This document shows positions 1-5,285 of a stretch of DNA of 5,285 bases, one piece after another. This DNA comes from a virus. Its lineage: Duplodnaviria > Heunggongvirae > Uroviricota > Caudoviricetes. The stretch lies in the IMG/VR virus record IMGVR_UViG_2695420480_000001. The stretch is one strand, 5' to 3'. The position numbers were made by a program, and so were the translations under genes. How positions within the stretch are numbered: position 1 is the first letter of the stretch; each line of letters starts with the position of its first letter. The notes beneath the pieces were generated by a model. It did not search any database, was not told the DNA's origin, and saw only the letters and a program-made list of their open reading frames with translations.

Positions 1-2431
1 CTGAAACGTATTTTGCCTGGTAACGGGCGTCATCAAGTGCATTATGGCGCTCACCTTCGAATGGAATAGCCGTTCTGGCATCGAAGTCTATGGCTTTCCC
101 CAGCTCAACGATTGTGCGTACATCGCGATCGTTGTAGTAACGCCACGGGCAGGGGATCCCCTGCCGTTCGTATGAACGGCGCAAAATCGTGTTGTCGAAG
201 TTGGCTCCATTTCCCCAGACCTGAACAAAAAATTCACCGGAGTTTTCGTCGATAAATTCCCGCAATTGTAACAGTGCATCATCTAACGGGATTTCATCGG
301 TCATAATGGCAGATTGCGCTTCGCGTGATTGCTTAAGCCACCATTTAATGGTGTCCCGATCAATGACTCCGCCAGCAGTTTCCAGATCGATAGTCTTACT
401 AAATTCCGGTCCCATATCTCCGGTTTGCGGATCGAAAAATATTGCACCTATTGAGATGATCGGGGCATCAGGATTTTTTCCCATGGTTTCAAGGTCGATC
501 ATTAGATGGTCACACGTCCTGCTGGTGGATGTGATTTCTTGATGACCGTTCACCTTAATTGAGTGATCTGCCGTCTCGCCAGTTCCATTATCGCTATCGT
601 GATGCTGATTGCCGCCAGTGTTCTCCTTGTGTGGATGTTCAGCGCCTTCCATTTTCTCCGGATCATCTTCCTGAACTTCAACCTGATACTCTTCATCGAA
701 TGTTTCCTGGTATGTTGCGTCGCCCATCACTGCGCCACAATCAGGGCAGTTGCCGCCGCCGGTCTGACCGCAGGCGGTGCAGACTTTTTCCACTTCCTGT
801 TGCGCCACTGGTTCAGGCTGTTTCGTTTCTGGCTCGTTTTGTAACGCATTTGGGCTGTTTTGTTCCGCTTTTTGGTAGTTCCGTTCCGATTCATGCTGGT
901 TCTGGTTTACAGAATCGCGGGTCTGGATCCCCTTAACCCATTTCGGATCATTCGGGTCGCTAATCCCTGCAACAAATTCTCCGCGAGAGGCAGCAAGCAA
1001 CTTATCGGCGTCAGGCTGGCTGATATTGGCTGCCTGCATAATTTTGTTTACTTCGTCAGCGGTAACTTTTACCGGCTCTGGTTGTGCGGTCGTGTCAGAT
1101 GCACCAGTATTTTGTTGTGAACCTGAGTATGTACTGTTTTTGCGGGCGAAATATTCTTCTTTCGTGATTTCAGTAGCCCCGGCAGCCAGTGCCTTATCCA
1201 GACCAGAAAGTTTGTTTGCGCGACCGTATTTTTCGCCATCCTTGTCGGTGAAGAGGAAGTAGAACGGCCCCTCACGCTCTACAGATGGTTCGACTTCCAC
1301 TTTGCATTCGGTTTTTTCGTTGTCCGGAATTGCCGTTTCCACTGCATCAGTTTCTGGTACTGACGACGAGAGAGTATCAGTTGCGCTCTGATTTGTTCCT
1401 TCATCTTCAAACACGCCCTTTGTAGTCAGGTATTCAGTAATGTATTTGTTCAGTGCCACAGGGTCTTTGTGAATGTCGATCGGACGTTCACGGACAAGGC
1501 CAAAAATAGTCTGGCGGTCGTAGCGAAGGGCATCAGGCTGTTTGCGCATTGATGCCGAGATACGCTTCCAGTCTTCGCGGTCGTTGTCGATAACTTCATT
1601 TTTTGCCCAGCGATGGATGCTGCCGTCAATGTTTCCGGCATCCACATCACCAGGCCAGAGAGCGTAGGCCAGTTCGTCATCCAGTGTTTTCCATGTCTGC
1701 TTGTATTCGCGATGAATGGCAGCAATGACCAGGCTGATTTTTCCTGTTGAATTTTCAGTGTGCTGTTGATTGACTCTGGCGCGGGCGAGATCAACAACAG
1801 ACGTGTATTTTCCGGTTTCCTTGCGTTCACCTTCGCGACGTTTTTTCCAGATGCGCATCTCTGCCTGAATTTCGGGCCATTTGGCACCAGGCTTACATTT
1901 ATGCTTAACCCACCCGATGGCATGCAGCTTAAGCTCCGGATACATGGCGTTAACTTCTGGCATTTTCATCAACGCTTCAACGATATGTCCGTTGAATGTT
2001 GCCATGTCTTCCTGCAACAATTCCTGTGCGCTAATAACCATATCAACGGTGATGTTTTCACATGTGTCGAACTTAACCATGAGAGCGTTCTGTACTTCAG
2101 GGGCCAGCTTGTCAAAAGTGACGTTCATCAGATCGGATTCAGTCTCAACCGGGACAAAAGAAGCAGAATCCTCATCCCAGCGGTTTTCCTGCATATATTC
2201 AGCATCCCATGAATCGAGGGCAGGGCGGGGTATGCCAGGTTTATCCTCGCAGATAATAAATTTATAAGCGCAGTCCTGAGCAGCCGGATAATGTTCCAGG
2301 AATTGCCAGTGAAATTTTGCTCGAGCACGGCGTTCGTCGCCAGCTTCAATAGCTGTGGCTACAGCCACAGCGCCTTCTTCCCTTGTTGCCAGTTCGTCAG
2401 GAATGGCGGCGCAAATAAAGACTTTACTCAT
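1..2431 (-). CDS. Exonuclease VIII-like (RecE/YdfE-family) prophage recombination protein with a C-terminal DnaQ-like DEDDh 3'-5' exonuclease domain; 5' end complete, 3' end beyond window start (about 810 codons present)
   Basis: ATG at 2431-2429 (minus) with GAGG 10 nt upstream (revcomp of 2442-2445) and an in-frame TAA just upstream (2440-2438). The frame stays open to position 1; the track omits it because it is edge-truncated, and the listed minus ORFs (88..282, 1069..1275, 1450..1923, 2128..2349) are all in a different frame. Hand translation starts [20 protein letters not shown]. It contains [25 protein letters not shown] and a Cys cluster [16 protein letters not shown] (about 736-783), both of which I recall from Rac RecE (unverified memory). 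The C-terminal part carries DEDDh motifs: DLET (485-496), NGANFD, and HNALDDA (26-46). Codon usage is E. coli-like. Confidence 0.8.
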
Positions 2432-2524
2432 TTTGTTTTAACCTCATGACAGATTTAAGGATGAACAAATCCCTGCCATTGCTGGCATATAAGAATGAAA
2501 CCGGATATTTATTACGGAACTGTT

Positions 2525-2716
2525 TTAAAGACCTGCCGGGATTTCGATATTATCCTGGTGAATAACTTTATCGACCGGGTAACAGTTACCGGGAATTTTC
2601 TGTTCGGTTGCTGCAGTCATACACTCCTGCATTGTCCTGTGAACACTGACTGCAATATCAACTGGCTCTCCGGAAACAAGAAAAACTGTCAGAACAAGTG
2701 CAAATGCTGTATTCAT
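2525..2716 (-). CDS. ydfD: YdfD-like small lysis/membrane protein (63 aa) with N-terminal hydrophobic helix
   Basis: ATG at 2716-2714 overlaps the TGA stop of the upstream gene (ATGA overlap); AGGA lies 8 nt upstream. 63 codons to TAA at 2527-2525. Product: MNTAFALVLTVFLVSGEPVDIAVSVHRTMQECMTAATEQKIPGNCYPVDKVIHQDNIEIPAGL. Size and position (immediately after dicB, before the exonuclease gene) match ydfD of the Qin prophage as I remember it. The track's longer 81-aa version (start 2770) has no RBS. Confidence 0.6.
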   Translation of the reverse strand: MNTAFALVLTVFLVSGEPVDIAVSVHRTMQECMTAATEQKIPGNCYPVDKVIHQDNIEIPAGL

Positions 2717-2901
2717 TGCCAGCATCCTTTTTGTATCGGACGTAAACGGGCCAGCATTGAAAGAATGCATATTTTATTTAATAACTCCCGTTCGTGTTTT
2801 CTCTTGTTAATGGCATCTTCAGTAAATACAGGGTTACTGATAGTGACACCAATTTCAAAACAACCTTCAGACGTATTAACGTTTGGTAATAACGTTTCCA
2901 T
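2713..2901 (-). CDS. dicB: DicB, prophage-encoded cell-division inhibitor (62 aa)
   Basis: ATG at 2901-2899 with GAGGA 7 nt upstream (revcomp of 2909-2913); 62 codons to TGA at 2715-2713. Product: METLLPNVNTSEGCFEIGVTISNPVFTEDAINKRKHERELLNKICILSMLARLRPIQKGCWQ, which I recognise as DicB (62 aa, N-terminus METLLPNVNTSEGCFEIGV). The track's 97-aa ORF 2713..3006 is the same frame extended to an upstream GTG without an RBS. Confidence 0.85.
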   Translation of the reverse strand: METLLPNVNTSEGCFEIGVTISNPVFTEDAINKRKHERELLNKICILSMLARLRPIQKGCWQ

Positions 2902-2937
2902 TATCGCGTCCTCAACAATGAATTTTGTGATGCGGTG

Positions 2938-2977
2938 CCTGGTGCCTCCAGGTGACGTTAACCAGTTAACAATTAAC
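2938..2977 (-). repeat. Structured element in the dicF-dicB spacer: CCTGG-N5-CCAGG inverted repeat (2938-2952) next to three TTAAC direct repeats (2958-2962, 2966-2970, 2973-2977)
   Basis: Direct reading: cctggtgcctccagg, then gttaaccagttaacaattaac. It lies 40-75 nt upstream of the dicB start codon, in the transcribed spacer. Function unknown (RNA leader structure or protein-binding site). Confidence 0.3.
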
Positions 2978-3070
2978 GCCGGATACAGAGAATCCACCCA
3001 TAACACTGTTTTTGGTTTTAACTGTTCCGCGTGCGCTGAGCCGCATTCACCGCATCACAAAATTCACTTT

Positions 3071-3113
3071 AAAAAGGGCGGCAGAGCAGCCACGGAGTAA
3101 AACTGATACCGCC
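3071..3113 (-). terminator. DicF 3' stem-loop / intrinsic terminator (GGCGG..CAGU / GCUG..CCGCC then U5)
   Basis: On the minus strand, GGCGG (revcomp of 3109-3113) pairs with CCGCC (revcomp of 3077-3081), with an inner CAGU/GCUG helix, followed by UUUUU (revcomp of 3071-3075). dicB lies downstream, so read-through must occur. Confidence 0.5.
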
Positions 3114-3128
3114 AAACGTCACCAGAAA
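3074..3128 (-). ncRNA. dicF: DicF small regulatory RNA (ftsZ-targeting sRNA of the dicB operon)
   Basis: Revcomp of 3071..3128 reads UUUCUGGUGACGUUUGGCGGUAUCAGUUUUACUCCGUGGCUGCUCUGCCGCCCUUUUU. This matches the roughly 53-nt DicF sequence as I remember it, apart from one position (GUGGCUG here, GUGACUG recalled). It ends in a GC-rich interrupted stem plus a U-run, and lies directly upstream of dicB on the same strand as in Qin. The exact ends are not determinable from sequence. Confidence 0.8.
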
Positions 3129-3153
3129 ATTGATAACAGAGGGCGTTGCAGCG

Positions 3154-3190
3154 GGGTTGTCACTTAAGCGTATGGTCAACCTGACAACCC
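3154..3190 (-). repeat. Perfect 9-bp inverted repeat GGGTTGTCA-N19-TGACAACCC, 26-62 nt upstream of the DicF 5' end
   Basis: 3154-3162 gggttgtca and 3182-3190 tgacaaccc are exact reverse complements. In a minus-strand transcript this would form a 9-bp stem with a 19-nt loop just 5' of DicF. Confidence 0.35.
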
Positions 3191-3627
3191 GATGTCCTCA
3201 ACGGGGAAGGAATAACCCCGCCATACTTACCGCCGCGCCATTTCGCGGAGTGCCACAACCGGAAGCGCACGGTCGACGAAAATTTAACGACAGGTTATCT
3301 ATGAACCAGCTACCTCGCCGTGCGCTTTCGCGTTATGGTCTGACTTTTCATGGAAATATCCTTTCAGTAAACTGTCAGTGCCGGATGCTCACCCGTGTCC
3401 GGCGCACGCACTCCACCTCACCCGTGGAGAACTCCTTAATTACCAACCTTAGCTTCGTTGGTTAGCTATTAACGCGGGTAAAAGAGGATGACCCACGTAA
3501 TCAGGTTAATTTTCTTTATGAGCCATCGGAAAGACCATATTGTCATCACGCCTCTGTCCGGGTTGACGAAAAAGAGCGTCAGGTCCGCTGTAAAATCTGC
3601 GGTGCAGTTGTGGAGCCATTTGACTGG

Positions 3628-3786
3628 ATGCTCTCTGTGGCGAAAAGAGAAACCAGACTGGCAGATGATGTAAGGCTCTTGCGCCAGGAGGAACGGGAAA
3701 GGCGGAGAAATATAGAAAAGCTAATTCAGATTGAGCGTAACGCGAAAGCGCGGATACGCAGGGCGGCAAAATCAAGAACTGAATAA
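3628..3786 (+). CDS. Hypothetical small basic/charged helical protein (52 aa from ATG 3628, or 58 aa from GTG 3610); start uncertain, possibly a 5'-truncated remnant
   Basis: The frame is open from 3466 to TAA at 3784-3786. The C-terminal part MLSVAKRETRLADDVRLLRQEERERRRNIEKLIQIERNAKARIRRAAKSRTE looks protein-like (charged, coiled-coil-like). Upstream in the same frame is a Cys/His cluster (PYCHHASV...RCKICG) but no canonical start. The only RBS-like site for ATG 3628 is GGAG 12 nt upstream (weak). It is below the track's length cutoff, and the overlapping track ORF 3488..3673 is in another frame. Confidence 0.3.
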   Translation: MLSVAKRETRLADDVRLLRQEERERRRNIEKLIQIERNAKARIRRAAKSRTE

Positions 3787-3820
3787 TTAAATTTAGCACT
3801 GTTAAAAATTTAATCCTTAA
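3786..3820 (+). promoter_or_regulatory. AT-rich candidate promoter region for the 3866..4311 cassette (weak -35/-10-like hexamers, e.g. tttaat at 3809-3814)
   Basis: An AT-rich stretch (aataattaaatttagcactgttaaaaatttaatcc) sits directly upstream of a strongly RBS-equipped gene. No convincing sigma70 consensus was found, so this is a low-confidence placement. Confidence 0.2.
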
Positions 3821-3865
3821 CCGGAGGGATTTCTGCACCCTCAGAACATCAGGAGGCCGTTCGAA

Positions 3866-4147
3866 ATGGCGGTACTGCGTAATCAGCCTGCGCTGTACGC
3901 GTTTACGTCAGAAATTAATGCGATTAGCGCAACCATTATCGGTCAGCTGGATACGAACTTTAAAACTGGTCGTCGTGCGGCGTTACGTGAGATCGAGGAT
4001 GTGAAACACGATACGCGTGAAGCGGAAGATGTGCTGGATGTGGCGGTGGCCATTGCGGAGGCAGACGGCGAAATTGAGCCGGAAGAGCGCAAGGTGCTGG
4101 AAGAGATTGCCGGTGTTCTGGGTCTTCGTCTGGAGAATTACCTGTGA
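3866..4147 (+). CDS. TerB-like (tellurite-resistance TerB / DjlA-N-type fold) small acidic protein, 93 aa
   Basis: ATG 3866 with AGGAGG at 3851-3856 (9-nt spacer); 93 codons to TGA 4145-4147; strong E. coli codon bias (ctg, gcg, cgt). Product: MAVLRNQPALYAFTSEINAISATIIGQLDTNFKTGRRAALREIEDVKHDTREAEDVLDVAVAIAEADGEIEPEERKVLEEIAGVLGLRLENYL. The C-terminal motif AEADGEIEPEERKVLEEIAGVLGL resembles the TerB-family signature (ADG..E..L..LGL) as I remember it; no search was run. Confidence 0.8.
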   Translation: MAVLRNQPALYAFTSEINAISATIIGQLDTNFKTGRRAALREIEDVKHDTREAEDVLDVAVAIAEADGEIEPEERKVLEEIAGVLGLRLENYL

Positions 4148-4311
4148 CGGTAAAACTGCGCCTGACTGTGGCTGCACTCCTGCTGTTTCTGGTGGTGATG
4201 GTGGATTTCACCAGCAGAATCATGTCGGTGCTGGCGGATGGGGTGCTGGTCTGCGGCATTATGGTATTGCTGTGGCCGGTGATAAAAAGAAACAGCCTGC
4301 ATAATGCTTGA
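4144..4311 (+). CDS. Small two-helix membrane protein (55 aa), translationally coupled to the TerB-like gene
   Basis: GTG 4144-4146 overlaps the upstream TGA (GTGA overlap) with GGAG 8 nt upstream (4132-4135). 55 codons to TGA 4309-4311. Product: MTVKLRLTVAALLLFLVVMVDFTSRIMSVLADGVLVCGIMVLLWPVIKRNSLHNA, with two hydrophobic segments and a basic C-terminus. The alternative ATG start at codon 19 would give 37 aa. The track's 4017..4304 ORF is an off-frame shadow. Confidence 0.6.
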   Translation: MTVKLRLTVAALLLFLVVMVDFTSRIMSVLADGVLVCGIMVLLWPVIKRNSLHNA

Positions 4312-4512
4312 TTTTTTTGTTTGCTGTTTATTAAAAACACTTCTGCATGGTGAATCCCCCTGTGCGGTGGGGCAATCAGCAAGAAGGAATATGGGGTAAT
4401 CGCGGATTCAGGTGCTGATACTGAATTCACCGGGAGGCACCCGGCACCATGCTTTGCCACAAAAGTGTTATTTCTGTTTTTCTCAAACTATCATCGTTAT
4501 CCCTTTATTTTC

Positions 4513-4539
4513 GGCTGCGCATGGCGCGGCCTTTTTTTT
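4513..4539 (+). terminator. Rho-independent terminator (8-bp stem GGCUGCGC/GCGCGGCC with one U-G pair, then T8)
   Basis: ggctgcgc atg gcgcggcc followed by tttttttt (4532-4539). The T-run is only on the plus strand, so it is unidirectional. Confidence 0.65.
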
Positions 4540-4634
4540 ACGACCAGCCACTGGCAGATGGTCATCCTGTGATTTGATTCCGCTTCCGGCTTTTTAACTC
4601 TGTTCCTCTAGCCAGGTAACACAGTGTTATGACA

Positions 4635-4660
4635 GCCCGCCGATTCAGGCGGGCTTTTTT
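4635..4660 (+). terminator. Rho-independent terminator (7-bp GC stem GCCCGCC/GGCGGGC, 6-nt loop, T6)
   Basis: gcccgcc gattca ggcgggc tttttt, ending 11 nt before the stf ATG at 4672. Confidence 0.7.
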
Positions 4661-4671
4661 GTGGGGTGAAT

Positions 4672-5285
4672 ATGGCAGTAAAGATTTCAGGTGTGCTGAA
4701 AGACGGCACAGGAAAACCGGTAGAGAACTGCACCATTCAACTGAAAGCCAGACGGACCAGCAGCACGGTGGTGGTGAACACGGTGGCCTCTGAAAATCCG
4801 GATGAAGCCGGTCGTTACAGCATGGACGTTGAGTACGGTCAGTACAGCGTCATTCTGTTGGTGGAAGGATTCCCGCCGTCACATGCCGGGACCATCACCG
4901 TGTATGAAGATTCTCAACCCGGTACGCTGAATGATTTTCTCGGTGCCATGTCGGAGGATGACGTCCGGCCGGAGGCACTGCGTCGTTTTGAACTGATGGT
5001 GGAAGAAGCGGCGCGTCACGCTGAGGAGGCGAAGAAGAATGCCGGAGAGGCGGAGACGTCCGCGAGGAATGCCGGCATATCAGCCAGTCAGGCGGAAGCG
5101 AGCGCGGCAAATGCTGACACTTCAGCAGGGGAGGCATCGGAGTCAGCCCGGCAGGCGGCAGAAAGTGCAGCCGCTGCAAAGAAGTCAGAGGAAGCGTCCT
5201 CGTCCTCGGCCTCTGAGGCCGCTCAAAAAGCCAGTGAGTCATTACAAAGTGCAGCAGATGCTGAGTTGTCAAAAAAGACGGCAGA
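4672..5285 (+). CDS. stf: Side tail fibre protein Stf, N-terminal part (204 codons; continues beyond window end)
   Basis: ATG 4672; product MAVKISGVLKDGTGKPVENCTIQLKARRTSSTVVVNTVASENPDEAGRYSMDVEYGQYSVILLVEGFPPSHAGTITVYEDSQPGTLNDFL..., which is the conserved N-terminus of lambda/Rac/Qin Stf-family side tail fibres (recognised from memory). It is followed by an Ala/Ser/Glu-rich low-complexity shaft region. No stop occurs before the window end; the antisense track ORF 4895..5272 is a shadow. Confidence 0.9.
   Translation, partial: MAVKISGVLKDGTGKPVENCTIQLKARRTSSTVVVNTVASENPDEAGRYSMDVEYGQYSVILLVEGFPPSHAGTITVYEDSQPGTLNDFLGAMSEDDVRPEALRRFELMVEEAARHAEEAKKNAGEAETSARNAGISASQAEASAANADTSAGEASESARQAAESAAAAKKSEEASSSSASEAAQKASESLQSAADAELSKKTA

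Follow-up and report, generated by a model that had tools for sequence, protein, structure and literature searches.

How does a cell-division-inhibitor block that belongs to the early genes of a lambdoid prophage come to lie next to a late tail-fibre gene? This question was raised by a stretch of 5,285 nucleotides (hereafter the window), which is the whole of contig CXZE01000052.1 of draft assembly GCA_001277415.1 and ends inside an exonuclease gene on the left and the side tail-fibre gene stf on the right. The arrangement is real: DicF, dicB and ydfD are on the minus strand, stf is on the plus strand, and the gap from DicF to stf measures 1,545 nt (4672-3127, window coordinates), in agreement with the separation of about 1.5 kb given in an earlier note on this DNA. 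That note had also put the spacing in K-12 Qin at about 14 kb, and by coordinates the distance there from dicF (1649382) to the start of stfQ (1635847) is 13.5 kb. In the full-length prophage of E. coli A1 it is approximately 38.5 kb. Our analysis indicates, with high confidence, that the window represents what was left of the core of a Qin/EHEC-type lambdoid prophage after three illegitimate-recombination deletions at 2-4 bp of microhomology had removed about 37 kb. The finding is structural in kind, and no chance statistic is applicable to it.

Gene content of the window

The features and the three junctions (J1, J2 and J3) are as follows.

1-2431, minus strand: exonuclease gene, YdfE family; 810 of ~823 codons, 3' end off the contig
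2525-2716, minus strand: ydfD (DUF1482; annotated 'lysis protein YdfD'); intact, 63 aa
2713-2901, minus strand: dicB, cell-division inhibitor; intact, 62 aa (Pfam DicB 1-62/62, E 2e-37)
2869-3078, minus strand: dicF-dicB spacer and dicB leader, STnc100-like (RF02076, 37.7 bits, sub-threshold)
3127-3076, minus strand: DicF small RNA and intrinsic terminator (Rfam RF00039, 75 bits)
3128-3480, minus strand: native DNA upstream of DicF (precursor/processing region), 99.5% identical to E. coli A1
3477-3480: J1, GGTA microhomology; 3' end of ydfC joined to codon ~17 of the phrog_1621 gene
3477-3786, plus strand: 5'-truncated phrog_1621 gene, function unassigned; pseudogene (phrog_1621 positions 18-120/134)
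3866-4147, plus strand: truncated TerB-family ORF (TerB'), 93 aa versus 143 intact
3871-3874: J2, GGTA microhomology; intergenic DNA after the phrog_1621 gene joined to ~codon 52 of TerB, in frame
4144-4311, plus strand: DUF3927/TciB-like small membrane protein; intact, 55 aa
4316-4540, plus strand: STnc100 (PasD-related) prophage small RNA and terminator (Rfam RF02076)
4609-4610: J3, TA microhomology; position 15 nt before the esterase start codon joined to the base immediately following the lom stop
4611-4671, plus strand: lom-stf intergenic region, native; 96.8% identical to relative L002 from its position 6872
4672-5285, plus strand: side tail-fibre gene stf, N-terminal 204 codons (614 nt), running off the contig end

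The exonuclease ORF, which has no stop codon, differs from that of E. coli A1 by 7 nt and 4 aa, and matches phrog_2082 'exonuclease' over 1-810/823, with YdfE_N/YdfE_C on record. Its only Pfam domains are Rv2179c-like (C-terminal, residues 642-810, E 1e-65) and RNase_T, that is, DEDD 3'-5' exonuclease domains. A RecE or YqaJ/lambda-Exo nuclease domain was not found in it with Pfam, and no RecT/Bet gene lies between the exonuclease gene and ydfD; the neighbours are ydfD and dicB, with xis and int in relatives. The block is not a RecE/RecT or lambda Exo/Bet module, the 'recombination' gene of the exo/recE kind announced by the earlier note was misidentified, and this large 'exonuclease' should not be named RecE. 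PHROG weakly matches part of the protein, residues 453-589, to 'exonuclease VIII' (phrog_412, E 1e-16); this may represent a non-catalytic region common to the two proteins.

The rest of the left block is well preserved. YdfD matches Pfam DUF1482 over 1-57/57 (E 2e-26), in agreement with the RefSeq annotation of relatives. DicF matches the full RF00039 model (1-52/52; 75 bits versus a gathering score of 48), and a terminator scan placed its terminator-like hairpin at 3093-3078 on the minus strand. The STnc100-like element in the dicF-dicB spacer scores below the gathering score of 47 (E 1e-5) and is not counted as STnc100; the same spacer feature is present in K-12 Qin at 34.4 bits. Upstream of DicF, homology to relatives ends at window position 3480 (position 11481 of relative L009, where ydfC occupies 11470-11688), so that only 12 nt of the ydfC 3' end (3469-3480) survive. 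Beyond this point the window lacks the remainder of ydfC as well as ydfB, ydfA, the dicBp-type promoter and the repressor, and no repressor or HTH gene was found anywhere in it. A regulated Qin-type dicBF operon, with dicBp upstream of ydfA and a DicA/RacR-type repressor, is thus not what the window carries, as the similarity of relatives ends in ydfC.

The DicF-stf space had been described as filled by 'non-canonical cargo', which proved wrong. It contains only the truncated phrog_1621 gene, TerB', DUF3927 and STnc100, and these make up two leftovers that are both canonical in order and orientation: a truncated replication-region gene (3477-3786) and a post-Q late-leader cassette (3866-4540). 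Measured against its intact L008 counterpart (118 aa), the phrog_1621 gene has lost its first 16 codons and has an in-frame stop just 5' of what remains; it has a weak zinc-ribbon match, and its native place is the replication region, after a DUF977 gene. TerB' covers phrog_632 53-143/143 and Pfam TerB 64-109/118 and lacks the N-terminal ~50 residues of the intact TerB of L010, so that the TerB domain is incomplete; it starts at a new ATG with AGGAGG 9 nt upstream. DUF3927 is supported by Pfam (E 2e-16) and by phrog_1470 over 1-54/54. STnc100, whose family context is given in bioRxiv 10.64898/2026.05.13.724894, scores 100.8 bits at 4316-4488 on the plus strand, versus the gathering score of 47; the terminator scan placed an intrinsic terminator behind it, at 4513-4531 plus T run. 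In relatives the TerB-DUF3927 pair is located just after Q and before the esterase and lysis/holin genes, with tRNAs between Q and TerB in L001, L002 and L010. For annotation, TerB-DUF3927-STnc100 beside a tail-fibre gene is accordingly a post-Q late-leader leftover and not novel cargo.

At the right end, the lom stop of L002 is at 6870 and the stretch matching the window begins directly after it; the lom terminator is retained at 4634-4655 plus T run (terminator scan). The stf gene matches Pfam phage_tail_N over 1-133/134 (E 1e-69). An independent contig, L005, lengthens stf by 456 nt, and the extended stf (1,133 nt, L005 1654-2786) shares 99.9% identity with its counterparts in E. coli D1 and Z1323HEC0010. 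These nearest relatives have a tail-fibre C-terminal gene and T3SS effectors (nleB, espK) downstream, not pin/tfa; in Qin, pinQ/tfaQ adjoin stfQ.

Three junctions in a collinear prophage backbone

Alignment of the window with parental sequences defined three junctions with microhomologies of 4, 4 and 2 bp, bounding four segments, each of which has a counterpart of 95-100% identity in ordinary lambdoid prophages. By blastn, segment A (1-3480) is 99.5% identical to A1, segment B (3477-3874) is 95% identical to L003 and at most ~97% identical to any sequence, segment C (3871-4610) is 100% identical to E2865, and segment D (4609-5285) is 95-97% identical to its matches. J1 and J2 cut genes (ydfC, the phrog_1621 gene and TerB), and J3 is intergenic; the esterase flanking J3 is nanS-p-like, of the SASA family (feature tables L001, L002 and L012). 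The GGTA shared by J1 and J2 led us to consider a site-specific mechanism; with two sites and a post hoc comparison, the coincidence is not interpretable.

The A1 prophage (NZ_CP029328.1, at tRNA-Ser/mtfA) served as the standard for the missing DNA. Segments A, C and D lie in A1 at 48473-44993, 34263-33682 and 6955-6279, collinear and with conserved orientation, and the parts that adjoin in the window are 10.7 kb and 26.5 kb apart there. In A1, unlike in the window, the immunity, replication, nin, Q, lysis, head and tail genes are all present, and a DUF551 gene occupies the place of the window's segment B gene. No single sequenced prophage had all four segments at 99% or more, and segment B is absent from A1. 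In an A1-like architecture the missing DNA is estimated at ~5 kb for J1 and ~5 kb for J2, and J3 corresponds to ~26.5 kb in A1, giving a total loss of ~37 kb that includes immunity, replication, lysis, head and tail genes. Synteny with both A1 and K-12 Qin, together with the agreeing Pfam and PHROG identities and the absence of immunity, replication, lysis and assembly genes between DicF and stf, identifies a defective lambdoid prophage. The earlier proposal of a deletion-derived remnant without particle-making genes of its own is supported by collinear segments, three breakpoints and truncated genes; its other option, mosaic shuffling, is superfluous, as the collinearity points to internal deletions.

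K-12 Qin shares with the window the backbone and orientation stf...Q...repressor/cro...ydfABC-dicF-dicB-ydfD-ydfE(exonuclease)-int and homologous DicF, DicB and YdfD. It is also deletion-derived, having lost head and tail genes so that nohA abuts stfQ. Unlike the window, Qin keeps dicA/dicC, dicBp, ydfABC, rem, relBE, Q and lysis genes, and its dicBF is regulated; its ydfE exonuclease is truncated by IS2, whereas that of the window is intact up to the contig end. The defective prophages of EHEC and EPEC (Sakai Sp series; PPompW-type of O26/O111/O103) contain DNA 95-100% identical to the window and share the int-xis-exonuclease-ydfD-dicB left arm and the Q-TerB-DUF3927-esterase late leader, with tRNAs after Q in some. 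Deletions are present in most EHEC lambdoid prophages (PMC2669165), and internal deletions are frequent in the EHEC/EPEC group, some also with endpoints in the TerB region (PMC2669165). A search of 5,426 complete genomes gave no element as far reduced as the window with its three deletions. Similar independent deletions were seen as YdaT'|TerB' in O111 11128, TerB'|lom in STECUZB006, lysozyme/antirepressor|tail-fibre C-terminus in E2865 and nohA'|stfQ in K-12 Qin.

Recurrence of the junctions and origin of the arrangement

Two independent assemblies, L005 and L007, contain all three junctions at 100% identity. Two others, L006 and L008, have J2 and J3 and lack J1, with an intact native gene upstream instead, and the exact 93-aa TerB' protein is present on 9 contigs, the longest of which is the window itself. 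None of the junctions was found in the 5,426 complete E. coli genomes, and no complete E. coli genome or phage record covered 80% or more of the window or of 3300-5285. Exact J3 and J2 k-mers (31-mer and 25-mer) had no matches in GTDB species representatives, nor did the J3 31-mer in JGI metagenomes.

Because two assemblies have only the second and third junctions, decay was stepwise, with J2 and J3 formed earlier and J1 later. The ancestor would have had the order int-xis-exonuclease-ydfD-dicB-dicF-ydfCBA-repressor/cro-replication-nin-Q, followed after Q by TerB-DUF3927-STnc100-esterase-lysis-head-tail-J-lom-stf, with tRNAs between Q and TerB in some relatives. The J2 deletion would have removed the remaining early-right and nin region, Q, pR' and tRNAs; the J3 deletion the esterase, lysis, terminase, head, tail, J and lom genes; and the J1 deletion ydfCBA, the dicBF promoter, the repressor/cro switch and most replication genes. 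The element thus offers a base-resolved case of stepwise prophage decay through three microhomology deletions, with an intermediate form extant in other isolates.

We weighed whether the joins could instead connect, through illegitimate recombination, different lambdoid prophages that shared a genome, or an infecting phage with a prophage. In favor of this, E. coli genomes hold a median of 4-5 places matching window DNA, and up to 36, and the best matches differ between segments (A1 for A, E2865 for C, D1/Z1323HEC0010 at 99.9% for D, and nothing above ~97% for B). However, a single parent would also give differing best matches, lambdoid prophages being mosaics themselves, and the canonical order and orientation of all four segments is not expected to result three times from random joins. 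Junction homology of 2-4 bp is also unlike the homologous exchanges that usually produce mosaics. We therefore regard such an origin as unlikely and internal deletion, given the collinear segments, as the better account, while noting that deletion within one prophage and illegitimate joining of two similar prophages are formally inseparable.

The two remaining possibilities are both very improbable. A short-read assembly that joined repeats of different prophages could yield a 5.3-kb draft contig ending in multi-copy prophage genes, with junctions absent from complete genomes. However, contigs of at least four other sequencing runs, separately assembled, are 100% identical over the junctions, and 2-4 bp of homology is far under any assembler k-mer; an assembly chimera is rejected on the independent contigs that span all junctions. 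The order might also be native to a compact mobile element, such as a small intact phage or a satellite, since the arrangement recurs in several samples and the window ends inside genes, with its flanks out of view. This native, conserved order, which the earlier note had set against its own reading, is contradicted by two of the three junctions truncating genes that are full-length in relatives and by the intermediates without J1, and it is rejected on these grounds. The near-identity to standard prophages in which the same parts lie far apart, the lack of k-mer matches in GTDB representatives and JGI metagenomes, and coverage of the window by phage records of no more than 66% argue in the same direction.

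Expression and fate of the surviving genes

Under stepwise decay of a lambdoid prophage, the element should be incapable of replicating, lysing its host or building particles unaided. The earlier note had stated that it retains division-inhibition genes: the coding capacity is indeed there, as intact ORFs, but the native promoters and regulators have been deleted. In K-12, the sole source of DicF and DicB is a polycistronic transcript from dicBp, upstream of ydfA and repressed by DicA, and no internal promoter was found in the dicBF operon (PMC10448788). Since the deletions took away the repressor, the one known promoter of dicBF, pR, Q and pR', the surviving genes are probably silent, judging from what is established for Qin in K-12 and from a crude consensus promoter scan. 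That scan, which covered 2400-4750 and leaves silence unproven, gave 4 weak matches versus 3.0 +/- 2.0 expected, so that no new promoter for dicF/dicB or TerB' stood out above chance.

Each surviving block would thus be without its native promoter. The dicF-dicB-ydfD-exonuclease block would have lost dicBp along with the repressor, and this joint loss may be why loss of the repressor was tolerated despite the toxicity of DicB and DicF. The element would thereby illustrate a constraint, namely that deleting the repressor of toxic dicBF is tolerable if the operon's only known promoter goes too. TerB'-DUF3927 and stf would be without Q/pR', and stf would in addition lie downstream of two intrinsic terminators. 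STnc100 RNA may be the only product left, provided that a promoter of its own drives it.

A different reading, which we consider improbable, is that the remnant is a selected minimal carrier of cargo whose pieces were kept for host benefit. The kept pieces would be the STnc100/PasD-type RNA, the TciB-like DUF3927, the re-started in-frame TerB fragment and possibly effectors beyond stf, and the promoterless, intact dicF-dicB-ydfD-exonuclease block would be a reservoir to be reactivated or mobilized by recombination with co-resident prophages. Outside annotation the significance of the element is small, and its kind is well known. Read-through or weak new promoters at the surviving genes are possible, and J2 itself created the well-placed ATG and Shine-Dalgarno sequence of TerB'.

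Contents of the window and the DicF-stf interval

The window corresponds end to end to contig CXZE01000052.1 of draft assembly GCA_001277415.1 (5,285 bases), and carries the following features.

Features of the window (position, strand, identity)
1-2431, minus: exonuclease ORF, 810 codons, open at the left contig end
2525-2716, minus: ydfD
2713-2901, minus: dicB
3127-3076, minus: DicF RNA (Rfam 75 bits, full length)
3866-4147, plus: TerB-family ORF, 93 codons
4144-4311, plus: DUF3927 ORF
4316-4488, plus: STnc100 RNA (100.8 bits)
4513-4540, plus: intrinsic terminator, 3' of STnc100
4634-4661, plus: second terminator
4672-5285, plus: side tail-fibre gene stf, first 204 codons (phage_tail_N, E 1e-69)

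DicF lies 1,545 nt from the stf start codon, in agreement with the earlier note's figure of about 1.5 kb. The full-length prophage of E. coli A1 matches positions 1-3480 at 99.5% identity in its left arm; there the interval spans ~38.5 kb and holds the repressor/cro switch, nin and Q together with the genes for replication, lysis, head and tail. Even K-12 Qin, itself a remnant, retains 13.5 kb between dicF and the start of stfQ, which bears out the ~14 kb given for it in the earlier note.

The 1-2431 ORF had been assigned to a recombination module. Its product belongs to the YdfE family, with YdfE_N and YdfE_C regions and a C-terminal DEDD Rv2179c-like 3'-5' exonuclease domain. Pfam searches found no RecE or lambda-Exo domain in this ORF, and no RecT/Bet partner gene lies between it and ydfD, so the recombination assignment is unsupported. 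This gene of the early-left operon is widely labelled 'exonuclease VIII / RecE-like' in these prophages, but the window copy is without a RecE domain. In relatives, xis and int stand immediately to the left of this gene; the window itself starts inside it.

The interval from the DicF terminator to dicB, extending across the dicB start codon (2869-3078, minus strand), gave a sub-threshold match to STnc100 (RF02076; 37.7 bits, E 1e-5), and the equivalent spacer of K-12 Qin (positions 19433-19642 of our Qin locus, L016) also matched, at 34.4 bits. One possible reading is that the dicB leader and the late-region STnc100/PasD RNA, whose full copy lies at 4316-4488, are paralogues, the leader being the diverged one.

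Segments, junctions and the order of events

Comparison with relatives by blastn split the window into four segments (A-D), and alignment with parental-type sequences on both sides set the three deletion junctions (J1-J3).

Segments and junctions of the window
Segment A, 1-3480: exonuclease to last 12 nt of ydfC; best match 99.5%, A1
J1, 3477-3480: microhomology GGTA; left ...GCGGGTA, right AAAGAGG...
Segment B, 3477-3874: 3' part of phrog_1621 gene and downstream spacer; 95%, FDAARGOS_1248
J2, 3871-3874: microhomology GGTA; left ...GGCGGTA, right CTGCGTA...
Segment C, 3871-4610: TerB from ~codon 52, DUF3927, STnc100; 100%, E2865 and many STEC
J3, 4609-4610: microhomology TA; left ...CCTCTA, right GCCAGG...
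Segment D, 4609-5285: spacer past the lom stop, and stf; best match 95-97%

Two of the three junctions interrupt genes: ydfC is reduced to its last 12 nt, 16 codons are missing from the start of the phrog_1621 gene, with an in-frame stop now close upstream, and TerB lacks ~50 N-terminal residues (phrog_632 positions 53-143 of 143). At J3, the sequence breaks off 15 nt short of the esterase start codon and continues with the first base past the lom stop. In an A1-like architecture the loss at J3 is ~26.5 kb and the total ~37 kb, with ~5 kb each at J1 and J2, the latter an estimate, A1 being without segment B. Identical 4-nt GGTA microhomology is present at two junctions and TA at the third (~1 in 256 for the pair, calculated post hoc); the shared GGTA may be coincidence, or may reflect a cleavage preference of the break-making agent.

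The earlier note described the DicF-stf space as filled by non-canonical cargo, and proposed a deletion-derived or mosaic remnant, defective for particle production. In relatives, segment C is found directly after the Q antiterminator gene and just before a SASA-family (nanS-p-like) esterase and holin, with tRNA genes between Q and TerB in E2865, STECUZB006 and RM8385. Since its native site is this Q/esterase interval, segment C occupies an ordinary late-leader 'moron' position and is not exotic cargo. In the replication region, the native place of the phrog_1621 gene of segment B is behind a DUF977 gene. In A1, segments A, C and D have the order and orientation that they show in the window; the filler therefore represents canonical leftovers of what ordinarily separates DicF from stf, with their original order kept. 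This collinearity speaks for internal deletions rather than mosaic shuffling and, together with the truncated genes at the junctions, supports the reading as a defective, deletion-derived remnant. The feature is real but ordinary: a new and more extreme instance of the Qin-like defective lambdoid prophage, a known kind.

The junction-specific 93-aa protein encoded by the truncated TerB ORF (TerB') was found in nine contigs. Two independently assembled contigs, L005 (DRR567785) and L007 (DRR567778), match the window at 100% identity over all three junctions. Two others, L006 (ERR13952733) and L008 (SRR28811060), are 100% identical from 3477 on and have J2 and J3; upstream of 3477 they carry an intact native gene with its DUF977 neighbour where the window has J1. 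J2 and J3 are therefore older than J1. The 100% identity across junctions in contigs from other sequencing runs ruled out an assembly artefact. A search of 5,426 complete E. coli genomes and of the phage collection turned up none of the three junctions; neither of the two junction k-mers tested occurred in GTDB species representatives, and JGI metagenomes lacked that of J3. An extended stf stretch taken from L005 showed 99.9% identity to D1 and Z1323HEC0010. The window ends inside stf; in the closest stf relatives, what comes next is a tail-fibre C-terminal gene and T3SS effectors, not pin/tfa.

Predicted expression of the surviving genes

In K-12, the sole source of DicF and DicB is a polycistronic, DicA-repressed transcript from dicBp, upstream of ydfA, and an internal dicBF promoter was not found (PMC10448788). 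J1 took away all that lay beyond the ydfC 3' end on its upstream side, repressor and dicBF promoter together. Loss of the repressor would be tolerable despite the toxicity of DicB and DicF because the promoter went with it, and the intact dicF-dicB-ydfD-exonuclease block is predicted to be silent. Strains of this type may carry further dicF copies. Similarly, pR was lost through J1, and Q and pR' through J2, which leaves TerB'-DUF3927 and stf without a native promoter. Two intrinsic terminators precede stf, and a crude consensus scan found four promoter-like sites against 3.0 +/- 2.0 expected, no excess over chance. If STnc100 is an autonomous sRNA gene, which is how the literature treats it, it may be expressed. 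Thus the earlier statement that the element 'retains' these genes holds for the ORFs, but probably not for their expression, given the promoters and regulators deleted by J1 and J2.

As it happens, J2 places the truncated TerB behind an ATG with AGGAGG 9 nt before it, a predicted translation start for the fusion ORF that is good by sequence. This restart ATG (3866; region 3846-3868) is AGG in a 95%-identical comparator (GAAAGGGCGG vs GAAATGGCGG), either a pre-existing polymorphism or a later change.

Comparable deletions in other prophages

Prophage deletion events of this kind are very common. YdaT' is joined to TerB' in O111:H- 11128, TerB' to lom in STECUZB006 and nohA to stfQ in K-12 Qin, and in the ompW prophage of E2865 the lysis region jumps to a tail-fibre C-terminal gene and T3SS effectors. 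Of the 18 Sakai prophages, Asadulghani et al. reported only one to be free of genetic defects, deletions being among the defects found (PMC2669165).

Full-length TerB in the closest relatives, E2865 (L001 5849-6277) and A1 (L012 33987-34349), contains an internal stop upstream of the window's truncation point, and TerB decay in many prophages is therefore independent of the window's deletion. In O103 RM8385 (L010 5841-7106), a prophage cut off shortly past DUF3927, along with a DUF1737 fragment, sits directly against the integrase gene of another prophage bearing an exonuclease-dicB arm, a tandem or chimeric layout with a further breakpoint in the same late-leader region.

Follow-up and report, generated by a model that had tools for sequence, protein, structure and literature searches.

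The stretch of DNA analysed here (hereafter, the window) is an entire draft-assembly contig, CXZE01000052.1 of GCA_001277415.1, with a length of 5,285 bp. Its left part carries dicF, dicB and ydfD on the minus strand, as an earlier note on this sequence had stated; all three were recovered by searches with Rfam, tblastn and Pfam. All the genes called from position 3481 rightward lie on the plus strand, consistent with the statement in the same note that the next genes are on the opposite strand. The features of the window are as follows.

1 to 2431, minus strand: recE/ydfE-like exonuclease VIII gene, cut by the left contig end (Pfam YdfE_N and YdfE_C; annotated as an exonuclease in colinear loci)
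2525 to 2716, minus strand: ydfD, intact, encoding a lysis protein (DUF1482; Pfam PF07358; 96.8% amino-acid identity to K-12 YdfD, tblastn)
2713 to 2901, minus strand: dicB, intact, encoding a cell-division inhibitor of 62 amino acids (Pfam PF05358; 88.7% amino-acid identity to K-12 DicB, E = 1e-35, tblastn)
3076 to 3128 (right limit 3127/8), minus strand: DicF sRNA and its intrinsic terminator (Rfam RF00039)
3129 to 3468, minus strand: native ydfC-dicF spacer, corresponding to the ydfC 3'UTR (329 of 340 positions as in K-12 Qin, no gaps)
3469 to 3480, minus strand: ydfC remnant, consisting of the last three codons and the stop (..YPR*; alignment with the intact loci L001 and L002 and with K-12)
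3477 to 3480: deletion junction 1, with the microhomology GGTA common to both parents
3481 to 3786, plus strand: 5'-truncated gene for a 137-aa hypothetical protein, weakly zinc-ribbon-like (Pfam Zn_Ribbon_TF, below cutoff)
3871 to 3874: deletion junction 2, with the microhomology GGTA, joining a DUF7167 start region to a TerB-family gene
3866 to 4311, plus strand: TerB' fusion ORF (3866-4147) and DUF3927 gene (4144-4311) (Pfam TerB and DUF3927; 100% identical to L007)
4609 to 4610: deletion junction 3, with the microhomology TA, joining a nanS-p leader to a tail-fibre upstream region
4672 to 5285, plus strand: gene for a prophage tail-fibre N-terminal domain, cut by the right contig end (Pfam phage_tail_N; 96.8% identical to L006)

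The match to DicF was strong (75 bits, E = 8e-16, vs a gathering score of 48 for RF00039), with a single mismatch relative to K-12 DicF (52 of 53 nt identical), and a terminator-like site at 3093-3078 belongs to this sRNA. The ydfD and dicB genes, both of which are full-length matches to their K-12 counterparts, lie 3' of dicF on the same strand.

The segment immediately upstream of DicF (3129-3487) had been described as an ORF-free, GC-rich and hairpin-rich sequence occupying the place of the usual upstream genes. The ORF count was exact: the longest minus-strand open frame in this segment has 44 codons, from stop to stop. The description as GC-rich holds to a slight extent relative to the window (52.9% vs 49.4%), but the excess is marginal, and the K-12 spacer has a similar content (52.6%). 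The richness in hairpins is likewise only moderate (fold z-score of -3.2 against shuffled sequences). The claim that the segment replaces other genes did not survive alignment. In K-12 MG1655, the end of ydfC and dicF are separated by 340 nt, and window positions 3129-3468 match this Qin spacer, without gaps, at 329 of the 340 positions (97%); they are also colinear with the corresponding sequences of L001, L002 and L008. On a larger scale, K-12 Qin is colinear with window positions 1665-3480 (97.4% identity), and several intact phages and prophages (the ompW prophage of 2023CK-01509, Tritos and vB_EcoS-640R1) are colinear with the window as far as base 3480. Positions 3129-3468 are, therefore, the usual ydfC-dicF spacer of K-12 and of intact phages. 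Colinearity with intact Qin-type operons was the outcome that the earlier note had itself named as contrary to its proposal, and the idea of foreign sequence upstream of DicF is therefore refuted.

Judging from these alignments, 3129-3468 is a long untranslated region native to the operon, namely the ydfC 3'UTR already described in the literature. This stretch is known in K-12 as the DicF processing region (PMC5069750, PMC9438474, PMC10448788), and the K-12 spacer contains the sites at which RNase III and RNase E cut to release DicF. A 190-nt DicF precursor has a 5' end generated by RNase III (PMC10448788). With the position of the RNase III site transferred from the K-12 fragment lengths reported in that study, the site was inferred to lie 137 nt upstream of the DicF 5' end, and the precursor would span positions 3076-3265. 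In the predicted minimum free energy (MFE) fold, 3265/3266 lies within a duplex of ~24 bp, formed by the pairing of 3254-3278 with 3313-3337. The native processing region, comprising the putative RNase III site and the DicF 5' end produced by RNase E, appears to have been kept.

The spacer was compared across 183 dicF loci from viral contigs (L180-L263 and L061-L179). The DicF-proximal ~220 nt, including the duplex, were essentially constant in nearly all these loci. The ydfC-proximal part was mosaic, with boundaries at spacer positions 21, 43, 61, 112 and 121 leading to differing upstream modules, many of which had no ydfC or ydfB. In the intact relative L005 (isolate AF20), an insertion of ~590 bp in the ydfC-dicF spacer (1564-2156) replaces the sequence equivalent to window positions 3348-3378; a hypothetical protein of 151 aa is annotated on the plus strand of this insertion. 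Two matches to STnc100 were also found with Rfam. One of these matches, which was below the threshold (37.7 bits), lies in the dicF-dicB spacer (2869-3078, minus strand). The other, which was strong (100.8 bits vs a gathering score of 47), lies 3' of the DUF3927 gene (4316-4488, plus strand), at a position corresponding to the leader upstream of nanS-p in intact prophages. The hairpin core CACCnGGAGGCACCnGGCACC is common to both, and a related structured leader may precede genes in early-left and late operons alike.

The true discontinuity was found at 3480|3481 (hereafter, junction 1), at the right edge of 3129-3487. The ydfC stop codon is located at 3469-3471 on the minus strand, and base 3480 is the twelfth nucleotide from the 3' end of this gene. 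Intact operons read ...TTAACGCGGGTA up to this base and then continue into ydfC, whereas the window has AAAGAGGATGACC... instead; beyond base 3480, L001 and L002 carry ydfC, ydfB, ydfA, a repressor gene and a cro-like gene. The right flank (3477-3874) matches, with an identity of 97-99.5%, the 3'-terminal two-thirds of the gene for the 137-aa hypothetical protein (L004 8462-8859 and L005 6997-7394), which, in intact elements, follows the DUF977 gene, beyond the replication genes. The distance from the end of ydfC to this gene is 4.0 kb in vB_EcoS-640R1 (L004) and 4.7 kb in AF20 (L005), and the order and orientation are those of the window. The tetranucleotide GGTA is present in both parental sequences at the crossover, and the plus-strand gene resumes only at codon 37, having lost 108 nt at its 5' end, start codon included. 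The parental sequences thus occur in the same order and orientation in relatives, have only a few nucleotides in common at the crossover and are joined without regard to gene limits, as in a microhomology-mediated deletion.

This comparison of sequences identifies junction 1 as an internal deletion that was mediated by microhomology and has intragenic endpoints on both sides. About 4-4.7 kb was lost, comprising ydfC, ydfB, ydfA, dicBp and its operators, dicA/cI, dicC/cro, ydaT/cII, O/P and the DUF977 gene. The earlier note had raised the possibility that a recombination junction had removed the control region. The deletion itself is real, but it is located in the last codons of ydfC rather than at the edge of DicF, and it was alignment to Qin-like prophages, the approach which that note had suggested for finding the breakpoint, that placed it at 3480|3481.

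The reported absence of the usual upstream genes and of the repressor was borne out: with the K-12 proteins YdfA, YdfB, YdfC, DicA and DicC as queries, tblastn detected no homologue in the window, yielding nothing but noise (best E value of 0.2 or worse) even at a permissive E value of 100. The accompanying claim that there is no HTH-like gene held up as well, as no HTH domain was detected by Pfam in the local ORFs, the tblastn searches with DicA and DicC were negative, and none of the genes of the window encodes a regulator. We therefore rejected the possibility of hidden remnants of the upstream genes. The ydfC gene is reduced to its last 12 nt, and ydfA and ydfB are gone. Homology to intact loci stops at 3480, and dicBp, the operators and the adjacent dicA/dicC immunity locus are absent.

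The natural mosaicism of the ydfC-proximal spacer among dicF loci, with its five boundaries, might favour another origin for junction 1: a lambdoid mosaic exchange, in which an alternative regulatory module was swapped in, rather than a deletion. We consider such an exchange very improbable, because both endpoints are intragenic (the plus-strand gene lacks 108 nt, and all but 12 nt of ydfC are missing), the sequence acquired on the right would be a truncated opposite-strand gene without a start codon, the two flanks lie 4-4.7 kb apart in the same order and orientation in intact phages, and no regulator gene accompanies them in the window.

The window is a short draft contig that ends, on both sides, in genes repeated among prophages, and junction 1 was rare in the collections searched. 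A 160-nt query gave no record spanning the junction among 5,426 complete E. coli genomes, and an exact 33-mer had no match in the GTDB representative genomes. Among metagenome and viral contigs, 166 loci had the exact left flank, and all 165 of those that were readable ran on into ydfC. Likewise, 152 dicF loci had 1.5 kb or more of sequence upstream, and every one of them retained at least one of YdfA, YdfB, YdfC, DicA and DicC. The nature of the contig and the absence of the junction from complete and representative genomes might be taken to indicate an artefact of assembly from repeated prophage sequence. However, the identical junction, with 100% identity, is present in the Logan contigs L010 (DRR567785) and L012 (DRR567778). 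Junction 1 must be considered real, because independent assemblies carry it in identical form; moreover, the 4-nt overlap is much too short for a k-mer misjoin. We therefore rejected an assembly artefact, the probability of which we judge to be negligible. The contigs L011 and L013, from two further read sets, are identical to the window to the right of 3477, yet keep the intact gene, and thus represent the undeleted state. The junction 1 deletion is, accordingly, a real, rare and lineage-specific event. It also seems to be recent, as suggested by the 100% identity of its flanks to L011 and L013, in which case the intactness of the retained genes need not imply selection.

Further junctions were identified to the right of junction 1. 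Junction 2 joins the DUF7167 start region to a point 152 nt inside the TerB-family gene, which is normally found downstream of Q and the tRNA genes. Its product is an ORF of 93 aa (3866-4147, plus strand), consisting of a new ATG and two codons followed by the C-terminal part of the TerB-family protein. At junction 3, the leader that precedes the SASA esterase gene nanS-p is fused to a point just upstream of the tail-fibre gene. The same 93-aa fusion protein was called in 9 contigs from several samples, and junctions 2 and 3 therefore predate junction 1. The retained pieces are ordered and oriented as in a single lambdoid prophage, which has lost its immunity, replication, nin/Q and lysis genes, together with most of its morphogenesis genes. 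Given these further junctions, at ~3871-3874 and 4609-4610, the contig is a heavily decayed lambdoid prophage.

Some regularities were apparent among the junctions. Junctions 1 and 2 make use of the same tetranucleotide, GGTA, and the four junctions examined, including that of the Res13 prophage described below, all end in TA. The left endpoint of the Res13 deletion falls in the same 4-nt stretch of terminal ydfC sequence as that of junction 1 (L003 7338-7343). An imperfect inverted repeat (3441-3466; TTACCAAC...GTTGGTTA), forming a hairpin of 7-8 bp, directly follows the ydfC stop codon at a distance of 13 nt from junction 1 and could be a stall site favouring slippage deletions. One might imagine deletions directed by sequence or structure that strip lambdoid prophages of their immunity regions and spare dicF-dicB as a host-domesticated, DicA-free module, but we regard this as improbable. 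A general hotspot at 3480 was not supported, since the 165 readable left-flank loci all continue into ydfC. A GGTA rule was also rejected: the right-hand parent in Res13 has only TA in common, and none of the natural mosaic boundaries within the spacer displayed the GGTA pattern. With four junctions, the recurrence of GGTA may be a coincidence.

We then considered the consequences of junction 1 for expression of the retained genes. Transcription of the K-12 operon starts at dicBp, which lies upstream of ydfA, and processing of the resulting RNA yields DicF (PMC10448788). DicA represses dicBp 22-fold, and dicBp was the sole promoter detected in the operon in K-12 experiments (PMC10448788), although a promoter upstream of dicB had been proposed (Cam et al. 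1988, as cited in PMC10448788). The earlier note had offered, as an alternative to a recombination junction, a different promoter and processing signal for the two division inhibitors. This alternative was not upheld: the spacer is 97% identical to that of K-12, and no minus-strand promoter was predicted upstream. Consensus scans for sigma-70 sites, covering 2650-5285, revealed none on the minus strand in 3129-3935 or 4300-5285. Two weak sigma-70-like sites were found on this strand, at 3964-3935 and 4285-4258, each with 9 of 12 matches. Promoter-like sites were at chance level overall (3 found vs 2.6 expected in shuffled sequence), and a replacement promoter was rejected, nothing above chance being present on the minus strand between 2650 and 5285. 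No minus-strand terminator was predicted between these weak sites and dicF.

Because the repressor and dicBp were lost in the same deletion, the division inhibitors are most likely silent. By this reasoning, dicF-dicB-ydfD would be an orphaned promoterless cassette, silent or nearly so, and the loss of the repressor would have been tolerated, rather than lethal, because the cassette is probably not expressed. This is a simple and likely answer to the question, raised in the earlier note, of how the toxicity of the two inhibitors is kept in check. The weak minus-strand sites, or transcription originating beyond the contig, could nevertheless give low-level read-through. A stronger version of this view is that a cryptic or internal promoter still drives the cassette, free of DicA control, and that low levels of DicF and DicB are retained for the benefit of the host; transcription might start at the promoter formerly suggested to lie upstream of dicB, or at an antisense promoter present by chance in the plus-strand pseudogenes. 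The intactness of dicF, dicB and ydfD despite the lost control region would fit such expression, as would the two weak sites with no predicted terminator before dicF and the earlier proposal of a promoter upstream of dicB mentioned in PMC10448788. We nonetheless consider it unlikely, as promoter-like sites were no more common than in shuffled sequences, the K-12 experiments revealed no additional operon promoter, and the apparently recent date of the deletion, with flanks 100% identical to the undeleted L011 and L013, leaves the intact genes without need of an explanation by selection.

We therefore favour, with a probability of about 85%, the interpretation of the locus as a remnant of a Qin/PPompW-type lambdoid prophage with at least three internal deletions, in which the control region was deleted at junction 1, leaving a cassette that is most likely silent. 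The dicF-dicB-ydfD-recE block belongs to the early-left (dicBF) operon, of which it is the part farthest from the promoter. The GGTA|GGTA deletion at 3477-3480 took everything from the last 12 nt of ydfC to codon 37 of the plus-strand gene. The repressor and the promoter left together, and the division inhibitors were orphaned, most likely with little or no transcription. The anatomy, the two parental sequences, the junctions and their recurrence in independent read sets are direct observations; the silence of the cassette and the location of the RNase III site are deduced. The locus is an example of the ordinary deletional decay of a lambdoid prophage, and the segment upstream of DicF is an already known, native untranslated region. 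The significance of the finding lies mainly in annotation: a segment that looks odd, free of ORFs and structured, is the well-described ydfC 3'UTR. Strains with the junction 1 allele are, in addition, natural delta-dicBp, delta-dicA mutants that could be used to test for DicA-independent promoters of DicF and DicB.

The closest well-characterised system is the dicBF operon of K-12 Qin (ydfABC-dicF-dicB-ydfDE, with DicA/DicC acting at dicBp). In the window, the dicB, ydfD and recE/ydfE-like genes have the order and strand that they have in Qin, and the similarity extends to the ydfC-dicF and dicF-dicB spacers, both of which are 97% identical. In contrast to Qin, the window has no ydfA, ydfB, dicBp, operators, dicA or dicC, and no ydfC apart from 12 nt, and its cassette abuts a truncated plus-strand gene. 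The intact lambdoid phages and prophages Tritos (OV696610), vB_EcoS-640R1 (ON470612), the PPompW prophages and the ompW prophage of 2023CK-01509 are 95-98% identical to window positions 1-3480 and contain the two flanks of junction 1, ordered and oriented as in the window. They differ from the window in having 4-4.7 kb between these flanks (ydfCBA, cI/dicA, cro/dicC, cII/ydaT, O/P and DUF977) and in having kept their late genes. A comparable event was found in the Qin-like prophage of Res13 E. coli isolates from pigs (e.g. NZ_CP062895), which have independently lost, by deletion, ydfCBA together with the immunity region and a portion of O. The left endpoint of this deletion (...GCGGGTA|) lies within the same 4 nt as that of the window, whereas the right endpoint lies inside the O gene, with only TA in common, and dicB is disrupted by an IS3 insertion. 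Finally, partial dicBF loci have been described in several prophage contexts in pathogenic E. coli, with multiple copies per genome (Balasubramanian et al. 2016; PMC5069750), and the window resembles these loci in carrying dicF and parts of the operon, which they display in differing prophage backgrounds.

Follow-up and report, generated by a model that had tools for sequence, protein, structure and literature searches.

Results and Discussion

An Open Reading Frame without a Start Codon

On the plus strand of the 5285-bp stretch of DNA analysed here (the window), one reading frame running from position 3130 to 3786 translates into 111 codons, the stop codon TAG (3463–3465) and a second, 106-codon stretch of protein-like character, which opens LLTRVKEDDPRNQVNFLYEPSERPYCHHASVRVDEKERQVRCKICGAVVEPFDWMLSVAKRE, closes SRTE and ends at TAA (3784–3786). 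This second part of the frame (3466–3786) includes PYCHHASVRVDEKERQVRCKICGAVVEPFDW and a charged tail. Its translation and the list of open reading frames (ORFs) agreed with the description given in an earlier note on this DNA, namely a protein-like frame with a Cys/His cluster in which the first ATG, GTG or TTG codon is GTG 3610, followed by ATG 3628. The same list placed the ORF starting at ATG 3488 in a different frame, as had also been stated. The question raised by the locus is how so gene-like a frame came to be without a start codon, and whether anything is still made from it. The window is the whole of contig CXZE01000052.1 of the Escherichia coli draft assembly GCA_001277415.1, and in the annotation of that assembly no gene was called between 2902 and 3865. 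The features discussed below are collected in Table 1.

Table 1. Features of the 5285-bp window relevant to the start-less frame and its surroundings.
Feature	Coordinates	Strand	Evidence or remarks
RecE/YdfE-type exonuclease gene (YdfE_N, YdfE_C and Rv2179c-like 3′-5′ exonuclease domains), running off the left contig end	1–2431	−	
ydfD	2525–2716	−	
dicB	2713–2901	−	
DicF sRNA gene	3076–3127	−	Rfam RF00039, 75 bits against a gathering score of 48, E 8.3e-16, full length
Untranslated dicBF-operon spacer between ydfC and dicF; its end (3469–3480) is made up of the final 3 codons and the stop of ydfC	3128–3480	−	DNA identity to relatives
Chance open frame antisense to the spacer, outside the nin gene	3130–3465	+	No coding signature, no family or PHROG similarity
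Deletion joint J1, 4-nt microhomology GGTA common to both parents	3477–3480	.	Alignment of the window with both parents
5′-truncated remnant, codons 17–118 and TAA, of the 118-aa nin-region protein (PHROG 1621)	3478–3786	+	Profile match, 100% DNA identity to the intact alleles L008 and L010
Out-of-frame ORF inside the nin gene	3488–3673	+	ORF list; no PHROG match
Cys/His cluster C38, H40, C54, C57 (CxH...CxxC), small zinc ribbon	3541–3600	+	Invariant in 24- and 56-sequence alignments
Residual internal ORFs from GTG 3610 (58 aa) and ATG 3628 (52 aa), without the zinc ribbon	3610–3786	+	ORF list
Codons for the long charged C-terminal helix (residues 63–117), including the near-invariant NIEKLIQIERNAKARIRR	3616–3780	+	AF2 model, conservation
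93-aa TerB-domain ORF	3866–4147		phrog_632, positions 53–143 of 143
Joint J2, GGTA microhomology, nin-region spacer to about codon 54 of tciA	~3872–3877		
STnc100 sRNA, directly downstream of tciB	4316–4488	+	Rfam, 100.8 bits against a gathering score of 47
Joint J3, TA microhomology, region after tciB/STnc100 to the lom-stf spacer	~4609–4610		

Relationship of the Frame to PHROG 1621

The translated frame matched the PHROG 1621 profile with an E-value of 8.8e-48 (162 bits), over profile positions 16–120 of 134 only. This match, together with 100% DNA identity to intact alleles, excludes the suggestion that the frame is a coincidence in GC-rich DNA. The homologue search that had been proposed was run and showed that intact longer homologues exist, with a product of 118 aa that starts MEIKPEDELSNIVLFP-VKEDDPRNQ... 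and a gene in which AGGAG stands a few bases before the ATG. Intact calls of 118 or 137 aa were found in ArgO145, 640R1 and E. coli FDAARGOS_1248, the 137-aa version being a GTG extension made by some annotators. The part surviving in the window is the 3′ 102 codons of the 118-aa gene. Residues 17–118 of the remnant were identical to those of the protein of the intact alleles L008 and L010, and in a 24-sequence alignment their identity to database homologues did not exceed 99%.

Compared with intact PHROG 1621 proteins of the WP_158137789.1 type from nin regions, the remnant shares, besides the profile match, all four zinc ligands and the C-terminal helix with the motif NIEKLIQIERNAKARIRR, but it lacks the start codon, the Shine-Dalgarno sequence and the N-terminal 16 residues with the motif M..E.EL.N.V.FP, the AGGAG-N5-ATG and codons 1–16 being replaced by DNA of the dicBF spacer. 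It also no longer lies behind the replication genes of the rightward early operon (the family position is the early or nin region, from the replication genes to Q), its upstream neighbour here being antisense DicF. Judged by its sequence, the frame is thus a remnant of a PHROG 1621 member and not a functional member. No promoter-like site was found on the plus strand between 2994 and 3866, and the remnant would have neither useful transcription nor translation. Taken as a whole, the frame is very probably what is left, dead and 5′-truncated, of a nin-region gene of lambdoid phages that lost its beginning to a recent microhomology deletion in a decaying E. coli prophage.

A Deletion Joint inside the Frame

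Megablast of positions 3100–3870 against phage genomes gave two separate match blocks, one (3100–3480) corresponding to the surroundings of dicF/ydfC in phages including Tritos and 606R7, and the other (3477–3870) to a gene labelled "hypothetical protein" in further lambdoid phages (640R1, ArgO145); both halves were contiguous in none of the phage records of this search. The two blocks overlap in the tetranucleotide GGTA of the joint J1. The left parent reads ...AACGCGGGTA/TGTAATC (Tritos, 606R7 and K-12; the slash marks the crossover), the right parent ...TTATTTCCGGTA/AAAGAGG (L008, L010, L001, L003 and L005), and the window ...AACGCGGGTA/AAAGAGG. The right side of J1 corresponds to codon 16/17 of the nin gene and the left side to a point three codons before the stop of ydfC, which lies on the opposite strand. 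The four in-frame codons at 3466–3477, as well as the TAG at 3463–3465, belong to the spacer side.

Two Logan assemblies independent of each other, DRR567785 and DRR567778, carried this joint at 100% identity. Two more (ERR13952733 and SRR28811060) contained the intact gene, with the 3′ end of a DUF977 gene in front of it, and from 3477 rightward their contigs were 100% identical to the window over 1809 and 972 nt, respectively. All four were retrieved by exact-sequence look-up of the neighbouring 93-aa protein, the only search in which J1 was found. J1 was found in none of 5426 complete E. coli genomes, and searches of 185,579 species-representative genomes, IMG/VR and JGI metagenomes gave 0 matches.

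Its absence from the complete E. coli genomes would be expected if J1 had been made by a short-read assembler and did not exist in the genome, and the window, a short (5285 bp) draft contig of repeated prophage modules, is of the kind in which such a chimera could arise. The overlap at J1 is, however, 4 nt, far below any assembler k-mer, runs DRR567785 and DRR567778 each yielded an identical J1 in separate assemblies, and two samples are on record for the NCBI contig. As an overlap of this length rules out an assembler artefact and the joint was obtained more than once, J1 is regarded as real, and a chimeric origin as extremely unlikely.

J1 has in all likelihood arisen by an illegitimate, microhomology-mediated deletion. 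In this event the point near the ydfC stop was joined through GGTA to codon 16/17 of the oppositely oriented nin gene, and the ribosome-binding site, the ATG and the first 16 codons of the latter, with the near-invariant E.EL.N.V.FP motif, were lost. No substitution was found between the remnant and the intact allele, so the deletion is recent. The remaining codons are still open, and the frame gene-like, only on account of this recency; the open frame thus reflects youth and not selection. We infer a deletion within one prophage, the alternative being illegitimate recombination between two co-resident prophages, both read from a contig of only 5.3 kb.

The DNA Upstream of the Joint

Up to base 3480 the left flank was 95.9% identical to phage Tritos and 97.6% identical to E. 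coli FDAARGOS_1248, and the last 70 nt before J1 differed from Tritos in one base. The ydfC-like coding sequence of Tritos ends at the equivalent of 3469; the ydfC stop codon accordingly occupies 3469–3471 on the minus strand, and 3469–3480 is the sole remnant of ydfC in the window. DicF scored above the Rfam gathering score and is contiguous with this 3′ end. Given the RF00039 match on the minus strand, the left block is the long untranslated region between ydfC and dicF, seen from its antisense side.

The earlier note had considered a 219-codon gene (3130–3786) inactivated by the TAG at 3463 and by loss of its start, a reading suggested by the fact that both stretches lie in one frame with a single stop between them. 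That they share a frame is a one-in-three chance. The homology boundary lies at 3477 and not at the TAG, which is on the spacer side and hence no nonsense mutation of the nin gene, and intact homologues start 48 nt upstream of this boundary with unrelated sequence. The upstream frame (3130–3465) bears no coding signature, the variable sites numbering 55, 60 and 60 by codon position, and stops or indels disrupt it in 44 of the 74 distinct relatives. It gave no PHROG match and showed no similarity to any of the 281 family proteins collected, and it is antisense to a documented untranslated region of the dicBF operon (PMC5069750). The likelihood of a longer gene is therefore negligible. The proposal of a decayed gene was right as to the outcome and wrong as to the route, since the remnant was very probably produced by the deletion at J1 and not by nonsense mutation and start loss.

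Genes Probably Removed by the Deletion

Among relatives possessing both flanks, the distance from one breakpoint to the other is 2.65–6.3 kb, most often 3.7–3.9 kb, a range that leaves out FDAARGOS_1248 (1.75 kb), which carries a deletion of its own. The interval in 606R7 contains ydfC-like, ydfB-like, repressor, cro, cII, O and LygF/DUF977 genes. By comparison with such relatives, several kilobases would have been lost from the prophage, including most of ydfC, ydfB, ydfA, a DicA/CI-type repressor gene, cro/dicC, a cII/YdaT gene, replication genes and DUF977.

The dicBF operon consists of ydfA-ydfB-ydfC, an untranslated region with dicF, and then dicB-ydfD, and its promoter, upstream of ydfA, has DicA and DicC as its repressors (PMC5069750). 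In both K-12 and 606R7 the part upstream of the J1 position comprises ydfA, ydfB, ydfC, the promoter of the operon and the regulators DicA/DicC. Because the deletion removed this upstream part, DicF and dicB, the division inhibitors of the operon, have probably been left promoterless. DicF, dicB and ydfD, all on the minus strand, are themselves intact in the window.

Internal and Out-of-Frame Start Codons

The earlier note had also allowed for a short gene starting at GTG 3610 or ATG 3628. These two codons turned out to be internal Val and Met codons of the family, internal in every full-length homologue, and the full-length members measured 114–132 aa instead of beginning at the equivalent of ATG 3628. 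The only 52-aa entries seen to begin there, P0145 and P0154, are representatives of 50%-identity clusters and deviate from the family consensus at several C-terminal positions. In a collection of 15 billion proteins, the 58-aa sequence was called on one contig and the exact 52-aa sequence was absent.

A helix-only peptide might nevertheless still be made from one of these codons. The ORF is open, GGAG (3612–3615) stands 12 nt before ATG 3628, and no part of the family is better conserved, or modelled with more confidence, than the helix. Such a peptide might, for instance, pair in a dominant-negative manner with intact paralogues from co-resident lambdoid prophages, and paralogues could co-exist, as E. 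coli genomes matching 3300–3900 have a median of two matching places. Apart from the internal position of the starts and the divergence of the two 52-aa entries, gene calling in the source assembly produced nothing at 3610–3786, no promoter-like site lies upstream, where the DNA is the antisense strand of an operon, and the absence of any substitution since the deletion gives no sign of selection either way. We consider a residual small gene very unlikely, and the ORFs at 3610 and 3628 are probably not genes. Weak translation of the 52-aa helix-only peptide from read-through transcripts is formally conceivable from the sequence.

The "GAGG ATG" in front of the out-of-frame ORF at 3488 consists of the codons GAG GAT of the real frame, and the same bases are found inside the intact alleles. 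A frameshift or recoding event linking ATG 3488 to the Cys/His frame was rejected, as these bases are the codons GAG GAT GAC in intact alleles, with the real start upstream.

The feature is an ordinary pseudogene of an already understood kind, and the prophage skeleton around it has at least three deletion joints. It would be better annotated as a pseudogene, or left blank, than as a small ORF. Being one more gene fragment in a decaying prophage, it is of little importance by itself; with a recent microhomology deletion and a 100%-identical intact allele to compare, it offers a clean worked example of how an intact-looking frame without a start arises.

A Recurrent Breakpoint at the 3′ End of ydfC

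The left breakpoint of J1, TA/TG, located three codons before the ydfC stop (window positions 3479–3480), is common to the base to three independent deletions. In E. coli FDAARGOS_1248 (L005 5977) the same left breakpoint is joined into the interior of ydaT, with TA as microhomology, and in E. coli EC06 and one metagenome contig (L139 4002; L141) its partner, attached from the opposite side, is the rspB flank of the chromosome, the microhomology being TATG. The 28-nt left flank continues with the ancestral ydfC 3′ end in 122 of its 126 occurrences (loci L001–L130), and searches of IMG/VR and JGI metagenomes brought no additional variant joints to light. L130 (JAIIUG010000151.1, 438–465) has an exact 28-nt match to the ydfC–dicF spacer of the E. 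coli prophage on a 2.5-kb contig of a metagenome-assembled genome labelled Collinsella sp.; this contig is probably a binning contaminant.

The TA/TG site may be a preferred site of breakage or illegitimate joining in Qin/PPompW-type prophages, in which case the truncation would be no random accident. We regard this as rather unlikely: a hot spot is possible and is not established by three events and a pattern recognised post hoc. If it were true, a site-preferring nuclease, topoisomerase or transposase activity would be shaping prophage decay, and the recurrence of the breakpoint in unrelated strains may merit a look at population scale. With regard to an integrase acting at pseudo-att sites, neither partner of the joints in FDAARGOS_1248 and in the window is a prophage end, an observation that concerns the partner sequences only. 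A hairpin or cruciform was also considered as the cause and rejected, the site having no notable inverted repeat and a DNA fold z-score of −0.28.

Truncated remnants are likewise present in the Qin prophage of K-12 and the PPompW-type prophage of FDAARGOS_1248 (ydfX, the ydfE exonuclease fragment, intQ and a partial ydaT), these being partial coding sequences left by internal deletions in defective lambdoid prophages. The process and the neighbourhood are the same as in the window, whereas the gene truncated is a different one.

The Intact Family

PHROG 1621 is a family of unknown function, and its close homologues, all "hypothetical", were found in Escherichia, Shigella, Salmonella, Klebsiella, Kluyvera, Serratia, Yersinia, Erwinia and Pluralibacter. 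In the N-terminal motif, which is acidic, M1 and F15 were invariant and E6, E8, N11 and P16 were present in at least 90% of 56 members; for L9 the figure of at least 90% applies to the 24-sequence alignment. In both the 24- and the 56-sequence alignments the four ligands C38, H40, C54 and C57 were invariant and the C-terminal NIEKLIQIERNAKARIRR nearly so. The remnant, even if it were translated, would be without the N-terminal motif.

The AF2 model (mean pLDDT 72.9) consists of a disordered N-terminus, a small beta ribbon with strands at residues 43–46 and 51–54, and a single helix of about 55 residues, basic and acidic in character (residues 63–117, pLDDT 83–92). A profile search against 1.8 billion representatives returned 1644 clusters at E ≤ 1e-3, which have mainly the ribbon-plus-helix core in common, those listed best being mostly of about 100–190 aa; ten sampled longer clusters (140–241 aa) contained no Pfam domain above threshold. 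For the intact family itself, Pfam gave no match above threshold, NCBIfam and PADLOC gave none, and a sequence search of the PDB returned nothing significant. The Pfam zinc ribbon of TFIIB (PF08271, Zn_Ribbon_TF) reached 21.5–21.9 bits (E 1.3e-4) against a gathering cut-off of 29, and the best Foldseek match in the PDB, 1pft (E 0.43), reflects a generic zinc-ribbon resemblance. The protein has the same two-knuckle ribbon with four metal ligands as zinc ribbons of the TFIIB and ribosomal S27e types (PF08271, PF01667), but its first knuckle is CxH and not CxxC; the likeness is one of fold only and implies no shared function.

In prophages of Serratia, Yersinia and Klebsiella the family gene is part of the nin region, where none to two genes separate it from the downstream Q antiterminator gene, and in E. 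coli PPompW-type prophages it follows DUF977. Relatives are situated after DUF977, RusA, NinH or YbcO and before the Antiterm gene. Going by architecture and position only, we would guess that the intact protein is a small accessory factor of the early phase, with a metal-stabilised zinc ribbon and probably a coiled coil, and that it binds a partner, be it nucleic acid, a host protein or a phage protein. Some homologues (P0002, P0122, P0030 and P0125) carry foreign N-terminal extensions, such as Ea22-like fusions measuring 202–256 aa; in lambdoid phages the 5′ end of the family gene seems often to undergo recombination or fusion.

The Surrounding Prophage Skeleton

The window begins, on the minus strand, with the RecE/YdfE-type exonuclease gene, ydfD, dicB and DicF, which are followed by J1, the remnant, J2, a TerB/TciA fragment, tciB, an STnc100-type RNA, J3 and a side tail-fibre gene. 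J2 yields an in-frame ORF of 93 aa with a TerB domain, in which the ATG is provided fortuitously by the nin-region spacer, behind AGGAGG; this product is named "TciA/TerB-like protein" in the source annotation. The two sides of J3 are about 26 kb apart in phage JLK-2012, so that the lysis and morphogenesis genes are gone. J2 and J3 are older than J1, because the contigs with the intact allele share both of them. All three joints of the window cross over directly after TA. Terminator-like hairpins follow STnc100 at 4513–4531 and 4634–4655, and in other phages the tciB/STnc100 block is located downstream of Q, in the moron position.

Follow-up and report, generated by a model that had tools for sequence, protein, structure and literature searches.

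The closest described relative of the locus analysed here is the tciA-tciB(-tciC) gene set of bacteriophage P1, which belongs to the C1-controlled ban operon. Like the lambdoid pair discussed below, it consists of a ~141–143-aa TerB-family gene with, immediately after it, a gene for a ~54–55-aa two-segment membrane protein, and tRNA genes adjoin it as they do in the lambdoid loci. P1 TciA is 43% identical to the full-length lambdoid parent of our ORF (E = 4e-34). The function in the name of the P1 genes was assigned by homology only, tciABC is non-essential for plaque formation (PMC10695390), and the literature searched names tciA/tciB only in annotation tables of P1, in a table of CRISPRi essentiality and in one transcriptome mention. 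In lambdoid prophages, the intact pair has a first gene of ~143 codons, which often bears a TAG lesion, and lies between Q/tRNAs and the esterase/lysis genes. TerB of the Klebsiella terZABCDEF operon (PDB 2JXU) is homologous to the phage protein over the whole domain, and both ADG-type motifs are common to the two. However, the membrane partner in the ter operon is the multi-pass TerC, whereas that of the phage pair is a predicted 55-aa hairpin protein. One report (PMC8123226) describes phage inhibition and colicin resistance for ter operons with TerB. Tellurite resistance, a trait of the ter operon, is not known for the phage pair, and our literature search found no experimental report on tellurite, colicin or phage resistance conferred by the phage pair.

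The window, the whole stretch of DNA that was analysed, is an entire 5,285-bp contig, and its positions 3787–4311 very probably represent a deletion-scarred remnant of the known lambdoid accessory pair homologous to P1 tciA/tciB. The tciA/tciB-type pair is an already catalogued accessory module, of which the window holds a decayed copy. Thus, the two-gene unit, which the original prediction could not assign to described phage genes, is assignable to P1 tciA/tciB, with the proviso that this name is homology-based. Compared with P1, the tciA-like gene of the window is without its first 52 codons, the lambdoid pair lies in the late Q-dependent region with an STnc100 sRNA next to it in E. coli, and a tciC homologue was found neither in the window nor in the lambdoid loci (tblastn best E = 0.088 over 13 residues). 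Compared with the intact lambdoid pair, the window copy is truncated, fused to a leader from the nin region and adjoined by stf. Gene calls for the window and for the native loci L001, L002 and L189 include no terC, terD, terZ or other ter gene.

The contig is composed of four blocks separated by three microhomology deletion junctions (J1–J3). The early-left block of a lambdoid prophage (1–3127, minus strand), which is context outside the cassette, contains recE/exoVIII (1–2431, running past the contig end), ydfD (2525–2716) and dicB (2713–2901), named from the Pfam families of the called genes, and the DicF RNA (3076–3127; Rfam, 75 bits), all on the minus strand. Phage Tritos and others match positions 1–3480 at ~96% identity. 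At J1 (3477–3480, GGTA), where this block meets a nin-region block, the sequence is ...gcgGGTAtgtaatc in Tritos, ...tccGGTAaaagagg in L002 and ...gcgGGTAaaagagg in the window; the junction is present in contigs L004 and L006 and absent from L005 and L007, in which the 118-aa gene is whole. The nin block is 99.3% identical to L002 5001–5401, where the CDS 4954–5310 encodes this 118-aa hypothetical protein between the DUF977 and DUF7167 genes. In the window, the gene is 5’-truncated from ~codon 16 (3478–3786, plus strand), matches positions 64–120 of 134 in PHROG 1621, and has its first start codon, a GTG, at 3610. At J2 (3871–3874, GGTA), the nin block passes into codon 53 of the TerB-family gene: the sequence is atggcGGTAgtgaa in L002, gaacaGGTActgcg in L001 and atggcGGTActgcg in the window. 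The following block, positions 3871–4610, is 100% identical to L001 and to hundreds of STEC/EPEC prophage copies. It ends at J3 (4609–4610, TA), the border with the lom-stf intergenic region, where the sequence is ...ttcctcTAcacggg in L001, ...tctgatTAgccagg in L102 (just past the lom stop) and ...ttcctcTAgccagg in the window. The N-terminal part of stf, the side tail fibre gene (4672–5285, plus strand; Pfam phage_tail_N), runs past the contig end and is 100% identical to genes annotated as ‘prophage tail fiber N-terminal domain-containing protein’. Three illegitimate-recombination deletions at these sites (GGTA, GGTA, TA) shrank a lambdoid prophage to the collapsed order recE-ydfD-dicB-DicF / nin-gene fragment / TerB fragment, tciB and STnc100 / stf. 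The remnant appears to have lost the dicA/dicC immunity region, the replication genes, Q and pR’, and this loss of the prophage regulatory regions would explain why the pair has no evident promoter.

The AT-rich leader of the cassette (3787–3870, plus strand) corresponds to L002 5311–5394, an intergenic stretch of the nin block within the 99.3%-identity region. The near-perfect ribosome-binding site that was predicted is present (AGGAGG at 3851–3856) and precedes the ATG at 3866 by 9 nt, with ATG GCG occupying 3866–3871. In L002, the same AGGAGG-N9-ATG starts a 10-codon mini-ORF overlapping the start of the DUF7167 gene. The BLAST blocks are broken inside the cassette, one ending at 3877 and the next starting at 3871; therefore, the leader, the ribosome-binding site and the ATG originated at another locus than the ORF body. 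The deletion at J2 placed this nin intergenic AGGAGG-N9-ATG-GCG in frame with codon 53 of a ~143-aa TerB gene, giving the 93-aa ORF. Promoter scans covered 2800–4750, used the consensus only and do not see read-through from beyond the contig; no sigma-70-like promoter was detected on the plus strand from 2994 to 4750, that is, from ~870 nt upstream of the ATG. The description of a self-contained unit accordingly does not hold, since the leader and start belong to another locus and the TerB gene is minus its first 52 codons.

The chimeric ORF (3866–4147, plus strand) encodes Met-Ala from the nin block followed by residues 53–143 of a tciA-like TerB-family protein. The TerB-like character of the product was confirmed: it passes the Pfam TerB threshold (PF05099; E = 1.4e-7, 32.2 bits versus a cut-off of 24.4), and since this match exists, the original prediction is not overturned outright. 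However, the match spans only profile positions 64–109 of 118, as compared to 2–109 at 60.7 bits for full-length relatives, and positions 53–143 of 143 in PHROG 632. Full-length relatives of 141–145 aa occur in Escherichia, Klebsiella, Salmonella, Serratia, Pantoea and phages. Their profile matches the solved TerB structure 2JXU at E = 7.5e-14 over 126 positions (residues 12–137 versus 18–144), whereas Foldseek, run with the full-length model on the PDB, had as its top match the TerB-like-fold protein 2H5N at E = 0.02 and TM 0.56; as the latter is weak, the sequence-profile evidence was used for TerB homology. The TerB domain is an internal helix-ADGE-helix repeat (two DUF533/2OU3 stretches), and both by alignment and by profile the complete domain with both helix-ADGxxxxxE-helix repeats is absent from the 93-aa protein. 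The alignment indicates that residues 1–52 are missing, including the MFGxFKKK N-terminal extension and the first ADGE motif, both of which are invariant across the family. In the AF2 model of the full-length protein, helices span 4–36, 44–55, 58–80, 82–94, 100–115 and 122–135; because the ORF joins the TerB-family gene in frame at codon 53, the product lacks the first two of these six helices (4–36 and 44–55) together with the first ADGE motif. The TerB fragment in the window is most likely non-functional. The parent allele was itself already damaged. The window allele (NQPALYAF...ENYL) is identical to alleles having an in-frame TAG at ~codon 45, and among the 80 IMG/VR loci, which were picked for their similarity to TciB, the TerB gene bears a lesion in 41. 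Nine loci that looked ‘truncated from residue 18’ were not accepted as such, because their 5’ end differs and contains a stop, and the TAG is present too; they were therefore scored as lesion-bearing.

The second gene (4144–4311, plus strand) is an intact tciB-like gene of 55 aa. Its GTG start overlaps the stop of the upstream ORF as GTGA, in agreement with the predicted two coupled ORFs, and it has its own GGAG at 4132–4135, 8 nt upstream. The product belongs to DUF3927 (Pfam E = 1.7e-16, 60.4 bits), matches PHROG 1470 ‘TciB-like’ (1.8e-29), and is 51% identical to P1 TciB (E = 2e-12), with which it has a VDFTS...S..DG motif in common; D21, F22, T23, S28 and D32 are invariant. Hydropathy gives two hydrophobic segments at ~residues 7–20 and 33–47, so the tiny two-segment membrane protein was correctly recognised. 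The window therefore contains a TerB-family gene overlapping a ~55-aa DUF3927/TciB membrane-protein gene, and does not contain a full-length TciA-like partner. An STnc100-family prophage sRNA (4316–4488, plus strand; Rfam RF02076, full model, 100.8 bits versus a gathering score of 47), missed in the original prediction, sits between the cassette and the first downstream hairpin; like tciB it came through the deletions intact. It occupies the equivalent place in L001 and L026 and forms part of a conserved block with the pair in E. coli lambdoid prophages. It was not found after the pair in other genera, P1, or jumbo or N4-like phages; as it follows the pair in E. coli lambdoid loci only, it was rejected as a required third component. 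The two terminators placed downstream of the genes exist as plus-strand hairpins with T-runs in the hairpin scan, at 4513–4541 (hairpin 4513–4531, end of the TerB/STnc100 block) and at 4634–4665 (hairpin 4634–4655, native lom-stf intergenic region), but they derive from two different blocks and their number is not above the shuffled-sequence expectation (1.3 ± 1.2).

Of 5,426 complete E. coli genomes, 807 (~15%) carry the intact TerB/DUF3927 pair, with a median of four copies and often four to eight per genome, under the RefSeq names ‘tellurite resistance TerB family protein’ and ‘DUF3927 family protein’. Co-occurrence, which had been proposed as a check, is complete: the pairing is kept in all 12 diverse genome loci and in 80/80 viral loci, checked from either gene. 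The native lambdoid slot runs from Q/tRNAs through the pair to a nanS-p-type esterase, holin and lysozyme, and not in front of stf. In 933W, the matching slot (Q - pR’ - tRNAs - cargo - SASA esterase - holin - lysozyme) is filled by stx2AB, which is a positional analogue only, unrelated in sequence and function. Meanwhile, neither the J2-spanning sequence nor the arrangement of the window cassette occurs in any of the 5,426 complete E. coli genomes. The TerB fusion was found on at least nine contigs from several samples, and all copies are 100% identical.

For the intact module, we tentatively propose a three-part model which, taken as a whole, we consider somewhat less probable than its failure in at least one part: TciB recruits TciA to the membrane, the module acts in lytic development, and it buffers stress. 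TciB would form a hairpin in the inner membrane; since either end has basic residues, both termini are probably cytoplasmic. By analogy with known systems, it could recruit TciA, a soluble and acidic protein with a TerB domain, to the membrane. Parallels for such recruitment are the TerB–TerC combination of ter operons and the TerB-like domains that are tethered to the membrane in DjlA and YebE. The intact module may be active during lytic development rather than lysogeny, since lambdoid phages would read it from the late (Q/pR’) transcript and P1 from its C1-repressed ban operon, and strictly virulent phages carry it as well. In the infected cell, it would then probably act as a buffer against ion, metal or envelope stress.

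The reading first put forward, an intact, self-contained moron in a lom/sieB-like slot, with a promoter of its own active in the lysogen and a role in superinfection exclusion, abortive infection or protection against membrane stress, is in our judgement very improbable. The ORFs, ribosome-binding site, coupling and downstream hairpins on which it was built do exist, both families (PHROGs 632 and 1470) are placed in the category ‘moron, auxiliary metabolic gene and host takeover’, and the phage inhibition and colicin resistance linked to ter operons with TerB in PMC8123226 would fit it. The sequences at the junctions already contradict it, as the unit is not intact: the TerB gene is 5’-truncated, its ribosome-binding site and ATG are from another locus, and the position before stf and beside dicB is a product of the three deletions. 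Besides the missing promoter-like site in the consensus scan and the absence of the arrangement from complete genomes, the occurrence of the family in strictly virulent phages argues against a role confined to the lysogen. The proposed exclusion or abortive-infection function is also unsupported by PADLOC-DB v2.0.0, which returned nothing significant for either protein or for the full-length parent; the best match was to PDC-S48, a candidate model, over 35 residues (E = 0.0028 for the full-length TerB protein and 0.015 for the window copy), with none for TciB, and the defence-system reading was dropped. Slightly less improbable is that the fusion was a rescue or a source of new function, J2 having removed the parental TAG at ~codon 45, supplied a strong start and restored translation, so that tciB is kept translationally coupled, or so that the half-TerB dimerises into a pseudo-symmetric bundle and still works with TciB. 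The in-frame AGGAGG-N9-ATG with an intact GTGA overlap, the many loci whose parent allele has the TAG, the internal repeat of the TerB domain, the recovery of the fusion from several samples and the short TerB C-terminal families in PHROGs (3920 and 9865) are in line with this. However, in-frame joining has a 1-in-3 chance, the identity of all fusion copies leaves no sign of selection, coupling is not needed for a tciB with its own GGAG, no promoter was found, and the invariant N-terminal extension and first motif are gone. Because the in-frame fusion has a strong ribosome-binding site, GTGA coupling and a presence on at least nine contigs, it may still be expressed and have residual or new activity.

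With respect to the intact pair, we regard it as unlikely that tciAB regulates host cell division or lysis timing together with dicB/DicF-type functions or the adjacent holin-endolysin cassette. Inhibition of cell division is an alternative in the P1 tci name, the lambdoid pair is located just upstream of the lysis genes, and the two-segment membrane protein recalls holins and antiholins in size. Yet the evidence amounts to naming by homology, as the P1 papers examined only repeat the homology label, one of them grouping tciA/B/C with cell-division-control genes on that basis; moreover, the DicF adjacency in the window is a deletion artefact, and TerB-family biology offers no precedent for division control. 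Also improbable, to about the same degree as the rescue by fusion, is that the widespread pair acts at the inner membrane in lytic growth, for example by countering membrane- or tRNA-directed attack (colicins, abortive-infection effectors), with the window fusion as a rescued half-TerB/TciB variant that is still active. The deletion-scarred remnant of a tciA/tciB-type pair, by comparison, remains our preferred reading of the window.

The window itself is of little weight, a deletion scar that mimics a well-formed cassette with a strong ribosome-binding site, in-frame ATG, coupling and terminators, and future work on the pair would be better based on an intact copy. The intact tciA/tciB-type pair merits some attention: in lambdoid late operons it takes up the slot used by Shiga toxin, ~15% of complete E. 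coli genomes contain it, and both temperate and virulent phages from several families carry it. Its range covers lambdoid phages, P1, PICI/P4-like islands, N4-like phages and jumbo phages, including the virulent N4-like Salmonella phage FSL SP-076 and the jumbo Erwinia phage ChrisDB, and tRNA genes lie beside it in three phage types unrelated to each other. The Pseudomonas phages AF and Ebordelon have a non-homologous small single-pass membrane protein after the TerB gene, in place of the usual partner.

The window corresponds to the entire contig CXZE01000052.1 (5,285 bp, assembly GCA_001277415.1), and a BLAST search against 5,426 complete E. coli genomes and phage genomes divided it into four blocks. 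Block 1 (1-3480) is an early-left operon of lambdoid phages with ~96% identity to phage Tritos; on the minus strand lie recE/exoVIII (1..2431), the DicF RNA (3076..3127; Rfam, 75 bits) and, between them, ydfD and dicB. Block 2 (3477-3877) is a nin-region block, 99.3% identical to the parent locus L002, and block 3 (3871-4610) is 100% identical to a 'TerB family protein / DUF3927 family protein' block of many STEC/EPEC prophages, here represented by L001. Block 4 (4609-5285) comprises the lom-stf intergenic region and the start of stf (from 4672, plus strand), with L102 as the parent. Side-by-side comparison of the parental sequences fixed three junctions, all at microhomologies. J1 (3477-3480, GGTA) joins Tritos (...gcgGGTAtgtaatc) to L002 (...tccGGTAaaagagg), giving ...gcgGGTAaaagagg in the window; J2 (3871-3874, GGTA) joins L002 (atggcGGTAgtgaa) to L001 (gaacaGGTActgcg), giving atggcGGTActgcg; and J3 (4609-4610, TA) joins L001 (...ttcctcTAcacggg) to L102 (...tctgatTAgccagg), giving ...ttcctcTAgccagg. 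The 3871 junction was spanned by none of the 5,426 complete E. coli genomes in the BLAST search. J2 and J3 are common to other contigs encoding the identical fusion protein, while J1 is present in L004 and L006 and missing from L005 and L007; the deletions were therefore successive. Between them they took out the immunity and replication region, Q, the tRNAs, and the whole stretch that begins with the esterase and lysis genes and ends with lom. J1 and J2 have one 4-nt microhomology in common, GGTA, and the two events were independent because some contigs carry J2 without J1; the repetition may be due to chance (about 1 in 256) or to a local preference in recombination. A plus-strand '58-aa ORF' (3610..3786) is what J1 has left of the 3' part of a 118-aa nin gene.

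J2 runs through what the original prediction had described as a self-contained, moron-like two-gene cassette between the dicB cluster and the tail fibre. Its literal observations were accurate: the plus strand contains a 93-aa ORF (3866..4147) with AGGAGG at 3851-3856, 9 nt upstream of the ATG, a 55-aa ORF (4144..4311) whose GTG start lies in a GTGA overlap with the first, and two terminator-like hairpins (4513-4531 and 4634-4655). The family guess also held, as the 93-aa protein matches Pfam TerB above threshold (E=1.4e-7); the 55-aa protein matches DUF3927 (E=1.7e-16). The idea of a self-contained unit did not survive, since at J2 the leader, ribosome-binding site and ATG come from the nin block and the ORF body from a TerB gene, and the 'lom-like slot before stf' proved in the J3 comparison to be where lom had stood before its deletion. 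In L002, the AT-rich leader, AGGAGG and ATG-GCG form an intergenic stretch, in which AGGAGG-N9-ATG starts a 10-codon mini-ORF overlapping the ATG of an annotated DUF7167 gene (L002 5375-5422, equivalent to window 3851-3874 up to the junction). This DUF7167 gene has, in its native nin setting, no good Shine-Dalgarno sequence of its own, and the mini-ORF may be a translational-coupling leader.

From GTA-CTG-CGT onward, the window follows L001 at codon 53 of the TerB-family gene; the '93-aa TerB-like protein' thus consists of Met-Ala followed by residues 53-143 of a protein of ~143 aa. Full-length relatives of 141-145 aa are found in Escherichia, Klebsiella, Salmonella, Serratia, Pantoea, Enterobacter and several phages, and cover positions 2-109 of the 118 in the Pfam TerB profile at ~60 bits, whereas the window copy covers 64-109. 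A profile of these relatives matches the solved Klebsiella TerB (2JXU) over the whole domain (E=7.5e-14), and an AlphaFold2 model of the full-length protein has six helices (pLDDT 85.5, pTM 0.80). In the window copy, helices 4-36 and 44-55 are missing, together with the conserved MFGxFKKK N-terminus and one of the two helix-ADGE-helix repeats, the first. Furthermore, its allele (NQPALYAF...ENYL) is identical to one with an in-frame TAG at ~codon 45, from which it follows that the parent gene was probably a pseudogene before the fusion. This TAG is present in L001 (gene 5849-6277) and, among the 80 IMG/VR loci that TciB similarity retrieved (L108-L187), in 40. Some lesion of the TerB gene occurs in 41 of these 80, with tciB open in them; nine of the 40 TAG loci also have an altered 5' end, and the remaining lesion locus has two stops near the 5' end (L166). 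This pattern suggests either that tciA is often decaying in E. coli prophages or that one damaged allele was spread by inter-prophage recombination. Other chimeras of the region exist in the protein database (P0103, P0114), namely a TciB N-terminus joined to a TerB C-terminus (79 aa) and an Stf N-terminus joined to the TerB C-terminus (130 aa), and the TerB/TciB block appears to have been rearranged again and again in E. coli prophage remnants.

A promoter scan found no promoter-like site upstream of the 93-aa ORF. Because half of the domain is gone, the parent allele was damaged, the regulatory regions of the remnant are lost and no such site precedes it, the TerB fragment is most likely inert. 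The tciB gene and the STnc100-family sRNA behind it (4316..4488, plus strand, 100.8 bits) are intact; only read-through could lead to their expression. That the fusion has been rescued and is still active, or that the widespread module protects the membrane in the lytic phase, or both, we regard as very improbable.

The window instance is thus best read as a decayed copy of a known gene pair. PHROGs assigns the 93-aa protein to phrog_632 ('tellurite resistance') and the 55-aa protein to phrog_1470 ('TciB-like inhibition of cell division or resistance to colicin'), and tblastn of the full-length protein against phage genomes found P1 tciA. In the P1 record, the C1-controlled ban operon contains tciA-tciB-tciC; tRNA genes flank these three genes, and a dicF-like region comes before them. 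The pair is of the P1 tciA/tciB kind (43% identity of the full-length protein to P1 TciA, and 51% of the 55-aa protein to P1 TciB, with a common VDFTS...S..DG motif), but the window copy lacks a full-length TciA, and its TerB domain, recognized by profile, is incomplete. A tblastn search found no tciC in the window or in lambdoid loci. The ter operon does not match, with neither terC nor terD present, and no PADLOC defence model gave a significant match. Both genes are already named in RefSeq, Pfam, PHROGs and the P1 genome annotation; therefore the kind is already known. A genome-wide CRISPRi screen (PMC10695390) classed P1 tciA/B/C as non-essential, and our literature search found no functional experiment on them.

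The association of the two genes is tight in both directions. A DUF3927 match lies a few bases downstream of TerB in 96 of 98 loci when the search began from TerB, the two exceptions (L015 and L017) having a divergent small hydrophobic ORF at the same position, and a TerB gene lies directly upstream of tciB in all 80 loci when it began from TciB. Further carriers of the pair are FSL SP-076, a virulent N4-like phage of Salmonella, the jumbo Erwinia phage ChrisDB, and islands of Dryocola and Serratia with the putative order integrase-HTH-...-Dam-primase. Behind TerB, the Pseudomonas phages AF and Ebordelon instead encode another small membrane protein, of the single-pass type (L106 1932-2153; L107 1943-2146), which has a conserved C..YG.QTERET.Y..FVGCMV motif and is unannotated in AF. 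TciB has two hydrophobic segments with basic residues at both ends. We tentatively propose that TciB would serve as a hairpin inner-membrane anchor for TciA, a soluble, acidic, putatively cation-binding TerB-domain protein, and that the intact module might act in lytic growth rather than lysogenic conversion; we hold this proposal, as a whole, to be possible but somewhat doubtful. Parallels are TerB-TerC and the TerB-like domains that DjlA and YebE/DUF533 hold at the membrane by a tether, and similarity to DUF533 was observed by profile search. The non-homologous partner in the Pseudomonas phages speaks for the view that it is a membrane partner that counts, and the late or derepression-induced operons together with the virulent phages point to a lytic-growth role.

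As assigned by eye from ORF translations and gene order, the Dryocola/Serratia islands (L017, L018, 3266-10483) contain an integrase, HTH repressors, a small AlpA-like-looking ORF, TerB and TciB, and a Dam-like methylase, followed in L017 by a large ORF (830 aa) taken as a candidate primase; this order resembles a PICI or P4-like satellite. In Candidatus Pantoea communis (L015, 4843-8085), three more TerB-like paralogues (139, 137 and 130 aa) surround the tciAB-like pair, with putative MazF/PemK-type toxin and HTH antitoxin ORFs, also picked out by eye.

In E. coli lambdoid prophages, the native order is DUF968/RusA/Q, tRNAs, TerB, DUF3927 and STnc100, then a SASA-family esterase, holin and lysozyme; in phage 933W the slot of the pair is occupied by stx2AB. 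Of the 5,426 complete E. coli genomes, 807 contain the pair, and the median copy number is four. tRNA genes adjoin it in unrelated phage types, namely lambdoid (L001 5427-5666; L026 5584-5832), P1 (L100 2116-2269 and 3701-3776) and ChrisDB (L103 886-1354 and 2947-3277), and in a Franconibacter prophage (L009 3528-3613); the link is not universal, with no tRNA nearby in 10 of 11 diverse genome loci scanned. Behind the pair, STnc100 is confined to E. coli lambdoid loci and is absent in other genera, P1, and the jumbo and N4-like phages. Full-length STnc100 begins 5 nt past the tciB stop (window 4316-4488, plus strand; L001 6446-6618; L026 6601-6773), and the 3' UTR of the tciAB transcript could therefore be the source of this sRNA. 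A recent preprint counts TerB (PF05099) as one of the conserved neighbours of the Pas sRNAs in prophages and considers STnc100 in the region as well (10.64898/2026.05.13.724894). A second STnc100-like match (2869-3078, minus strand; 37.7 bits, under the gathering score of 47) lies directly against DicF and extends over the 5' end of dicB; likewise, the dicF-like region of P1 is upstream of the tRNAs and tciA. A hairpin motif, 'cac-c[ct]gg-aggcacc-[ca]gg-cacc', is common to this weaker match and the strong copy.

Follow-up and report, generated by a model that had tools for sequence, protein, structure and literature searches.

Two intrinsic terminators, T1 and T2, stand in series directly upstream of the side tail fibre gene stf in IMG/VR record IMGVR_UViG_2695420480_000001 (Caudoviricetes), the whole 5,285 nt of which are referred to here as the window. 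They are, with high probability, separately evolved and already known terminators of lambdoid phages that were joined by deletion or illegitimate recombination, leaving a remnant stf gene that is most likely silent. Neither T1 nor T2 is new, each being a known part of lambda-like phages, and their tandem arrangement is the deletion scar of a decayed prophage found in one small lineage. The features on which this reading is built are the following.

3866-4147, + strand: tciA, 5'-truncated TerB-family moron gene (PF05099 TerB; phrog_632 positions 53-143 of 143)
4144-4311, + strand: tciB (DUF3927), second gene of the cassette downstream of Q (PF13064, 60 bits; phrog_1470 'TciB-like')
4308-4337, + strand: candidate sigma-70 promoter of the sRNA (TTGATT, 18-nt spacer, TAAAAA, 7 nt to G4345)
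4345-4539, + strand: STnc100/PasD/EcOnc13-family sRNA gene, ~195 nt (Rfam RF02076; ends by alignment to PasD2)
4513-4539, + strand: T1, stem 4513-4531 and U8 4532-4539, GGCUGCGC-AUG-GCGCGGCC; sRNA terminator and probable Hfq-binding 3' module
4540-4608, + strand: remnant of the nanS-p (SASA esterase) leader (by homology to intact phages)
4609-4610, no strand: novel joint with a TA overlap, joining the nanS-p leader to the lom-stf intergenic region
4634-4660, + strand: T2, stem 4634-4655 and U-run to 4660, AGCCCGCC-GAUUCA-GGCGGGCU; lambda-type lom-stf intergenic terminator, by homology
4663-4669, + strand: stf Shine-Dalgarno sequence GGGGUGA (pairing with the 16S 3' end; phage 434 RBS at the equivalent position)
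4672-5285, + strand: side tail fibre gene stf, its first 204 codons up to the contig end (PF08400, 233 bits; phrog_3279)

Two terminators of separate origin

T1 and T2 are the only strong intrinsic terminators in the window. The original prediction had described two strong terminators in tandem, the second ending 11 nt before the stf start codon, and this description is borne out by the letters, by terminator scans and by folding energies. The T1 stem of 8 bp (7 G-C and 1 G-U) carries the 3-nt loop AUG and a U8 tail, and the T2 stem, also of 8 bp (7 G-C), carries the 6-nt loop GAUUCA with a U-run directly 3' of it. Both therefore combine the G+C-rich hairpin (stem of ~5-14 bp, loop of 3-8 nt) with the adjoining U-rich tract by which intrinsic terminators are recognized. 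In a scan for consensus terminators they rank as the top two sites, with 8 pairs each, 7 of them G-C; the scan as a whole was not enriched, with 9 terminator-like sites against 6.7 +/- 2.7 expected. The hairpins fold at -15.4 kcal/mol for T1 (z = -4.0) and -18.2 kcal/mol for T2 (z = -4.6), and in each case 0 of 200 shuffles folds as well. When hairpins of <= -14 kcal/mol were required to abut at least 5 T, a more stringent test, exactly two sites were found in the window, namely T1 and T2, both on the + strand; 300 dinucleotide-preserving shuffles gave a mean of 0.03 such sites per window, and none of them had two within 200 nt of each other. Homologues of both hairpins are annotated as 'terminator' in the curated GenBank record of phage 434 (OL657226.1). 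At the present locus, both are predicted to terminate transcription efficiently.

T1 is the terminator of a small RNA gene of the STnc100/PasD/EcOnc13 family. The Rfam STnc100 model (RF02076) matches positions 4316-4488 with 100.8 bits (E = 7e-22), well above its gathering score of 47, and leaves the family's own 3' terminator (model ~170-197) unaligned. The ends of the sRNA were placed by alignment to PasD2 of EPEC E2348/69, at NC_011601 741157-741328 (Pearl Mizrahi et al., Table S6, PMC8550237), a sequence that starts with GCAUGGUGAAUCC and has its 3' end on the last U of GGCUGCGCAUUGCGCAGCC-U8, the homologue of T1. The candidate promoter matches the sigma-70 consensus at 4/6 and 4/6 positions with an 18-nt spacer. 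Its homologue in E2348/69 reads TTGACT-N18-TAAAAA-N7-G, where the final G is the published 5' end of PasD2, itself an estimate from RNA-seq coverage, and 4308-4337 may well drive the sRNA of the window in the same way.

The PasD/EcOnc13 terminator, i.e., GGCUGCGC-loop-GCGCRGCC followed by U8 and placed before the nanS-p leader, is present in the window in a form identical to that of Sakai Sp3 and 2 nt off that of PasD2. For EcOnc13, a northern band of ~187 nt and an Hfq CRAC peak at Sakai 901332-901382 were reported (Tree et al., Table S2, PMC4104026), and the peak extends over the U-rich stretch and onto the 5' arm of the Sp3 hairpin that is identical to T1. In the Rfam alignment, PasD2 and EcOnc13 both pass through the T1-type hairpin as the terminal stem of the model, and a common ancestor has been deduced for PasD and STnc100 (Zhu, Shabalina and Storz, bioRxiv 10.64898/2026.05.13.724894). 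The qPCR primers used for STnc_100 of STEC (PMC12370729) match window positions 4346-4365 and 4419-4438 exactly, and the 11 STnc100 copies of EDL933 are transcribed in uninduced culture, one of them confirmed by northern blot. In phage 434, the T1 homologue is the annotated terminator at 43343-43371. The sRNA 3' end and the Hfq binding of the T1 homologue were described in relatives rather than in the present strain, where T1 is probably an Hfq-binding 3' end as well.

Other occupants of this region were also considered. Two small ORFs, 4412-4597 and 4449-4577, overlap T1; a small membrane protein is annotated at the position of a T1-overlapping ORF in phage 434, the sequence of which is of PasD type there, unlike that of the window. 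A convergent RNA of the AsxR/AgvB type using T1 on the minus strand was rejected, as that strand yields no Rfam hit at E <= 1 and has no U-tract there. Sub-threshold Rfam matches over the region to asX2 (25 against 70 bits) and anti-hemB (18 against 49.5 bits) were taken as chance.

Homology identifies T2 with the terminator that lies between lom and stf in phage lambda. Between 4609 and the stf start, the window follows lambda 19587-19650 in a base-for-base alignment; in lambda, TAGCCAGGTAACACAGTGTTATGACAGCCCGCC...GGGCTTTTTTGTGGGGTGAATATG comes after the lom stop codon, with the same 11-nt spacer and start codon as in the window, and the sequence is the same in phage 434. Eighty IMG/VR loci encoding close relatives of Stf were fetched, and T2 is present in nearly all of them, as it is in lambda and 434. 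In 76 of the 80 loci, the distance from the end of a Lom homologue to the stf ATG is 62-69 nt and includes the hairpin, and homology to the window begins exactly at 4609 in 74 of the 82 loci compared. The spacing of 11 nt between T2 and the ATG is shared with lambda, 434 and 4 other loci, and the rest of the ~80 loci differ in length by at most 1 nt. Spacer and hairpin are present in the window and homologous from 2 nt past the position of the lom stop codon, lom itself being deleted.

Across 14 sequence variants, 97.3% of the cells of the T2 helix are paired. The changes are one-sided only (G-C to G-U), so that the support for the helix comes from conservation and not from covariation; no compensatory covariation was found among the 14 variants, which are too similar for that test to be informative. 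In the phage 434 record, the T2 homologue is annotated as a terminator at 19615-19642, followed by an RBS at 19643-19646 and then by the side tail fibre gene; lambda thus normally carries a terminator 11 nt ahead of stf. The same record holds another annotated terminator between J and lom. Because literature searches for measured termination at the lambda lom-stf hairpin returned only general statements on morons and on the late transcript, the status of T2 as a terminator rests on sequence features, conservation and database annotation. The original prediction had recognized neither T1 as the terminator of an STnc100/PasD-family sRNA nor T2 as the native lom-stf terminator of lambda.

A probable deletion scar in a decayed prophage

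Window positions 3871-4610 are 100% identical to many STEC prophages, in which tciA starts 152 nt earlier. The gene order in these prophages is Q, tRNAs, tciA (TerB), tciB (DUF3927), sRNA, SASA/NanS-p esterase and holin, and phages 434 and JLK-2012 have the same order. The nanS-p leader is near-invariant in E2348/69, 434, JLK-2012 and E2865, where it runs on into CACGGGAGAAATTCGATG, the RBS and start of nanS-p. Farther to the left, positions 1-3127 of the window correspond to a leftward early operon with a 3'-5' exonuclease, ydfD (DUF1482), dicB and the DicF RNA. A 97.6%-identical prophage of another strain suggests that xis, int and ompW would follow on that side. A frameshifted ORF neighbours the truncated tciA.

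The homology to STEC prophages ends at 4610 and the lambda-type lom-stf homology (4609-5285) begins at 4609, leaving an overlap of 2 nt. The original prediction had taken the tandem terminators to be consistent with an insertion or junction at this point, and a recombination joint does map there, at 4609/4610. One end lies ~5 nt ahead of the nanS-p Shine-Dalgarno sequence and the other 1-2 nt past the lom stop codon. All of the intervening DNA, nanS-p RBS and lom stop codon included, is absent, and with it the lysis, terminase, head and tail genes; T1 and T2 are adjacent because this joint removed nanS-p through lom. No significant match to NanS-p or Lom remnants was found in the window by tblastn. 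Two other joints were located upstream. The one at 3871-3874 truncates tciA and takes away what came before it, in relatives Q, pR' and tRNAs. The one at 3477-3480 corresponds to 1.75 kb missing with respect to the ompW-site prophage of E. coli FDAARGOS_1248. Overlaps at the joints of the window amount to 2-4 nt.

A 32-mer across the 4609/4610 joint was absent from the genome, metagenome and viral contig collections searched, and the joint-spanning sequence was absent from 5,426 complete E. coli genomes. Carriers were found by exact look-up of the junction-spanning 93-aa TciA' protein, by which the window proved to be the whole of contig CXZE01000052.1 in GCA_001277415.1. Four independent assemblies (GCA_001277415.1, DRR567785, ERR13952733 and DRR567778) have the 4609/4610 joint, with 100% identity at the joints; SRR28811060 carries the left joint on a contig that ends before the right one. 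The contigs from ERR13952733 and SRR28811060 are without the 3477-3480 deletion. The occurrence of the joint in independent assemblies, with and without that deletion, implies that it is natural and inherited in at least two sublineages, and the 4609/4610 joint is older than the 3477-3480 deletion. Every contig found to have the 4609/4610 joint also carries the tciA truncation. A similar and independent deletion, reaching from the region downstream of Q to lom, occurs in STECUZB006.

Expression of stf and competing readings

The stf gene of the window is 100% identical to that of two IMG/VR loci (L008 and L009) and 89.6% identical to that of lambda. Its ATG occupies 4672-4674, and only the 11 nt GTGGGGTGAAT (4661-4671) separate it from T2. 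The description of its ribosome-binding site as a weak GGGG does not hold: the duplex of GGGGUGA and the 16S 3' end has an energy of -10.6 kcal/mol (-13.0 for the canonical AGGAGGU), which places it in the top 2.4% of the 20-mers of the window, and the site is identical to that of lambda. The view that stf lacks a promoter of its own here is supported, as two scans of 4540-4671, an interval that includes 4540-4634 where a promoter was to be looked for, revealed no promoter-like site of at least 8/12. An extended -10-like element, TGtTATGAC at 4625, was rejected as an stf promoter because the start would fall inside T2.

Synteny and textbook lambda biology place both terminators of intact relatives within the late operon that is antiterminated by Q, where polymerase has to read through them. 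Q-modified polymerase reads through the terminators of the late operon and so produces the whole lambda late transcript, and the Q requirement for this transcript is restated in the literature. In the window, neither Q nor pR'/qut is found upstream of stf in cis and on the same strand within 4.6 kb; tblastn with five Q proteins against the window, covering the 4.6 kb upstream of stf to the contig end, found nothing. The original prediction had offered two alternatives, read-through by Q-type antitermination from a distant late promoter or a silent stf. Its premise that stf expression needs antitermination is upheld, whereas a distant late promoter is unlikely given those 4.6 kb, and a silent stf is the more likely of the two. 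With no promoter between T1 and its ATG, and with neither Q nor a late promoter upstream in the remnant, stf is most likely transcriptionally silent apart from trace read-through.

These observations can be assembled into the following scheme. T1 would end a self-contained sRNA gene with its own promoter near 4308-4337, giving an RNA of ~4345-4539 whose U-rich stretch, GC hairpin and U8 would make up an Hfq-binding 3' end of the kind usual for such sRNAs. Among intact phages of the Stx type, the gene follows the tciA-tciB (or stx) cargo and precedes nanS-p and the lysis genes, downstream of Q/pR'. T2, placed after lom in lambda, would keep lom transcription in the lysogen out of the tail fibre genes. 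During lytic growth of intact phages, Q-modified RNA polymerase from pR' would ignore both terminators. The joint at 4609/4610 would then have removed the region from the nanS-p ribosome-binding site through the lom stop codon, and the second joint at 3871-3874 would have taken away the 5' part of tciA together with Q and pR'. In the resulting remnant, T1 would still end the sRNA and T2 would be a leftover second barrier, behind which stf would retain a good RBS with no promoter and no source of antitermination in cis. The proposal that the arrangement insulates the upstream cassette from stf is right as an idea, because T1 and T2 each mark the 3' edge of an autonomous unit of the moron type.

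The joint itself admits two other explanations. That it is an assembly chimera might be suspected in a short draft contig, as the window makes up the whole of a 5.3-kb contig with multi-copy prophage genes at its ends and the joint is missing from the complete E. coli genomes; its identical recurrence in DRR567785, ERR13952733, DRR567778 and GCA_001277415.1, all independently assembled, and overlaps of 2-4 nt, far too short for mis-joins by an assembler, effectively refute this explanation. An improbable but more serious contender is a functional tandem, in which a working phage first exchanged lom, between J and stf, for the sRNA cassette and underwent the early-region deletion only later, so that Q-modified polymerase would have crossed both terminators and expressed stf. 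The ends of the joint, both in short intergenic stretches, follow the pattern expected of selected mosaic joints, T1, T2 and the stf RBS are all intact, and the 4609/4610 joint predates the 3477-3480 deletion. Against such a replacement, no genome, phage or viral contig was found in which the joint lies next to J or accompanies an intact tciA, all joint-bearing contigs share the tciA truncation, and the independent deletion of STECUZB006 shows that deletions reaching lom recur.

The region between the sRNA and stf can also be read as a device in use. Transcripts begun at the sRNA promoter or at another one upstream could leak past T1 and T2, so that the pair would act as an attenuator and set a low level of stf in the lysogen, for which the strength of the stf RBS and the activity of STnc100-family promoters in uninduced cells would speak. 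The efficiency of intrinsic terminators is rarely 100%. We regard this possibility as quite unlikely, given two strong canonical terminators in series, a side tail fibre with no known role apart from the rest of the virion, and the signs of decay that are the truncation of tciA and the frameshifted ORF next to it. With similarly small probability, incomplete termination at T1 could yield an STnc100 isoform of ~316 nt (4345-4660) in which the sRNA would continue through the nanS-p leader and the lom 3'UTR to a second hairpin and U-tail at T2, with further leakage placing stf and tfa under a promoter active in the lysogen; if leakage past T2 does occur, the deletion would have rewired a tail fibre gene to prophage-independent expression. 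Least probable among these readings of the interval is that 4540-4660 is an sRNA gene in its own right with T2 as its terminator. T2 does have a U-run after its hairpin, phages vary little in the 69-nt leader, and a weak Rfam match to anti-hemB (18.2 bits, E = 0.93) falls here, but that score is far under the gathering score of 49.5 and neither AsxR nor AgvB is detected by Rfam. Moreover, the interval contains no promoter-like site of at least 8/12, its sole extended -10-like site would start transcription inside T2, its fold is ordinary (z = -1.6), and its two halves come from different loci united only in the present lineage.

The preferred reading, i.e., two inherited terminators brought together by deletion in front of a most likely silent stf, is an ordinary finding that matters little in itself. 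Even so, it shows cleanly how the decay of a prophage can bring together regulatory elements that once lay far apart in the phage genome, and it illustrates that a conspicuous tandem terminator before a gene can be a deletion scar and not a designed control element. STnc100/PasD-type sRNA genes and their terminators persist intact in remnants without Q, lysis or morphogenesis genes, and this persistence fits the view that they are retained for the benefit of the host.

Comparison with known systems

The closest relatives of the sRNA ending at T1 are PasD1 and PasD2 of EPEC E2348/69 and EcOnc13 of EHEC Sakai Sp3, which are Hfq-dependent prophage sRNAs sharing the hairpin and U8 with the window. 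Further points of likeness are the GCAUGGUGAAUCC start at the 5' end, the location between tciB/DUF3927 and the nanS-p leader, and the layout of the promoter. Just upstream of the hairpin, where PasD has its published seed UGUGAG (complementary to the target motif CUCACA), the window has UUUAUUUUC instead (CCCUUUAUUUUC at the seed position), and the sRNA of the window is therefore a relative of PasD and not its orthologue. Its body is of STnc100 type (100.8 bits) and not of PasD type (~40 bits). The STnc100 family (RF02076), which includes EcOnc27 of the Stx2 phage Sp5, matches it over the 5' two-thirds, including the closing helix and the CCGGG/CCCGG hairpin. The usual terminator of that family, AAGGCCYCUC...GGGGCCUUUUU, is missing and a PasD-type T1 stands instead, 25 nt further on; the convergent AsxR/AgvB partner of STnc100 is also absent from the window. 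On these alignments, the predicted sRNA is a hybrid, with an STnc100-type body and a PasD/EcOnc13-type 3' end.

T2 shares with the lom-stf terminator of lambda and 434 the arms GCCCGCC/GGCGGGC, the U-run, the GTGGGGTGAAT spacer and the ATG. It differs in the loop and upper stem, where the window has GAUUCA and lambda a longer stem with a G-U pair, and in standing without the lom gene that this terminator normally follows.

Morons are defined by a promoter and a terminator of their own (PMC3594210). Considered together with antitermination at pR'-qut-tR', both T1 and T2 correspond to the 3' borders of units within the late operon that can be expressed from a repressed prophage. In contrast to a lambdoid late operon, the present locus lacks Q and pR'/qut, and late genes are missing between T1 and T2. 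Finally, the rrnB T1-T2 insulators offer the nearest likeness in layout, in that two strong intrinsic terminators follow each other on the same strand, ~120 nt apart. The T1-T2 pairing described here is, however, the by-product of a deletion and not a conserved, selected pair, and it belongs to one small lineage only.

A possible structured RNA beside DicF

Directly 3' of the DicF RNA, and overlapping the start of dicB, the window carries a divergent fold resembling STnc100, the small RNA (sRNA) family whose main copy in the window lies at 4316-4488.

3127-3076, minus strand: DicF RNA (75 bits)
3078-2869, minus strand: divergent STnc100-like fold (37.7 bits, under the family's gathering threshold of 47)

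The same order is found in the Qin prophage of K-12, where DicF (1084-1135 of locus L096) is followed by an STnc100-like element at 1133-1342 (34.4 bits). Moreover, the two STnc100-type copies of the window differ by compensatory changes, both in the closing helix (GCAUGGUG/CACCAUGC versus GAUGCGGUG/CACCGCAUC) and in the inner hairpin (CCGGG/CCCGG versus CCUGG/CCAGG). Together, the recurrence in Qin and these paired substitutions suggest that the dicF-dicB spacer holds a conserved structured module.

The T1 hairpin and overlapping reading frames

The arms of T1, the intrinsic terminator that ends the main sRNA gene, are found again in the Sakai prophage Sp5 at approximately 2709-2733 of locus L093 (GGCTGCGC/GCGCGGCC, loop AACT, followed by T5), about 100 nt upstream of ECs1207, a homologue of the esterase gene nanS-p. 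Since this copy is distinct from both the terminator of STnc100 itself and the convergent AsxR, a hairpin of the T1 type seems to be a constant element ahead of nanS-p, regardless of which sRNA comes before it. In the window, two small open reading frames (ORFs) cover the 3' portion of the sRNA and continue through T1.

4412-4597, plus strand: small ORF, 61 aa
4449-4577, plus strand: small ORF, 42 aa

A "putative membrane protein" is annotated in the record of phage 434, where it overlaps the PasD-type RNA of that phage and its terminator, and ribosome profiling of EDL933 has revealed appreciable ribosome coverage on some STnc100 copies.

Deletions and the extent of the prophage

Relative to the ompW-site prophage of FDAARGOS_1248, a second deletion scar lies at 3477-3480, where 1.75 kb of ydaT'/HTH/DUF977 is absent; the adjoining phrog_1621 ORF (region 3430-3786) is shortened to 58 codons. 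Two Logan contigs (L090 and L092) are without this deletion. Further downstream, the cargo gene tciA has lost approximately 52 N-terminal codons.

3866-4147: 5'-truncated tciA (TerB family), left joint at 3871-3874

At this joint the reading frame gains a new ATG at 3866, preceded by GGAGG, so that a truncated TciA of 93 aa is still predicted. It was through this junction protein that the contig from which the window comes was recognised.

The window is one entire draft contig (1-5285) of assembly GCA_001277415.1 and both of its termini lie inside multi-copy prophage genes, exonuclease and stf; the true extent of the prophage and its integration site are therefore not readable from it. A broadly similar deletion of independent origin is present in E. 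coli STECUZB006 (locus L004, 4849-5935), in which the 5' part of tciA is fused to lom-stf, with Q and a tRNA kept upstream and nleH downstream. The lysis and morphogenesis genes that separate the cargo region downstream of Q from the tail-fibre region appear to be lost recurrently.
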